Assembly: GCA_965199715.1 (NCBI GenBank)
Contig: CBDATA010000001.1
Coordinates: 128,001 to 192,000 of the forward strand
Direction: 5' to 3'
DNA from: Vicinamibacteria bacterium
GTDB lineage: Bacteria > Acidobacteriota > Vicinamibacteria > Marinacidobacterales > Marinacidobacteraceae
DNA length: 64,000 nt
How positions within the stretch are numbered: position 1 is the stretch's first letter; each line of letters starts with the position of its first letter. Positions 1-64,000 of this stretch are shown here, piece after piece. Position numbers and translations under genes: made by a program. The notes under the pieces were generated by a model, which was not told the origin of the DNA, searched no databases, and was given only the letters and a program-made list of their open reading frames with translations.

Positions 1-579
1 CAGGAGCGCCACGAGCTGCTTCGGGTCGCCGGCGAACGACCGCGCCACGTAGGACGCGCCGAGCTCGACCGCCATGCCGCACAGGTCCACGTTCGGGAAG
101 GGGTTCACGACGCCCGAGCGCAGCACGGCGTCCTCGTCGGCGGTGGCCGAGAACTGGCCCTTGGTGAGCCCGTACACGCCGTTGTTCTCGACGATGTACA
201 CGAGCGGCAGGTTGCGCCGGACCAGATGCACGAACTGGCCGATCCCGATCGAGGCGGTGTCGCCGTCACCGGAGACCCCGATCGCGATCAGCCTGCGGTT
301 GGCGAGCACGGTGCCGGTGGCGACGGAGGGCATCCGCCCGTGCACCGAGTTGAAGCCGTGGCTCTGGTTCAGGAAATACGCGGGCGTCTTCGAGGAGCAC
401 CCGATCCCCGAGAGCTTGACCACCTGATGCGGCTGGACGTCCGATTCGTAGAACGCCCGGATGAGCTGGCTCGAGATCGCGTCGTGTCCGCAACCCTTGC
501 AAAGCGTCGAGGGCTTGCCCCGATAGTCGCCGAGCCCGAGTCCGACCCGGTTCGTTCGGGGGCGTTTTGCAGTCGCCAT
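1..579 (-). CDS. korB: 2-oxoacid:ferredoxin oxidoreductase beta subunit (runs off window start)
   Basis: Not in ORF track. Manual translation from ATG at 579 (SD GGAGG) gives MATAKRPRTNRVGLGLGDYRGKPSTLCKGCGHDAIS...SGIGCSS...HGR...GDGD (TPP-binding motif). Follows the alpha subunit. Confidence 0.92.
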   Translation of the reverse strand, partial: MATAKRPRTNRVGLGLGDYRGKPSTLCKGCGHDAISSQLIRAFYESDVQPHQVVKLSGIGCSSKTPAYFLNQSHGFNSVHGRMPSVATGTVLANRRLIAIGVSGDGDTASIGIGQFVHLVRRNLPLVYIVENNGVYGLTKGQFSATADEDAVLRSGVVNPFPNVDLCGMAVELGASYVARSFAGDPKQLVALL

Positions 580-598
580 GACGTCCTCCGGTCGCGCC

Positions 599-2446
599 TC
601 AGGCGGGCACCGTTCCCTGCACGTGCTCCACGATGGTCTGCGCGTCCAGCGGCAACCCGCTGTAGTGCAGCAGGCTGCGGAGCACGCCCTCCGGAAGCCG
701 GTCGCCGTACTCGCCGCGCAGCAACTGGAGCAACTGCGCGTCGCGGTTCTGCTCGACCACGAACACGCGCCGCCGCTCGACGATGAAGTCCAGAAGCGAC
801 GGCGTGAACGGAAGGGCGCGCAGGCGCAGGTAGTCGCACTCGATGCCGTGCCGCTCCCGGAGGATCACCCGGGCTTCCTCGATCGCGGGATCGGAGCTGC
901 CGAAGCCGATCAGGCCGACGGGCGAAGGCGGATCCACGGCCGAGAGCGCCGGCTGCGGAATCAGGTTCCGGGCGGTCTCGAATTTCCGGGCGAGGCGGGC
1001 CATGTTCCGGACATAGACCTCCTCGCTCTCGGTGTACTCGGCGCTCTCGTCGTGACCGCTGCCCCGGGTGAAGTAGGCGGCGAGCGGATGGTCCTCGCCC
1101 GGAAGCGTCCGATAGGGGATCCCGTCGCCGTCCACGTCCCGATACCGCTGGAAGGAGCCGAGACGTATCAGGTCGTCCCGCCGCAGCACCTTGCCCCGGT
1201 CGAACGGCTTGTCCGGGTAGTCCACGGTGGGAGTGCTCCAGATGTTCATGCCGAGGTCGAGGTCGGAAAGCACGAACACCGGCGTCTGGAGACGCTCGGC
1301 GAGGTCGAACGCCGCGCCGGCGAACTCGAAGCACTCGCTCGTGGAGCCGGGAAGCAGGCACACGTGCCGCGTGTCCCCGTGGGAGAGGAAGTACGTCGCG
1401 AGCAGATCGCCCTGGGCGGTCCGGGTGGGCAAGCCGGTCGAGGGGCCCACGCGCTGGATGTTCCAGATCACCACGGGGATCTCGGCGTAGTAGCCGAGCC
1501 CCACGAACTCGGACATGAGCGAGATGCCGGGGCCCGAGGTCGCGGTGAGCGCGCGGGCGCCGGCCCATCCGGCGGCGAGCGCCATGCCGACCGCGGCCAG
1601 CTCGTCCTCGGCCTGCACGACCGCGTAGGTCGCCTTCCCGTCGTCGGTCTTCCGGTACTTCTTGAGGAGCGATTCCAGGTTCTCCACGACGCTCGACGAC
1701 GGCGTGATGGGGTACCAGGTCGCCACGCTCACGCCGGCGAACATGGAGCCGATCGCGCTGGCCGCGTTGCCGTCGATCAGGATCTTCCCGCGGTTCCGAT
1801 CCATCGGACGCACGACGTACGGATCCCGCTTGACGATGTTCTCCCGCGCGTACTCGTAGCCGACCTCCACCGAGTCCTGGTTCAGGCGCATCGCCGTCCG
1901 CTTGCCCTTGAACTGCTTGGCGATCGCCGCGTTCACCTTCACCCGGTCGATGTCGAGGAGGAAGGCGAGCACGCCGACGTAGGTCATGTTCGCGAGGAGC
2001 TTCCGCAGCCGAACCTCGCGGGAGACCTCGCCGGCCAGCTCCTGGAGCGGCGTCGGGTAGAAGATCAGGTCGTCGCGGAGGTGATCCAGCGGCAACGCGG
2101 TGTCGTGGACGACCGCCTTGCCGGGGCTCAGGTCGAGCACGTCCTGCCTCGCGGTCGCCGGGTTCAGCGCCACCGTGACGTCCACGTCGCGCTTGCGGGC
2201 CACCCAGCCGTCCTTGTTCACCCGAATCGTGAACCACGTGGGGAGCCCGGCGATGTTCGACGGGAACAGGTTCTTCGCGCCCACCGGAATTCCCATCAGG
2301 AACAGGGAGCGAAGCAGGACCAGGTTGGACGACTGGCTTCCGGAGCCGTTGATCGTGCCGACCCGGATCGCGAGGTCGTTGACGATCCGATGGTCGCCGG
2401 CTTCTTCTGCGGACGCCGTCGGGGCGAGGGCCGTTGCGGTGGACAT
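599..2446 (-). CDS. korA: 2-oxoacid:acceptor oxidoreductase alpha subunit
   Basis: 615 aa; NGSGSQS, WYPITPSS, QAEDELAA, ATSGPGISLM and QRVGPSTGLPT motifs. Confidence 0.93.
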   Translation of the reverse strand: MSTATALAPTASAEEAGDHRIVNDLAIRVGTINGSGSQSSNLVLLRSLFLMGIPVGAKNLFPSNIAGLPTWFTIRVNKDGWVARKRDVDVTVALNPATARQDVLDLSPGKAVVHDTALPLDHLRDDLIFYPTPLQELAGEVSREVRLRKLLANMTYVGVLAFLLDIDRVKVNAAIAKQFKGKRTAMRLNQDSVEVGYEYARENIVKRDPYVVRPMDRNRGKILIDGNAASAIGSMFAGVSVATWYPITPSSSVVENLESLLKKYRKTDDGKATYAVVQAEDELAAVGMALAAGWAGARALTATSGPGISLMSEFVGLGYYAEIPVVIWNIQRVGPSTGLPTRTAQGDLLATYFLSHGDTRHVCLLPGSTSECFEFAGAAFDLAERLQTPVFVLSDLDLGMNIWSTPTVDYPDKPFDRGKVLRRDDLIRLGSFQRYRDVDGDGIPYRTLPGEDHPLAAYFTRGSGHDESAEYTESEEVYVRNMARLARKFETARNLIPQPALSAVDPPSPVGLIGFGSSDPAIEEARVILRERHGIECDYLRLRALPFTPSLLDFIVERRRVFVVEQNRDAQLLQLLRGEYGDRLPEGVLRSLLHYSGLPLDAQTIVEHVQGTVPA

Positions 2447-2516
2447 CGGGCGGCTCTGGGGGAAAGAACTGAGGACGTGGACGAACGACCGGACTCCCGC
2501 GGTCTCGACGAATCGG

Positions 2517-2546
2517 AGTCTATCCCAACGATGCTTGGCCTAGACT
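2517..2546. promoter_or_regulatory. Symmetric divergent promoter / palindromic operator between korA and ku
   Basis: AGTCTA-N18-TAGACT gives a TAGACT -10-like hexamer on each strand; internal CCAA..TTGG symmetry. Confidence 0.45.
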
Positions 2547-2578
2547 GCGGGAAGCGCGGCGGCTGCGCCGGATTCTCC

Positions 2579-3394
2579 ATGCGACCCACCTGGCAAGGCA
2601 ACCTCAAGCTGGCGCTGGTGCTCGTGCCGGTCAAGGCGTACCCGGCCGCCCGCGAGAAGCGGGTCTCGATGAACCAGCTCCACGAGGAGTGCAAGTCGCG
2701 GATCCGCACCCAGCGCCATTGCCCGAACTGCGACCGGCGGGTCGAGCGGGACGAGATCGTGAGCGGCTACGAGTACGCGAAGGACCAGTACGTGCTCATG
2801 AGCGGCGAGGATCTGAACGCCCTGCGCCTCCCGTCGCAGCGGACGCTCGACGTCGTCCAGTTCGTCGAGAGCGGCGAGATCAACCCGCTGCTGTACCACG
2901 GCTCGTACTACCTCGCGCCGGCGAACCCGGTCGCGGGCGGCCCGTTCCACACGATCCTCGACGCGATGCGGACCACCGGAAGGGTCGCGATTGCCCAGGT
3001 CGTGCTCGGCGGCAAGGAGCGCGTGGTCGCCATCCGCCCCGACGACGGCGTCTTCCTCATGTCCTACCTCCACTACGCCGACGAGGTGCGCCCGGTGAGC
3101 GACATCGAGGATCTGGCCCCCAGGACGGAACCCGGGGCCGCCGAGAAGCTGATGGCGCAACAGCTTCTCGAGTCCTACGCCCAGAAGTTCGACGCGGCCG
3201 CGTTCGAGGACAAGCACCGCGTCCGCTTCCTCGAGATCGTGGACGCGAAGATGCGCGGAAAGGAAGTGGTCACCCCGCCGAGCGTCGAACCCCGTCGGGT
3301 CGTGAACCTCATGGACGCGCTGAAGGCGAGCCTCGCCCGAATCGAACACGAGGCCGAGGCGGACAGCGACCCCGGCCTGACCCGCACCGGCTGA
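2579..3394 (+). CDS. ku: Ku protein (non-homologous end joining)
   Basis: 3' part of ORF 578..3394: MRPTWQGNLKLALVLVPVKAYPA...NQLHEECKSRIRTQRHCPNC...VSGYEYAKDQYV...VVNLMDALKASL. Confidence 0.95.
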   Translation: MRPTWQGNLKLALVLVPVKAYPAAREKRVSMNQLHEECKSRIRTQRHCPNCDRRVERDEIVSGYEYAKDQYVLMSGEDLNALRLPSQRTLDVVQFVESGEINPLLYHGSYYLAPANPVAGGPFHTILDAMRTTGRVAIAQVVLGGKERVVAIRPDDGVFLMSYLHYADEVRPVSDIEDLAPRTEPGAAEKLMAQQLLESYAQKFDAAAFEDKHRVRFLEIVDAKMRGKEVVTPPSVEPRRVVNLMDALKASLARIEHEAEADSDPGLTRTG

Positions 3395-3396
3395 CG

Positions 3397-4347
3397 ATGG
3401 GCGCCGGCCTTCCGGCCCGGTGGCTTTCGGACGGCGTCGCTCCCATGCTCGCCGGCTCGGGAACCCCCTTCGACTCGGACGCGCACGCCTTCGACGCCAA
3501 GTGGGACGGGCTGCGGTCGATCGCGTTCTTCGGCCCCGAGATCCGGCTTCAGGCCCGCAGCCTCAGAAACCAGACCCCGCAGTTCCCCGAACTCGCCGAC
3601 GCGCTGCGGAGCGTCCCCGGCGCAGGCGCGCTCGACGGGGAGATCGTCGTGCTGGACGGCGAGCGGCCCAGCTTCCCGCTCGTCATGGAGCGCAACCGCC
3701 TGCGCTCCGGCGACGCGATCCGGCGCGGCGCGCGGCGGGCGCCGGCGTGGTTCGCCGCGTTCGACCTGCTCTGGCTCGACGGCGAGCGGCTGACCGGCCG
3801 CTCCTTCGACGAGCGCCGCGCCCGGCTGGAGTCGCTCCTCGGCGCCGGGGACCGGATCTTCGCGAACCCGATCCTCCGAGGCGCGGGCGTTCGCTTCTTC
3901 GAGGCGATGCGCGAGCGCGGCATGGAGGGGATGGTCGCCAAGCGCCGGTCCAGCCCGTACCGCATCGGCGAGCGCAGCGACGACTGGCTGAAGATCAAGG
4001 TGCGCCCCCGGCGCTCGTGCGCCGTGTTCGGACTCCTGCTCCGCGGCGAGAACGGCCCGGTGCGCTCGCTGGTGGTCGGAGCGTGGGGGCCCGACGGGCC
4101 GGTCTGGCTCGGAAACGTGGGGAGCGGGCTCGACGACGCGACGCGCCGGGCGCTCGCCGAGCGGTCGCGGGCGCTCGAGGCCCCGGCTCCGCCCGGCTTC
4201 GAGGCGACCGGCGACGGCGTCATCCGCTGGCTGCGCCCGGTTCTGGTCGCGGTCGTGGAGTATCTCGAAGTCACGCCGAACGGCCATCTGCGGCACCCGT
4301 CGCTCATCGGTTTCGAGGACCGGGCCCCCCGCTCCTGCCGCGTCTGA
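3397..4347 (+). CDS. ligD: ATP-dependent DNA ligase, LigD-type ligase domain only
   Basis: PMLA, KWDGLR (adenylation Lys), LDGEIV, FDLL, EGMVAKR..SPY, WLKIK, VGSG and LRHPS motifs; directly after ku. Confidence 0.88.
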   Translation: MGAGLPARWLSDGVAPMLAGSGTPFDSDAHAFDAKWDGLRSIAFFGPEIRLQARSLRNQTPQFPELADALRSVPGAGALDGEIVVLDGERPSFPLVMERNRLRSGDAIRRGARRAPAWFAAFDLLWLDGERLTGRSFDERRARLESLLGAGDRIFANPILRGAGVRFFEAMRERGMEGMVAKRRSSPYRIGERSDDWLKIKVRPRRSCAVFGLLLRGENGPVRSLVVGAWGPDGPVWLGNVGSGLDDATRRALAERSRALEAPAPPGFEATGDGVIRWLRPVLVAVVEYLEVTPNGHLRHPSLIGFEDRAPRSCRV

Positions 4348-4354
4348 GCGGGCC

Positions 4355-4360
4355 TATACT
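4355..4360 (+). promoter_or_regulatory. -10 element of a probable leaderless transcript
   Basis: TATACT lies 6 nt before ATG 4367; no SD. Confidence 0.5.
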
Positions 4361-4366
4361 GGCCGC

Positions 4367-4834
4367 ATGCGCATCCGGATCCCGCTGTTCGCCGCCGTCC
4401 TCCTCCTCGTCGCGGCCGCCGGATCCGCGCAGCCGTTCTTCCAGGTCGGCTCGGCCAGCGCCAGCGGCGCGGCCGGTTCGGACTGGATCGCCGGAGGCGG
4501 ATGGGAGGCGCACGCCCCGGTGATTCCGGTCTCGGCCGGCGTTCTCGTCCAGACGACGATCGGCTCGGAGGAGACGAGCGACGTCTGGCCCGCCCGCGCT
4601 TACGGGTTCGTCCGCGCCGGCTTCCTCCCCACGCCGCTGGTGCGCGCCTACGCCGGAGTGGGCGCGGGATACGCCTTGGTGGTCTCGGGGCGCGATCTGC
4701 GGGAGTCGTCTCCCGCGGGACTCGCGCTCGCCGGATTCTCCGTGGGCCGCGTCAGCCTCGAGGTCCAGTACCAGCGGGACTTTCTGGAGGAGCCGGTGAA
4801 CCGCTGGGTCACGACGGTCGGAGTGTCGTTCTGA
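4367..4834 (+). CDS. Secreted hypothetical protein, possible small outer-membrane beta-barrel
   Basis: Signal peptide (AAAGSA-Q), alternating amphipathic strands, C-terminal ...VGVSF (terminal Phe). Confidence 0.6.
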   Translation: MRIRIPLFAAVLLLVAAAGSAQPFFQVGSASASGAAGSDWIAGGGWEAHAPVIPVSAGVLVQTTIGSEETSDVWPARAYGFVRAGFLPTPLVRAYAGVGAGYALVVSGRDLRESSPAGLALAGFSVGRVSLEVQYQRDFLEEPVNRWVTTVGVSF

Positions 4835-5838
4835 TTCCCGAGTCCTGCTGGTCCGCCCCGACCCGGGTGGACCTGGCCGGCGGGACGCTCGACATCTGGC
4901 CGGTCCATCTGCTGCTGCCGCGCGCGCTCACGGTCAACGTGGCGATCGACCTGCGGGCGCGGGTCCGGGTGCGGCCGGCCCCCGCGTGGCGGGTCGTGAG
5001 CGACGGCCGGGTGGATGTCCAGAGCGACGCGCTCGAGTCGCTGTTCGACCACCCGCTCGCGGTCCTCGCGGCCCGGCTGCTCGAGCGTTTCGACCCCGGG
5101 GAGCCCTGCGAGGTGCGTTTCACGACGGCGGCCCCAGCGGGATCCGGCCTCGGCGGCTCGTCCGCGCTCGGGATCGCGATCGCGGGCGCGCTCGACGAGA
5201 TCACCGGCGGCGAGCGGCCGATCGCCGATCTCGTGAAGATCGTCGTGGACGCCGAGGTCCGCATCCTGCGGACCGCGACCGGCGCCCAGGACCAGTTCGC
5301 CGCCGCGCTCGGGGGCGCCCACGCGCTGCACTGGGAGAGTCCGTGGACGCGCCCCGAGCCCATGCCGTGGGGCGAGGACGGCGGGGATCCGATGGCCGAG
5401 CGGTTCGTCCTGGTGTTCACGGGCGAGGCGCACTCGTCGGGGGACTCGAACGCGCGGGTGTTCCGGCGGATCCTCGCCCGGAAGAAGGGCGCGATCGCGG
5501 GGATCCACAAGATCGCGGCGGCGGCGCTGCGGATGCGCGAGGCCCTCGTCGCGCGGAACTGGGACGAGGCGGCGGCGGCGCTCGACGAGGAGTGGGCCGG
5601 GCGGAAGGCGCTCGCCAAGCGCGTCACGAACCGCACGCTCGACGCGCTGGAGGCGGTGCTCCGGGACGCCGGCGCGCGGGCGGTCAAGGCGTGCGGCGCC
5701 GGCGCCGGGGGCACGATGGTCGCCCTCGTGGATCCCGAGCGGCGGGCGGCGGTCGCCGAGGCCGCCCGGGCGCGCGGCGGGCAGGTGCTGGACGTCCGCA
5801 GCGCGCCCGAGGGCCTGCGCCGGGAGCCGGGCCGGTGA
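4831..5838 (+). CDS. GHMP-family sugar kinase (HddA/heptose-phosphate kinase-like)
   Basis: APTRVDLAGGTLD, PAGSGLGGSS, TGAQDQF and KACGAGAGG motifs. Start uncertain (CTG 4831). Confidence 0.85.
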   Translation: MIPESCWSAPTRVDLAGGTLDIWPVHLLLPRALTVNVAIDLRARVRVRPAPAWRVVSDGRVDVQSDALESLFDHPLAVLAARLLERFDPGEPCEVRFTTAAPAGSGLGGSSALGIAIAGALDEITGGERPIADLVKIVVDAEVRILRTATGAQDQFAAALGGAHALHWESPWTRPEPMPWGEDGGDPMAERFVLVFTGEAHSSGDSNARVFRRILARKKGAIAGIHKIAAAALRMREALVARNWDEAAAALDEEWAGRKALAKRVTNRTLDALEAVLRDAGARAVKACGAGAGGTMVALVDPERRAAVAEAARARGGQVLDVRSAPEGLRREPGR

Positions 5839-6146
5839 CCGGCGAACGCCGCGCCTGCGGACTCGACGAACTGAAGGAGGCCGGAGCGCTGGCGGTGGAT
5901 GTCGGCGGATCGCGGGTCGCGCTCTTCCACGTGGACGGAGCGGTCCGCGCGATCGGCGAGACCTGCCCCCACCGGGGCGGACCGCTGCACCTCGGCGCGG
6001 TCGAGGAGGGAATTGTCCGCTGCCCGTGGCACCTGTGGCAGTTCGAGTTGACCACCGGCGAGTCGCCGGTGAACCCGGCTTCCCGCGTCCCGGTCTTCTC
6101 CGTCTCGGTGCGGGACGGAGCGGTGTTCGTGCAGGTTCCGGACTGA
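5835..6146 (+). CDS. Rieske [2Fe-2S] ferredoxin (NirD-like)
   Basis: CPHRGGPL...CPWH; GTG overlaps the upstream TGA. Confidence 0.9.
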   Translation: MTGERRACGLDELKEAGALAVDVGGSRVALFHVDGAVRAIGETCPHRGGPLHLGAVEEGIVRCPWHLWQFELTTGESPVNPASRVPVFSVSVRDGAVFVQVPD

Positions 6147-6153
6147 GCGCCGG

Positions 6154-6990
6154 TCAGCCAGCGGCCCGGCGCAAGTCCTCGTAGAGGTTCCAGGGAAGGT
6201 CCGAACCCATCTTCCCGCGCTTCTTCGGCGTGTGGAAGTCGGAGCCGCCGCTCACGCAGAGCCCCAGCGCGTCCGCGATGTCGAGGTAGCGGCGGCGCTC
6301 CTCGGGCGAATGGTCGGTGTGGAACACCTCGATCGCCCGGACGTCGGCCTCCTCGATCATCGGAATCACGGTGTCCTGCTCGAGGTACTTGGGATGGGCG
6401 AGCGAGCTGACCCCCCCGGCGGCGTGGATCGAGCGGGCCGCGTCGGCGACGGTGATCTTCTTGCCGTAGCTCACGTGCCCCGGCTTGCCGTGGCCGAGGT
6501 ACAACCGGAACGCATCGTCCCGGTGGCCGACCACGCCCTTCTCCACGAGCACGTCGGCGATGTGCGGACGGCCGAGGGAGGCCCCGCCGGAGCGCGCCGA
6601 CACTTCCTCGAAGGTGAGATCGAGTCCCAGCTCGCGGAGCCGGTCGCAGCTCTCCCGGATGCGCAGCCGGCGCTCGGCCGACATGTTGCTGAACATTTCG
6701 GTGAGCGGACCGTCGTCGGGATCGACGAACAGGCCCAGCAGGTGCACCGACTGGCCCTGCCCGCGACACGAGATCTCGACGCCGGGGACGAGATCCAGCC
6801 CGTGTTCGGCGGCGGCCTCGCGAGCTTCGGGAATGCCGGTCAGGGTGTCGTGGTCGGTGAGCGCGAGGATGTCCACGCCCGTCCGGGCGGCGCGGGCCAC
6901 GAGTTCGGCCGGACTGAGGACACCGTCGGACTCGGTCGAATGGGAGTGAAGGTCAACGACCGGGGAGGCGCCTTCGGAATGGTCGGTCAT
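6154..6990 (-). CDS. PHP-domain metal-dependent phosphoesterase (TrpH/YciV family)
   Basis: DLHSHS..SDG, LTDHD, GRPHIA, LAHP and GGSDFH motifs. Confidence 0.92.
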   Translation of the reverse strand: MTDHSEGASPVVDLHSHSTESDGVLSPAELVARAARTGVDILALTDHDTLTGIPEAREAAAEHGLDLVPGVEISCRGQGQSVHLLGLFVDPDDGPLTEMFSNMSAERRLRIRESCDRLRELGLDLTFEEVSARSGGASLGRPHIADVLVEKGVVGHRDDAFRLYLGHGKPGHVSYGKKITVADAARSIHAAGGVSSLAHPKYLEQDTVIPMIEEADVRAIEVFHTDHSPEERRRYLDIADALGLCVSGGSDFHTPKKRGKMGSDLPWNLYEDLRRAAG

Positions 6991-7085
6991 GCGTGCTCTC
7001 AGCTATCAATGGGGACGCTCGAGCGTCCGGATCGGCTAGTCTTCAACTTGCGAACCGCCAGCATTCTGCCACGGGAGACGTCACC

Positions 7086-7409
7086 ATGCTGCACCTCACC
7101 GACCTCGCCGTGACCAAGGTGTCCGAGTTTCTGGTCAAGCACGAGCGCCCCGATGCGCTGCTCCGGGTCCGGGTCGTGGGCGGCGGCTGCTCGGGCTTCC
7201 AGTACCAGTTGGCGCTGGACGAGGAATCGCGCGACGGGGACCAGATCTTCGAGCAGAACGGGGTGAAGATGCTGGTGGACGAGAAGAGCCTGCCCTTCCT
7301 GAATGGAACCGAGATCGACTACGTGGAGGACATCATGGGCGCCGGGTTCCGCTTCAACAACCCCAACGCGGTCTCGAACTGCGGCTGCGGAGAGTCCTTC
7401 CAGGTCTAG
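7086..7409 (+). CDS. erpA: A-type Fe-S cluster carrier (HesB/IscA/ErpA family)
   Basis: GGGCSGFQY and NPNAVSNCGCGESF; SD GGAG before ATG 7086. Confidence 0.9.
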   Translation: MLHLTDLAVTKVSEFLVKHERPDALLRVRVVGGGCSGFQYQLALDEESRDGDQIFEQNGVKMLVDEKSLPFLNGTEIDYVEDIMGAGFRFNNPNAVSNCGCGESFQV

Positions 7410-7427
7410 AGCCGCCCGGCGCCGGTC

Positions 7428-8174
7428 TTGATCAGCACCGTCGCCGCCCTTCTGCTCGCCCGCCTCGGGGCCGGAGCGCTGCTCGCCGCGGGCCTCATGC
7501 ACCGCTTCCACGCGGTTCCGGAGGCCTTCCTGCGGTTCACGCTGAAGGGCGCTGCGGGACTGCTGGCGCTTTCGGCGCTGGTCGGCTGGGGACGGCCGGA
7601 CGCGCTCGTCCAGGCGGCGCTCGCGATCGCCGCGCTGCTGCTCCTCCGCGCCGCCACGTCCCCTCGGCTCGGCCCGCTCATGGCCGCGCTCGGCGCCGCC
7701 GGGGCGTTGCTCGCGTCGGCGCTCGGCGGCTCGGGAGCGATCGCCGCCGCCGGCGCCATGAGCGGAGTCTTCCTGCTGGGGGCCGTATCGGCGACCATGC
7801 TTCTCGGGCACTGGTACCTCGTGGACACGTCGCTCTCGATCCGTCCGCTCGCGATCGGCGGACGGCTCGTGGAGCTCGCGGCGTGGGCGAGGGTCGGCGT
7901 CGCCGCGCTCGCGCTCCTGACGGGCGGGTACGCGGCGCTGCGGATCGCGTCGCCCGAGGATCTCATCTACTCCACGAGCGCGCTCTTCTTCTCATTCCGG
8001 GCGGTCACCGGCCTCGCCGCCCCGATCGCGCTCGCCTTCCTCATCCGCCGCACGATCCGGATCCGGTCCACCCAGTCGGCGACCGGCCTCCTCTACGTCG
8101 CCCTGATTCTCGTGCTCTTCGGCGAACTCACCGCGGTCTTTCTCGAGACCGTGACTGGAGGAGCGCTTGTCTGA
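7428..8174 (+). CDS. Polytopic membrane protein of unknown function (MLLGHWYL motif)
   Basis: About 7-8 hydrophobic segments; ATMLLGHWYLV and TQSATGLLY motifs; TTG start. Confidence 0.75.
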   Translation: MISTVAALLLARLGAGALLAAGLMHRFHAVPEAFLRFTLKGAAGLLALSALVGWGRPDALVQAALAIAALLLLRAATSPRLGPLMAALGAAGALLASALGGSGAIAAAGAMSGVFLLGAVSATMLLGHWYLVDTSLSIRPLAIGGRLVELAAWARVGVAALALLTGGYAALRIASPEDLIYSTSALFFSFRAVTGLAAPIALAFLIRRTIRIRSTQSATGLLYVALILVLFGELTAVFLETVTGGALV

Positions 8175-9405
8175 CCGCCGCCAGTTCCTGACCGGCCTCG
8201 CCGCCCTTCCCGTGGCGCGATTCGCCGCGGCCGCCGCGCAGGATCTCCCCGGGTGGGTCGAGGAGGCGCGGCGGAGCATCCCGGCGGCCGTCGCGAGCCG
8301 CTACTTCCAGACCGGCGGGATCGGTCCGTCGCCGGACGCCGTCATGGACGAGGTCGTCGAGCGGCTCCGCTTCCAGAACCGGAGCCCCGCGGCCGCGGAC
8401 GTCTCGGAACGCATGGCGCGCATCGAGCCCGACCTGCGGGCGCAGTTGGGGCGGGTATTCGGCGCCCGGACCTCGGAAGTCGCGCTCACCCACAGCACCT
8501 CCGAGGGCATTTCCATCGTCGCGTGGGGCCTCGACTGGCGCGACGGCGACGAGGTCGTCATCTCCAACACCGAGCACCCGGCGAACGTGATCCCGTGGTA
8601 CGTGCTGCGCGACCGCGCCGGCGTCGTCATCCGCGAGATCGACCTGACCCCGGGAACCGACCTTCTGACGGAGGTCCGCGCGCAGCTCACGCCGCGCACC
8701 CGCCTCGTGAGCGTCAGTCACGTCTCCCGGAACAACGGCCGCGCGATCCCGGCGGCGGCCTCGGCGGAGCTCGCCGCGCTGCTGCGGCGGCGCGGCGCGC
8801 TCTACCACCTCGACGGCGCGCAGGGGCCGGGCCTCGTCCGCACGCACTTCGGCGACCTGGGCTGCGACGCCTACTCGACGTGCGGGCACAAGTGGCTCCT
8901 CGGCCCCAAGGGCACCGGGGCGCTTTTCGTGCGCGAGGACGCGCTCGACCGGGTGAAGCTGAGCTGGGCCGGCGCGCACAGCCACGCGGAGATGGACTAC
9001 AAGGGCGGGTACGCGCTCCTTCCGAGCGCGGCCCGCTACGAGTTCGGGACGCGGGCGCTGGCCGATTTCGCCGGCTTCGCCCGGGCGGTCCAGTGGATGG
9101 AGGACGTCGGATTCGACCGGATCCACGCCCGCATCGACGCGCTCGTCGAGTACGCCGTGGAGGAGGCGCGCCGCATCCCGGAACTCGGGCTCGCCTCGCC
9201 CGAGACCCCGGCGGACCGCAGCGGCATCCTCGTCGTCCGCCTCCCCGAGGGCCGCGATCCGATGGATCTCTACCGGAAGCTCAGGACCGAGGACGACATC
9301 CTCGCCTCGCCGGTGCGCGGGGAGCGCGACTTCCGGCTCTCGATCCACTTCTTCAACACCCGCGAGGAGATTCGGGCGGCCCTCGACGCGATCCGCCGGG
9401 CGTGA
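8167..9405 (+). CDS. Tat-exported PLP-dependent class V aminotransferase-family enzyme
   Basis: Twin-Arg signal SDRRQFL; STSEGI, EHPAN, LDGAQ, GHKWLLGPKGTG and RLSIHFFN motifs. Confidence 0.88.
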   Translation: MSDRRQFLTGLAALPVARFAAAAAQDLPGWVEEARRSIPAAVASRYFQTGGIGPSPDAVMDEVVERLRFQNRSPAAADVSERMARIEPDLRAQLGRVFGARTSEVALTHSTSEGISIVAWGLDWRDGDEVVISNTEHPANVIPWYVLRDRAGVVIREIDLTPGTDLLTEVRAQLTPRTRLVSVSHVSRNNGRAIPAAASAELAALLRRRGALYHLDGAQGPGLVRTHFGDLGCDAYSTCGHKWLLGPKGTGALFVREDALDRVKLSWAGAHSHAEMDYKGGYALLPSAARYEFGTRALADFAGFARAVQWMEDVGFDRIHARIDALVEYAVEEARRIPELGLASPETPADRSGILVVRLPEGRDPMDLYRKLRTEDDILASPVRGERDFRLSIHFFNTREEIRAALDAIRRA

Positions 9406-9860
9406 CCCGCAAGCGGGCGCCGGAAGTCGGCTTCTACTGCGACTCCTGCGACCGCTATTCGATCTGGAGTCCGCCGGCGCCGGACGGAACCTGCTCCCAC
9501 TGCGGGGCGGCCAACCCGCCCGCCGCCCCCGAGCGCGCCGAGCCCGGCGAGCCCATCGCCGCCTGTCCCCAGTGCGGCAACCCCGACCTGTACCGCAAGA
9601 AGGATCTTCCGCAGCAGGCCGGGTGCGCGGCCGTGATCGGCGGGATCGCGCTCTCCACGGCGGCCTACGCGATCTGGGACTTCCCCGGCGCCTTCGCGGT
9701 GCTCGCGTCCGTGGCGCTGCTCGATTTCCTGATCTACCAGCGCCTCGGCGAGGCGACGGTGTGCTACCGCTGCCACGCCGAGCTGCGCGGATTTCCCGAC
9801 AACGAGGCCCACGGCGCGTTCGACATGCACCGCGCCGAGGAGTACGAGGCGGGCGACTGA
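9402..9860 (+). CDS. Zn-ribbon-like, two-TM membrane protein
   Basis: 3' part of ORF 8253..9860: CDSC, CSHC, CPQC-LYRKKDLPQ, two TM helices, CYRC; GTG overlaps the upstream TGA. Confidence 0.75.
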   Translation: MTRKRAPEVGFYCDSCDRYSIWSPPAPDGTCSHCGAANPPAAPERAEPGEPIAACPQCGNPDLYRKKDLPQQAGCAAVIGGIALSTAAYAIWDFPGAFAVLASVALLDFLIYQRLGEATVCYRCHAELRGFPDNEAHGAFDMHRAEEYEAGD

Positions 9861-9861
9861 C

Positions 9862-12438
9862 TCAGGCGGCGGCGAGGCGAAGCTCCCCGCCGTCCGCATC
9901 GAGGCGCAGCTCCTGCCGGGGACCGAGCGAGCCCTCGACCATCATCCGGGCCGCCGGGGTCTCGACCCGCTGCTGGAGAACGCGGCGCACCGGCCGGGCG
10001 CCGTAGATGCGGTCGTAGCCGAGGTTCGCGAGCAGGCGGATGGCCGAAGCGTCGGCCTTGAGGCCGATGTTGCGCTCCTCGAGCCTGGCGCGGAACCGGT
10101 CGAGCTGCAGGGCGACGATCCGTTCGATCTGGTCGCGTTCGAGGCTGCGGAACACGACCGTCTCGTCCACCCGGTTCAGGAACTCGGGCCGGAACCGCCC
10201 CCGCAGTTCGCGCTCGACGCGGTCCCGGACCTCGTCCCACGGCGCGCCACGGGACGTCATCTCGAGGATGTCGGCGCTCCCGACGTTCGAGGTCATGATG
10301 AACACGACGTTCCGGAAATCCACGAGCCGGCCCTGCGAATCGGTGAGGCGGCCGTCGTCGAGCGCCTGCAGCAGGACGCTGTGGACCTCCGGATGCGCCT
10401 TCTCGATCTCGTCCAGCAACACGACCGCCCACGGGCGGCGGCGCACCGCCTCGGTGAGCTGGCCCCCCTCCTCGTAGCCGACGTACCCCGGGGGCGCTCC
10501 GGTGAGGCGCGCCACCGAGTGCCGCTCGGAATACTCCGACATGTCCAGCCGGATGAGCGCCCGCTCGTCGTCGAAGAGCTCGGCGGCCAGCGCCCGGGCC
10601 AGTTCCGTCTTGCCGACTCCGGTGGGGCCGGCGAACAGGAACGCGCCGAGCGGTCGGTCCGGATCCTGGATTCCGGCGCGGGCGCGCAGCACCGCGTCGG
10701 CGACCGCTCGGACGCCGCGCTCCTGCCCCACCACCCGCTTGTGGAGCAGGTCGGCGAGCCGCAGCAGCTTTCGCCGCTCCCCCTCCACGATGCGCTCCAC
10801 CGGGATTCCCGTCCAGCGGGAGACCACGCAAGCGACGTCCGCCTCGCCCACTTCCTCCCGAAGCAGCCGGTCCGGGGCGACTTCGACGCGGGCCTCCGCG
10901 TCGGCGAGTTCCTTGCGCAGCCGGGCGATGACGCCGAAGCGCAGCTCGGCGGCCGCTTCGAGGTCCACGTCCCGCTCGGCGCGCTCCATCCGGGTCCCGG
11001 CTTCCTCCAGTTCGCGCCGGATGCGGCGCACCTCGGCGAGGCGCTCCTTCTCGCCCTGCCAGCGGGCCCGCAGCGTCTTCGCCTCCTCTCCGCGGCCGGC
11101 GATCCGCCCCTCCAGCTCGGCGCACCGTTCGCGGGACGCGGCGTCCTTCTCCTTCTTGAGCGCCTCCCGCTCGATCTGGAGCGAGAGCAGGTCGCGCTCG
11201 ACCCGGTCCAGCTCGGTGGGGACGCTGTCGATTTCGGTGCGCAGGCGGGCGGCCGCCTCGTCCACGAGGTCGATGGCCTTGTCCGGCAGGAACCGGCCGG
11301 AGATGTAGCGATGCGAGAGCGACGCGGCCGCGAGCAGGGCTCCGTCCCGGATCCGGACCCCGTGGTGGATCTCGTAGCGCTCCTTCAGGCCGCGCAGGAT
11401 GGTCACCGTGACGGCCGGCGAGGGCTCCTCGACGGCCACCGTCTGGAAGCGGCGGGCCAGCGCGGCGTCCTTCTCGACGTGCTTGCGGTACTCGTCCCGC
11501 GTCGTGGCGCCGATGCAGTGGAGGTCGCCCCGGGCGAGCGCCGGCTTGAGCAGGTTCGAGGCGTCCATCGCGCCCTCTGTGGCCCCCGCTCCGACGACGG
11601 TGTGCAGCTCGTCGATGAAGAGGATCACCCGGCCCTCGGCCTTCTGGACCGCGCCGAGCACCGCCTTCAGCCGCTCCTCGAACTCGCCGCGGAACTTCGC
11701 TCCGGCGATGAGCGCTCCCATGTCGAGCGCGACCACCTGCCGGCCCCGGAGACCCTCGGGCACGTCGCCCTGCACGATGCGCAGCGCGAGCCCTTCGGCG
11801 ATCGCGGTCTTCCCCACGCCCGGCTCGCCGATGAGGACCGGATTGTTCTTCGTCCGGCGGGAGAGGATCTGCATCACGCGGCGGATCTCGTCGTCGCGCC
11901 CGATGACCGGGTCCAGCTTGTCCTCGGCGGCGAGCCCGGTGAGGTCGCGCCCGTATCGCGCGAGCGGCTCCAACGTCTCCTCGGGCCGCTCCGAGGTCAC
12001 GCGCGCTCCGTCGCGAAGCTGCGCCGCCGCTTCGCGCAGCGGCCCCGGCGGCGCGCCGGCCTCGCGCAGCAGCCGCGACGCCGCGCCCGAGCGGCTCGCG
12101 AGCGCGAGGAGCAGGTGCTCGACGCTCAGGTACTCGTCCCCGAGCTTCTTCGCCTCGCCCGAGGCCGCCCGCAGGACCGCCGCGAGCTCGCGGGAGGGGG
12201 CCGGTTCCTCCGAGTGCGCGAGCGTCGGAAGGCCGGCGATGGCGGCCGCCGTCCGCTTCGCCAGCGCCGCCGGATCGCTTCCGAGGCGCTCCAGCAGGCG
12301 CACGGCGAGGCCGTCCCCGTCCTCGAGCAGCGCCAGCAGGAGATGCTCGGGCAGGATCTCCGGATGGCGGGCGTCGGCCGCGTGTTCGGTCGCGCGCGCC
12401 AGACCGGCGCGGACCCGTTCGGTCGTGCGCATGGTCAT
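9862..12438 (-). CDS. clpB: ATP-dependent chaperone ClpB
   Basis: 858 aa; two Walker A motifs ([16 protein letters not shown]), coiled-coil middle domain, PPGYVGY. Confidence 0.96.
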
Positions 12439-12441
12439 GAT

Positions 12442-12480
12442 CTTAGTTTATCCATATCAACTGTTATGCGCCACAGTATA
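12442..12480 (-). promoter_or_regulatory. clpB promoter/operator region (TATACT -10; HAIR-like and CTGT-N8-ACAG palindromes)
   Basis: AT-rich island in a GC-rich background; minus strand reads TATACTGTGGCGCATAACAGTTGATATGGATAAACTAAG. Confidence 0.55.
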
Positions 12481-12534
12481 GAACATTCATGCGAGCGCAA
12501 GCCCCCGCCGGAAAGACGGGGAGTCCGGGGCGGA

Positions 12535-13728
<1,194 letters not shown>

Positions 13729-13750
13729 GGCTCACACTCTACCCGAGCGC

Positions 13751-14911
13751 ATGACCCCCGAAACGGTGAAGGAACGCCTCCGGGAAGCGGGCGCCCGCTT
13801 CGGGTTCGACCACGTCGGATTCGCTCCCGGCCGCCTCGAAGAAGCCGGGCGCCGCTTCCAGACGTGGCTCGACGACGGAAACCACGGCGAGATGGCGTGG
13901 CTGGAACGGAACCCGGCCCGGCGCAGCGACGCGGGGCCGGAGCGGACGGTCGCCGTCTGTTCGGTGAACTACTGGGGCGGCGCCCCCGCGTCCGCGCCCC
14001 CCGGCGGCGGCGTGGTCAGCCAGTACGCGCGCGGCGAGGACTACCACCGGGTCCTGGAGTCCCGCCTGCGCAAGTTCGCCCGTTTCGCCGGGAGCCTGGC
14101 CCGCAAGGCGGGGCTGGCGCCCGACGACGCGCGCATTCCGACGCTCGTGGATCACGGACCGCTGCTGGAGAAGGCGTACGCCGAGCGCGCCGGCGTCGGC
14201 TGGACCGGCAAGCACTCGAACGTGATCGCGTCCCGCGGAAGCTCGTGGTTCTTCCTCGGCGAGCTGCTCCTGCCCTTCCGGCTGCCGCCCGACGAGACCC
14301 ACCCGAACCGGTGCGGGAGCTGCGTCCGATGCATCGACGCCTGCCCCACCGGCGCGATCGTCGCTCCCTACGTGGTGGACAGCCGCCTTTGCGTTTCCTA
14401 TCTCACGATCGAGCTGCGGGGGCCGATTCCGAAGGAGCTGCGCCGGCCGCTCGGGAACCGCATCTTCGGCTGCGACGACTGCCAGGACGTCTGCCCCTGG
14501 AACCGGTTCGCGGTTCCGACCGCCGACCCGGCCTTCGCGGCCCCGGACGACGCCCTCGGCGCCGAGACGCTCGCCCGGCTCCTCGCGCTCACGCCGCAGG
14601 AGTTCCGCGACCGGTCGCGGCGCAGCGCGATCCGCCGCGCCAGCTACGCCGGATTCCTGCGGAACGTGGCCGTCGCGCTCGGAAACAGCGGCGATCCCGC
14701 GGCGTTCGGCCCACTGACGTCTGCGCTCGACCACGAGGAGCCGCTCGTGCGCGGCCACGCCGCGTGGGCGCTCGGCGAGATCGACGCCGCCCGGGCGCGC
14801 CCGCTGCTCGAAGCCCGCCGGAAGCGGGAGCCGGACGCCTCGGTCCGGGAGGAGATCGAAGCCGCGCTCAGCGGATCGCGGCCTGCATGTCCGCGACCGT
14901 CACGAACTTGA
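13751..14911 (+). CDS. queG: Epoxyqueuosine reductase
   Basis: SQYARGEDYH, LEKAYAERAGVGW.GK, CGSCVRCIDACPTGA, CVSYLTIE, FGCDDCQDVCPWN; C-terminal HEAT repeats. Confidence 0.94.
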   Translation: MTPETVKERLREAGARFGFDHVGFAPGRLEEAGRRFQTWLDDGNHGEMAWLERNPARRSDAGPERTVAVCSVNYWGGAPASAPPGGGVVSQYARGEDYHRVLESRLRKFARFAGSLARKAGLAPDDARIPTLVDHGPLLEKAYAERAGVGWTGKHSNVIASRGSSWFFLGELLLPFRLPPDETHPNRCGSCVRCIDACPTGAIVAPYVVDSRLCVSYLTIELRGPIPKELRRPLGNRIFGCDDCQDVCPWNRFAVPTADPAFAAPDDALGAETLARLLALTPQEFRDRSRRSAIRRASYAGFLRNVAVALGNSGDPAAFGPLTSALDHEEPLVRGHAAWALGEIDAARARPLLEARRKREPDASVREEIEAALSGSRPACPRPSRT

Positions 14912-16265
14912 CCCGCGGCCGGCCCTCCGCCGCGCCGCGCTCCACCTCGATGGCGTCCAGCTTCTTCCAGTCGGCGAACGAGAAGTAATCGGGAGCCCGG
15001 TCGCGCACGAGCCGCTCGGCGGCCTCGGCGGAGGGGTTCGCGGGGATCCAGCAGTCGCCCCGAGCCACGTCCTCGAGGAGCGCCTTGACCGTCTCGAGCG
15101 CGTCCGGCTTGTTGGTGCCGATGACCCCGGTCGGGCCGCGCTTGATCCAGCCGGCGCAGTACTGGCCGGTCAGCCGCTCGCCGTCGGGACTGGTGAGGAC
15201 GCGCCCGTCGGCGTGAGGGATGACCCCCCAGTCATTCCGGAAGGGTACGCCCGGTAGCGCCACGCCCCGGTAGCCCACCGAACGGAAGACGAGCCCGGCG
15301 TCGAGCGTCTCGAAGGAGCCAGTGGCGCGAGGCCGAACGCCGCCCCGGTCCGTCCGGTAGAGCTCGTTCCGGACGAGCCGCACCCGCCCCACGCCCCCGT
15401 CGGGGCCGGCGAGCAACTCGACCGGCGACACGAGGAAGCGGACGATGAGCGCGCGCGGCTTGCCGGAGCGCTGCTCCTCGGCGTACCGGTTCAGGATGCG
15501 CACCTTGAGGGGCGCCGCCCGGTCCGCCCCCGAGTCCACCCACTCCTGGCTGACCGGGTCGAGCGCGGCCTCGTCGGGGCGCACCCGGATGTCCGCGCCC
15601 TCCATTTCGCCGAGCTCGCGGATCTCGGGGTTGCTGAAGGCCGCCTGCGCCGGTCCGCGCCGTCCCAGCATGTGGATCGTCCTGATGCGGCTCTCGGCGA
15701 GCTGCTCGAGCGCGTAGTCGGCGATGTCCGTCCGGCGCAGCTCGTCCACCGACCGGGCGAGGATGCGGCAGACGTCCACCGCCACGTTGCCGACCCCGAC
15801 GACGGCTGCTTCCTCCTGCGACAGGTCGAACTCGCGGTCGCGGTAGTCCGGATGGCCGTTGTACCAGGCCACGAATTCGGTCGCCGCGTGGCTCCTCGGC
15901 AGGTCCTCGCCGGAAATGCGCATCGCCCGGTCCACCTGGGCGCCCACCGCGTAGATCACGGCGTGGTAATGCGACTTCACGTCCTCGAGCCGGAGGTCGC
16001 CGCCGAACTCGACTCCGCCGAAGAAGCGGAACCCGGGCTTCCCCGCGGTGCGCTCGTAGGCGCGGGTCACCGTCTTGATCTTCTGGTGGTCGGGCGCGAC
16101 GCCGCCCCGGACGAGACCGTAGGGAGTCGGCAGCCGGTCGAACAGGTCCACTTCGACCGAGATCCCGGACGCCTTCAGCAGGTGGTCGCTCGCGTAGAAC
16201 CCGGTGGGGCCCGACCCGAAAATGGCGACCCGAAGCGGTGATTCCGGCGTCCCGATGCGGCTCAT
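14868..16265 (-). CDS. Ferredoxin--NADP+ reductase (FprA/adrenodoxin reductase-like)
   Basis: GSGPTGFY, PYGLVRGGVAPDH, WYNGHP, GVGNVAVD and GWIKRGPTGVIGTN motifs. Confidence 0.92.
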   Translation of the reverse strand: MSRIGTPESPLRVAIFGSGPTGFYASDHLLKASGISVEVDLFDRLPTPYGLVRGGVAPDHQKIKTVTRAYERTAGKPGFRFFGGVEFGGDLRLEDVKSHYHAVIYAVGAQVDRAMRISGEDLPRSHAATEFVAWYNGHPDYRDREFDLSQEEAAVVGVGNVAVDVCRILARSVDELRRTDIADYALEQLAESRIRTIHMLGRRGPAQAAFSNPEIRELGEMEGADIRVRPDEAALDPVSQEWVDSGADRAAPLKVRILNRYAEEQRSGKPRALIVRFLVSPVELLAGPDGGVGRVRLVRNELYRTDRGGVRPRATGSFETLDAGLVFRSVGYRGVALPGVPFRNDWGVIPHADGRVLTSPDGERLTGQYCAGWIKRGPTGVIGTNKPDALETVKALLEDVARGDCWIPANPSAEAAERLVRDRAPDYFSFADWKKLDAIEVERGAAEGRPRVKFVTVADMQAAIR

Positions 16266-16299
16266 GGCGCGCGAAGTATAGAAGGGCCGGACGGACGGA

Positions 16300-16794
16300 T
16301 CAGCCGAGCGCCTCGCGGATTTCGCGCTGCGCCTCCCGCGTCCGGATGGTCTCCCGCCGGTCGCGCTGGGTCTTGCCCCGGGCGAGGCCGACCCGCACCT
16401 TGATCCACCCGTTGCGGACGTAGATCCGCAGCGGCACGAGCGTCAGGCCGGTCGTGCTCAGCTTCCCCCCGATCCGGCTCACCTCGCCGGAATGGAGGAG
16501 CAGCTTGCGCGGGCGGTTCGGGTTCTCCGGCTCGCCCGAGGCGTGCTGGTAGGGAGCGATATGGCAGTTGACGAGGAAGATCTCGCCGCCGCGCTCCTTC
16601 CCGTAGGAGTCCTTCAGGTCCGCGCCGCCGAGGCGGCAGGACTTCACTTCCGGGCCGGTCAGCGCCACGCCCGCCTCGAATTCCTCGATCACCTCGTAGT
16701 CCCGGCGCGCCCGCCGGTTCTCCGCGAGCGCCCGTTCCGGAGTCGCGCCGCCCCGCGCCCGCTTCTTCCGTCTCGCCGTCTTCTTCCTGCTCAT
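16300..16794 (-). CDS. smpB: SsrA-binding protein SmpB
   Basis: NRRARRDY...EAGVALTGPEVKS, RKLLLH, GLTLVPL and GLARGK motifs; ATG 16794 with SD GGAG. Confidence 0.95.
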   Translation of the reverse strand: MSRKKTARRKKRARGGATPERALAENRRARRDYEVIEEFEAGVALTGPEVKSCRLGGADLKDSYGKERGGEIFLVNCHIAPYQHASGEPENPNRPRKLLLHSGEVSRIGGKLSTTGLTLVPLRIYVRNGWIKVRVGLARGKTQRDRRETIRTREAQREIREALG

Positions 16795-16840
16795 CGCGTC
16801 TCTCCGGGCTGAGTGTAGCCCGCTACCATCGCGGCGTCGG

Positions 16841-18037
16841 ATGCCCCGCTTCGAGTGCCAGGTCGGCGAAGCCGGCGGCGAACTGCGCAGCCTCGCGCTG
16901 GAGTCGGCGAGCGCCGCCGCGGCGCGGACCGAGCTCGCCTCGCGGGGACTCGAGGTGTTCGACGTCCGGCGCGCTCGGCGGGACTTCCCGCTCCTGCGGC
17001 GCCGCGCCCGCGCCAGGGACGTGCTCCTCTTCAATCAGGAGCTCGCCGCGCTGCTGCGCGCCGGACTGCCGCTCGCCGAGGCGCTCTCGATCCTCGTGGA
17101 GCGCATGGACAACCCCACGTTCCGCGACGCGGTCGAGACGATCCTCGGCGAGGTGCGCGCTGGAACGCCGATGAGCGAGGCGGTCTCGCGCCACGTCTTC
17201 TTCCCCGGCGTCTATGCCGCGTGCCTTCGCGCCGGCGAGACCAGCGGCGACCTCGCCGGCATGGTCGCCCGCTTCGCCGACGCGATGCGGGTCGCGGTGA
17301 AGGCCCGGGCCAACCTCACCGCCGCGCTCGTGTATCCGGCCTTCCTGCTCGTCGCGCTCCTCGGGGCCGCGGCGTACCTGCTCCTCGGCGTGGTCCCCAA
17401 CTTCTTCCCGTTCTTCGCCGGCTTCGACCAAGAACTGCCCGCCCTCACCCTCGCGCTGCTGGGCGCGGCCGAGTTCTTCCGCGACCGGCTCGCGTGGATC
17501 GGGGCCGCAGTCCTCGCGCTCGCCGCCGGGTTCCTCGTCTGGTCGCGTTCGCCCGGGGCGGGGCGCCTCCGCGATCGGACGCTGCTCGCGCTTCCGGTCG
17601 TCGGCGAGGTGCTCCGCCTCTTCGGCGTCTCCCAATTCGCTCGGGCGCTCGGGGCGCTGCTCGGCGGCGGGATGCCGCTCGCGCGGGCGATTCCGGTCGC
17701 GGCGGGAGCGATCGGGAACCTGCATCTGCGAGCCGCGATGGACGGGGTCGCGCAACCGGTGAGCCACGGCGCGCCTTTCGTGGACGCCCTCGCCCGCACC
17801 GGCGAGATTCCGCCCTTCGCGCTCCGCATGGTCCGCGTCGGGGAGAGCGCCGGGGACCTCGACCGCATGGTGACCTCCATCGCCGACTTCAACGACGAGG
17901 TCGTGGAACACCGGGTCTCCGTGCTGCTGAGCCTGCTCACGCCGGTCGTCCTGCTGATCCTCGGCGGGCTCGTCGCGCTCGTGCTGCTCGCGATCTACCT
18001 GCCGCTGTTCAGCCTCGCCGCGGCGCCCGACTTCTGA
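16841..18037 (+). CDS. Type II secretion / type IV pilus inner-membrane platform protein (GspF/PilC family)
   Basis: FNQELAALLRAGLPL, AGETSGDL, ALVYP, VGESAGDL and AIYLPLF motifs. Confidence 0.92.
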   Translation: MPRFECQVGEAGGELRSLALESASAAAARTELASRGLEVFDVRRARRDFPLLRRRARARDVLLFNQELAALLRAGLPLAEALSILVERMDNPTFRDAVETILGEVRAGTPMSEAVSRHVFFPGVYAACLRAGETSGDLAGMVARFADAMRVAVKARANLTAALVYPAFLLVALLGAAAYLLLGVVPNFFPFFAGFDQELPALTLALLGAAEFFRDRLAWIGAAVLALAAGFLVWSRSPGAGRLRDRTLLALPVVGEVLRLFGVSQFARALGALLGGGMPLARAIPVAAGAIGNLHLRAAMDGVAQPVSHGAPFVDALARTGEIPPFALRMVRVGESAGDLDRMVTSIADFNDEVVEHRVSVLLSLLTPVVLLILGGLVALVLLAIYLPLFSLAAAPDF

Positions 18038-18510
18038 TGCGGCGCGACGCCGGGTTCACCCTGATCGAGTTGGTCATCGCCAGCGCGCTGGTGTCGCTTC
18101 TCGCGATGGCCATCATCCCGGTCGCGAAGGTCGCGAGCGTCCGCGGCCGCGAAGTCCAGCTCTCGCGCGACCTGCGCATGTTGCGGACCGCCATCGACGC
18201 CTTCCACGAGGCCGCGGAGGAGGGGGAGGTCGATCCGGCCTTCCTCCTCCCCGAACACGAGAACTACCCGCCGGACCTCGAGACGCTGGTGCGGGGCGCC
18301 CCCGCGCCGCCGGACGAGGACGGCCGGATCCGCCGTTTGAAGTTCCTCCGGCGCGTTCCGGCGGATCCCCTCACCGGGCGGTCGGACTGGCTGCTGCGCT
18401 CTTACCAGGACGAGCCGGACGCGCTCTCATGGGGCGGCCAGAACGTCTTCGACGTGCGCTCCCGCGCCGCCGGAACCGCGCTCGACGGAACCCGGTACCG
18501 GAGTTGGTGA
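18037..18510 (+). CDS. Prepilin-type pseudopilin (GspG-like)
   Basis: MRRDAG|FTLIELV cleavage motif; YPPDLETLV, FLRRVPADPLTG, VFDVRS. Confidence 0.9.
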   Translation: MRRDAGFTLIELVIASALVSLLAMAIIPVAKVASVRGREVQLSRDLRMLRTAIDAFHEAAEEGEVDPAFLLPEHENYPPDLETLVRGAPAPPDEDGRIRRLKFLRRVPADPLTGRSDWLLRSYQDEPDALSWGGQNVFDVRSRAAGTALDGTRYRSW

Positions 18511-18896
18511 TGAAGACGCGGCGCGGCTTCAGCTTCATCGAGATGGTGGTCGTGCTCGCCATCCTCGGCGCGCTCCTCGGGCTCGCGATCCCGCGGTTCC
18601 AGTCCCAGCTCCAGAGCTCGCGGGAGGCCGTGCTGCAGCACAACCTCGCGGTGCTCCGGGAGCGGCTCGACCAGTACCGGGCCGACCGGGACGAGTTCCC
18701 CGCGAGCCTCGCGGAGCTGGTGGTCGCGGGCTACCTGCGCGAAATCCCCGCCGATCCGATCACCGACTCCATCACGTGGGAGGAGGTGCGCGACGGCTAC
18801 GACCCGCTCTTCCCCAACGCCCCGGCGGGCGTGTCCGACGTGCGCAGCCGCTCGACCGAGGTCGGCGCCAATGGAGTCCCGTACAACGAGTGGTGA
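18510..18896 (+). CDS. Prepilin-type pseudopilin (GspG-like)
   Basis: MKTRRG|FSFIEMV; REAVLQHNL, YLREIPADPIT, SDVRS. Confidence 0.9.
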   Translation: MKTRRGFSFIEMVVVLAILGALLGLAIPRFQSQLQSSREAVLQHNLAVLRERLDQYRADRDEFPASLAELVVAGYLREIPADPITDSITWEEVRDGYDPLFPNAPAGVSDVRSRSTEVGANGVPYNEW

Positions 18897-19305
18897 CGCT
18901 GGGTACGCGCTCTTCGCGTTCCTCGTCGCGCTCATGATCCTCGGCGTCGGGCTGACGGCCGCCGTCCCGCGCTGGTCCGACGTCCTCCGCCGGGAGCGCG
19001 AGGCGGAGCTCGTCTTCCGGGGCGAGGCCATCGTCCGGGCCATCGGCGCGTTCGCCGAGGATCGGCCGGGCGTCCTGCCGGAGACGCTCGAGGAGCTGGT
19101 CGAGGAACGCTACCTCCGCAAGGCCTGGATCGACCCGGTGGCGCGGCGGCCGTTCGCGCTGGTGCTGGACCCGGCCGTCACCGAGGACGGGAGGCCCCGG
19201 ATCCTCGGCGTCAAGAGCGCGGCCGAGGGCCTGAGCCTGCGCCCCTGGGACGGAGCGCGCCGGTACCAGGACTGGGAGTTCCTCCACCAGCCCGCGAGCG
19301 AGTAG
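18871..19305 (+). CDS. Pilin-like type II secretion protein
   Basis: AG|YALFAFL hydrophobic N-terminus, RREREAELVFRG, RYLRK..DP. Confidence 0.8.
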   Translation: MESRTTSGDAGYALFAFLVALMILGVGLTAAVPRWSDVLRREREAELVFRGEAIVRAIGAFAEDRPGVLPETLEELVEERYLRKAWIDPVARRPFALVLDPAVTEDGRPRILGVKSAAEGLSLRPWDGARRYQDWEFLHQPASE

Positions 19306-22155
19306 CTACAGCAGCCGGGCGAGGTACTCGGCGGGGTGCTCCGCCCGGACCCCGGCGAGGTCCAGGAGCTGGTGGCGGCAGGATGTCCCGGTCGCGACCA
19401 GCGCCTCCGAAGGGCCGAGCTTCCGCGCCACTGGAAGGAGCGCCCGTTCGCCGATGTCGCGCGACAGGTCGAAGTGGTCGCGCGTGTACCCGAAGCTCCC
19501 CGCCATGCCGCAGCACCCGGAGTCGAGCGCGGTCACCGGAGCTCCCGAGGCGCGCAGCGCGCCCTCGAGCGGCCCGCTTCCGCAAAACGCCTTCTGGTGG
19601 CAGTGGGCGTGCGCCGTGACCGGGCGGTCGGCGGCGCGGCTCCCGAACGTCTCCGCCGCCGCGTCCCTGTCGCGCTCGAGGAACTCGTCGAACAGCTGCG
19701 TCGCCTTCGCGACCGAAGCGGCCGCGTCGGTCGGGACGAGTTCCGGAATTTCGTCGCGGAACCCGAGGAGGCACGAGGGCTCGAGGCCGATGATCGGGAC
19801 GCCCGCCTGCGCGATGGGGGCGAGCGCGGCCACGCTCCTTCCGGCGAGCTTCCGGGCGCGGTCGAGCTGCCCCCGCGAGATGGCCGGACGCCCGCAGCAG
19901 CGCGCCGGGGCGAGCGCGACCCGGTAGCCGAGCGCCGCGAGCACCCGCGCCGCGGCGATCCCGACTCCCGGCTCGAAGAAGTTCGTGAACGTGTCCGGGA
20001 AGATCGCCGCCTCGCCCCGGGGCCGTTCCGGCTCGAGCGATCGCCGGTTCCGCCCGAACCACGCGACGAAGGTCTCCCGGGCCAGCGGCGGCACGCTGCG
20101 CTCCGGGTGGACGTCGAGCAGCCAGCGGGCGAGCCGCGAGCCGCCGAGACTCCGGGACAGCGGGCCGAACGCCCCGGCGAGGCGGGCGAGCGCATCGGGA
20201 GCGCCGAAGACCCGGTCGGCCAGCGAACGCCGGCGCGTCCGGTGGTAGTGGTGAAGAAAGTCCGACTTGAGCCGGGCCATGTCCACGCCCGACGGGCACT
20301 CGGCCTTGCACGCCTTGCACGAAAGGCACAGGTCGAGCGCGTCGCGGACCCGGTCCTCGGCCTCGGCCTCCGGCGCGAGCCGGCCGTCCAGCATGGCCCG
20401 CATCAGGTTCGCGCGGCCCCGGGTGGAGTGCTCCTCCTCGCGGGTGGCCATGAACGACGGGCACATCGTGCCGGCGCGCACCTTCCGGCAGACCCCGGCC
20501 CCGTTGCACAGCTCGACGGCGCGGGCGAACCCGCCCTCGCGCGGGTACGGGAACGCCGTCGGGAGTTCGATCGTCCGGTAGCCCTCGCCGTAGCGCAGGT
20601 TCTCGGCCATCGCCGGCGCGTCCACGACCTTGCCCGGATTCATGATCCCGAGCGGATCGAACGCCGCCTTCAGCCGCCGGAATCCCTCGTACACCCGGTC
20701 GCCGAAGATCTTCCGGCTGAAGTGGCTGCGCGCCAGTCCGTCTCCGTGCTCGCCGCTCATGGCGCCGCCGAACTCGAGCACCAGGTCGCAGATCTCGTCG
20801 GCGATCCGCTCCATCATGCGGATCTCCCCCGGGTCCTTCAGGTTGACCAGCGGACGGATATGAAGGCAGCCGGCCCCGGCGTGGGCGTAGAACGTGCCCT
20901 CGGTGCCGCGCCCCTCGAGGATCTCCTCGAAGCGCCGGATGAACTCGGGAAGCCGGTCGGGCTCGACCGCGGTGTCCTCCACGAATGCGATGGGCTTGCG
21001 GTCGCCCGGGAGGCTCAGCAGCAACGGAAGCGCCGCCTTGCGCACCTTCCAGACGTTGGCCTGCTCGGCGGGGTCCAGCATCCGCCGCATCGGCTGGCCG
21101 CGCCGGCCGAGCTTCCGCGCCAGGCGGTCGAACTTGGCCTCGACCTCGCCCGGAGTCTCTCCGGCGAACTCCACGAGGATGAGCGCCCCCGGCTGGCCCT
21201 CGACGAAGTGCAGGCGGCGCGCGTACTCGAGCGAGTCGCGGGCGAGTTCGAGGACCATGCGGTCCACGAGCTCCACGGCTGTCGGCCCGCATTCGAGCGC
21301 GACCACGCCGGCCTCGAGCGCCGGCAGCAGCGCGTCGAAGTGGAGCACCGCGAGACCGACCGACGGCGGCAGCGGATGGAGGCGGACGCTCGCCTCCACG
21401 ACGGTTCCGAGCGTTCCCTCGGACCCGACGATGAGGTGCGCGAGGTTGACGCCGTCCGGATCCAGCAGAAGGTCGAGGTTGTAGCCCGAAACCCGCCTGG
21501 GGATCCGGGGGAACTTCGCCCGGATGTCGTCGGCGAGCGTTTCCCGGAGTTCGAGGATCTCGCGCAGCACTCGGCCGACGACGCCGCCGTCCCCGGCGGC
21601 CCGACGGCGGACTTCGTCCCAGCCCATCCAGCCGAGCCGCTCGAGCGAGCCGTCGGACAGCACCGCGGTCACGTCGATGACGTTCTCGACGGTCTTCCCG
21701 TACACGAGCGAGCGGGCGCCGGCGGAGTTGTTTCCGATCATGCCGCCGAGGTTGGCCCGGTTCGACGTGGATGTCTCCGGACCGAAGCGCAGACCGGAGC
21801 GGGCGAGCTCGGCGGCGAATGCGTCCTGCACCACGCCGGGCTGGACCCGCGCCTCGAACTCCTCCCGGTTGATCTCGGGAACGTCGCGGAAGTGCTGCGA
21901 GAGGTCGAGGATCACGGCCTCGCCGACGGCCTGGCCGGCGAGCGAGGTTCCCCCGCCCCGCGGCAACACCGGGGCTCCGGCGTCGGCGGCGACCCGCACC
22001 GCCTCGACCACGTCCCCCGCATGGCGCGGGAACACCACGCCGAGCGGCTCGATCTGGTACATGCTCGCGTCGTTCGCGTACAGGATGCGCGTCGCCCGAT
22101 CGAAGCGGACGTCGCCCTCGATCCGGGCGGCGAGGTCGCGCGCGAGCTCGTTCAA
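19306..22155 (-). CDS. FAD-linked, Fe-S-binding oxidoreductase (D-2-hydroxyacid dehydrogenase, YdiJ/GlcDF fusion type)
   Basis: PRGGGTSLAGQ, GSEGTL, SGEHGDG, CNGAGVC..MCPS, CLSCKACKAECP and two CCG domains. Confidence 0.92.
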   Translation of the reverse strand: MNELARDLAARIEGDVRFDRATRILYANDASMYQIEPLGVVFPRHAGDVVEAVRVAADAGAPVLPRGGGTSLAGQAVGEAVILDLSQHFRDVPEINREEFEARVQPGVVQDAFAAELARSGLRFGPETSTSNRANLGGMIGNNSAGARSLVYGKTVENVIDVTAVLSDGSLERLGWMGWDEVRRRAAGDGGVVGRVLREILELRETLADDIRAKFPRIPRRVSGYNLDLLLDPDGVNLAHLIVGSEGTLGTVVEASVRLHPLPPSVGLAVLHFDALLPALEAGVVALECGPTAVELVDRMVLELARDSLEYARRLHFVEGQPGALILVEFAGETPGEVEAKFDRLARKLGRRGQPMRRMLDPAEQANVWKVRKAALPLLLSLPGDRKPIAFVEDTAVEPDRLPEFIRRFEEILEGRGTEGTFYAHAGAGCLHIRPLVNLKDPGEIRMMERIADEICDLVLEFGGAMSGEHGDGLARSHFSRKIFGDRVYEGFRRLKAAFDPLGIMNPGKVVDAPAMAENLRYGEGYRTIELPTAFPYPREGGFARAVELCNGAGVCRKVRAGTMCPSFMATREEEHSTRGRANLMRAMLDGRLAPEAEAEDRVRDALDLCLSCKACKAECPSGVDMARLKSDFLHHYHRTRRRSLADRVFGAPDALARLAGAFGPLSRSLGGSRLARWLLDVHPERSVPPLARETFVAWFGRNRRSLEPERPRGEAAIFPDTFTNFFEPGVGIAAARVLAALGYRVALAPARCCGRPAISRGQLDRARKLAGRSVAALAPIAQAGVPIIGLEPSCLLGFRDEIPELVPTDAAASVAKATQLFDEFLERDRDAAAETFGSRAADRPVTAHAHCHQKAFCGSGPLEGALRASGAPVTALDSGCCGMAGSFGYTRDHFDLSRDIGERALLPVARKLGPSEALVATGTSCRHQLLDLAGVRAEHPAEYLARLL

Positions 22156-22174
22156 GGGACGGCCGGCCCGGCGA

Positions 22175-22630
22175 TCACGCCGAACGGCCGCGGTCTCGTG
22201 GGTCGGACCCCATCATCCAGAAGAAGACCGCCGCCGCGACCGCCGCGAGCGGCGCGAACGCGGCCACGGCGCCGAAGCCGGTCTGGAGCAGCGGGAACCG
22301 GAGCAGCACGATTCCGGCGTTCAGGAGCGACGCCAGCACGAGCGCGAGAAACGCCCATTGCGCCCGCTTCCGCCGGTAGGGGAACAGCGCGATCGCGAGC
22401 ACGAGCACGCCGTAGGAGACCCCGAACGCGGCGGCGGTTCCGCGCCGGGCGGAGAGCGCGTTCGCGATCATCTCGTCGCCGCCCGCGAGCTCGGCGGGCG
22501 TGTACTGCCCGGCGATCAGGTCGGCTTCGGGATTGAAGTACGCGGCGTTCACCGAAAGCAGCGACGGGATCAGGAACATCACGCCGAGCAGCGTGAACAG
22601 GATCCAACTGAGAGTGTGGGCGCGCTTCAT
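22175..22630 (-). CDS. Hypothetical membrane protein (about 4 TM)
   Basis: 151 aa hydrophobic ORF starting 1 nt after the upstream stop; coding-like codon usage. Confidence 0.7.
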   Translation of the reverse strand: MKRAHTLSWILFTLLGVMFLIPSLLSVNAAYFNPEADLIAGQYTPAELAGGDEMIANALSARRGTAAAFGVSYGVLVLAIALFPYRRKRAQWAFLALVLASLLNAGIVLLRFPLLQTGFGAVAAFAPLAAVAAAVFFWMMGSDPRDRGRSA

Positions 22631-22631
22631 G

Positions 22632-24668
22632 TCACTGGGGTTCGCCGAGGTTCAGCGGCTCGGCGTCGACGAGCCGCACGGCCCAAAGGCCCGAGTTGTG
22701 GTCGGCGACGAAGATCGTTCCCTTGTGCGGCTGCGGCCCCCACGCCATGGCCGAGTTCGGGAGGAAGCTCTCGGGATCCTCGGCGAGGAAATGCGCGATC
22801 TCGCGCCCCTGCCGGTACAAGTCGCCCCGAAGCTCGCCGGAGATATCCACGACCCGGAGCCCGGCGTTGTAGTAGCCGACATAGAGGACGTCGTCCTCGA
22901 CCCAGAGGTTGTGGGTCCCCGCCTCGGGCACTTGGTAGCGGGCCACTTCCCTCGGCTCGTCCCACGTATCCCACTCGTAGATGTGGATCCAGCCGGCGGC
23001 GCGGTCGGGCGTACCCGCCTCCCCGATGGTCTGGTACGGGAACGCCTCGTCCCCGCCGATCATCAGGAACTTCCCGGTGGACTCGCTCCGGTAGGGATAC
23101 GCGGCGTGGTTCCAGCCGCTCGGGTGGGTCGCGCTCCCCATCAGCACCGGGTTGTTGGGCGCGCCGCCCATGCCCCCGCCGCCGACGTCCACCGCGACCA
23201 CGCCGTCGGCCCAGTTCGAGGAATAGGCGATTCCCTCGTGGACCCAGACGTCGTGGATCGAGTGCCCCGGCGTGTCCAGCTCGAAGCGCCCGACGCGGTA
23301 GGGATTCGCCGGATCCTCGGCGTTCAGGATGTCGTAGCGCCGGCCCGCCGAGAGCGCGTAGATGTGCTCCTCGGCGATGAACACGTTGTGCACCCCGCCG
23401 GTCAACTGGTCGTCGTAGCGGGCGATCACCGACACGCCGTTCGCCGGGTCGCTCACGTCGAGGATCACGAGGCCGTTCTTGCGGTTCGAGGCCCCTTCGC
23501 GGCTGATCACGCAGAACTGGCCGTCGCTCGAGATCTTCACGTCATTCACGGTGCGGGCGTCCACCCGGACCGCGTCGATGAGGGCCATCGCCCGGGGGTC
23601 GGTCACGTCCCAGAAGTAGGCGTGCCCGTCGGCGCCCCAGGTGCCGGTGACCGCGTAGTCCCGGCCGTCGGGTCCCTCCCATACCCACAGGTCGGACGTG
23701 TGGCGATCCCGAACCGGAGCCTGTCCGAGGATCTCGACGTCCTTCCGCACGTCGCGGGGCGCGACCTCGATGGCGCGGGACGCCGAGGTCGTGAAGCCGT
23801 CGGCGACCACCGTGTGGACGCCCGAGCGCTCCGCCACGAAGGCGCCGTCCTGCTCCACCTGCCCGATCGCGCCGGGCGCCACGATCGCGTCCGCCGGCGT
23901 CCCGAAGGTCGAGAACTGGACCGGGTAGTCAGGAACTGGATCGCCGCCGGCGTCGGTCGCCCGCGCCTCGAAGAACACGACGTCGCCGGTGCGCACCGGG
24001 CCGTCCGCGCTCGCCGCGAGGGTGAGCGAGACGACCGGGTTCGGGAGCACGGTCAGCGGGATCGAGGTCTCGACCGACTCGGACCCGACGGTGAGCGCGG
24101 CGGAGCCGGGAGCGACCAGCCGGAGCACGCCCAGCGCGTCCACTTGGGCCACCGAGGCGTCGTCGGCGCCCCAGCGGACCTCCACGTCCGGCCGGCCGGC
24201 GCCCGAGGAATCGGTGACCGCGGCCCGCAGGCCGATCTCGGTGCCCGCGTAGAGATGGGCCGGGAGGTTCGCGACTCCCACGTCGGCGACCGGGGGATTC
24301 GGGATCGTGACCGGAATCTCGACGAGGACCGCGGGCTCGGCGCGGCGGTCGGCCGCTTCCGCATCCTTCGGCACCATCGCGATCAGGGTGTGCTCGCCGG
24401 GGCGGTGCGCCTCGACGATCCCCGCGGGGTTCACCCCCACGAAACGGCGCTGCCGCGAGAAGTACACGACGGTGCGGTCCATGGGCTCGCCGTCGGCGTC
24501 GCGCACCTCGGCGCTGAGGGTCAGGGTCTCGCCGACCTCCAGCTCGACTTCGGACGGAGTCACGACGAGTTCGGCGGGCTCCGCCGCCTCCTCCTCCTGC
24601 GCGAACGCCGGCGCCGCCAGCAGGCAGAGGAGCGCCGGCAGCGCGGCCCGGATGCGACGGTCGGACAT
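22632..24668 (-). CDS. Secreted Ig-like (Big_2-type) + LVIVD-repeat beta-propeller protein, copy D
   Basis: Signal peptide MSDRRIRAALPALL..AFA-Q; Ig-like repeats; GLVILDVSDP and GLRVVDIS repeats; ends LGEPQ. Confidence 0.85.
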   Translation of the reverse strand: MSDRRIRAALPALLCLLAAPAFAQEEEAAEPAELVVTPSEVELEVGETLTLSAEVRDADGEPMDRTVVYFSRQRRFVGVNPAGIVEAHRPGEHTLIAMVPKDAEAADRRAEPAVLVEIPVTIPNPPVADVGVANLPAHLYAGTEIGLRAAVTDSSGAGRPDVEVRWGADDASVAQVDALGVLRLVAPGSAALTVGSESVETSIPLTVLPNPVVSLTLAASADGPVRTGDVVFFEARATDAGGDPVPDYPVQFSTFGTPADAIVAPGAIGQVEQDGAFVAERSGVHTVVADGFTTSASRAIEVAPRDVRKDVEILGQAPVRDRHTSDLWVWEGPDGRDYAVTGTWGADGHAYFWDVTDPRAMALIDAVRVDARTVNDVKISSDGQFCVISREGASNRKNGLVILDVSDPANGVSVIARYDDQLTGGVHNVFIAEEHIYALSAGRRYDILNAEDPANPYRVGRFELDTPGHSIHDVWVHEGIAYSSNWADGVVAVDVGGGGMGGAPNNPVLMGSATHPSGWNHAAYPYRSESTGKFLMIGGDEAFPYQTIGEAGTPDRAAGWIHIYEWDTWDEPREVARYQVPEAGTHNLWVEDDVLYVGYYNAGLRVVDISGELRGDLYRQGREIAHFLAEDPESFLPNSAMAWGPQPHKGTIFVADHNSGLWAVRLVDAEPLNLGEPQ

Positions 24669-24673
24669 GCCGG

Positions 24674-26707
24674 CTACTGCGGCTCGCCGAGGAAGACCGG
24701 CTCCTCGTCCACGAGGCGCACGGCCCACAGGCCCGAGTTCATGTCGCTCAGGTAGATGTTCCCCTTGAACGGCTGCGGCCCCCAGGTCATCGGAGCGTTG
24801 GGGATGTGGCCTTCGGGATCCTCGGGGAGGAAGTGCGCGATCTCCCGCCCCTGCCGGTAGAGGTCGCCCCGGAGCTCGCCCGAGATATCGACGACTCGAA
24901 GCCCGGCGTTGTAGTAGGCGACATAGAGGACGTCGTCCTCGACCCAGAGGTTGTGGGTCCCGGCCTCGGGCACCTGGTAGCGGGCGATCTCCCTCGGCTC
25001 GTCCCACTCGTCCCACTCGTAGAAGTGGATCCAGCCGGCGGCCCGCCCCGGCGTGCTCGCCGCGCGCATCGTCTGGTACGGGAACGCCTCGTCCCCGCCG
25101 ATCATCAGGAACTTCCCGGTGGACTCGCTCCGGTACGGGAAGGCGGCGTGGTTCCAGCCGCTCGGATAGGGAGTGCTGCCGAGCATGACCGGGTTGTTCG
25201 GCGCGCCGCCCATGCCGCCGCCGCCGACGTCCACCGCGACCACGCCGTCGCCCCAGTTGGACGAGTAGGCGACGCCCTCATGGACCCAGACGTCGTGGAT
25301 CGAGTGCCCCGGCGTGTCGAGCTCGAAGCGGCCGACCCGGTACGGGTTCGTCGGATCCTCGGCGTTCAGGATGTCGTAGCGCCGGCCGGCCGAGAGCGCG
25401 TAGATGTGCTCCTCCGCGATGAACACGTTGTGCACGCCGCCGCTCAACTGGTCGTCGTAGCGGGCGATCACCGTGACCCCGTTCAGCGGATCGCTCACGT
25501 CGAGGATCACGAGACCGTTCTTGCGGTTCGAGGCCCCTTCCCGGCTGATCACCGCGAACCTGCCGTCCTCGGAGACCTTGACGTCGTTCACCGTCCGGGC
25601 GTCCACGCGCACCGTGTCGATGAGCGCGATCGCCGACGGGTTCGTCACGTCCCAGAAGTAGGCGTGGCCGTCGGCGCTGTGGGTGCCGGTCACCGCGTAG
25701 TCGCGGCCGTCGGCGCCCTCCCAGACCCACAGGTCGGAGGTGCGGCGGTCGCGCACCGGCCCCCGGCCGACGACTTCCACGCCCTTCCGGACGTTGCGGG
25801 GAACCGCCTCGACGCTCGCCGCAACCGAGGTCGTGAAGCCGTCGGCGATCACCGTGTGGACGCCCGGACGCTCGGCGACGAACGCCCCGTCCTGGCCGAC
25901 CTGGCCGATCGCGCCGGCGGCCACGATTCCCGCGGCCGGCGCTCCCATCGTGGAGAACTGGACCGGATACTCGGGCACCGGATCGCCCGCGGCGTCGGTC
26001 ACGACGGCCTTGAAGAAGACCACGTCCCCGGTGCGCACCGGGCCCGCCTCGCTCGCCTCGAGGCTGATCGCGGCCGCCGGATTCTCCGCGACCGTCACGG
26101 GAATCTCGGCGCCCACCGACTCCGCGCCGACCGTCAGCGTGGTGGTTCCGGCGGAACGCAGCGTGAGCACGCCGAGCGCGTCCACGCTCGCCACCGAGGC
26201 GTCGCCGGTGCTCCAGCGAACCTCGACGTCGGTGCGCTTCGCCCCCGACGAGTCGGTCACGACCGGGCGCAGCCCCATTTCGGTGCCCGCGTAGAGCGCG
26301 CCGGGGAGGTTCGCGACCTCCACGTCGGCGACCGGCGGATTCGGGATCGTCACCGGGATCTCGAGCGTGACGGCCGGCTCGGCGCGGCGGTGGAGATCCT
26401 CGGGATCCTTCGGCACCATGGCGATCAGGGTGTGCGTCCCGGGGCGGTACGCCTCGACGATCCCCGCCGGGTTCACTCCGACGGCGCGCCGGGCGCGGGA
26501 GTAGAAGACGACCGAGCGTTCGATCGCCATGCCGTCGGCGTCCCGCACCTCGGCGGCGAGCGTCAGGGTCTCGCCGACCTCCAGCTCGACTTCGGACGGA
26601 GTGACGACGATTTCCGCCGGCTCGGGGGCGGCGGGCGCCTCCTCCTGCGCGGCCGCCTCCAGCCCGAAGGCGAGCGCGGCGAGAAACAGGATGCGATTCC
26701 GGGTCAT
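24674..26707 (-). CDS. Secreted Ig-like + LVIVD-repeat protein, copy C
   Basis: Starts MTRNRILFLAALAFGLEAAA-Q; same architecture; ends LGEPQ. Confidence 0.85.
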   Translation of the reverse strand: MTRNRILFLAALAFGLEAAAQEEAPAAPEPAEIVVTPSEVELEVGETLTLAAEVRDADGMAIERSVVFYSRARRAVGVNPAGIVEAYRPGTHTLIAMVPKDPEDLHRRAEPAVTLEIPVTIPNPPVADVEVANLPGALYAGTEMGLRPVVTDSSGAKRTDVEVRWSTGDASVASVDALGVLTLRSAGTTTLTVGAESVGAEIPVTVAENPAAAISLEASEAGPVRTGDVVFFKAVVTDAAGDPVPEYPVQFSTMGAPAAGIVAAGAIGQVGQDGAFVAERPGVHTVIADGFTTSVAASVEAVPRNVRKGVEVVGRGPVRDRRTSDLWVWEGADGRDYAVTGTHSADGHAYFWDVTNPSAIALIDTVRVDARTVNDVKVSEDGRFAVISREGASNRKNGLVILDVSDPLNGVTVIARYDDQLSGGVHNVFIAEEHIYALSAGRRYDILNAEDPTNPYRVGRFELDTPGHSIHDVWVHEGVAYSSNWGDGVVAVDVGGGGMGGAPNNPVMLGSTPYPSGWNHAAFPYRSESTGKFLMIGGDEAFPYQTMRAASTPGRAAGWIHFYEWDEWDEPREIARYQVPEAGTHNLWVEDDVLYVAYYNAGLRVVDISGELRGDLYRQGREIAHFLPEDPEGHIPNAPMTWGPQPFKGNIYLSDMNSGLWAVRLVDEEPVFLGEPQ

Positions 26708-28734
26708 TGGGGTTCTCCCAGATTCAGCGGCTCGGCGTCCACGAGCTTGACCGCCCATAGCCCCGAGCTGTTGTCGGCGATGAAGATGTGCCCCTTGTAG
26801 GGCTGCGGTCCCCAGACGAACGGCGTGTTCGGCTTGACCGTCTCGGGATCGAACGGGCGGAACATGGCGATCTCGCGGCCCTGGCGGTAGAGATCGCCCC
26901 GGAGCTCGCCGGAGATATCGACCACCCGCAGGCCGCCGTTGTAGTAGGCGACATAGAGGATGTCGCTCTCGACCCAGAGGTTGTGGGTTCCGGCCTCGGG
27001 CACCTGGTAGCGGGCCACTTCCTTCGGCTCGTCCCACTCGTCCCACTCGAAGATGTGGATCCAGCCCGCGGCGCGGCGCGGGGCCCGAGGGCCCTCCATG
27101 AGCTGGTGCGGGAACGCCTCGTCCCCGCCGATCATCAGGAACTTCCCGGTGGACTCGCTCCGGTACGGGAAGGCCGCGTGGTTCCAGCCGCTCGGGTAGG
27201 TCGCGCTCCCCATCTGCACCGGGTTGTTGGGCGCGCCGCCCTTGCCGCCGCCGCCGACGTCCACCGCGACCACGCCGTCGTTCCAGTTGGACGAGTACGC
27301 GATCCCGTCATGGACCCAGACGTCGTGGATCGAGTGACCGGGCGTGTCCAGCTCGAAGCGGCCCACCCGGTACGGGTTCGTCGGATCCTCGGCGTTCAGG
27401 ATGTCGTAGCGCCGGCCCGCCGAGAGCGCGTAGATGTGCTCCTCGGCGATGAAGACGTTGTGCACTCCGCCGGTCAACTGGTCGTCGTAGCGGGCGATCA
27501 CCGAAACCCCGGTCCGCATGTCGCTCACGTCGAGGATCACGAGGCCGTTCTTGCGGTTCGAGGCCCCCTCCCGGCTGATCACGCAGAACTTGCCGTCCTC
27601 GGAGACCTTCACGTCGTTCACCGTCCGGGCGTCCACCCGCACCGTGTCGATGAGCGAGATCGCCGCCGGATCGGTCACGTCCCAGAAGTAGGCGTGTCCG
27701 TCGGCGCTGTGCGTGCCGGTGACCGCGTAGTCGCGGCCGTCCGTCCCCTCCCAGACCCACAGGTCCGAAGTGCGGCGGTCGCGCACGGGGCCCCGGCCCA
27801 CGACCTCCACGTCCTTGCGGACCTTCCGCGACGTGACCTCCACGGTCGCGCTGGCCGAGTGGGTGAACCCGTCCACGACCACGGTGTGGATTCCCGACCG
27901 CTCGGCGACGAACGCGCCGCCGTCATCGACCTGGCCGATCGCGCCGGGCGCCACGATGCCCGTCGCCGGAACGCCGAACGTGGCGTAGAGCACCGGGTAC
28001 TCGGGAACCTCGGCGCCGGAAGCGTCCACGACCCGCGCCTCGAAGAAGACCACGTCGCCGGTGCGGACCGGCCCGTCGGGGGCTCCCGCAAGCGCGATGG
28101 AGGCGACCGGATTGGCCAACACCTCAATCGTGATCTCGCTCTCGGCCTCCTCGGCGGACACGGCGAGCGTCGTCGTTCCCGCGCCCACGAGCGTCAGCCC
28201 ACCGAAGGAGTCCACGGTGGCCACCGACGGATCGGCGGTCGTCCACTCGACCTCCACGTCGATCCGAGCCGCGCCCGAAGTGTCGGTCACCGACGGGCGG
28301 AGCCCGACTTCGGTTCCGGCGTAGAGGTGCCCGGGAAGGTTCGCAACGCCGACCGAGGCCACCGGGGGATTCGGGATCGTGACCGGAATCTCCACCGAGA
28401 CCGCCGGTTCCGCCCGGCGATGGTTGTCCTCCGGGTCCTTCGGCACCATGGCGATCAGGATGTGCTCCCCGGGCCGATAGGCCTCGACCACGCCGGCCGG
28501 ATTCACGCCCACCGAACGCCGCCGCCGCGAATAGAAGACGACGGTGCGGTCCATCGCGTTGCCGTCGGCGTCGCGCACCTCCGCCGCAAGCGTGAGGGAG
28601 TCCCCGACCTCGATCTCGACCTCGGACGGGGTGACGATCAGTTCGGCCGGCTGGGGGCCGGCGTCCGCTTCCTCCTCCTGCGCCAGCGCGAACGCGGGCA
28701 GGAGGGCGAGTGCGAGCGCGAGGCGCAGCATCAC
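26704..28734 (-). CDS. Secreted Ig-like + LVIVD-repeat protein, copy B
   Basis: Starts (V)MLRLALALALLPAFALA-Q; same architecture; ends LGEPQ. Confidence 0.85.
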   Translation of the reverse strand: MMLRLALALALLPAFALAQEEEADAGPQPAELIVTPSEVEIEVGDSLTLAAEVRDADGNAMDRTVVFYSRRRRSVGVNPAGVVEAYRPGEHILIAMVPKDPEDNHRRAEPAVSVEIPVTIPNPPVASVGVANLPGHLYAGTEVGLRPSVTDTSGAARIDVEVEWTTADPSVATVDSFGGLTLVGAGTTTLAVSAEEAESEITIEVLANPVASIALAGAPDGPVRTGDVVFFEARVVDASGAEVPEYPVLYATFGVPATGIVAPGAIGQVDDGGAFVAERSGIHTVVVDGFTHSASATVEVTSRKVRKDVEVVGRGPVRDRRTSDLWVWEGTDGRDYAVTGTHSADGHAYFWDVTDPAAISLIDTVRVDARTVNDVKVSEDGKFCVISREGASNRKNGLVILDVSDMRTGVSVIARYDDQLTGGVHNVFIAEEHIYALSAGRRYDILNAEDPTNPYRVGRFELDTPGHSIHDVWVHDGIAYSSNWNDGVVAVDVGGGGKGGAPNNPVQMGSATYPSGWNHAAFPYRSESTGKFLMIGGDEAFPHQLMEGPRAPRRAAGWIHIFEWDEWDEPKEVARYQVPEAGTHNLWVESDILYVAYYNGGLRVVDISGELRGDLYRQGREIAMFRPFDPETVKPNTPFVWGPQPYKGHIFIADNSSGLWAVKLVDAEPLNLGEPQ

Positions 28735-29849
28735 TGTTCCCCCCTCCAGAAGACAATCCCGCCGGCCTGCTTGCCGATGTCGGCAGTCGCGACCCGCTCG
28801 GCCGCCGCCACGTCATAGACCTCGACCGTGCCGGGCTCGCCGCCGATCCCCTCGACGGAGACGATGGCGTATCGGTCGTCATCCGAGATCACGACTCCGT
28901 GCGGCACCCGCCGCCCGCTCTTGGGCGCGGCGATGAGCTCGCCGGAAGCGACATCCCAGAAGGAGACCTTGTGACCCGACTTGTTCGTCGCGACCAGCAC
29001 GCCGCCGTCGGAGGTCACCGCGAGGTTGTACGGGTTCTCGCCGGGACCCGCGTCGAAGCGCCGAGAGACCTCGAATCCCTCGAGGTCCACCTCGTAGATC
29101 GCGCTGTCCCCGTTGCCGGCCACGTAGAGCTTGCCGGCGGCGGTCGGAGCCGTGACCCACGTCGGCTTCACGACCGGCGTCTTCATCCCGTCCATGCCCT
29201 CCATGTCGTGGTTCATGCCGGCGTGTCCCGCGTGCGGGTCGGTTCCGAGGTACAGGCGGCGGGCGATCTCGAAGCGCATGGCGTCCACTTCCACCAGCTC
29301 GTCGTCCATCATGTTGACCGAATAGAGCCGGTCGCCGCCCGCGTTCATCCGCGCGCCGTGCGGCATGACGCCGGTGTCGATCGTGGCCACCTCGATCATG
29401 GTGCCGGTCTCGACCACCGAGATCGTGCTCGGGACCATGTCTCCGTGGAGGTTGAAGTTGACCACGTAGAGCAGGCCGGTGCTCGGCGACATGTCCATGG
29501 TCGCCGGGAACAGGCCGAGCGTGGCGTCGCCGAGCCATTCGTTGGTTCCGGTCGTGTACTTGTGGACGGAGCCGAACGGCATGCCGTGGGCGATCGAGAG
29601 GTACCAGTGGCGCCCGTCGGGGGAGACGTTGATCCCGTGCGGCCCCTCGGTCTCGGTCGGGAACGCCCCGACCGGGATCCGGTCCACCTCCTCGAACCCG
29701 CCCGGACCGAAGCGGAGCATGTGCACGGTGTCGTCGGACTCGGCGCAGACGTACACGAAGTAGTTGCGCCGGGGCGGCTCGGGCTCGGCGCTGACGGCGG
29801 TGGCTCCGAGGATCGCGAGCGCCGCGAAGGCGGGAATCAGGCGCGTCAT
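28731..29849 (-). CDS. Secreted YncE/YVTN-type beta-propeller with His/Met-rich loop
   Basis: Signal peptide; GPHGI, MPHG and VPHGV blades; LYVVNF, LYSVN; PHAGHAGMNHDMEGMDGM insert. Confidence 0.85.
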   Translation of the reverse strand: MTRLIPAFAALAILGATAVSAEPEPPRRNYFVYVCAESDDTVHMLRFGPGGFEEVDRIPVGAFPTETEGPHGINVSPDGRHWYLSIAHGMPFGSVHKYTTGTNEWLGDATLGLFPATMDMSPSTGLLYVVNFNLHGDMVPSTISVVETGTMIEVATIDTGVMPHGARMNAGGDRLYSVNMMDDELVEVDAMRFEIARRLYLGTDPHAGHAGMNHDMEGMDGMKTPVVKPTWVTAPTAAGKLYVAGNGDSAIYEVDLEGFEVSRRFDAGPGENPYNLAVTSDGGVLVATNKSGHKVSFWDVASGELIAAPKSGRRVPHGVVISDDDRYAIVSVEGIGGEPGTVEVYDVAAAERVATADIGKQAGGIVFWRGEQ

Positions 29850-31888
29850 TACTGCGGCTCCCCCATGTTGCGCGGGGTCTCCGGATCGACGAGCTTCACC
29901 GCCCACAGACCCGAGTTCCAGTCAGAAAAGAAGATGTGGCCCTTGAAGGGCTGCGGCCCCCACACGAAGGGCGCGTTCCGCTTGTACCCGTCCGGGTCGG
30001 CGGGCTCGAAGAACGCGATCTCGCGTCCTTGCTGGTACAGGTCGCCGCGAAGGTCGCCCGACACGTCCACGACCCGCAGCCCGGCGTTGTAGTAGCCGAC
30101 GTAGAGGATGTCGTCCTCGACCCACAGGTTGTGGGTGCCGGCCTCCGGCACCATGTAGCGCGCCACTTCCCGGCCTTCCCCGGTCTCTTCGTTCCACTCG
30201 GCGATGTGCACCCAGCCGGCGGCCCGGTCGGGAAGGTCGCCCTCGGGCTCGAAGGAGAACGGGAAGTTCTCGTCACCCGCGAACACCAGCATCTTTCCGG
30301 TGGACTCGCTCCGATACGGGAAGCCCGCGTGGTTCCAGCCGTTCGGGTACTTGAAGCTGCCCATCATCACCGGGTTGTTCGGGGCGCCGCCCATGCCGCC
30401 GCCGCCGATATCGACGGCGACCACGCCGTCGGCCCAGTTGGACGACCAGGCGATCCCATCCTGGACCCAGACGTCATGGATGCTGTGGCCGGGAGTGTCC
30501 AGCTCGAAGCGGCCCACGCGGTACGGGTTCTCCGGATCCTCGGCGTTCAGGATGTCGTAGCGCCGCCCGGCGGAGAGCGCGAGGATGTGGTTGTCGGCCA
30601 CGAACACGTTGTGGACGCCGCCGGTCAACTGGTCGTCGTAGCGCGACAGGATGCGCACTCCGTCGGTGGGATTCGTCACGTCGAGAACCACGAGGCCGTT
30701 GCGCCGGTCGGAGGCGCCTTCCCGACCGATGACGGCGAACTTGCCGTCCGGCGAGACCTTCACGTCGTTCACGGTGCGGGCGTCCACCCGGACGGTGTCC
30801 ACGAGGTGGATGCTGGCCGGGTCGGTGACGTCCCAGAAGTAGGCGTGCCCGTCGGCGCCCCACGTGCCGGTGATCGCGTAGTCCTTGCCGTCCACGCCCT
30901 CCCAGACCCACAGATCCGAGGTGTGGCGGTCGCGGACCGGTCCCCGTCCCACGATCTCCCAGTCCTTGCGAAGGTTTCTCGGGGCCGCGCGGACCGTGGC
31001 GCGGGCGGTCAGGTTCCCGCCCCGCGCGACGACCGTGTGCAGTCCGGGCCGCTCGGCCACGAAGGCCCCGTCCGGCTCCACGAATCCGGCGGCGCCGGGC
31101 GCGATCAGGTTCTCCGGGGTGCGGACGAAGGTGGAGAACTGCACCGGGTAGTCGGGCACCTCGGCGCCGGAGCCGTCCACGGCCCGCGCCTCGAACCAGA
31201 CCACGTCGCCCGTCCGCACCTCGGTCTCGGCGGCGCTCAGCTCCAGCCCGACCGCGGGGTTCTCGCGAACCATGACCGACATCGAGCCGCTCGCCTCGTC
31301 CGCGGTCGCGGTCAGCGTGGCGGACCCGGCGCCGACGAGCATCAGGCCGCCGTGCGCCGTCACCCGCGCCACCGACTCGTCGCTGGAGCTCCACGCGATG
31401 TCCGGGGTCCGCTCCGCGCCCGAGGCGTCCATCGCCTGGGTCCCGAGCGGAGTCTCGGTGCCGGCGTAGAGGTTCGCCGGCAGCGGCTGGATCTCGACCT
31501 GCGAGATCGGCGGCCACGGGATCGTCACCGGGATCTCCATGGAGAGCAGCATCTCGGCGCGCCGGTCGTCGGAATCCGGGTCCGCCGGCACCATGGCGAC
31601 CAGCAGGTGCTCGCCGGGCCGATACGCCTCGACCGCGCCAGCCGGCGTCACGCCGACGGACCGGCGCGCGCGCGAGAAGAACACGACGCGCCGGTCGATC
31701 GCGTTGCCGGCCGAGTCGGTCACGACCGCGCTCAGCTCGGCGGTGTCGCCGACTTCGAGCGTCAGCGCGGCCGGCTCGACGCGGAGCTCCGTCGGCTCCT
31801 GGGCCGACCCCAGCGACGCGGCCATGACGGCCAGAAAGGTCGCCGCGACGCGGGGACGAGCAAGGGAATCACGCAAGCGTGCCGGCAT
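29849..31888 (-). CDS. Secreted Ig-like + LVIVD-repeat protein, copy A (most divergent)
   Basis: ATG 31888 with SD AAGGAG; same architecture; ends MGEPQ. Confidence 0.85.
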   Translation of the reverse strand: MPARLRDSLARPRVAATFLAVMAASLGSAQEPTELRVEPAALTLEVGDTAELSAVVTDSAGNAIDRRVVFFSRARRSVGVTPAGAVEAYRPGEHLLVAMVPADPDSDDRRAEMLLSMEIPVTIPWPPISQVEIQPLPANLYAGTETPLGTQAMDASGAERTPDIAWSSSDESVARVTAHGGLMLVGAGSATLTATADEASGSMSVMVRENPAVGLELSAAETEVRTGDVVWFEARAVDGSGAEVPDYPVQFSTFVRTPENLIAPGAAGFVEPDGAFVAERPGLHTVVARGGNLTARATVRAAPRNLRKDWEIVGRGPVRDRHTSDLWVWEGVDGKDYAITGTWGADGHAYFWDVTDPASIHLVDTVRVDARTVNDVKVSPDGKFAVIGREGASDRRNGLVVLDVTNPTDGVRILSRYDDQLTGGVHNVFVADNHILALSAGRRYDILNAEDPENPYRVGRFELDTPGHSIHDVWVQDGIAWSSNWADGVVAVDIGGGGMGGAPNNPVMMGSFKYPNGWNHAGFPYRSESTGKMLVFAGDENFPFSFEPEGDLPDRAAGWVHIAEWNEETGEGREVARYMVPEAGTHNLWVEDDILYVGYYNAGLRVVDVSGDLRGDLYQQGREIAFFEPADPDGYKRNAPFVWGPQPFKGHIFFSDWNSGLWAVKLVDPETPRNMGEPQ

Positions 31889-31978
31889 GGGGAGCATTCT
31901 CCTTCGGTCCGCGACAGGGAACGAACCCGCAATTCTCGCCGTTCCCGCCAACCGCCGCAAGCGGGCGGGCGCCGGGGG

Positions 31979-33034
31979 TCAGCCCCAGATGTCGCGGACG
32001 GTGAACCCCTCGGGGAAGGGATCGTCCGGGTCCACGCTGTACTGGGCGACGCCGGTGATCCAGGCGGTTCCCGAAATTTCCGGAACGACGGCGGGAACGC
32101 CGCCGACGGTCGCCTTCCGGATGAGCCGCCCGAGGAACTCGGTCCCCACCGGCCCCCGGTTGCGGAACGGTTCGCCGAGATCCAGCTCGCCCTTGGCGTG
32201 GAGGACCGCCATCCGCGCCGAGGTTCCGGTGCCGCAGGGAGAGCGATCCAGCGCGCCCGTCCACGTTTCCGGGCGATTCCAGTCAAGGTCTCCGGTGGCC
32301 ACCGTGACCGCGTTGGAGGCGACGCCGCGTTCCCGGTCCCATGGACCGGTGAGCTGCCCGATGCTCGCCCTGCGAATTTCGGGGTTCTCCGGGTGGACGG
32401 CTTCAAGCTGCTCGCGAGCCGCCTGCTTCACCATCGCGCCGATCCGCGCCAGCGCGCTCCCATGTTCGGGAGCGATCTCAAGACCGAACCGAGCGGCGCT
32501 GGCGATGGCGTAGAACATCCCGCCCCACGACAGATCCACCTCGACCTCGCCGAGCGTAGGGATTTCGACGCTGGCCCCGAGATGGATCGGAAACGCCGGA
32601 ACGTTCTCGAACCGCACCGACGTCACCTTGCCGCCCGACACCGCCGCGCGCACCTCGACAAGCCCCGCAGGCGTCTCCAGAACCAGATCGGTGTGGGGCT
32701 CCCGCGCCGGCAGCATGCCGGTCTCCAGGAGCGCGGTCACGGTGCAGATCGTGTTCGTGCCCGACATCGGCGGGTACTCGGTCTGCTCCATGATGACGAA
32801 GCCGGCGTCCGCCTCGCTCGTCGTGGGCGGGAGCACGAGATTGCAGTTGGAAGCGGGGAACCCTCGAGGCTCCCGCAGCATGAGCTTTCGCAGGTCGTCG
32901 CCGTGGCGCTCCAGATGCTGCATCTTCTCGAACATGGAGCCGCCCGGAACGTCGAGGACGCCGCCCACGATGACCCGCCCGGGTTCGCCCGCGGCGTGGA
33001 GGTCCACCGCGTGGATGACCCGCCGGACGCGCAT
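31979..33034 (-). CDS. Proline racemase/hydroxyproline epimerase-family protein (Ser/Cys type)
   Basis: HAAGEPGRV, LMLREPRG, PMSGTNTIC and DRSPCGTGTSARMA motifs. Confidence 0.92.
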   Translation of the reverse strand: MRVRRVIHAVDLHAAGEPGRVIVGGVLDVPGGSMFEKMQHLERHGDDLRKLMLREPRGFPASNCNLVLPPTTSEADAGFVIMEQTEYPPMSGTNTICTVTALLETGMLPAREPHTDLVLETPAGLVEVRAAVSGGKVTSVRFENVPAFPIHLGASVEIPTLGEVEVDLSWGGMFYAIASAARFGLEIAPEHGSALARIGAMVKQAAREQLEAVHPENPEIRRASIGQLTGPWDRERGVASNAVTVATGDLDWNRPETWTGALDRSPCGTGTSARMAVLHAKGELDLGEPFRNRGPVGTEFLGRLIRKATVGGVPAVVPEISGTAWITGVAQYSVDPDDPFPEGFTVRDIWG

Positions 33035-33037
33035 CGC

Positions 33038-33268
33038 TCAGTCCTCCCGGCAGGCGTCCGAACAGAACGCCGCGCCGCCCGCACGCACGATCCGGCCCGC
33101 GGGCGCATGCAGGCCGCAACGCTCGCAGCGGATCACTTCACCGCGGAACGCCGCGTTGCGGGGGCCGCCCGCCGGCTCGGCCCGGGGCCGCAAGAGGATC
33201 ATCCGCACAACGCCAAAAAGGACGCGGGCGAACGCCGCCACCAGCAGGATCTGGACGAATCGCAGCAC
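33038..33268 (-). CDS. Small membrane-anchored Cys-rich protein (PP0621-like)
   Basis: N-terminal TM, then CERCGLH...FCSDAC. Confidence 0.7.
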   Translation of the reverse strand: MLRFVQILLVAAFARVLFGVVRMILLRPRAEPAGGPRNAAFRGEVIRCERCGLHAPAGRIVRAGGAAFCSDACRED

Positions 33269-33278
33269 CCCGAACCTC

Positions 33279-33848
33279 TCAGCGGTGTGCGCTCTTCAGC
33301 GCCTCAAGCTCGGCGAGGACCGCTTCCGCGGCAGCGGACGCCGGTGCGACCGCAACGAGCCGCTCCCAGTATCGGACCCCGGCCTCAATGTCCTGAAGCA
33401 GATAGAGGCTGAGCCGCCCCATCGCCAGCAGGCTGTCCGCGTGGTCCGGATCCACCGCGAGGATCGCTTCGAACTCGGCGGTCGCGGCGTCCACCTGTCC
33501 GAGGCCGATGCGGGCGAAAGCCAGCCGGCTGCGGATGTCGAGATCGGCGGGGACGAGATTGTGCGCCTGCTGGAGCCAGTACGCCGCGTCCCCGAACTGA
33601 CGGGCATCCAGATACAGGTCCGCCACGCGCACTCGAGCCGCCGGGTCCTCGGGCGCTTCCCGGACCTCGCCGAGCAGTTGCTCGAGCCGCGCCTCGTCCA
33701 CCTCCGCCGGCTCCGTTGCGGCCACTTCGGGGACGGCCCGGGGTTCGGGAGCCTCGGGAGCTTCGGCCGAGCCCAAGAGCCAACCGACTCCCACGCCGAA
33801 AACGAGCCCGGCCGCGAAGAACAGCCCACGCCGGGCGAGCGGGCTCAC
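33279..33848 (-). CDS. Membrane-anchored tetratricopeptide repeat protein
   Basis: N-terminal TM followed by TPR-like helical repeats (AEFEAILAVDPDH, YWERLVAVAP). Confidence 0.8.
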   Translation of the reverse strand: MSPLARRGLFFAAGLVFGVGVGWLLGSAEAPEAPEPRAVPEVAATEPAEVDEARLEQLLGEVREAPEDPAARVRVADLYLDARQFGDAAYWLQQAHNLVPADLDIRSRLAFARIGLGQVDAATAEFEAILAVDPDHADSLLAMGRLSLYLLQDIEAGVRYWERLVAVAPASAAAEAVLAELEALKSAHR

Positions 33849-35347
33849 CGCGCCTCTCCGAGCGAACGGAGTCCCACGTAGAGATACCCGAAGGCGAACA
33901 GCAGGTAGAACGGAGCGGAGGCGAGCATCCCGAGCGAGACGGCGTACCCGGTGGCGACGAGCATGGCGAGCCCGAGCACGACTTCAATGAGGGTAACCGC
34001 GCCGGCGGGAGTGCGGTAGCGCTTCCGCCGCCACCCCTGCCCCGGCGTCGCGACGCCGTACTTGGGAGTGCGCTCGAATGGCGTGCGGAGCCCCCGGATC
34101 CCCTCCAGCACGGCCACCGCGTTGCTGAACGAGAGTCCGATGCCGACGCCGAGGGCGGCCGGGATGTGCCGGAGCGCGGCGAAGAGCGGGCGGCGGTCGC
34201 CCGTCCCCCGCATGCGGTGGAGACGCCACGCCGACGCCGAGTAGAACGAGACCACCGAGAGCGTCGCGGCGGCGAAGATCGGGAGATCGAGGATGGCCAT
34301 CTCCTCGAGGCCGGTGCTGGCGCGGGCGGCCATCGCCGGGATCAGCAGCAGGCTCAGCGCCGCCATGAGGAGGTAGCAGAGGTTGCCCGAGAGATGCACG
34401 CAGGCTTCAAGGCGGACCCGCGCCGGCAGCCTTGAGGCGACGATCTGGGGCAGCAGCTTGCGGGCGGTCTGGAGCGATCCCTTGGCCCAGCGGCGCTGCT
34501 GGGCCTTGAAGGCGTTCATCGAAACCGGAAGCTCCGCCGGAGCCTCGATCTCCGGCGCGAACACGAAGCGCCAGCCGCGCAACTGCGCCCGGTAGGAGAG
34601 ATCCAGATCCTCGGTGAGGGTGTCGCCCTCCCAGCCGCCCGCGTCGGTGATGGCCTCGCGCCGCCAGATCCCGGCGGTGCCGTTGAAGTTGAACCAGCAC
34701 CGGTCGGCGTGGCGGCCGCCGTGCTCGGCGATGAAGTGGCCGTCGAGCAGGACCGCCTGAACGCCGGTCAGAAGCGAGTAGCGGCGGTTCAGGTGCCCCC
34801 ACCGGGCCTGCACCATCCCGACGCGGGCATCGCCCAGAAGATAGGGGACGGTCCGCCGCAGAAAGTCCGGCTCCGGGACGAAGTCGGCGTCGAAAACGGC
34901 GACGAACGGCGCGTCGGATCGACCCAGCCCCTCCTGAAGCGCCCCCGCCTTGAAGCCGGTCCGATGGTGGCGGTGGACGTACTCCATCGGGACCCCGGCA
35001 GCGCGGTGGCGCTCGACGAGGCGGGCCGCGATCTCGGTCGTGTCGTCGGTGGAGTCGTCCAGCACCTGAACCGTCAGCCGGGACTTCGGCCAGTCGAGCG
35101 CGGCGACGGCTTCAAGCAGCCGCTCAAGGACATAGCGCTCGTTGAAGACCGGAAGCTGGACAAGAACCTCCGGTGGCCGCTTCTCGGCGAGCGGCGCTCC
35201 TCGGGCGGCGAGGGCGGCGGCTTCCGTCCGCGCCCGCTTCCACTTGCGGGCGAGAATCCAGACCAACCGGTAACGGTGCCAACCGAACGCGGCGAGAAGC
35301 AGCAGCACCGCGAAGTACGCGGTGAGCACGGCGTCGGCGTAAGGCAC
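33845..35347 (-). CDS. GT2 glycosyltransferase, cellulose-synthase-like
   Basis: [37 protein letters not shown] and FERTPK motifs. Confidence 0.93.
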
Positions 35348-35360
35348 GGGTGGGCCGGGA

Positions 35361-36734
35361 TTGTGGCGCGGGGCGCGATACTCGCCCGGCTTGTCCCGAG
35401 GCCGCCTCGCCGCGATCGCCGCGGCTCACGTCGTCCTCGCGGCGCTGCTCGCATGGGCCATCGCTGCGGGAGCGGGATTCCCGGCGCACGCGGCGGCGCA
35501 CGTGCTTCTCGCGGTTCCGCTCGCGCTCGTCGTCGCGCCGCTCCTGTGGAATCCGCGCGGCGAAGGGAGGGGCGTTCGGCTGATCCTCGGCGCGGCGCTC
35601 CTCGCCCGCATCCCATTCCTGCTGAGCCCGCCCACGCTCTCCGGCGATCTGTATCGGGTGATCTGGGAGGGCCGGGTCATCGCGGCCGGGCACGATCCGT
35701 GGACCGAGCCCCCGGACCACCCGGCGCTCGCCGAGCTTCGGGACGAATTTCCAGAAATCCGCGAGCGCGTCGCGTATTGGAAGCTGCCGGCCATCTATCC
35801 CCCGCTGGCGCAGTGGTTCGGATACGCGGCGACTGGCCTGACCACCGACGCGAGGGCGCTGAAGGGGGCGCTCGTCGGACTGGAGGCGCTGCTGGTGCTG
35901 GGGCTGTGGCTGCTGCTTCGGAGCGGCGGCCTGAATCCGCTGCTTCTGACCATGTGGCTCTGGAACCCACTGGTGCTGACCGAAATCGCCGGGAGCGGCC
36001 ATCTGGACGTGCTGGGCGTCGGGCTGCTGGCCTTCGCCGTGCTTGCGGCGGAGCGAAGCCGAGCCGTGCCCGCGGCGGTTCTGGCCGCGCTCTCCGGCCT
36101 CGCCAAGCTCGCCGGGTTCGCGGTGCTTCCGCTGCTCCTCCGCCGGGCGGGATCGGTACGGGCGGTCGCCGCGGCCGCCGTCGCGGTCGTGGCGGCCACC
36201 CTGACGCTCCCGGGAGCCGCCCGCCCGTTAGCCCGGCTGGGGGAGCTCACTGGCAGCCTCACCCATTTCGCCCGGCACTGGCGCTTCAACGAGGGCCTCT
36301 ATCTCGGCGTGGAGGCGCTCGCCGGGGAACTCGCCCGTCCGGTCGTGGCGCTGCTGCTCTTGGCCTTGCTGGTGACGCTGATGTCCCGGCGGCCCAACCC
36401 GTCGCTCGGAGCTCTGTGGCTTGCGGGAAGCGCGTTCCTGCTCTCCCCGGTCGCCCACCCGTGGTATCTCCTCTGGGCGCTTGCCTTCGCGCCGCTCCAT
36501 CCGGAGCGCCGGGCGCTCGTCGCCGCCGCGCTCACCCTCAGCGTAACGGCGGTGTTCAGCTATGGCCCGTTCTGGATGACTCCGCCGGGCGGCGAATGGG
36601 CGCTCTCCCCGGGGCTCCGGCTCGCCGAGTACCTGCCGCCGCTTGCCGTCGCCACGGTCGTGGCGCTCTGGTTTGACCGGCATCCGCCTCACTTTCTACA
36701 ATCGCGGCGTGCAAAACGAAACCGGATTTCATGA
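35361..36734 (+). CDS. GT-C fold membrane glycosyltransferase (GT87/DUF2029-like)
   Basis: LSGDLYRVIWEG, IYPPLAQ, WNPL..EIAGSGHLD, WRFN and SPVAHPWY motifs; multi-TM. Start may be TTG 35391. Confidence 0.8.
   Translation: MWRGARYSPGLSRGRLAAIAAAHVVLAALLAWAIAAGAGFPAHAAAHVLLAVPLALVVAPLLWNPRGEGRGVRLILGAALLARIPFLLSPPTLSGDLYRVIWEGRVIAAGHDPWTEPPDHPALAELRDEFPEIRERVAYWKLPAIYPPLAQWFGYAATGLTTDARALKGALVGLEALLVLGLWLLLRSGGLNPLLLTMWLWNPLVLTEIAGSGHLDVLGVGLLAFAVLAAERSRAVPAAVLAALSGLAKLAGFAVLPLLLRRAGSVRAVAAAAVAVVAATLTLPGAARPLARLGELTGSLTHFARHWRFNEGLYLGVEALAGELARPVVALLLLALLVTLMSRRPNPSLGALWLAGSAFLLSPVAHPWYLLWALAFAPLHPERRALVAAALTLSVTAVFSYGPFWMTPPGGEWALSPGLRLAEYLPPLAVATVVALWFDRHPPHFLQSRRAKRNRIS
36673..36702 (+). 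promoter_or_regulatory. sigma70-type promoter TTGACC-N18-TACAAT (probably leaderless)
   Basis: Near-consensus -35/-10 inside the 3' end of the upstream gene; in-frame GTG at 36709 is 6 nt after the -10. Confidence 0.65.
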
Positions 36735-38889
36735 TCGACAAACGCGACGCAGTCGCACGGCCTCCGCATTGGGGCTGAGCCTGGCGCTGACCCTCTCCGC
36801 AAACGCCGTCCCCGGCGGATGGAATCCACCGGACCTGCCCGAGGCGGTGGCGAGTTTCGGAGCCGTCAGCGTGGGTGGTGCGCTGTACGTCTATGGCGGC
36901 CATGTCGGACGCGTGCACGCCCACTCGATCGAGAACATCAGCCCGGCGTTCCGGCGGCTCGCCCTCCGGGACGGCGCGGAGTGGGAGGAGCTGGCGCGGG
37001 GTCCACGGCTGCAGGGAGCGATCCTCGTCTCGGACGGCGAATCGGTGTACCGCGTCGGGGGGTTTGCCGCCGAGAACGCGACTGCCGAGGAGACCGAGGT
37101 TCTCCACTCCAGCGCGTCGTTCGCCCGATACGTAGCGGACGAGGATCGTTGGGAGCCGCTGCCCGACCTTCCCGCCGGCCGTTCGTCGCACGACGCCGTC
37201 GTGCACGACCGCGTGCTCTACGTAGTAGGCGGCTGGACGATGCGGGGCCCCGACGAGGACTCGGTGTGGGCCGACTCCGTGCTCGCGCTCGACCTCGACG
37301 GGGGCGACGACTGGCGGACGATCCCCGCCCCGTTCCGCCGACGGGCGCTCGCCGCCGGGGCCCGGGACGGCCGGCTGTATGCGCTCGGGGGTCTGGCGGA
37401 CGGCGGTTCGGTCTCGGCGGTGGACGTGCTGGACCTCGCGAGCGGCGAGTGGTCGGAGGGACCGAAACTCCCTCCCGGCCCGATGCGCGGCTTCGGAGCC
37501 GCCGCCGCGAGCCACCGGGATCAGCTCTTCGTGACTCAGACGAGCGGCAAGGCGCATCGCCTCAGCGATGACGGAAGCAGGTGGGAGCCGGTCGCCGAGC
37601 TGGACCCGCCCCGCATGATGCCCCGGCTGGTGGCGGTCGGGAATCGGCTCTTCGCGATCGGCGGCGCGAACAGAGACGGCCACCTGAAGTCGATCGAGAG
37701 CCTGGATATTCCCTCGAACGAGCCCGAGTGGACCGGATTTCGGGGCGGCGGCGAACCCGGCGTCAGCCGCGCAGCGCGGCTCCCGCTCGAATGGTCCGAC
37801 GACACCGCGGCGTGGCGGGCGAGGACGACCGGGTTCGGCCAGTCCAGCCCGGTCGTCGCTGGCGGCGCGATCTTCCTCACCTCGCTGGAAGGCGCCTTGA
37901 AGGAGACCAACTACGTGACCGCGCTCGATCTGGACGACGGCTCGGAGCGATGGCGGCGGACCTTCGGGGCGTCCGAGGAATTCGAGTGGAACGACTACGT
38001 GTCCAAGGCCGCCCCCACGCCGGCGGTCGATGAGGAGCGGCTCTACGCCCTTTTCGACAGCGGCGATCTCCTCGCGCTCACCCATGACGGCGAGACCGTC
38101 TGGAACCGCAACCTCAGCGCGGAGTTCGGGAGTTTCGGCGGCAACCACGGGGTCGGCGGTTCGGTGCTCCGAACCCCGGACGCCGTGGTCGTGCTGCTGT
38201 TGCGGAGGACGTACTCCTATCTGTTGGCCGTGGATCCGGCCACCGGTGAGACGCTCTGGAAGACGGATCGCGAGCCGGGCGTCGGCTGGAGCACGCCGGT
38301 GCCGACGCCCGACCGCAACGAGATCGTGGTGAGTGCATCCGGGCGCGTCGAGGGATTCGATGCGGGAAGCGGGGAGAGGCGCTGGTCGTACGCAGGCTTC
38401 AGCGGCAACAACGTGCCTTCTCCCACGGTCACGGACGATCTCGTGCTCATCGCCGGGCTCGAAGTGGAAGCGAACTTCGCGATCCGTCGCGGGGCGGAGG
38501 GAACGCTCGACGAGACCGTCGTGGCGTGGGCGGCAGGCTCGGCGTCGAACTTCGGATCGCCGCTCGTGTACGGCGAGTGCGCGTACTGGGTGAATCAGGC
38601 CGGCGCGGCCCGCTGCCTCGACTTGGAGTCAGGGGACGTACGGTGGACCCACCGGCTGCCGGCTTCGACGTGGGCGTCGCCGCTCGGGTTCGCCGACCGG
38701 GTGTACTTCTTCGGAGAAGACGGAGTCACGCAGGTGTTGCGGGCCTCCGGCGACGAGCCCGAGGTGCTGGCGACGAACTCCCTCACGGTGGACGCGCCGG
38801 TGACCGGATACGCGGCGGTGAACGACGCGATCGTCATCCGGGCGGGCCACGACGTGATCCGCGTGGGGCGAACCCCGGAAAGCCGCTGA
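36709..38889 (+). CDS. Secreted Kelch-repeat + PQQ-like (BamB-type) beta-propeller fusion
   Basis: Kelch repeats (LYVYGG, VYRVGG, LYVVGG, LYALGG, LFAIGG), then WTGFRG..LPLEW, GQSSPVV, ATGETLWK and WASPL. Confidence 0.82.
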   Translation: MQNETGFHDRQTRRSRTASALGLSLALTLSANAVPGGWNPPDLPEAVASFGAVSVGGALYVYGGHVGRVHAHSIENISPAFRRLALRDGAEWEELARGPRLQGAILVSDGESVYRVGGFAAENATAEETEVLHSSASFARYVADEDRWEPLPDLPAGRSSHDAVVHDRVLYVVGGWTMRGPDEDSVWADSVLALDLDGGDDWRTIPAPFRRRALAAGARDGRLYALGGLADGGSVSAVDVLDLASGEWSEGPKLPPGPMRGFGAAAASHRDQLFVTQTSGKAHRLSDDGSRWEPVAELDPPRMMPRLVAVGNRLFAIGGANRDGHLKSIESLDIPSNEPEWTGFRGGGEPGVSRAARLPLEWSDDTAAWRARTTGFGQSSPVVAGGAIFLTSLEGALKETNYVTALDLDDGSERWRRTFGASEEFEWNDYVSKAAPTPAVDEERLYALFDSGDLLALTHDGETVWNRNLSAEFGSFGGNHGVGGSVLRTPDAVVVLLLRRTYSYLLAVDPATGETLWKTDREPGVGWSTPVPTPDRNEIVVSASGRVEGFDAGSGERRWSYAGFSGNNVPSPTVTDDLVLIAGLEVEANFAIRRGAEGTLDETVVAWAAGSASNFGSPLVYGECAYWVNQAGAARCLDLESGDVRWTHRLPASTWASPLGFADRVYFFGEDGVTQVLRASGDEPEVLATNSLTVDAPVTGYAAVNDAIVIRAGHDVIRVGRTPESR

Positions 38890-38918
38890 GCCGATGGCGG
38901 CGCCGTCGGATCGGGGCG

Positions 38919-39167
38919 CTACCGTTGCGGGAACAGGTACTTGGCGACGATGGCGAAGAGCCCGATGACGGAAACCGTCGAAGAGCCGATCCACACGCTG
39001 AGGACGGTGTTGGGCAGTTCGAAGGGCAAGGGCTGGATCCCGTGCGCGACAACGACCGCAACTACGACCCCGAGCCACGCGGAAATCAGCCGGAAAAGCC
39101 GCCAAGCGTAGGCTTTCCGCTCCTCTCGATCCTGCTCGAGAGTGCGGATTTCCTCGCGCCGAAATGC
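38919..39167 (-). pseudogene. Headless fragment of a two-TM membrane protein
   Basis: Not in ORF track (no nearby start). Reads AFRREEIRTLEQDREERKAYAWRLFRLISAWLGVVVAVVVAHGIQPLPFELPNTVLSVWIGSSTVSVIGLFAIVAKYLFPQR*. Confidence 0.65.
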
Positions 39168-39174
39168 TCCCCGC

Positions 39175-39729
39175 TCAGTCGCGGCGGTACACGCTCCGGA
39201 TGTTGATGGTCTGGCCCCGGGGCGGGTCGATCTCGGTCCGGATCACCAGCGCGTCCTCGCTCGCCTGAATCGTGCGGAAGATTTTCAGATCTCCCATCGG
39301 GGACTCGCGCTTCTCGGTGACGCTGAGGATTCCGCCGGCGATCTCCGCTTCGGTGCGGATGGAGTTGCCGCGCCGGTCCTGCCGGAGGTGCTCCTCACCG
39401 TCAAGGTAGAGGATCTGGAGGTCCTCGCCCGCATGGATGCGGACCTCTCGCGCCTCCACTTCGATCTCAAGCGACTCCGGCTGGGAGGCCATTCCGGCCG
39501 GGCCGCCGGGGCCGCCACCGCCCCCGCGTCGCCCGGCCCGGCCGCCGAAGCCACCGCCCGCTCGGCGGCCGCGACCGCCCCGCTCCTCGGCGCGGCGCAT
39601 GGCCTCTTCCATGATCTTGCTGACGTCGTCGCTCTCCTCGGCGTCAAGCGACCACGTTCCGGCGAGGCCCCCGGACTGGGCCGCCGGGGCGAGCAGAATC
39701 AGGGTGAGGAGCGAAGCGAGCGTGGGCAT
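39175..39729 (-). CDS. Secreted hypothetical protein with Gly/Arg-rich insert (lipocalin-like GTW motif)
   Basis: Signal peptide, LAGTWSLDAEESD, GGRGRRAGGGFGG, C-terminal VYRR. Confidence 0.7.
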   Translation of the reverse strand: MPTLASLLTLILLAPAAQSGGLAGTWSLDAEESDDVSKIMEEAMRRAEERGGRGRRAGGGFGGRAGRRGGGGGPGGPAGMASQPESLEIEVEAREVRIHAGEDLQILYLDGEEHLRQDRRGNSIRTEAEIAGGILSVTEKRESPMGDLKIFRTIQASEDALVIRTEIDPPRGQTINIRSVYRRD

Positions 39730-39733
39730 GGGA

Positions 39734-42700
39734 TCAGAAGGGCCAGCCAAGCCAGAAGTCGAACCTCCAGCCGGGAATCGAGGTCGCGAAGTCGGTCCGC
39801 CGCGACCACGAGGCGTTCAGCGGAAGGCCGAGGAAGTACACGCGGGCGTTGATGCCGTACGCGGCCACGAAGTCGTCAAGGCCGAATCCCTCGGAAATGC
39901 AGACCGCCACGTTGCGCGGCCCGCAGAGCTGGCCGAGGCGCGACTCCCGCCGGTCGCTCGAAAAAAGCGAGAGCGGCTCGCCCGCGTACGCCGCGCCCCC
40001 GGCGTCCACGAACACGCTGCCCCGGATCGGCCCGATGAGCCCGAGCGGCGTGATCGCGGCGTCCACGATGGGGAAGCGGAACTCCACCGTCGCGTGCCCG
40101 CCGCGGTTGCCCGAGAAGGAGTAGAGGTCGTAGCCCCGAAGCTCGCCATTGCCGCCGAACCAGAAGAAGCCGGGGGCCTCGCCGAGGCTGTGGAACCAGC
40201 GCAGCCGCGCCGCGAGCACGCTCGCGGAAGTCACCTGAATGTACTTGCGGGCGTCGAGGTTGAAGGTCGTGCGCGAGAGGAACGGACCGCCCGGAGACCA
40301 CTCGATTCCGGCGTAGATGGTGCTGCCGGCCTGAGGAAACACCGCCGGCCCGAGCGCCCGGAAGCGCGTCGTCTCCTGAACGAACGCCGCCTTGAGCGGG
40401 ATCAGGTGGCCGCTCGGGAAGATGCGCCCGTAGAAATCGTCGTACTGGTCGATGAACTGCTGGGGAAACAGCGGATCCTCGCCGGGCCGGAGATGGACGT
40501 TCTCGAAGCCGGACCGCTGGTAGTCGTACCCCGCGCCCAGCTCGAGCCGCTGGAACCGGCTGAGCGGGTAGAGCGCCCGCGCCGACGCGCCGGTGGAGCG
40601 GATGGTCCCGATGCTGTCGGCGCGGGACCAGATGTTCGAGATGTAGTACGGCAGCAGCGGGTAGAAGAACGAGGTCTGGTCGTGCGCCTCCACGGCGTAC
40701 TGGAGGCGTCCCGCGAGGTTCGCGTACTGGACGTTGTAGATCCGGAAGTTGCGGACCGAGTAGGCGGTGAACGAGATGCGGTCGTCGCCGAGCACGTCCG
40801 AGAGCGAGAGCGAGGTGCCGCCGATGAAGTCGCCGTCGCTCGTGAACCCGGCGGTGATCGGCGGCGGACCGTCAAGGAAGAGCTTCTCGAACCGGGTCTT
40901 GTTCCGCTTGTTCTCGCTGATGATCTGATGATCGACGACCGGCACGAAGTCGATGACCGGCCCCGGAGTCCGGGCGATCATGTCCGCCGGAATCTCCTTG
41001 ACCGGCTCGTCCATCTGCAGCGTGTGGAGGCCCCAATTCCCCTTGTAGTAGCTGGTGAAGAGCAGCGTCTCCGCCCCGGTCTCCGGGTCGATGATCACGC
41101 TCGGCGAGAAGTTCCCGCCGAGCACGTCGGTGTACTGGAGGATGTCGCCGGTCTCGGTGTCCAGCACCCGGATGTTGAAGATGTCGTCGTCCTCGTTGGA
41201 CGAGTACACGAGGTCCCGTCCGTTCGGCGCGAAGATCGGGGCTACGTCGTGGAAGGTGCCGAAGGTGACCTGCTCCTTCTCGCGATCGGAGATCCGCAGC
41301 CGGTAGAGCTTGTCGTAGCCGCTGATCCGGCGGCTGTAGTAGAGCCACTCCCCGTCGGGGCTCACCGTCGGGAACTTGTCGTGGAAGTCGTCGTCGGTGA
41401 GGTTCTCGATGGCCTCGGTGCGGATGTTGATCCGGTAGATGTCCCCGACTCCGCTCCGAAGCGCGGAGAAATAGACCCACTCGCCGTTCGGTCCGACGTG
41501 GGGGAAGGTGGCCCGATCCAGCGGCATCTCGATGCGCCGCACGATCCTTGACTCGACCACGTCGGCGAACAGCAACGCCCTGCGCTTCTTGTACTTGCCG
41601 AAGAACGCGACTTCCGCGCCGTCGGGCGTCCAGCTCAGGTTGCGGCCGATGAGCTGGTCCTCGCCGGTGAGGCCCACGACGTTGATGAACTCGCCGGCGT
41701 ACCCCGGGGTGAGGTTGCGGATCACCGACCCGTCGCGGGCGGAAAGCAGCACCACGTCGTACTCGGACTCCCGCCGATTGCCGCTGAGCGCCGCGATCAG
41801 CTCGCCCGAAGGGGAGTGCGCCGCCGAGATCGCCCCGATGTAGCGGCCCTCGTTCGGCGAGATGTCGAGGCTGTAGTCCTCGGGGATCTCCTTGTCCCGG
41901 AACGGCTTGAACCGTTCCTTGATCCAGCGCCGGTACTCCCGGTAGAACTCCTCGGGAGCCATCCGGAACGCCTGCTCGTACACCTCCTCGCTGACCCCGC
42001 CGGTGACCGCCCGCCGCAGCGAGAAGACGAATTGGCGAACCCCCTCCTCGCCGAAGCGCTCCTCCATGAAGTTGAAGATGGAAGCGCCGAACGAGTACGG
42101 ATTCCGGCTGAACCGCGCGTTCAGCTCCTGGAACGTGGGAATCTGGTCCGCCACCGCGGCGTCCCGCACGGTCATCAGGTCGAGCGGGTCCCACTCGTCC
42201 TCCATGTAGGTCGCGAGGCCCTCGTCGATCCACAGCGGCACGACCTGCCGGAACAGCGAGCGCGGAATGATGTCGAACTCGAAGATGTGGGTGAGCTCGT
42301 GCAGGAAGAGCTCCTGAAGTTCGTCCGGCGGGTTGTCGATGGGGATCACCATCCGGTCCCGGGTGGACTCGGCGAACGCGCCGACCCCCTCGGGAATCTC
42401 GGAGGGAGACAGGTTGGTCTGGGCGAATTCGGAGAACGTCCGGTAGAGGATCAGCGGGATCGAGAACGGGATCTCGTGCTTGAGCCGGTCCGAGATCGTG
42501 TCGTACGCGCTCTCGGCGTAACTCACGAGCCTCCCCAGCTCCTCCTCCATCTCGGGGTAGTAATAGACGTCGAAGTGGGGCGACCGGTACACCTGCCACT
42601 CGTGCTTGTCGTACTTGACCTTGTTCTTGCCGTAGAACGGGATGAAGTACTGCGCGGTCGCCGGGGCCGCGAGCGACACGGCCGCGGCGAGGGCCAGCGC

Positions 42701-42736
42701 GAGACGCGCCCGGTTCTGGATTCGACTGTTTCTCAC
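39734..42736 (-). CDS. Zn-peptidase (HEXXH) + TolB/PD40 propeller + Omp85/BamA-type barrel fusion
   Basis: YGKNKVKY, FLHELTH, WIDEGLA; SPDG/TPDG repeats; ELRGY, EFRFP, FVDAGG; C-terminal FWLGWPF. Confidence 0.85.
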   Translation of the reverse strand: MRNSRIQNRARLALALAAAVSLAAPATAQYFIPFYGKNKVKYDKHEWQVYRSPHFDVYYYPEMEEELGRLVSYAESAYDTISDRLKHEIPFSIPLILYRTFSEFAQTNLSPSEIPEGVGAFAESTRDRMVIPIDNPPDELQELFLHELTHIFEFDIIPRSLFRQVVPLWIDEGLATYMEDEWDPLDLMTVRDAAVADQIPTFQELNARFSRNPYSFGASIFNFMEERFGEEGVRQFVFSLRRAVTGGVSEEVYEQAFRMAPEEFYREYRRWIKERFKPFRDKEIPEDYSLDISPNEGRYIGAISAAHSPSGELIAALSGNRRESEYDVVLLSARDGSVIRNLTPGYAGEFINVVGLTGEDQLIGRNLSWTPDGAEVAFFGKYKKRRALLFADVVESRIVRRIEMPLDRATFPHVGPNGEWVYFSALRSGVGDIYRINIRTEAIENLTDDDFHDKFPTVSPDGEWLYYSRRISGYDKLYRLRISDREKEQVTFGTFHDVAPIFAPNGRDLVYSSNEDDDIFNIRVLDTETGDILQYTDVLGGNFSPSVIIDPETGAETLLFTSYYKGNWGLHTLQMDEPVKEIPADMIARTPGPVIDFVPVVDHQIISENKRNKTRFEKLFLDGPPPITAGFTSDGDFIGGTSLSLSDVLGDDRISFTAYSVRNFRIYNVQYANLAGRLQYAVEAHDQTSFFYPLLPYYISNIWSRADSIGTIRSTGASARALYPLSRFQRLELGAGYDYQRSGFENVHLRPGEDPLFPQQFIDQYDDFYGRIFPSGHLIPLKAAFVQETTRFRALGPAVFPQAGSTIYAGIEWSPGGPFLSRTTFNLDARKYIQVTSASVLAARLRWFHSLGEAPGFFWFGGNGELRGYDLYSFSGNRGGHATVEFRFPIVDAAITPLGLIGPIRGSVFVDAGGAAYAGEPLSLFSSDRRESRLGQLCGPRNVAVCISEGFGLDDFVAAYGINARVYFLGLPLNASWSRRTDFATSIPGWRFDFWLGWPF

Positions 42737-42752
42737 AGGCCTCCCCCTGGCT

Positions 42753-43541
42753 TCAGCGAAGCAGGAAGCGCGTGCCCCGGAAGGTCTGGGGCGAGACGAT
42801 GCTCAGGAAGTTGGGCAGGATCCGATCCATGAGCTCGAAGTACGAGGAAAGCGCCGAGCTCTCCTCGTCCCGCCCGAAGATCACTTCCTCGGTGAACCGC
42901 TCCCGGTGGACGGTGCGCCCGCTGGCGCCGTCGATGAAATGGAACTCGGCGGTGAAGGTGTAGGCGTTGCGCTCCTGGAACTGGCTGCTGCGGACGAGCC
43001 GCTGCCGGTTGAAGGAGTCGCGCACGTAGCGATCCCGGCGGGAGAAGCCGGAGCGCTCCTCGGCGCGGAAGCGCAGGCGCCCGCTCACGATCAACGGCTC
43101 CTGGAACTCCTCGCCGAGCAGGCGCCAGTACTCCTGGTCCTCCAGCAGCTTGTCCTGCTCCAGGTCGATCCACTCCTGCCGCGAGATCTCGTCGCCGACG
43201 GCGACCGCGTCGTCGGCGAGCTCGGCGAACGTGGACTCGAGCCCGCTCTCTTCGAGCGCCTGGTCGGAAAAGTCCCCGAGCGGCTCGATCTCGGCGTCGA
43301 TCACCTGCAGCCGCGAGTTCACCCGCAACTGGTTGCGCAGCAGGCGCGAGGTCTCCTGATCGAGATCCAGCGACTCGTTGGTCTGGGTCACGAAGCTGCC
43401 CACGAGCACCCGGCTGTACCCGGAAAGGTCCAGCTTGGCGTCGATGGGGATCTCGACCGGAACCTCGATCCAGGGACCGACGGCGCAGCCGGACAGCGAC
43501 GCCGCCATGACGGCCGCCCCGAGGCGGCGCGGAAGGCTCAT
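42753..43541 (-). CDS. Hypothetical lipoprotein
   Basis: Lipobox LSGC after a basic/hydrophobic N-terminus; acidic globular body. Confidence 0.72.
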   Translation of the reverse strand: MSLPRRLGAAVMAASLSGCAVGPWIEVPVEIPIDAKLDLSGYSRVLVGSFVTQTNESLDLDQETSRLLRNQLRVNSRLQVIDAEIEPLGDFSDQALEESGLESTFAELADDAVAVGDEISRQEWIDLEQDKLLEDQEYWRLLGEEFQEPLIVSGRLRFRAEERSGFSRRDRYVRDSFNRQRLVRSSQFQERNAYTFTAEFHFIDGASGRTVHRERFTEEVIFGRDEESSALSSYFELMDRILPNFLSIVSPQTFRGTRFLLR

Positions 43542-43939
43542 CGATTCGCGGCCCGGGCGGCGTCCCGATCGCGGCGCTGCTTGCGTTCGTACGCCTCGCG
43601 GAACAACTCGTAGTTCTGCCGGATCTGGTCGTTGGACGGCAGCAGCTCGAGCGCCCGCTCGTAGGCGTCGAGCGCCTCCTCGAACTTGCCGACGCGCTCG
43701 TAAGCCACACCGAGGTTGTTGAACGCCTTAGGGTTGCGCGGATCGAGCTCGACCGCCTTCTCCCAGCGATAGATCGCTTCCCGCCAGAGACCGCGCCCCG
43801 CGACGTCGACGCCGAAGCGGTTCTCGCGGACCGCGCGCTCCTCTTGCTGCGCCCCGGCCGAGGCGGCCAGCGCGAGCGCGGCCAGCGCGAAGAACGCAAC
43901 TCGGCGCGGCTTTGCGTCGCGGAAGCGGTGATTGCCCAT
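43538..43939 (-). CDS. Secreted tetratricopeptide repeat protein
   Basis: Signal peptide; GLWREAIYRWEKAVELDP..AFNNLGVAYE..G.FEEA..AYERAL. Confidence 0.85.
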   Translation of the reverse strand: MGNHRFRDAKPRRVAFFALAALALAASAGAQQEERAVRENRFGVDVAGRGLWREAIYRWEKAVELDPRNPKAFNNLGVAYERVGKFEEALDAYERALELLPSNDQIRQNYELFREAYERKQRRDRDAARAANR

Positions 43940-44076
43940 GGCGTCCCCCCAAGCAATGGCCGGGCCAGTTCCCCAGCCCTTCCGATAGTAGCGTCTCCGG
44001 CGCGTCGTCCCTGTTTTCCCCGAATACGCCCCGAATTCGCGTCCCCGTGCACGGTTTCTCGATTCCGGACGTGTTG

Positions 44077-44949
44077 ATGGATATGCGCGTTTTTCGGAAC
44101 TCGGCGGAGAGCCTGCCGCCCCGCGACCTCGTGACCATGCTCGCGCTCGGGATCGAGCCGCCGCCGCTTCCGCTGTTCCGGCGTCTGTTCGAGGGCGGAA
44201 GCGCGACCGAAGCGCTGAGGCGGCTGCGGGCTTCGGGCTGGGCGCCCGGCGCCCGAGCGGTGCGCCGGGCCGAGTTCTGGGTGCGGGACGCCCGGGATGC
44301 CGGGCGCCGCCTTCTGATCTGGGGCGCCGCCGGGTACCCGCCGCGGCTCGCCGAAATCGGCTCGCCTCCGGTCGCGCTCGACGTGGCCGGCCCGGCGGAC
44401 CTCGGCGCACCGTCGGTCGCGATCGTCGGTTCGCGGCGCGCCACCGATTCCGGCCTTGGGACCGCCCGCGCGTTCGGCGCCGGGCTCGCCGGAGCGGGTC
44501 TCGCCGTCGTGAGCGGCCTCGCCCGGGGAATCGACGCGGCGGCGCACCGGGGAGCGCTCGACGCGGACGGAGTCACGCTCGCGGTGCTCGGGGCGGGGCA
44601 CGACCGGCTCTACCCTCCCGAACACGCCCCGCTCGCGCGGCGGATCGCGGCCCGGGGAGCCGTGATCACCGAGTTCCCGCCCGGAACGGTCCCGCTGCCC
44701 CGGCACTTTCCCCGCCGCAACCGGATCGTCGCCGGGCTCACGCTCGGCGCGCTGGTGGTCGAGGCGGCGGAGCGCAGCGGCTCGCTCTCGACCGCGCGGC
44801 AGGCCGCCGACAACGACCGCGAGGTGTTCGCGATCCCCGGTCCGCTCGGCTCCGAAGCCAGCCGCGGCTGCCACGCCCTGATCCGCTCCGGGGCGTGCCT
44901 CGTGACCTCGGTGGACGACGTGCTCGAGGAATTGCCGCCATTAGACTGA
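44077..44949 (+). CDS. dprA: DNA-processing protein DprA (Smf)
   Basis: YPPRLAEI, AIVGSR, VSGLARGIDAAAH, FPRRNRI, VVEAAERSGSL.TA and GCHALIRSGA motifs. Confidence 0.93.
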   Translation: MDMRVFRNSAESLPPRDLVTMLALGIEPPPLPLFRRLFEGGSATEALRRLRASGWAPGARAVRRAEFWVRDARDAGRRLLIWGAAGYPPRLAEIGSPPVALDVAGPADLGAPSVAIVGSRRATDSGLGTARAFGAGLAGAGLAVVSGLARGIDAAAHRGALDADGVTLAVLGAGHDRLYPPEHAPLARRIAARGAVITEFPPGTVPLPRHFPRRNRIVAGLTLGALVVEAAERSGSLSTARQAADNDREVFAIPGPLGSEASRGCHALIRSGACLVTSVDDVLEELPPLD

Positions 44950-44977
44950 CCCCGAGGAACCCCTGAAGAAGAAGGAC

Positions 44978-47188
44978 ATGAAGAACGCGCTCGTCGTCGT
45001 CGAGTCCGGCGCCAAGGCGCGGACCATCGAGAAATTCCTCGGGGCCGGGTTCCACGTGATGGCTTCGGCAGGGCACGTGCGGGACCTGCCGCAGCGCGCC
45101 CTCGGGGTCGATATCGAAAACGGCTTCGAACCCCGGCTCGAGGTGGTCCCCGACCGGGCGAAGACGCTGCGGGACCTCAAGGCGAAGGCGCGCAAGGCGT
45201 CGGCGATCTTCCTCGCGACCGACCCGGACCGGGAGGGCGAGGCCATCAGCCACGACCTCGCCGAGGAGTTCGGCGCGGCGCTGGGGCGGAAGCACACGGT
45301 CCCGATCAAGCGGATGACCTTCCAGGAGATCACCCGCCCCGCGATCCGGCGGGCGCTCGAGGAGGCGGGCGAGATCGACCGCAACCGGGTCAAGGCGCAG
45401 CAGACGCGCCGGGTGCTCGACCGCATCGTCGGCTACAAGATTTCCCCGCTGCTCTCGCGCAAGCTCGCCGGGTCGCTCTCCGCCGGGCGGGTCCAGTCCG
45501 TCGCGCTGCGGCTCATCTGCGAGCGCGAACGCGAGATCCGGGCGTTCGCCGTGGAGGAGTACTGGGAGATCGCCGCGCTCCTCGGGACCGGCGACGGGAC
45601 CACGTTCGTCGCGAAGGCCGATCTGGGCAAGCGGCGGATCCCCGACGGGGAAACGGCGGCCGCCATCCGCACCGCGCTCGAGGGGCGCCGGTTCCCGGTG
45701 GAGTCGGTCGAGTCGAAGCCCCGCACGCAGAAGGCGCCGCCGCCCTTCATCACCAGCACAATGCAGCGGCAGGCCGCCTCGGCCTTCGGGTTCCCGGCGG
45801 CGCGCACGATGCGGGCGGCGCAGGCGCTCTACGAGGGCGTGAACCTCGGCTCGGGCGAGCGGGTCGGGCTCATCACCTACCTGCGGACCGACTCCACCCG
45901 GGTTTCGAAGGGCGCGATCGAGGAAGCGCGGGAGACGATCCGGGCCGGCTTCGGGCCCCGGTACCTGCCCGACAAGCCCAACTACTTCCGCGGCCGGAAG
46001 GGCGCCCAGGACGCGCACGAGGCCATCCGCCCGACTTCCACGAAGCGGACCCCGGACGCGGTAGCGAAATTCCTCCAACCGGACCAGGCGAAGCTCTACC
46101 GCATGATCTGGGGGCGGTTCGTCGCGTCCCAGATGAGCCCGGCGGAATTCCTGCGCACCCGCGTCGTCGTCGCCGCCGATCCCCCGCCCGGGCGGCCTAT
46201 TCCCGAGATTCCCGGATTCGGCGCCCCGCCCGATCGCCTCGTCGCGAACGGCTCGGTCGTGGTCAGGAAGGGCTTCCGGGTGCTCTACCGCGAGACCCGG
46301 GAGGACGGGAAGGACGACGACGGCGAGGGCGGGCGCCGACTCCCGAAACTGTCCGACGGCGAACCGCTCGACCTCGGCGAGGTCCGCCCGTCCCGGCACT
46401 TCACCTCCCCGCCCGGCCGGTTCAGCGAGGCTGGCCTGATCCGCAAGCTGGAGGAGAACGGGATCGGCCGCCCGAGCACCTACGTCCCGATCCTGCGGAA
46501 GATCAAGCAGCGCGAGTACGTGCGCACCAGGAAGCGGTCGTTCGTGCCCACCGAGGTGGGCATGCTCGTGAGCGATCTCCTGACCCACAGCTTCGGTTCG
46601 CTCATCGACGTGCGCTACACCGCGGCGATGGAGGAGAACCTCGACCGGATCGAGCAGGGCGAGGCGGACTACGCGGAGACGCTTGCGAGCTTCTACGGCG
46701 GCTTCGAGCGCGACCTCGAGCGCGCCCGGGCGGCCATGCCCCGGCTGAAGGGCCTTCCCACCAACGAGTCGTGCGACCAGTGCGGCCGCCCGATGGCGGT
46801 GCGCTGGAGCGGCGGCGAGAAGTTCCTCGGCTGCGTCGGGTATCCCGAGTGCCGGGGCAGCCGGTCGCTCGGCGCCGCGGAGGACCTCTCCGAGGAGGCC
46901 CCGCCGTGCCCCGAGTGCGGCGCGCCGATGAACGCGAAGCGCGGCCGCTTCGGTCCGTTCCTCGGCTGTTCGCGGCACCCCGAGTGCAAGAAGATCATTC
47001 CGATCCGGGACGGCCGGCTCGCGCCGAGAGAGCCGCCCGAGCCGGCCGGCGAGGACTGCCCCGAATGCGGCAAGCCGATGGTCCGCCGGAAGAGTCGGCG
47101 CGGCCCCTTCGTCGGCTGCAGCGCCTTCCCGAAGTGCCGCTACATCAAGCCGCAGGCCCGGAAGGAGAAGCGGGCCGCGAAGAAGTGA
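44978..47188 (+). CDS. topA: Type IA DNA topoisomerase
   Basis: VVVES, ATDPDREGE, SAGRVQS, LITYLRTDS, AHEAIRPT, GIGRPSTY; C-terminal Zn ribbons. Confidence 0.96.
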   Translation: MKNALVVVESGAKARTIEKFLGAGFHVMASAGHVRDLPQRALGVDIENGFEPRLEVVPDRAKTLRDLKAKARKASAIFLATDPDREGEAISHDLAEEFGAALGRKHTVPIKRMTFQEITRPAIRRALEEAGEIDRNRVKAQQTRRVLDRIVGYKISPLLSRKLAGSLSAGRVQSVALRLICEREREIRAFAVEEYWEIAALLGTGDGTTFVAKADLGKRRIPDGETAAAIRTALEGRRFPVESVESKPRTQKAPPPFITSTMQRQAASAFGFPAARTMRAAQALYEGVNLGSGERVGLITYLRTDSTRVSKGAIEEARETIRAGFGPRYLPDKPNYFRGRKGAQDAHEAIRPTSTKRTPDAVAKFLQPDQAKLYRMIWGRFVASQMSPAEFLRTRVVVAADPPPGRPIPEIPGFGAPPDRLVANGSVVVRKGFRVLYRETREDGKDDDGEGGRRLPKLSDGEPLDLGEVRPSRHFTSPPGRFSEAGLIRKLEENGIGRPSTYVPILRKIKQREYVRTRKRSFVPTEVGMLVSDLLTHSFGSLIDVRYTAAMEENLDRIEQGEADYAETLASFYGGFERDLERARAAMPRLKGLPTNESCDQCGRPMAVRWSGGEKFLGCVGYPECRGSRSLGAAEDLSEEAPPCPECGAPMNAKRGRFGPFLGCSRHPECKKIIPIRDGRLAPREPPEPAGEDCPECGKPMVRRKSRRGPFVGCSAFPKCRYIKPQARKEKRAAKK

Positions 47189-48081
47189 GCGACGTCCAAC
47201 TCCGGGACGCGGTCAGCGAGTTCCTCCGGAGCCTCGCCCGCCGGGGCTCGCCCGCGACCACGCTGCGAAGCTACGGGACCGACCTCGACCAGTTCATCGA
47301 GTTCGTCGAGAGCGAATCGGGCGGCGACCCGGGCCGCATCCGGACGATCCGCGGCTTCCTCGCGTCGCTTCGCGGCCGGGGCCTGAAGCGATCCACCGTG
47401 GTCCGCAAGCTCTCGGCGCTGCGGTCGTTCTTCCGCTGGGTCGAAGCGGACGGGGGCGAGAACCCGGCGCGGGCGCTGCGCTCGCCCAAGCTCCCGCGCC
47501 GGATCCCGACCCGCGTCGAGGAGGACGAAGTCGAGCGCATCCTCGAGACCCCCGATCCCGCGACCCCGCTCGGAGCGCGCGACCGGGCGCTGCTCGAGCT
47601 GCTCTACGGAACCGGCGTCCGCGTGGCCGAGCTGGTCGCGCTCGACCTCGGCGACGTGAACAGGCGCGACCGCATCTTCCGAGTGCTCGGCAAGGGCGGG
47701 CGCGAGCGGGTGCTCCCCTACGGCGAGATCGCCGACGACGCGCTCGGAGCGTGGCTCGGCTTCCGCCAGACGCTCCCGAATCCGGATCCGTTCGCGCTCT
47801 TCCTGAACGCGCGGGGCGGGCGGCTCTCGGACCGGGCCGTGCGCAACGTCGTGCGGCGCTGCCTCGGCGAGGCCGGAATCGCGCGGCTCAGCGGCAAGGT
47901 CACGCCGCACGCGCTCCGGCACGCCTTCGCGACGCACCTGCTCGACGGCGGGGCGGACCTGCGGGCGATCCAGGAGCTTCTCGGGCACCGCAGCCTCGCG
48001 ACCACCGAGAAGTACACGCACGTCTCCACGGCCCGGCTGTTCTCGGTGTACCGAAAGACGCACCCCCGAGCCTCCGCGTGA
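47185..48081 (+). CDS. xerC: Tyrosine recombinase XerC
   Basis: RDRALLELLYGTGVRVAEL, GKGGRER, HALRHAFATHLL, QELLGH..TTEKY; dprA-topA-xerC synteny. Confidence 0.9.
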   Translation: MSDVQLRDAVSEFLRSLARRGSPATTLRSYGTDLDQFIEFVESESGGDPGRIRTIRGFLASLRGRGLKRSTVVRKLSALRSFFRWVEADGGENPARALRSPKLPRRIPTRVEEDEVERILETPDPATPLGARDRALLELLYGTGVRVAELVALDLGDVNRRDRIFRVLGKGGRERVLPYGEIADDALGAWLGFRQTLPNPDPFALFLNARGGRLSDRAVRNVVRRCLGEAGIARLSGKVTPHALRHAFATHLLDGGADLRAIQELLGHRSLATTEKYTHVSTARLFSVYRKTHPRASA

Positions 48082-49283
48082 CGAAGGACCGCTTCCGCAG
48101 CCTCGACGTGATCCGGGGCGTCGCGCTCCTCGGCATCCTGCTGGTGAACATCCGGGTCTTCGCGACGCCCTCGGCGGCGTACGTGAACCCGACCGCGTGG
48201 GGCGACTTCGCCGGCCTGAACCTCCTCGCGTGGATGGCGGTCCATCTGTTCGCCGAGGCCAAGTTCCTGAGCACCTTCTCGATGCTCTTCGGCGCCGGAG
48301 TCTGCCTCTTCGCCGACCGCCTCGAGGCGAGGGGCGAGCGCGCCGCCGGCCGCCACTACCGGCGGATGTTCTGGCTCTTCGCGTTCGGGATGGTCCACGC
48401 CTACCTGATCTGGCCGGGCGACGTCCTCGTGACCTACGCGATCTGCGGCAGCGTCGTCTTCGTGCTGCGGAAGAAGCGCCCCCGGACGCTCCTCGCCGGC
48501 GGCGCCGTCCTGATCGCGCTTCCGACCCTCCTGGGCCTCGGGACCGGGCTGCTGCTCCAGTCCCCCGCGATCCCCGACGACGCGCGGGCCGAGGTCGCGG
48601 CCGAGTGGACGCCGCCGCAAGAGGATCTCGAGGCGGAGGTCGCCGCCTGGCGGGGAACCTTCTCCGAACGGCAAGCGGAGCGCGCCTCGCAGGCGCTGGA
48701 GATGCACACGCTGGTGCTGCCGTTCTTCGCGCTGTGGTTCTGCCCGGGCGCGATGCTGATCGGGATGGCGCTCTACCGGCTCGGGATCGTCCAAGGCGAG
48801 CGGGACGACCGCTTCTACCGGCGGCTCGCCGCGTTCGGAATCGCCGCCGGGACGCCGATCATCGTCGCCGGGATGGCGTGGAACTTCGCGGGCGGCTGGA
48901 CGTGGGAAACCTCCATGTTCTTCGGGGCGTCGTTCAACAGCGTCGGCGCCCCGCTGGTCGCGCTCGGCTACGTCGCGCTCATCGCGCTCGCAGTGCGGCG
49001 CGGCTTCCTTCCCGGGCTCCAGGAACGGCTCGCGGCCGTCGGCCGGATGGCGTTCACCAACTACATCATGCACTCCGTGGTTTGCGGGGCGATCTTCTAC
49101 GGCGCCGGGTTGGGCCTCTTCGGGCAGGTCGAGCGGGCGGCGCAGCTCCTCGTCGTCGGGTCGGTCTGGATCCTCCAGCTCGCGCTGTCGCCGATCTGGC
49201 TCCGGCGCTTCCGTCATGGCCCGCTGGAGTGGGCGTGGCGGGCGCTCACCTACGGGAGGCTTCCTCCGTTCCGGACAGGCTGA
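48078..49283 (+). CDS. DUF418 (YeiB-like) membrane protein
   Basis: LDVIRGVALLGILLVNI, KFLSTFSMLFG, GRMAFTNY and GPLEWAWR motifs. Confidence 0.9.
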   Translation: MTKDRFRSLDVIRGVALLGILLVNIRVFATPSAAYVNPTAWGDFAGLNLLAWMAVHLFAEAKFLSTFSMLFGAGVCLFADRLEARGERAAGRHYRRMFWLFAFGMVHAYLIWPGDVLVTYAICGSVVFVLRKKRPRTLLAGGAVLIALPTLLGLGTGLLLQSPAIPDDARAEVAAEWTPPQEDLEAEVAAWRGTFSERQAERASQALEMHTLVLPFFALWFCPGAMLIGMALYRLGIVQGERDDRFYRRLAAFGIAAGTPIIVAGMAWNFAGGWTWETSMFFGASFNSVGAPLVALGYVALIALAVRRGFLPGLQERLAAVGRMAFTNYIMHSVVCGAIFYGAGLGLFGQVERAAQLLVVGSVWILQLALSPIWLRRFRHGPLEWAWRALTYGRLPPFRTG

Positions 49284-51174
49284 GCCCGTCCAGCTCGAAC
49301 CAGAAGGAGCCGAGGTCCGAGGCGCCGCGTCGGGAGAAGTAGATCCCGTCGCACTCGCGTCCGCTCCACGGCGGAGGATCGGGGCGCCCGGCGAGCGCCG
49401 CGAACCGCTCCGGCCCCAAGTGGAACTCGCTCCACTCGTCCGTGACCGGCAGTTCGACCCCGTACTCGACGCCCCGGCAGCGCACGGTGAGCTCGAACGG
49501 GTGGCTGCCCCGCGCCGAGAGCCGGATCCGGCCCAGATCCTCGAGGTTCACCGGCGCCGCGCCCCGGTCGAACGGCTGGTAGAGCTGGGCGAGCGGTCCC
49601 CGCGCCGCTCCCTCCTCGAGAACGCCGTCGAGCCGCGCCGCCGACCCCTGCCCGTCCGCGCCGGGCGAGACCACGCTGGCGTCCGCCGAGGACGCCCCGT
49701 TGGTGAACGTGTGCCAGCGCACCCCGGAATGCGAGAAGAGGTCGCCGTCCTCCCAGTCGTCCAGCGCGATCTCGAACGCCGCGCCGGGCTCCCTCGGGAA
49801 GAACGCGAAGGAGTCGCCCGAAGCGGTCCGCGTCGGCGCCACGCCCTCGGTCGCCGCGACCAGCCCGCTGGCGGTGCGCACGAGAACCTGGCCGTCGGAC
49901 AGCGCCGGAGTGGCGAGGCACACCGCGCCCATCGGGTTCACCGAGAGCAGCTCGTACTCGGCCCCGGCCCGGATCACGAACACGTCCCCGTCCTCGCTGG
50001 TCAGATAGACCCGGCCGTCGGCGGCCACCGGCGACGCCGTGTACGCCCCGCCGCGCTCGCCGATCCGCCGCCGGTAGAGCCGCTCGCCGGTCCCGGAGTC
50101 GAACACCGTGAGCACGCCGCCTGCGGAGACCACGTAGAGACGCCCCTGATAGACGAGCGGCGAGGCCATGTACGGGCCGTCGCGCTGCGAGCTCCACGCC
50201 ACGTCGTCGCTCGAGCTCGCGCCCTCGGGGAGGGAGATGTCGCCGCTGGCGCCGAGCCGCACCGCGAAGATGGGGCGGAAGCGGTAGCCGCTCGTCAGGT
50301 AGATGAGCCCGTCTTGCACCACCGGGGTCGGGGTGGTGTTGAACGAGCTTCCGGTCATCCGCCAGAGCTCGCTTCCGGTGGCCGGGTCGTAGCCGTGCAT
50401 CGTGCCCGCGCCGTTCGTGATGAGTTCGGGCCGGTCCGCCCCGGTGTGGACCGTGGGCGTCCCGAACGACGAGATCAGGTCGCGCTCGACCCGCCAAACC
50501 TCCTCGCCGGTCTCGAGATCGAACGCGGCGAGGAACGAACCGCGCTGCTGGTCGGCGAGCACGATCGCGAGATCGCGCCAGATGATCGGGGAGCTGGCTG
50601 CGCCCCACTGGTAGCTGTCGTCGTAGGACGCGCCCGCGTCGATCGGGCCGAGCTCCACCGCCCAGCGCCGGTTCCCGTCGAGGTCCCACGCCTGGAGCGC
50701 GCCGGTCGCGAAGAGCGTGACGAGGGTCTCGCCGTCGGTGGCCGGAGTCGCGGAGGAATAGCTGTTCTTCGGATGGCGCTGGATCGTCGGCGCGCCGCTC
50801 GCGGCCTCGCGCTCCCAGAGGATCTCGCCGGTGTCCCGATCCACGGCGTGGACGAACCACGTGTTCGGCTCCCGGTCCGAGCGGCGGTCCTGCCGCCCGT
50901 CGGTGCCGTAGCGGAAGACCGGGTCGGGGTCGTCGCTGACCGCGCTGGTCACGAAGAGCCGGTCGCCCCAGACCACCGGGCTGGAGTGGCCGAGACCGCG
51001 AACTTCGGTCTTCCACTGGATGTTGTGGCCGGTCTCGGCGCTCCACTCCGTGGGCGGGTCCTGCCCGTCGGCGATCCCCGAGGCCGAAGGCCCCCGGAAG
51101 GACGGCCACGGGAAGCGATCCTGCGCTTCGGCGGCGGTTCCGGCGAGCAGCAGGCCGATCAGCAGGCGTGTCAT
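49246..51174 (-). CDS. Secreted PQQ-like beta-propeller with C-terminal CBM11/CIA30-like domain
   Basis: [24 protein letters not shown] and TASPVAADG motifs; extra ~180 aa beta-sandwich-like tail. Confidence 0.8.
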
Positions 51175-51178
51175 GCGC

Positions 51179-52393
51179 TCAGTATTTCGGAACCGAGGCC
51201 CAAGTTGCAGGGGCGTCGAAGATGCGCCGGTAGCGGGCGATCGTCTGAGGGTCGCCGGTGCTCTTCCCCGGGTCGTCGCTCAGCTTCACGAGCGGGCGCC
51301 CGGCGGCCCGGACCGGCTTCACGACGAGCGAGTACGTCGGCTGGCCGCAGTCGTTCGTCAGGTTCGTGCCCCAGCCGAACGAGACCCGCATGCGGTGGCC
51401 GAACCGGTCGTGGAGCGCGAGGACGTCGGGAAGCTCCAGCCCGTCGCTGAAGACGAGTCGCTTCCCGGCGGGATCCACTCCAGTCTCGGCGTACCAGCGC
51501 AGCAGCCCCTCTCCGAAACGGACGGGGTCGCCGGAGTCCTGCCGGACGCCGGCGAGCCGCTCGGCCCAGGCCGGAGGGACGTCCCGGAAGAACGCTTCGG
51601 AGCTCCAGGTGTCGGTCGGCACGAGCGCCGCCGCGGTCCCGTAGGTCTCCCACCACGCCTCGAGCACCCGGACCGGGGACTCGCGGATCGCGGCGTCCGC
51701 GTCGCCGGCGAGCCCGGCGCCGACCATGAACACTTCGTGGGCGACGGTTCCGACCGGCTGGAGGCCGTTCTGGCGGGCCGACTCCGCCGACGAGGTCCCG
51801 AGGAACTGATCCGGGAGGGCGTCGCGCAGGCGCGCCTCGACCTCGCGCTGCCAGCGCCCCGAGCGCCGCCGGCGGGTCCCGAACGACGCAAAGCGAATTC
51901 CCGGACGCCGCCGCAGCGCGGCGATCTTCGCTTCCAGCCGCTCCCGCCCGATCGCCTCGGCCCCGGAACGGGACAGGAGCTCGCTCAGCACCGAGAGCAC
52001 CAAGGTCTCCCAGTGGATGACCTCCGCCCACGGCCCCTCGTATTCGAGCTCGAAGTCGTCCCCCCGCCGGCCGACCTCGATGGCCGGGAGCCGCAGCCCG
52101 CCGAGGAAACCGAGGTAGTCCTCGCCGAAGGGGCTTTCCGCCAGGTTCCGCAGCCAGTCGATCTCCGCCGGACCGAACGAGAACGACCGGACGGCGTCCA
52201 GCCCCTCCTGGAACGCCTCGACCGGGATCCTTCGGGCGAGGCGGGCCCCGGGAGTGCGGCAGACGAGCCGATAGCGGACCGGAACCCGGGCGTGCCGGCG
52301 GAAGACGTACTGCCCCATCGTGAACTTGTAGAAGTCCACGTCGAGGAGCGACGCGACCGGGGGCGCGTCCGTCAGGTCGGGAAGCCCCGCCAC
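51179..52393 (-). CDS. pncB: Nicotinate phosphoribosyltransferase
   Basis: [48 protein letters not shown] and VKLSD motifs. Start uncertain (GTG 52393 or CTG 52375). Confidence 0.92.
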
Positions 52394-53397
52394 TCCCGGG
52401 GCGGCACGGCGGTGGTCACCCGGACCATGCCGGCCCGCTCGAATTCGGCGAAGGCCGCTTCGGCGGCGTCGGTGAAGTCCGCTCCGGGAACGACCACCGG
52501 CGAGGTCGCGTCGTCCAGCAGGAATACCTTGCGGGCGAGTCCCGGATCGCGGCGCGCGATCTCGTCCCGCAGGTCGGCGACCGTCCACGCCACGCAGTGG
52601 CTCTTCGCCTGCCCGGCCACGATGAGCGCGTCGAATCCGAGCAGGCGCTCGAGCAGCGTGCGGTTCGGCTCCGCGATCGGGGCGCCGTCCGCGCCTTCCA
52701 GCACCTCGGCGCGCAGCACCGAGTAGTTCTCGGTGAGCGGATTGCGGCCCTTGATCTCGAAGACCGGCTGCGCCGAGCGGGCGACCGAGTGGAAGAAGAT
52801 CGCCTCCTCGATCGCGGGCGCGAGCGCGTGGCCGGCGCCGCCCAGCATCGCGTGGTAGGGCCAGATCACGAGGTTGTACTTGCCCTGGGCCTCGAGGCGG
52901 CGGCAGTAGTGAAGGGCATGGGCGGCGAGCGCGTCCTCCGACAGTCCGGCCGCGTCGGCGGCGTCGGGGTTCACCCGGAAGCGGCCGGCCTCGAGGTCGG
53001 CGGCGGTGATCTGGCTGTAGGGCGCCGGCGGGGCGCCGCTCTCGTCCATGAAGAAGTGCGGATGGAAGACCTGGATCGTCGTGTGGGTGTCCAGCGTCGC
53101 GACCACTTCGGTGACGAGGTCGAGGTTCCGGTACAGGAACTGGCAGATGCGCCACGAGTCCCGGACGGCGCCGAGGCCCGAGCGTCCGGCCACGAACAGC
53201 TCCCCGCCGGGCAGGCAGAAGGTGTTCTGGCAGTCCACCAGAAGCAGCCCGACGCGCGGCCGGTCGCGGCGCGCCGGGCGGATGTCGTGCTCCCGGGCCC
53301 AGGCGCGGGCGGCCTCGGCCCGATCCTGGTAGGGCACCCGGTACAGGGCGCCGACGCGCTCGGGGTCGAAGAAGTCGGGAATCGGAAGCTGGGCCAT
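52372..53397 (-). CDS. pncA: Nicotinamidase-like cysteine hydrolase (isochorismatase family)
   Basis: [20 protein letters not shown]...[12 protein letters not shown]; coupled to pncB. Confidence 0.82.
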
Positions 53398-53421
53398 TCG
53401 CTGGGTCTCCGCGGCCGTGTT

Positions 53422-53428
53422 TAGGCTA
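53422..53428. promoter_or_regulatory. Overlapping bidirectional -10 elements (pncA / serS)
   Basis: TAGGCTA reads TAGGCT on + and TAGCCT on -, in a 39-bp divergent gap. Confidence 0.5.
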
Positions 53429-53436
53429 CCCGCGCC

Positions 53437-54711
53437 ATGTTATCCAGCGACCGCATCCGCCGGAACCCGGACGAGGTCGCGGAGAAGCTCCGCCGCCGGG
53501 GCCACGACGGGGACCTGGGCCCGATCCTCGAACTCTTCGCCGAGCGCGCCGCGATCCAGACCGAGGTGAGCGCGGTCCGCCAGCGGCTCAAGACGCAGAA
53601 CCGAGAGGTCGGCGACCTCTACCGTGCCGGCAAGCCGGAGGAGGCCGAGCGGCTGCGGGCGAGCCTCGCCGCCGCTCCAGACGGGGCGGCGCAGCGCGAG
53701 GCCCGGCTCAAGGAGGTCGAGGAACGGCTCCGTCCGCTCCTGCTGGAGCTGCCGAACCTCCCCGACGACCGGGTTCCGGTCGGACCGGACGAGACCGCGA
53801 ATCGGGAGATCCGCCGGGTCGGGGAGCCGCCCGCCTTCGACTTCGAGCCGCGCTCGCACGAGGAGCTCGCGACCGCGCTCGGAATTGCGGACCTGAAACG
53901 TGCCGCGAAGCTCAGCGGCGCGCGGTTCGCGGTGCTGCGCGGGGTCGGCGCGAAGCTGGAGCGGGCGCTCACCCGGTTCATGCTGGACGTCCAGACCGGA
54001 CGGGGCTACGAGGAGATCTGGTCTCCGCTGCTGGTCAAGGCCTCGGCCCTCACCGGCACCGGCCAGTTGCCCAAGTTCCGCGACGACCTGTTCGGGATCG
54101 AGGGGCGCGACCTCTTCCTGATTCCGACGGCGGAGGTGCCGCTCACGAACCTGCACGCCGAGGAGACGCTCGAGGCGAAGGACCTTCCGAAGCGCTACGT
54201 CGCGGCCACGCCCTGCTTCCGCTCGGAGGCGGGCGCCTACGGGCAGGACACGCGGGGGCTCATCCGCCAGCACCAATTCGACAAGGTGGAGCTGGTGCGC
54301 GTCGCCGACCGGGAGAGCTCCGCCGAGCAACTGGAGGCGCTCACCGCCGACGCCGAACGCATCCTCCAGTTGCTGGAGCTGCCCTACCGAGTGGTGCTGC
54401 TCTCGACCGGCGACATGGGGGCGACCGCGACCATGACCTACGACCTCGAGGTCTGGCTGCCGTCCGTCGGCCAGTACCGGGAGATCAGCTCGTGCAGCGA
54501 CTGCGGCGACTACCAGGCGCGCCGCGCCGGGATCCGCTACCGCCCGGCCCCGGGCGCGAAGGCGCAGTTCTGCCACACGCTCAACGGCTCCGGGCTCGCG
54601 GTCGGGCGGACGTGGCTCGCGCTGCTGGAGAACTTCCAGCGCGCCGACGGCTCGATCGGGATCCCGAAGGCGCTGCGGCCCTATCTCGACGGCCTCGAGG
54701 AAATCCGCTGA
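53437..54711 (+). CDS. serS: Serine--tRNA ligase
   Basis: GTGQLPKF, LIPTAEVP, CFRSEAG, RGLIRQHQFDKVE, YREISSCS and HTLNGSGLAVGR motifs. Confidence 0.97.
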   Translation: MLSSDRIRRNPDEVAEKLRRRGHDGDLGPILELFAERAAIQTEVSAVRQRLKTQNREVGDLYRAGKPEEAERLRASLAAAPDGAAQREARLKEVEERLRPLLLELPNLPDDRVPVGPDETANREIRRVGEPPAFDFEPRSHEELATALGIADLKRAAKLSGARFAVLRGVGAKLERALTRFMLDVQTGRGYEEIWSPLLVKASALTGTGQLPKFRDDLFGIEGRDLFLIPTAEVPLTNLHAEETLEAKDLPKRYVAATPCFRSEAGAYGQDTRGLIRQHQFDKVELVRVADRESSAEQLEALTADAERILQLLELPYRVVLLSTGDMGATATMTYDLEVWLPSVGQYREISSCSDCGDYQARRAGIRYRPAPGAKAQFCHTLNGSGLAVGRTWLALLENFQRADGSIGIPKALRPYLDGLEEIR

Positions 54712-54721
54712 GCCGGGACGG

Positions 54722-54806
54722 CGGAGGGAGAGGGATTCGAACCCCCGGACCCTCTCGGGTCAATGGTTTTCAAGACCACCGCCTTAAGCCGCTCGGCCAC
54801 CCCTCC
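54722..54806 (-). tRNA. tRNA-Ser (anticodon TGA); CCA not encoded (followed by CCG)
   Basis: GGAGGGGTGGCCGAGCGG...GTGGTCT-TGA-AAACCAT...long variable arm...GGTTCGAATCCCTCTCCCTCCG. Confidence 0.95.
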
Positions 54807-54823
54807 GGCCGCCCGGCGGCCCG

Positions 54824-55747
54824 TCAGCCTTCGGGCAGCGCCTGCAGCATGGCGTTCGCCATCGCCGCCGAGGCTCCGTCCGGCTCCATCTCGACCACCA
54901 TGGTCAGATGGGTCCGGGCTGAGGCGAAGTCGCCCTTGTTGAGGTACGCCTTCGCGATCTCGAGGTGCGGTTCGGCCCAATCCAGCTTCCGTTCCGCCGC
55001 GATCTGGAAGTACTCGATGGCCTCGTCCACGTTGCCGCTCTGGAAGTAGATGGCGGCCACGTTGAACGGGATGACCTCGTCGTCGGTGCTGTCCACCGCG
55101 ACCTTGAAGTACTCGACGGCCGTCGTCAGGTCGTTCGCCGCGACCGCGATCTCGGCCATCGAGATGAGCGCCGGCGCGCTCATCGGGTCCTGGTCGAGGA
55201 CGGCCTGGAACGCGACCTTCGCGTCTTCGGAGCGATCGAGCTCGCGCAGCACCGTGCCCCGGTTCAGGTGTAGCTGGTACATCGTGGGGTCGGCCGCGAG
55301 CACCTCGTCGTACTTCACGAGCGCCTCCTCCCAGCGCCCCGCCTGATGCAGCTCCTGCGCCTCGGCGAGGAGGCCGCCGCCGGTTCCGGCGGAGCCGCCC
55401 ATCGCCGCCGGCTCGAGCACGAGGTCCATGTCCGGGTTGCGGCCGGCCTGCCGCATCGTGGCCTGGTAGTTGTAGGGCTGGAATCCGGGCGCCGAGACCG
55501 AGAAGTCGTAGGCGCGGCTGCGGAACCCGAGGATCGCCCAGCGTCCGTTCGCATCCGTCGTCGCCTCGAGCGTGCGTTCCGAATCGCCGCTCGAGACCGT
55601 GATCGTGGCGCCATCGATGGGGTCGCCGTTCGGGTCCTTGACCGTCCCGGAAACCCGTCCGGTTCCCATCTGGGCCAGGGCGGCCGAGGCCGAGAACGAC
55701 AGCAGGAACGCGATCAGGCCGACGCGCCCGAGTTTCGTGAGGTGCAT
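54824..55747 (-). CDS. Secreted carboxypeptidase-regulatory-like domain + TPR protein
   Basis: Signal peptide; [28 protein letters not shown]; several TPR repeats. Confidence 0.85.
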
Positions 55748-55812
55748 GGGGATCTCCTTCGCAGCGGGGTCCCGACGGACGCCGCGCGCGAGCGCCGGAC
55801 CCGTGCGCCACC

Positions 55813-55886
55813 TGGCTGGGAAGCAGGGACTCGAACCCCGATTCCACGGTCCAGAGCCGTGTGTCCTGCCATTGGACGACTTCCCA
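55813..55886 (-). tRNA. tRNA-Gln (anticodon CTG), CCA encoded
   Basis: TGGGAAGTCGTCCAATGGCAGGACACACGGCT-CTG-GACCGTGGAATCGGGGTTCGAGTCCCTGCTTCCCAGCCA. Confidence 0.96.
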
Positions 55887-55978
55887 GTGGCGCGGCAAGG
55901 TATGCAGGATAACAGGAATGAGACCGCCGGAGCAGACGCGGAAGCGACTTCGCGGGCGCGACCAACTCTTGCTTTCGC

Positions 55979-56012
55979 TATGTCCGAATGTGACGCATTC
56001 AGCCGCTAGCGT
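55979..56012 (+). promoter_or_regulatory. Candidate WYL-regulator operator TATGTC-N7-GACGCA with downstream -10 TAGCGT
   Basis: Imperfect palindrome at 55979-55997 covers the -35 position of a TAGCGT -10 (56007-56012) upstream of the WYL gene. Confidence 0.5.
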
Positions 56013-56054
56013 CCCTCTCGTTCCCGCTCAGGAGCGTTGCCCGGAGGGCGTCCC

Positions 56055-57065
56055 ATGAACGACAAGCCAAGACACGAGCGCCTGAAGAAACTCATCGAGC
56101 TGGCGATCAGGCTCCAGCGGCCGCACGGAATGACGCTCGACGAGATCCAGCGCGACTTCGAGGTCAAGCGGCGCACCGCCGAACGCATGCGGGCCACGGT
56201 CGCCGACGCCTTCGGGGAGCTGGAGCGCGTCGAGTCCTGGGAGACCAAGCGCCGCTGGCGGCTTCGCTCGACGACGGTCCACCACCTCATCCTGATCTCC
56301 CCGGGGGAGCTCGCCGAACTGGAGACCGCGGCGAGGGCCGCGGAGACGTCCAGCCTCGAGGATCGCGCGAAGGCGCTGCGCAGCATCGCGGAGAAGGTCC
56401 ACGCGGCTCTCCGCCCCGAGTCGCGCCGCCGCGTCGAGTCCGATCTGGGGGCGCTCGTGCAGGCGGAGGGAGTCGCCGTGCAGCCCGGGCCGAGGATCCG
56501 CCTGCCGCCCCAGATGATCCACTCGCTCCGGGAGGCGATCGTCGGCCGCCGCTGGGCGACGTTCAAGTACTTCTCGCAGGACGGCAAGATGCGGGAGCCG
56601 CGGGTGCGCCCCCTCGGGATCCTGTACGGGCGCCGGCCCTTCCTCGTCGCGTCGGGCGAGTGGGGCACCGTGCCGTGGTTGTGGCGGCTCCAGAACGTCC
56701 GCAACATCCACGTCGGCGACGAGACTTTCCCCGATCCGGACTTCGACCTGGCCGACTACGCGAGCCATTCGTTCGGCGTGTACCAAGAGGAGCCGGTGGA
56801 CGTCGTGCTGCGGTTCGGCGCCAGCGTGGACGCGGACGCCGCCGACTTCCTGTTCCACGTGAACCAGACCACCGAGACGAACGCGGACGGATCGCTCACG
56901 GTCCGGTTCCGCGCCGGCGGCATGATCGAGATGTGCCACCACCTGTTCACGTGGGGCGACAGCGTCACGATCGAACAGCCGAAGGAGCTGCGGGAGCAGC
57001 TTGCGAAGATGGCCGCCCAGGTGGCCGCCCACCACGGCCCGCCCCGCCCACACCCGCAGGCGTAG
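56055..57065 (+). CDS. HTH-WYL-WCX transcriptional regulator, DriD-like
   Basis: MTLDEI..FEVKRRTAERMR, LVQAE.VAVQPGPR, PLGILYG, SFGVY, FH..Q....DGSLTVRFRAGGMIEMCHHLFTWGD. Closely resembles Caulobacter DriD as recalled. Confidence 0.9.
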   Translation: MNDKPRHERLKKLIELAIRLQRPHGMTLDEIQRDFEVKRRTAERMRATVADAFGELERVESWETKRRWRLRSTTVHHLILISPGELAELETAARAAETSSLEDRAKALRSIAEKVHAALRPESRRRVESDLGALVQAEGVAVQPGPRIRLPPQMIHSLREAIVGRRWATFKYFSQDGKMREPRVRPLGILYGRRPFLVASGEWGTVPWLWRLQNVRNIHVGDETFPDPDFDLADYASHSFGVYQEEPVDVVLRFGASVDADAADFLFHVNQTTETNADGSLTVRFRAGGMIEMCHHLFTWGDSVTIEQPKELREQLAKMAAQVAAHHGPPRPHPQA

Positions 57066-57072
57066 GCGACCG

Positions 57073-57846
57073 ATGTCCCCGATCCGCTCGCGTGAGCTGC
57101 GCCCGATGGCCCGCCGGAGCTCCGCTCGGCGGGGGAAGGCGCGTCCGAAACGGCGTCCGTCTCGGCCCTTCGATCCCGGCCGGCGCCCCCCTTCCGGCGC
57201 GGAGGTTCCCGTCGGAGGCGTCGCGCCGACGCGCCCCGGCCGGGCGCGCGCCTCCCGGGGCGGAGGCCTCAACCTGTCTCGGGAACAAGTCGAAGGCGTC
57301 ATCGGGGAGCTGAACAAGGCGGCGAAGTGGCGGGTGACGCTGACGTTCTTGCCGAAGATGGCGCAAGCCCGATGGCGCGTGGCGCTCGCTTGGGTGGACG
57401 CGGCGATGCCCTGCGCGCCGATGCGGTTCCCGCGCTGGTATCGCTGGATCGGCCTGGGCGCGCTCTCGTACACGCCCATCCGCCGTGGGCGAACGCGACG
57501 ACTCGGAGCACCGATGTCTCACGACGACGAAATCGTGCCCGAACGTACCGTCTGGCACTGGCTTGCCCACCGGGAAGCGCCGCTCCGATCGATTCCAGAA
57601 CGCGGTCGAGCGGCCATTCGGGAATGGGCCCGCCGCGCGCGACTCAAGCGGCGCACGGGGAGCAAGTCCCTGTACCGCACGCTCAACAATGCGATCGACC
57701 AACACGAGAGGCCCCGCCACTTCGCCGACCGGCATGACCTCGGCACGGCGCCGGCCGACGTCGCGGGTTTCTTCGACTTCTACGAGGCGCGGAAGGAGCG
57801 GCTGCGGCCGAAGCTGCACGACCGGCTCGTGGATCCCGCCGCCTGA
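57073..57846 (+). CDS. Hypothetical, probably mosaic/remnant ORF
   Basis: Open frame after the WYL gene; low-complexity Arg/Pro N-terminus; internal GGAG+ATG at 57514; tail FFDFYEARKERLRPKL. Confidence 0.4.
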   Translation: MSPIRSRELRPMARRSSARRGKARPKRRPSRPFDPGRRPPSGAEVPVGGVAPTRPGRARASRGGGLNLSREQVEGVIGELNKAAKWRVTLTFLPKMAQARWRVALAWVDAAMPCAPMRFPRWYRWIGLGALSYTPIRRGRTRRLGAPMSHDDEIVPERTVWHWLAHREAPLRSIPERGRAAIREWARRARLKRRTGSKSLYRTLNNAIDQHERPRHFADRHDLGTAPADVAGFFDFYEARKERLRPKLHDRLVDPAA

Positions 57847-57913
57847 CCGCCCCGAACCCGCCAGGGCGTGTACGATCCCGGCATTCGGCTGGCGCCGGCG
57901 CGGCCCTGCCGCC

Positions 57914-58000
57914 GGAGAGGTGCTGGAGTGGCTGAACAGGGCTGCCTGCTAAGCAGTTGCACGGGGAACCGTGCCGAGGGTTCGAATCCCTCCCTCTCCG
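57914..58000 (+). tRNA. tRNA-Ser (anticodon GCT); CCA not encoded (followed by CCG)
   Basis: Acceptor GGAGAGG/CCTCTCC, anticodon arm GCTGC-CT-GCT-AA-GCAGT, variable arm GCACGG/CCGTGC, T arm GAGGG-TTCGAAT-CCCTC. Confidence 0.95.
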
Positions 58001-60831
58001 CCGGGCCGGCCGCCGTCCTCCTCCTGCTCGCCCTCGCCGCGGCCCCAGCCGCCGCCCAGCCCACCGGGGGCGCGACCGGGGTCGTGACCGACGAGACCGG
58101 CGGCGTCCTTCCCGGAGCGCGGGTCTCGCTCGTCCTCGCCGAGCGCGGAGTCCTCCGCGAGCAGGTCGCCGGACCGACGGGTCGGTTCGGGTTCGCCGGG
58201 CTCCAGCCGGGGGCGTGGACCGTGAGCGCGTCGCTCGCCGGCTTCCGGGACGCGACCCCCGCCGAGGTGGTCGTCGCGGCCGGTTCGGTGACCGAGGTGA
58301 ACCTGCGCCTCTCGATCGCCGGGGTCGCCGAGAGCGTCACCGCGGTGCGGGCGCTCGACCTGCGGGGCGGCGGCGTCCGCGAGACGGTGGACGCGCCGAT
58401 GCTCGAGAACCTCCCCAACACGCGCGACGTCTGGACTGTTCTCGAGCAGACGCCGGGCGTGATGATGGACAAGGTCAACGTGGGCGGGGCCGAGAGCGGC
58501 CAGCAGTCGCTCATGTCCGCCGCCGGGTCGGCGTGGACCCAGAACCAGTACTACCTGAACGGGGTCAACGTGACCGACCCCGGGGCGATGGGCGCGACGA
58601 TCACCTACTTCTCCTACGACAGCTTCGAGGAGGTCGAGGTCTCGACCGCCGGCCACCGCGCCGAAATCCAGACGCCGGGGGTGTTCCTGAACGTCGTGAC
58701 CCGTCGCGGCGACAACCGCTTCCAGGGGAGCGCCAGCTTCTTCTACGAGCACGAGCGCTTCCAGGCCGAGAACCTCGACGACGGGCTGCGCGCCCGGGGC
58801 GTGGGACAGGCGAACCGGCTGAAGCGGCTGCTGGACGGAAGCGCCGACTTGGGCGGCCCGATCCGCCGGGATCGGGCGTGGTTCTACTTCAACTACTCCC
58901 GCTTCCGGGTGGAGCCGTTCCTCCCCGGCTTCTTCCTCGAGAACGGCGAACCCGGAGTGGATCTCACCGAGCTGGAGAACGTGCTCGGGCGGGCCAGCGT
59001 CCGGATCGCCGAAGGCCACGAGATCGGGGCGTTCTACTACCGCAACCGGAAGTTCCGGCCGTATCGGAACGCGAGCCTGTTCCGCCCCCGGCCCGAGACG
59101 ACGCTCCACCAGGACTCGACCATGACGCTGGGGCAGCTCTCGTGGTCCGGGGTCTTCGGCGAATCCACGCTCGCCGAGGCGCGCGTCAGCGTCGTGGACC
59201 TCTACTTCCCCTACGGAGCGCAGCCCGACCGGGAGCCCGAGGTCTCGCGCTGGGAGCTGAACACCGGGGTCTGGTACGGCGGCTCCGGCGCCAACACGAT
59301 CTACGAGCGCGACCGCTGGCAGGCGAGCGGCAGCGTGACCGCCTTCCGGGACGGGCTCTTCGGCGGGACCAACGAGTTCAAGATCGGCTTCGAGGCCACG
59401 AGGAACCCGGGCCGCACGACCCACGACCTCCACGAGGGGATCGTCTATGTCCACGACCGGGTCCGGCCCATCGAGGTCACGCTCTACAGCGACCCGGTCG
59501 CGACCAGGAACGTCACCCGCAACGTCGGCTTCTACGCCCAGGACACGCTCGTGCGCGGGCCGCTCATCCTCGAGGCCGGGCTGCGGGCGGACTGGTGGGA
59601 CGCGGGCTTCCCCGACCAGTCGCAGGAGGCCGGCCGGTGGAGCGAAGCCTTCGCGGCGTTCGGCGTTCCGCTGCGGACCGAGGGCCGGTCGGGGCTCGCG
59701 TCGTGGTTCGGGATCGCTCCGCGCCTCGGGGTCCACTACCGGCTGACCGACGACGGGCGGACGTGGATCCGGGGGAGCGCCGGGCGCTACCTCCACCAGA
59801 TGGGCCTCGCGATCCCCGGCTTCGGCAACCCGAACGCCCGCGCCTCGGCCCGGTTCCGGCTCGACGATCGCAACTTCAACCGCCTGCTCGACCCGGGCGA
59901 GGCGGACCTCGCAAGCCCGCTCAGCGTCTTCATCCCGGTGCGCAATGAGATCGATCCCGACCTGATGCAGCCGCGCACCGACGAGTTGACGCTCGGGATC
60001 CACCGGGAGCTCGGGCGCGGCGTCACCGTCGGCCTCACCGGAATTCTGCGGGAGGAGCGGAATCTCATCGAGGACGTGGACGTGGGGGTTCCGGCGAGCG
60101 CGTGGCGGGCGACCGACCACTTCGACCCCGGGCGCGACTTCGTCCGGGGCACCGACGACGACGTTCCGCTCACGCTGTGGCTCCAGGACCCGGCGACGCT
60201 CGGCCAGAGCCGCTTCCGCCTGACGAACCCCGGGCTCGACGCGAGCTACCGGGGGCTGATCCTCGAGGCGCGAAGGCGCTACGCGGGCGGCTGGCAGCTT
60301 CTCGCGTCGGTGACGGTAAGCCGCTCCACCGGCTGGCTCCCCGGCCCCGGCGACCAGGTGGACGAGGGGACCGGGTTTCCCGGGGAGCTCCTGAACACGC
60401 CGAACCACGGCGACCTCCACCAGGGCCGGACGTTCTGGGACCGGCCCTTCATCGCCCGGCTCTCGGGGAGCCGCCGCCTGCGCTGGGGCCTTTCGGCGGC
60501 GGGGTCGCTGCGGGCGCACTCGGGCTGGCCCAACTACCGCTCGGTGATCTTCACCCAGACCCTCGACGGCCGGCCGTTGCCCCAGGGCAGCACCGAGGTG
60601 ATCGTGGAGCCGCCCGGAGCCGCCCGCTCGCCCGCGGTCCCGCTCCTCGACTTCCGGCTGGATCACCGGCTGGAACTCGGCGGAGCCGAGATCGCGACGT
60701 TCCTCGATCTGTTCAACGCGCTCAACCTGAACAACGTCGTCGGCGAAGGCTCCCGCGACGACGCCTTCGGGGCGGTGGTCGGGATCCTGCCGCCGCGGGT
60801 CGCCCGGATCGGGATGCGCCTGCGCTTCTGA
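57928..60831 (+). CDS. TonB-dependent receptor, Oar-like, with N-terminal carboxypeptidase-regulatory domain; start overlaps tRNA-Ser
   Basis: AVLLLLALAAAPAAA-Q signal, GVVTDETGGVLPGA, ENLPNTRD, YYLNGVNVTDP, DLGGPI, APRLG; C-terminal RIGMRLRF. Start codon uncertain. Confidence 0.85.
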   Translation: MAEQGCLLSSCTGNRAEGSNPSLSAGPAAVLLLLALAAAPAAAQPTGGATGVVTDETGGVLPGARVSLVLAERGVLREQVAGPTGRFGFAGLQPGAWTVSASLAGFRDATPAEVVVAAGSVTEVNLRLSIAGVAESVTAVRALDLRGGGVRETVDAPMLENLPNTRDVWTVLEQTPGVMMDKVNVGGAESGQQSLMSAAGSAWTQNQYYLNGVNVTDPGAMGATITYFSYDSFEEVEVSTAGHRAEIQTPGVFLNVVTRRGDNRFQGSASFFYEHERFQAENLDDGLRARGVGQANRLKRLLDGSADLGGPIRRDRAWFYFNYSRFRVEPFLPGFFLENGEPGVDLTELENVLGRASVRIAEGHEIGAFYYRNRKFRPYRNASLFRPRPETTLHQDSTMTLGQLSWSGVFGESTLAEARVSVVDLYFPYGAQPDREPEVSRWELNTGVWYGGSGANTIYERDRWQASGSVTAFRDGLFGGTNEFKIGFEATRNPGRTTHDLHEGIVYVHDRVRPIEVTLYSDPVATRNVTRNVGFYAQDTLVRGPLILEAGLRADWWDAGFPDQSQEAGRWSEAFAAFGVPLRTEGRSGLASWFGIAPRLGVHYRLTDDGRTWIRGSAGRYLHQMGLAIPGFGNPNARASARFRLDDRNFNRLLDPGEADLASPLSVFIPVRNEIDPDLMQPRTDELTLGIHRELGRGVTVGLTGILREERNLIEDVDVGVPASAWRATDHFDPGRDFVRGTDDDVPLTLWLQDPATLGQSRFRLTNPGLDASYRGLILEARRRYAGGWQLLASVTVSRSTGWLPGPGDQVDEGTGFPGELLNTPNHGDLHQGRTFWDRPFIARLSGSRRLRWGLSAAGSLRAHSGWPNYRSVIFTQTLDGRPLPQGSTEVIVEPPGAARSPAVPLLDFRLDHRLELGGAEIATFLDLFNALNLNNVVGEGSRDDAFGAVVGILPPRVARIGMRLRF

Positions 60832-61577
60832 TGGGCGACTGGGATCCGGACGGCTACGCGAAGTTCCGCGAGTTTCGGGCGCGTTCGGCGCGGGATCCGA
60901 TCGCCCGCATCCCGCTCCGGCGCGCGTCGTTCGTCTGCGATCTCGGCTGCGGAACCGGCGAGATCACGAGCGTGCTCGCCGAGCGGTTCCCCGAGGCGCG
61001 GGTGGTCGGGATCGACGCGTCGCCGGCGATGCTCGCCCGCGCCCCGAAAGGGCCGCGTCGAATGGGTCCGCGCCGACGTCGCGACATGGAAGCCCTACCA
61101 GCGGCCCGACCTCATCTTCTCGAACGGGGAGCTCCACTGGCTCGACCGCCACGAGGAGCTGTTTCCGCGGCTCATGGGCATGCTGGCGCCGGGCGGCCAG
61201 CTCGCGGTCCAGATGCCGCTCGGACGCGGGCAGCCGGCCCCCGACCTCATGCTGGAGACGCTCGGCGACCACCCGCTCAGGGCCGCCGCCGCACGCGACC
61301 GGGTGCTCGATCCCGCGGCCTACCACGAGCTGCTCGCGCCGTTCCGCCGGGATCTGGATGTCTGGGAGACCGAGCGCCACCACCGGCTCGAGGGCGAGGA
61401 ACCGGACTTCGAGTGGGTGCGGGCGACCGCGCTGCGCCCGATCCTGAACGGCCTCGCAGGCGCCGAACGCGAGAGGTTCGTCGCCGAGTGCCGGGAGCGG
61501 CTTCGCGCCGCCGATCCGGGGGGGCCGACGGGGTCACCGGGTTCCGGTTCCGGCGGCTCTTTCTCATCGCGCGCTGA
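60831..61577 (+). pseudogene. tam: trans-aconitate 2-methyltransferase with two compensating frameshifts
   Basis: WDPDGY..DLGCGTG..GIDASPAML in one frame; VEWVRADVATW..DLIFSN..LHW..GGQLAVQMP..DVWET in the +1 frame; FRRLFLIAR* back in the first frame. Confidence 0.82.
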
Positions 61578-62502
61578 CGACCGCCCGGACCAGCTCCGGA
61601 TCCAACCGGTCGGCGGCCTCCTCTCGAACCCGCCGCGCCAGCGCCTCCAGCGCGGATCGGTCGGGGCTGGCGAACCGCACGCCGGCCTCCCGCAGCGCCT
61701 CGAGCGCGTCTTCGTCCTGCCGCCGGTACTCCGCCCGCTCCGCGTCGATGGACGCCCGCGCCGCCCGAAGGATCGCCGCTTGTTCGGCCGGCGCGAGCCC
61801 GTCGAAGAAGCGGCGGCTCATCACCAGCGGCTGGACCAAGTACATCCAGCCGATCTCGGACCAGTACGGCGCGACCTCGTAGAACCGCTTCGAGAGGTAG
61901 TTCGAGCGGGCCGCCTCGGCGCCGTCGATCACCCCCTGCTCCAGCGCGGTGTACACCTCGCCGTAGGCCATCGGCAGCGGACTCGCCCCGAACGCCGAGA
62001 ACGCCCTCAGGTGGAGCGGGTTCTCCATGGTTCGGATCTTGAGCCCGGCGAGGTCCTCGGTCCGCTCGACGGCGCGGTTCGTGGTCATCAGGTGCCGCAG
62101 CCCGGCCTCGAAGTACCCCAGCAGCACGAGGCCCCGCTCGCGCAGCGGCTCCTCGAACCGCCGACCGACCGGGCCGTCGAGCACCGAGTAGAGGTGCGGG
62201 CGATCCCGGAACAGGTACGGCAGGTCGAACACCAGCATGTCGGGGACGAAGGTCGCGAGCGGGGCGTTCGCGACCGCGGCGACCTGCACCGCACCGAGGA
62301 TCGCGAGCTCGATGACGTCGCGTTCCGAGCCGAGCGCGTTGTTCGGGTGGACCTCCACGCGCATCCCGGATTGCGCGAGCTCGTCGCGGAAGACTTCGAG
62401 CCCGCGGACCGCCGGCTCGTTCGCGGCGGCGCTGGAGCTCGCCCGAATCGCCGGCGCGTCCCCGGTGCACCCGGCGAGCAGCAGCGGGGCGAGCCAGCGC
62501 AT
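61564..62502 (-). CDS. dctP: TRAP transporter substrate-binding protein (lipoprotein)
   Basis: MRWLAPLLLAGC lipobox; DLPYLF, DLAGLKIR and PMAYGEVYTALEQGVIDG motifs. Confidence 0.9.
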   Translation of the reverse strand: MRWLAPLLLAGCTGDAPAIRASSSAAANEPAVRGLEVFRDELAQSGMRVEVHPNNALGSERDVIELAILGAVQVAAVANAPLATFVPDMLVFDLPYLFRDRPHLYSVLDGPVGRRFEEPLRERGLVLLGYFEAGLRHLMTTNRAVERTEDLAGLKIRTMENPLHLRAFSAFGASPLPMAYGEVYTALEQGVIDGAEAARSNYLSKRFYEVAPYWSEIGWMYLVQPLVMSRRFFDGLAPAEQAAILRAARASIDAERAEYRRQDEDALEALREAGVRFASPDRSALEALARRVREEAADRLDPELVRAVVSAR

Positions 62503-63752
62503 CACAGCATCCCAAGCCAGCGGGGAAGCGCGGTCGCGGCGCCCGGAACCACAGTGATCCCGAGCAGCACCGCGACCATGGCGAGGACCGGGCGGACGGT
62601 CCAGACGGCCACCTCGCCGACGCTGCGCTTCGCCACGGTGCACGCCACGAAGAGCGTTGCGCCGTAGGGCGGCGTGACCATGCCGATGCACAGGTTCACC
62701 GACGCCAGCACCCCGAAGTGCACCGGATCGACTCCCGCCTGAATCGCCAGCGGGAACAGGATCGGCATGATGACGATGATCGCGGAGATGCTCTCCATGA
62801 ACATCCCGGCGACGATCAGGACCGCGTTCGCCGCGAGGAGGAACCAAAGCGCGTCCGAGGCGAACGCCGCCGCGTGGCCGCCGAGCTGCTCGGGAACCCG
62901 ACCGGCGGCGAGGAGCCACGCGAGCAGGAACGCGCTGGTCGCGACGAAGAGCACGACCGCCGAACGAAGCGCCGCGCCGACCAGAAGCTCGCGCAGCCAG
63001 CCGGGCCGCAGCTTCCCCCCGGCGAGGCCGAAGACGAGCCCGTAGGCCACGGCGACCCCCGCGGCTTCCGTCGCGGTGAAGACGCCCGAGAGGACGCCCC
63101 CGAGCACGACCGTTGGCATCCCGAGCGCGGGCAGCGCGCCGAGGACCGCCTGGCCGAGCGAACCCTCGGCCGGCGGAGCGGTCTCGTGGCCGCGCCGGAG
63201 ACTGATCCCGACGAGCGCCGCCGCCATGAGGAACCCGGGGACGATCCCGCCGACGAAGAGCGCCGCGATCGAGGTTCCGGTCACGTAGCCCATCACGATC
63301 ATGATGATGCTGGGCGGGATGATCGGGCCGAGCGCTCCCCCCGCCGCCTGGAGCGCCGTCGCGAATCCGACCGGGTAGCCGCGCTCGCGCATCGCCGGAA
63401 TCATCATCGTGCCGACCGCGGCGGTGCTGGCGCTGGAGCTTCCGGAGACGCTCGCGAAGAACATCGACGAGACCACCGACGCGATCGGAAGCCCGCCCCG
63501 AAGCCGCCCGAACAGCGTGACGACCCGGCGCGAGATCCCCGAGGCGTTCATGAGCTCGCCGGCGAGGATGAACAGCGGCACGGCCATGAGCGCCCACGAG
63601 TTGAGCGCCGCGAACGCGCGCTGTGGCATGAGTTCGAGGGGCAGCCGCCCGTCGGCGAGGATCGCCGCCATCCCGCTGAGGCCGATCGCGAACGCGACCG
63701 GCACGCCCAGCGCGAGCAGCAGGACGAGACTGACGAGAAGCGCCGGGATCAC
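62502..63752 (-). CDS. dctM: TRAP transporter large permease
   Basis: AVPLFILAGELMN, SGSSSA, IIPPSI, FTATEA, DPVHFG and TPPYG motifs. Confidence 0.93.
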   Translation of the reverse strand: MIPALLVSLVLLLALGVPVAFAIGLSGMAAILADGRLPLELMPQRAFAALNSWALMAVPLFILAGELMNASGISRRVVTLFGRLRGGLPIASVVSSMFFASVSGSSSASTAAVGTMMIPAMRERGYPVGFATALQAAGGALGPIIPPSIIMIVMGYVTGTSIAALFVGGIVPGFLMAAALVGISLRRGHETAPPAEGSLGQAVLGALPALGMPTVVLGGVLSGVFTATEAAGVAVAYGLVFGLAGGKLRPGWLRELLVGAALRSAVVLFVATSAFLLAWLLAAGRVPEQLGGHAAAFASDALWFLLAANAVLIVAGMFMESISAIIVIMPILFPLAIQAGVDPVHFGVLASVNLCIGMVTPPYGATLFVACTVAKRSVGEVAVWTVRPVLAMVAVLLGITVVPGAATALPRWLGML

Positions 63753-64000
63753 GAGCGCAGGACCTCGATCGCGGCGAGCGTCATGAGCGCCCCGCTCGCC
63801 GGGATCGCGGCGTAGGCCCAGACCATGGAGACGCCCAGCGCGGGCGAGGTCTGGAGCGCCGCCACCTCAAGCAGGCGCAGCCCGTAGAACGCGAGCGCCA
63901 GCGAGAACAGCCCGACGAGGCCGGTCGTGACGTAGCGCAGGAACGGGAAGCGCGGGCTGACCCAGTCCACCGCGAGGTGGAGCCCGCGCCGGACGCACAC
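63749..64000 (-). CDS. dctQ: TRAP transporter small permease (3' part; runs off window end)
   Basis: HLAVD...QTSPALGVSMVWAYAAIP; adjacent to dctM. Confidence 0.85.
   Translation of the reverse strand: MCVRRGLHLAVDWVSPRFPFLRYVTTGLVGLFSLALAFYGLRLLEVAALQTSPALGVSMVWAYAAIPASGALMTLAAIEVLRS

Follow-up and report, generated by a model that had tools for sequence, protein, structure and literature searches.

The closest described bacterial system is that of tRNA-Sec (selC), the gene of which was found, by bioinformatics only, to be nested in the selB ORF of Alphaproteobacteria (Mukai 2021, PMC8124441); our literature search on tRNA/ORF overlap returned this paper as the only bacterial precedent among the matches listed. 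As far as the available part of that source goes, a complete and functional tRNA is nested in a bacterial ORF, or overlaps one, in the coding orientation, the arrangement is conserved among relatives, and alternative fates are proposed, tRNA folding and processing versus mRNA translation; it is the 3' end of the ORF that the tRNA occupies, giving a C-terminal extension, and tRNA and protein are functionally linked (Sec). The same part cites a mitochondrial tRNA-Lys located within cox1 of Armadillidium vulgare. The locus described here, likewise a bioinformatic case, shares the orientation, the conservation and the proposed alternative fates with selC/selB, but has a tRNA-Ser(GCU) at the 5' end, which would contribute both ribosome-binding site and start codon as well as 24 initial codons of the cleaved signal peptide of an unrelated receptor; with a start at a GTG in the D-loop, the ORF overlaps tRNA nt 15-87, not the whole tRNA. 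Mitochondrial tRNA overlaps and tRNA punctuation are alike in that one transcript gives tRNA and/or mRNA and that excision sets the mRNA ends; they belong, however, to compact organelle genomes, whereas the genomes of the present family are of free-living size (2.7-4.9 Mb), and here excision of the tRNA would remove a start codon rather than expose one.

Transcription of a tRNA together with a downstream protein gene from one promoter occurs in the E. coli tufB operon, and dicistronic tRNA-mRNA transcripts have reportedly been seen in plants; in these the spacer holds the mRNA's own start signals, whereas the present locus has neither a spacer nor a separate start. RNA thermometers, riboswitch expression platforms and the thrS operator are RNA structures that sequester a Shine-Dalgarno (SD) sequence. 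Here too a stable helix would occlude the SD, the 3' strand of the acceptor stem (CCCUCUCC) resembling an anti-SD, but the sequestering element would be an essential tRNA that is excised, not a dedicated regulator.

The window, i.e. the whole 64,000-nt stretch of DNA that was analysed, comes from a 2.66-Mb assembly (71.5% GC, 93% complete; coded G000) and was compared within a set of 28 species genomes from 7 genera of one family of uncultured marine Acidobacteria (the window genome and 27 others, relatives being coded G0xx or L0xx), all of which are metagenome-assembled genomes (MAGs). A literature search on 'Marinacidobacterium' found no paper. The features concerned are the following.

55813..55886, - strand: tRNA-Gln(CTG), a synteny anchor, divergent from tRNA-Ser(GCU)
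57868..57870, + strand: upstream in-frame GTG, first start of the mechanical ORF, adjoining the -10-like hexamer and probably not used
57871..57876, + strand: -10-like hexamer TACGAT, candidate promoter element for a tRNA/receptor transcript, proposed from its conservation
57914..58000, + strand: tRNA-Ser(GCU), class II (ARAGORN tRNA-Ser(gct) 57914..58002; Rfam RF00005, 56.7 bits)
57917..57922, + strand: GAGGTG, SD-like, at tRNA nt 4-9 (acceptor-stem 5' strand together with nt 8-9)
57928..57930, + strand: in-frame D-loop GTG at tRNA nt 15-17, where initiation is proposed, common to 19 abutting loci
57928..58056, + strand: predicted signal peptide of 43 codons, from translation and hydropathy, with cleavage before Q at 58057
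57928..60831, + strand: TonB-dependent-type outer-membrane receptor, by Pfam domains, 967 codons counted from the D-loop GTG

The tRNA has a cloverleaf, a long variable arm and a GCU anticodon, as expected of a class II tRNA-Ser, and its match lies well above the RF00005 gathering score of 29; it terminates at the discriminator G, CCA not being encoded and CCG coming next. Among loci a GC pair of the variable-arm stem is replaced by AU in a compensatory change, the 5' half is identical in every family locus that holds the tRNA and in 6 outgroup loci, and most relatives have the gene order tRNA-Ser(TGA), tRNA-Gln, tRNA-Ser(GCT), receptor. Among 54 tRNAs predicted in G000 only this one carries the GCU anticodon, although 93% completeness leaves room for a second copy; since it is the sole decoder of AGC/AGU found, and AGC or AGT make up 25 of the 57 Ser codons of the receptor itself, this tRNA is taken as a functional gene rather than a remnant and must also be matured. 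The mechanical ORF (57868..60831, + strand) encodes the domains of a TonB-dependent receptor, all above cut-offs, from an N-terminal CarboxypepD_reg (PF13620, 4.1e-15) through a Plug (PF07715, 4.4e-07) to a C-terminal OMP_b-brl_4 beta-barrel (PF25183, 1.1e-25), and an orthologue is present in all 28 family genomes with 72-84% identity.

Read from the D-loop GTG, the predicted signal peptide would consist of 24 tRNA-encoded codons followed by the junction and the h/c region ...AVLLLLALAAAPAAA; after the tRNA end the frame gives A G P A A V L L L L A L A A A P A A A, then Q P T G G. Both a Sec h-region (mean hydropathy up to 3.2 at residues 28-30) and a small-x-small cleavage motif (AVLLLLALAAAPAAA before Q) are present, a pattern conserved in 28/28 orthologues. 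A short positively charged n-region right after the initiator Met was not found in the window when translation was started at the D-loop GTG: the resulting n-region of about 27 residues has one K/R versus two D/E, and no basic residue adjoins the h-region. Arg residues adjoin the h-region in most relatives, and the window is the only one among 19 abutting loci lacking a basic residue after the tRNA, as does public cluster P0024. In genus g2 the QPTGG codons vary at third positions only (pi 0, 0, 0.47), and therefore translation must begin upstream of 58057; the eight n-region codons in the same genus have no third-position excess (0.27, 0.32, 0.31) and are uninformative on coding. The first in-frame ATG, GTG or TTG past the tRNA end lies at 58084, 81 nt downstream, beyond both the cleavage site and QPTGG. 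Open frames through tRNAs are not rare in the window genome, with 24 tRNA/frame cases that extend at least 150 codons past the tRNA; what is unusual at this locus is the onset of a conserved signal peptide ahead of every start codon at hand, together with the retention of this arrangement in relatives.

GAGGUG is complementary to CACCUC in the 16S 3' tail of the same genome (GGATCACCTCCTTTCT; ...CACCUCCUUUC) and is spaced from the D-loop GUG by 5 nt, or by 7 nt from the GGAGG-core position, and so agrees with an SD defined by complementarity of at least 4-6 nt to the 16S tail at 5-10 nt before a start; the spacing is similar to that in the paralogues. Use of such signals in this organism was judged from the paralogous receptors, because the genome-wide GGAGG-to-ATG spacing has only a modest excess over coding periodicity, at 6-10 nt: in 10 of 11 paralogues GAGG or GGAGG lies 4-12 nt before the ATG of an ordinary MR/MK signal peptide, and all 11 inspected have a basic n-region. 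A spike at GAGG-N11-ATG proved to come from a CRISPR-like array. When the first 77 nt of nascent RNA are folded, the prediction puts AGAGGUG into the loop of a hairpin (z +1.0 versus shuffles), and in the fold of 150 nt it is paired in the acceptor stem (z -1.1), neither fold being more stable than shuffled sequences. Upstream, each of the 21 loci with a full tRNA next to the receptor has TACCAT or TACGAT at a distance of 33-38 nt from the tRNA 5' end; a sigma-70 scan of 57500-58500 gave 0 promoter sites, and the search for terminator-like sites gave none between tRNA and receptor and one upstream of the tRNA (57746-57763).

Comparison of the family revealed 19 of the 28 species, spanning all 7 genera, in which tRNA and signal peptide adjoin each other with the frame unchanged. 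In these species the tRNA lies on the coding strand within an open frame that relatives conserve, an arrangement that would amount to nesting if translation does proceed in this frame. The tRNA has a single open frame, the other two stopping at a TAA (nt 37-39) and a TGA (nt 20-22), and 19/19 use the open one; junction lengths in the abutting loci are 53, 56, 77, 83, 86, 101, 125 and 137 nt, all 2 mod 3, the 56 nt of the window being among the shortest. This argument from frame conservation is weaker if all indels lie in a coding region that starts unrecognisably at the tRNA end. As for start codons, 11 of the 19 abutting genomes have no ATG, GTG or TTG from the tRNA end to the cleavage site, a twelfth offers just a TTG, midway through the h-region, and seven (L003, L011, L012, L020, L023, L024 and L032) have one that could serve. 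Upstream of the tRNA, four of the abutting genomes (L006, L008, L009 and L033) carry an in-frame TGA, the end of which is 10 nt from tRNA nt 1; in these the D-loop GTG is the sole canonical start. From the upstream stop or promoter as far as the signal peptide, this GTG is the only canonical start common to all 19 abutting loci. A canonical start before a basic n-region was found in 9/9 genomes in which the tRNA is separated or out of frame (7 ATG, 1 GTG and 1 TTG) versus 2/19 abutting ones (Fisher p = 8e-6, the species not being independent). The SD and the GTG are themselves ancestral features of the tRNA, shared with outgroup families that lack the receptor, and hence are not evidence of adaptation.

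Re-reading bore out the preliminary description of this locus in its intact tRNA-Ser, open frame, GAGGTG, TACGAT and GTG positions and in the absence of an intervening start, and its proposal that the tRNA supplies both SD and start is the best-supported explanation after comparison with the 27 other species. It had also suggested that relatives might have a spacer with a normal ATG, the junction then being due to local deletion or misassembly; such relatives do exist, namely G003 with a spacer and G002 with a 2.3-kb insert, but they are a minority, the majority abut, and both the spacer and the insert look derived.

We consider it probable (about 0.6), from the comparative sequence evidence, that ribosomes begin the receptor within the D-loop while the precursor is still unprocessed, and so compete with folding and maturation of the tRNA. 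In this mechanism, tRNA-Ser(GCU) and the receptor would form one transcription unit without a spacer, and ribosomes would initiate at the GUG at 57928, with GAGGUG of the acceptor-stem 5' strand as SD, on precursor RNA before the tRNA is folded or processed. The 24 tRNA-encoded codons and the junction would then give a Sec signal peptide its long n-region, and cleavage before QPTGG would leave the mature receptor unaffected. Once transcribed, the 3' acceptor strand would pair with the SD, and RNase P and 3' processing would then excise the tRNA and put an end to initiation, so that receptor output would be tied to, and limited by, tRNA precursor synthesis. A strict switch, in which each transcript is either processed or translated, is an inference only, and a sequential course, in which a first ribosome passes before the tRNA is excised, fits equally well. 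Several points speak against the D-loop start: the folded tRNA buries the SD in a 7-bp acceptor stem, tRNA processing would cut the start codon off the message body, seven abutting genomes have the downstream start mentioned above, and the neutral-to-acidic tRNA-encoded extension makes an unusual 43-residue signal peptide versus the short MR/MK leaders of the paralogues.

The main alternative places a non-standard start 3' of the tRNA, either at a CUG or near-cognate codon at the n/h boundary or leaderless on the processed 3' trailer, the tRNA being merely co-transcribed as is ordinary for tRNA-mRNA transcripts (the E. coli tufB operon). An NTG is indeed present at or near that boundary as CTG in L005, L006, L008, L018 and L020, TTG in L003 and L032, GTG in L012 and ATG in L020 and L023, and leaderless mRNAs arising by tRNA excision are proposed in the available part of Mukai 2021 (PMC8124441). 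However, even when CTG is allowed, 8/19 abutting genomes, the window included, lack an NTG that leaves a signal peptide of workable length, and the trailer opens with CCG/CGC..., not AUG or GUG. Initiation at the n/h boundary would also lose the basic n-region characteristic of the paralogues, L020 and L023 have an in-frame Arg-rich stretch directly 5' of their ATG, and the canonical starts in all nine separated genomes would be left unexplained, so that we regard a downstream start as unlikely. Translation from upstream in the window genome, from GTG 57868 or on read-through transcripts of inserted genes, would place the whole tRNA inside the ORF. No stop interrupts the frame after 57868, the upstream DNA of this genome includes a 2-kb insert that has ORFs on the same strand, and RNA-library contigs, though possibly derived from DNA, cross 57849-57914; but GTG 57868 adjoins the conserved -10-like hexamer, is not conserved as a start and is preceded by no SD-like motif, and the in-frame stop before the tRNA in four relatives closes this route there, which makes it quite improbable.

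The preliminary description had alternatively supposed that a recent deletion or insertion removed the 5' end of a gene that is now dying. In that case the receptor of the window would be an unexpressed young pseudogene, its frame open since stops are rare at 71.5% GC, and the short junction without a basic residue, the long chance ORFs common in this genome and a truncated methyltransferase downstream agree with it. Against this, the ORF has 987 open codons with a GC3 of 0.94, the same type of junction is present in 18 other species, and P0024 lacks the basic residue as well. Moreover, dN/dS of the receptor (NG86) is 0.12-0.29 over all pairs, 0.15-0.29 when the window copy is paired with each relative and, as obtained by three-way subtraction, about 0.17 on the branch of the window alone, no higher than for copies with an ordinary ATG. 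With the junction kept in all genera and the receptor under selection, the supposition of a dying gene was rejected and is highly improbable. As all genomes are MAGs, the junction might be suspected of being an artefact of assembly such as a chimera joined at the conserved tRNA; its probability is negligible, given that the junction is found in single-contig long-read and independent short-read assemblies of 19 species and in contigs of 100% identity from four further runs.

Four RNA-library runs of one study contained 67-83% of the sampled words, and their contigs bridge tRNA and receptor (X1, 57849-58303; X4, 57803-58499). Contig depth is flat at about 3-7, the upstream region included, and may reflect DNA carry-over; a depth of 155-363 in the tRNA bin is due to short conserved tRNA contigs from other organisms; the contigs of these four metatranscriptome runs at this locus thus reveal neither transcription nor a tRNA/receptor co-transcript. 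Pairing of leader and trailer in the 150-nt fold of the window, considered as an RNase III-type processing stem, was rejected as chance pairing of GC-rich sequence: RNAalifold found no conserved leader-trailer helix in the 19 loci, and duplex energies of cognate leader and trailer were no better than with shuffled trailers in 21/21 loci. A weak hairpin 3' of the tRNA (alignment columns 153-157 and 180-184) was noticed, for which g2 is mostly responsible; each of its pairs is lost in 2-5 of the 19 sequences. Avoidance of stops in the variable loop was likewise dismissed, the absence of a stop from about nine variants (hand tally) in the 19 abutting loci being, by a rough estimate, what chance would mostly give.

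Where tRNA and receptor are separated, they are so by a 22.8-kb integrase island or by small inserts or spacers. G018 has the tRNA, an integrase (Arm-DNA-bind_3, Phage_int_M and Phage_integrase) and a 22-nt direct repeat 22.8 kb away. Unusually, in 5/5 island-bearing genomes an ATG or GTG at the right end of the island is in frame and precedes the repeat by exactly 6 codons, these right ends being homologous and thus counting as few independent events. Such islands resemble those of P4-type tyrosine integrases at tRNAs in that the same tRNA 3' end serves as the attachment site in relatives; the window differs in having no island at tRNA-Ser(GCU), and elsewhere the island right end brings along an in-frame start. 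It was also noticed that GCGCCGCCGG, just 3' of the tRNA, is conserved at the nucleotide level and is possibly part of an att site.

For annotation, pipelines that forbid overlap of CDS and tRNA shorten the receptor to a form without signal peptide, as in six public clusters starting at M(V)LD(A/G)TGG, while others silently call the D-loop GTG, which is the start in 33 of the 46 top protein clusters inspected. If true, initiation in the D-loop would be the first instance in bacteria of a canonical tRNA gene supplying SD, start codon and coding sequence for an unrelated protein, a 5'-end counterpart to the selB/selC nesting. It would also offer a natural system for studying 1) ribosome loading versus tRNA folding and RNase P or 3' processing on one nascent RNA, 2) the tolerance of signal peptides for long, arbitrary n-regions, and 3) how tRNA-targeting islands handle a downstream gene that needs the tRNA for its start. 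For the family as a whole we suggest tentatively, at slightly less than even odds, that an essential tRNA gene may double as initiation region and first 24 codons of a conserved receptor, the precursor being accessible to ribosomes only for a short time before formation of the acceptor stem and excision, so that receptor synthesis would read out tRNA transcription in 'one-shot' fashion; the arrangement would be as old as the family, with island right ends replacing the start in frame.

The open frame that codes for the receptor in the window traverses a well-scoring tRNA gene (56.7 bits against Rfam, with a gathering score of 29; the 3′ end was placed at 58002 by ARAGORN), and its product, with CarboxypepD_reg, Plug and beta-barrel domains, is a TonB-dependent-type receptor. 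The elements concerned are as follows.

57868–60831, plus strand: open frame of 987 codons
57868, plus strand: second GTG, immediately 5′ of the TACGAT hexamer
57871–57876, plus strand: TACGAT hexamer
57914–58000, plus strand: tRNA-Ser(GCU)
57917–57922, plus strand: GAGGTG, nt 4–9 of the tRNA
57928, plus strand: in-frame GTG in the D-loop, nt 15–17 of the tRNA

These motifs agree in every detail with the preliminary description, which had proposed that translation starts inside the tRNA. Translated past the discriminator base, this frame gives AGPAAVLLLLALAAAPAAA, followed after the cleavage site by QPTGG, and the first in-frame ATG, GTG or TTG is found only at 58084, 81 nt beyond the tRNA end and 3′ of the cleavage site. 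An open frame across a tRNA is unremarkable by itself in a genome of 71.5% GC, in which 24 tRNA/frame combinations remain open for at least 150 codons past a tRNA; the remarkable point is that a conserved signal peptide starts ahead of any start codon.

The window's assembly (2.66 Mb, two contigs) was compared within a set of 28 species genomes representing 7 genera of the family, the close relatives being MAGs (Acidobacteriota/Vicinamibacteria). Each genome possessed one receptor orthologue (72–84% identity; paralogues were near 33%), and the 5′ junction could be read in all 28.

Junction types at the receptor 5′ end in the 28 species genomes
Abutting, tRNA-Ser(GCU) directly before the signal peptide in the window's frame (19/28, 7/7 genera): G000 (the window's own genome), G001, G004–G010, G012, G014, G017, G019–G022, G024, G041, G042
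Island-interrupted (5/28, all in genus g2): G013, G016, G018, G023, G043
Small insert (1/28): G015, about 100 nt, flanked by duplicated tRNA 3′ end
Spacer (1/28): G003, 176 nt between tRNA and receptor
Separated (2/28): G002, about 2.3 kb between tRNA and receptor; G011, 759 nt

The in-frame junction is therefore kept by 19 species in all seven genera, and its origin at the family level is well supported by the sequence comparison. A spacer with a normal ATG, which had been put forward as a sign of local deletion or misassembly, does occur in G003, but the abutting arrangement in 19 of the 28 species speaks against that reading.

Only one of the three frames through the tRNA is open, the others ending at a TAA in the anticodon loop (nt 37–39) and a TGA in the D-loop (nt 20–22), and the receptor occupied the open one in 19 of 19 abutting genomes, with junction lengths (53, 56, 77, 83, 86, 101, 125 and 137 nt) that were all 2 mod 3. 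From the tRNA end to the cleavage site, 11 of these 19 had no ATG, GTG or TTG, and the single candidate in a twelfth was a TTG midway through the h-region; when CTG was allowed too, eight, including the window, still had no start leaving a workable signal peptide. At four abutting loci (L006, L008, L009 and L033), the frame is interrupted by a TGA ending 10 nt ahead of the first nucleotide of the tRNA, so that no upstream start can serve and the D-loop GTG is the sole canonical start before the signal peptide. Where the tRNA was separated or out of frame, a canonical start preceded a basic n-region in 9 of 9 genomes (7 ATG, 1 GTG and 1 TTG), compared with 2 of 19 abutting ones (L011, GTG; L024, TTG), a contrast (Fisher p = 8e-6) that is descriptive only, since the species are related and not independent.

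The 16S rRNA of G000 ends in ...GGATCACCTCCTTTCT, and the GAGGUG of the tRNA, 5 nt from the GUG, is a perfect 6-nt complement to its CACCUC. Among 11 paralogous receptor genes of this genome, all with an ATG start and a short MR/MK signal peptide, 10 had GAGG or GGAGG 4–12 nt upstream, indicating that SD-led initiation is the norm for the gene family in this genome. A very large CRISPR-like array on contig C1 of G000, from about 160.6 kb and outside the window, contained 327 same-strand copies of an 18-nt word of its repeat, recurring every 73–77 nt, and was the source of a false peak in the SD-spacing statistic. The signal peptide predicted for the window (43 residues, with one K/R and two D/E) is atypical, which counts against initiation inside the tRNA. 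On comparative evidence, we consider initiation inside the tRNA to be the best explanation, with a probability of roughly 0.6.

For the family, the alternative in the preliminary description, a dying gene, can be rejected, and for the window it is unlikely: dN/dS (Nei-Gojobori) was 0.12–0.29 in all computed pairs and 0.15–0.29 in those that include the window's copy, while a pair of ordinary-ATG copies gave 0.17. The QPTGG codons that directly follow the cleavage site varied at third positions alone in genus g2, so translation must start further upstream. Among the 54 tRNAs predicted in G000, no other has a GCU anticodon, and the receptor contains 25 AGC/AGT codons. The 5′ half of the tRNA was identical across the family and at six loci from two outgroup families, where it is followed by encoded CCA and unrelated AT-rich DNA and the receptor is absent; both the SD-like motif and the GUG of the D-loop are therefore older than the fusion and were co-opted, and they do not point to adaptation. 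In G000, CCA is encoded in about 21 of the 54 tRNAs, and tRNAs without it are common.

In the single-contig genome G018, 22.8 kb separate the complete tRNA from the receptor; a tyrosine integrase (Arm-DNA-bind_3, Phage_int_M and Phage_integrase domains) directly follows the tRNA, and the intervening DNA has a lower GC content. An island has integrated here, with attL formed by the tRNA and attR by a 22-nt repeat; the attachment site of this island, which measures about 22.8 kb and carries a P4-type integrase (G018:C1:193738–216668; loci L055, L056 and L013), is thus the tRNA, further island loci being L014, L016, L017 and L034. In the five interrupted genomes the only tRNA sequence in front of the receptor is a copy of 22 nt from its 3′ end, and in each an ATG, joined in one of them by a GTG, lies exactly 6 codons upstream of TCG-AAT-CCC in the att repeat. 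The island right end thus brings an in-frame start by which the receptor, cut off from the tRNA, regains a canonical one; judging from motifs shared by the homologous ends, this replacement may represent one or two events. At locus L015 of G015, some 110 nt past the tRNA, a 21-nt direct repeat made up of the tRNA 3′ end and trailer flanks the short insert, which puts the complete tRNA out of the receptor's frame and supplies a GTG start (MKTTLSAAPP...); an element that was excised or has decayed seems to have left this insert behind as a scar. It was also noticed that the stop-free spacer of G003 (locus L007), in frame with the tRNA, carries a second TACCAT 13 nt 5′ of the receptor's own ATG, which may be a separate promoter giving a very short leader or none.

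Several neighbouring features were also recorded. The region from tRNA-Gln(CTG, minus strand) to tRNA-Ser(GCT, plus strand), 55887–57860, spans about 2 kb, compared with about 100–300 nt in most relatives.

56037–57065, plus strand: ORF with WYL and WCX domains in the extra DNA between the tRNAs, GC3 0.94
57001–57846, plus strand: unassigned ORF, also in the extra DNA, in the receptor's frame but ending at TGA 57844–57846
about 60864–61100, plus strand: match to the first 38–61 profile positions alone of several SAM-methyltransferase families
61564–63752, minus strand: TRAP-type transporter genes (DctP solute-binding protein and DctM membrane component)

The third, directly 3′ of the receptor stop, is a truncated methyltransferase remnant, and corresponds to the decayed tam reported earlier.

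A TACCAT or TACGAT hexamer located 33–38 nt upstream of the tRNA was conserved in 21 of 21 loci, and no terminator-like site was found between tRNA and receptor, suggesting that both are on one transcript. Four RNA-library runs of one study contained the stretch, and contigs X1 (57849–58303) and X4 (57803–58499) spanned leader, tRNA and receptor, but their source may be genomic DNA; depth was flat at 3–7, in the upstream region too. AGAGGUG was placed in a hairpin loop in the fold of the nascent 77 nt and was paired once the 3′ acceptor strand was present, neither fold being better than shuffled controls. A leader-trailer processing helix around the tRNA was tested across loci and rejected. 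We propose that ribosome loading is restricted to precursor RNA that is nascent or unfolded, after which folding of the tRNA together with RNase P and 3′ processing would shut the loading site; closure would act either as an either/or switch, as in the preliminary description, or as a sequence in which a first ribosome passes before the tRNA is excised. From its 24 tRNA-encoded residues the signal peptide would gain an n-region that is long and close to neutral.

In the closest precedent, as outlined by Mukai 2021 (PMC8124441), tRNA processing and protein expression were proposed as alternatives, in an arrangement itself unproven, and the window would follow the same logic. Unlike that case as outlined there, the tRNA here sits at the 5′ end of the ORF, the overlap takes in the initiation region itself, a housekeeping tRNA is paired with an unrelated exported protein, and the junction interacts with tRNA-targeting islands.

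In public protein clusters, MAEQGCLLSSC..., the product of the D-loop GTG start, is the annotated N-terminus in 33 of the best 46, although such termini are gene-finder predictions, not proof of use, and in-frame cases alone can surface in such a search. Six clusters (P0042–P0047) present the orthologue as a protein of 918–919 aa starting with M(V)LD(A/G)TGG and having no signal peptide, a short form likely produced by a pipeline that forbids overlap of CDS and tRNA. In that case the short starts would be artefacts of annotation in this family of receptor genes.
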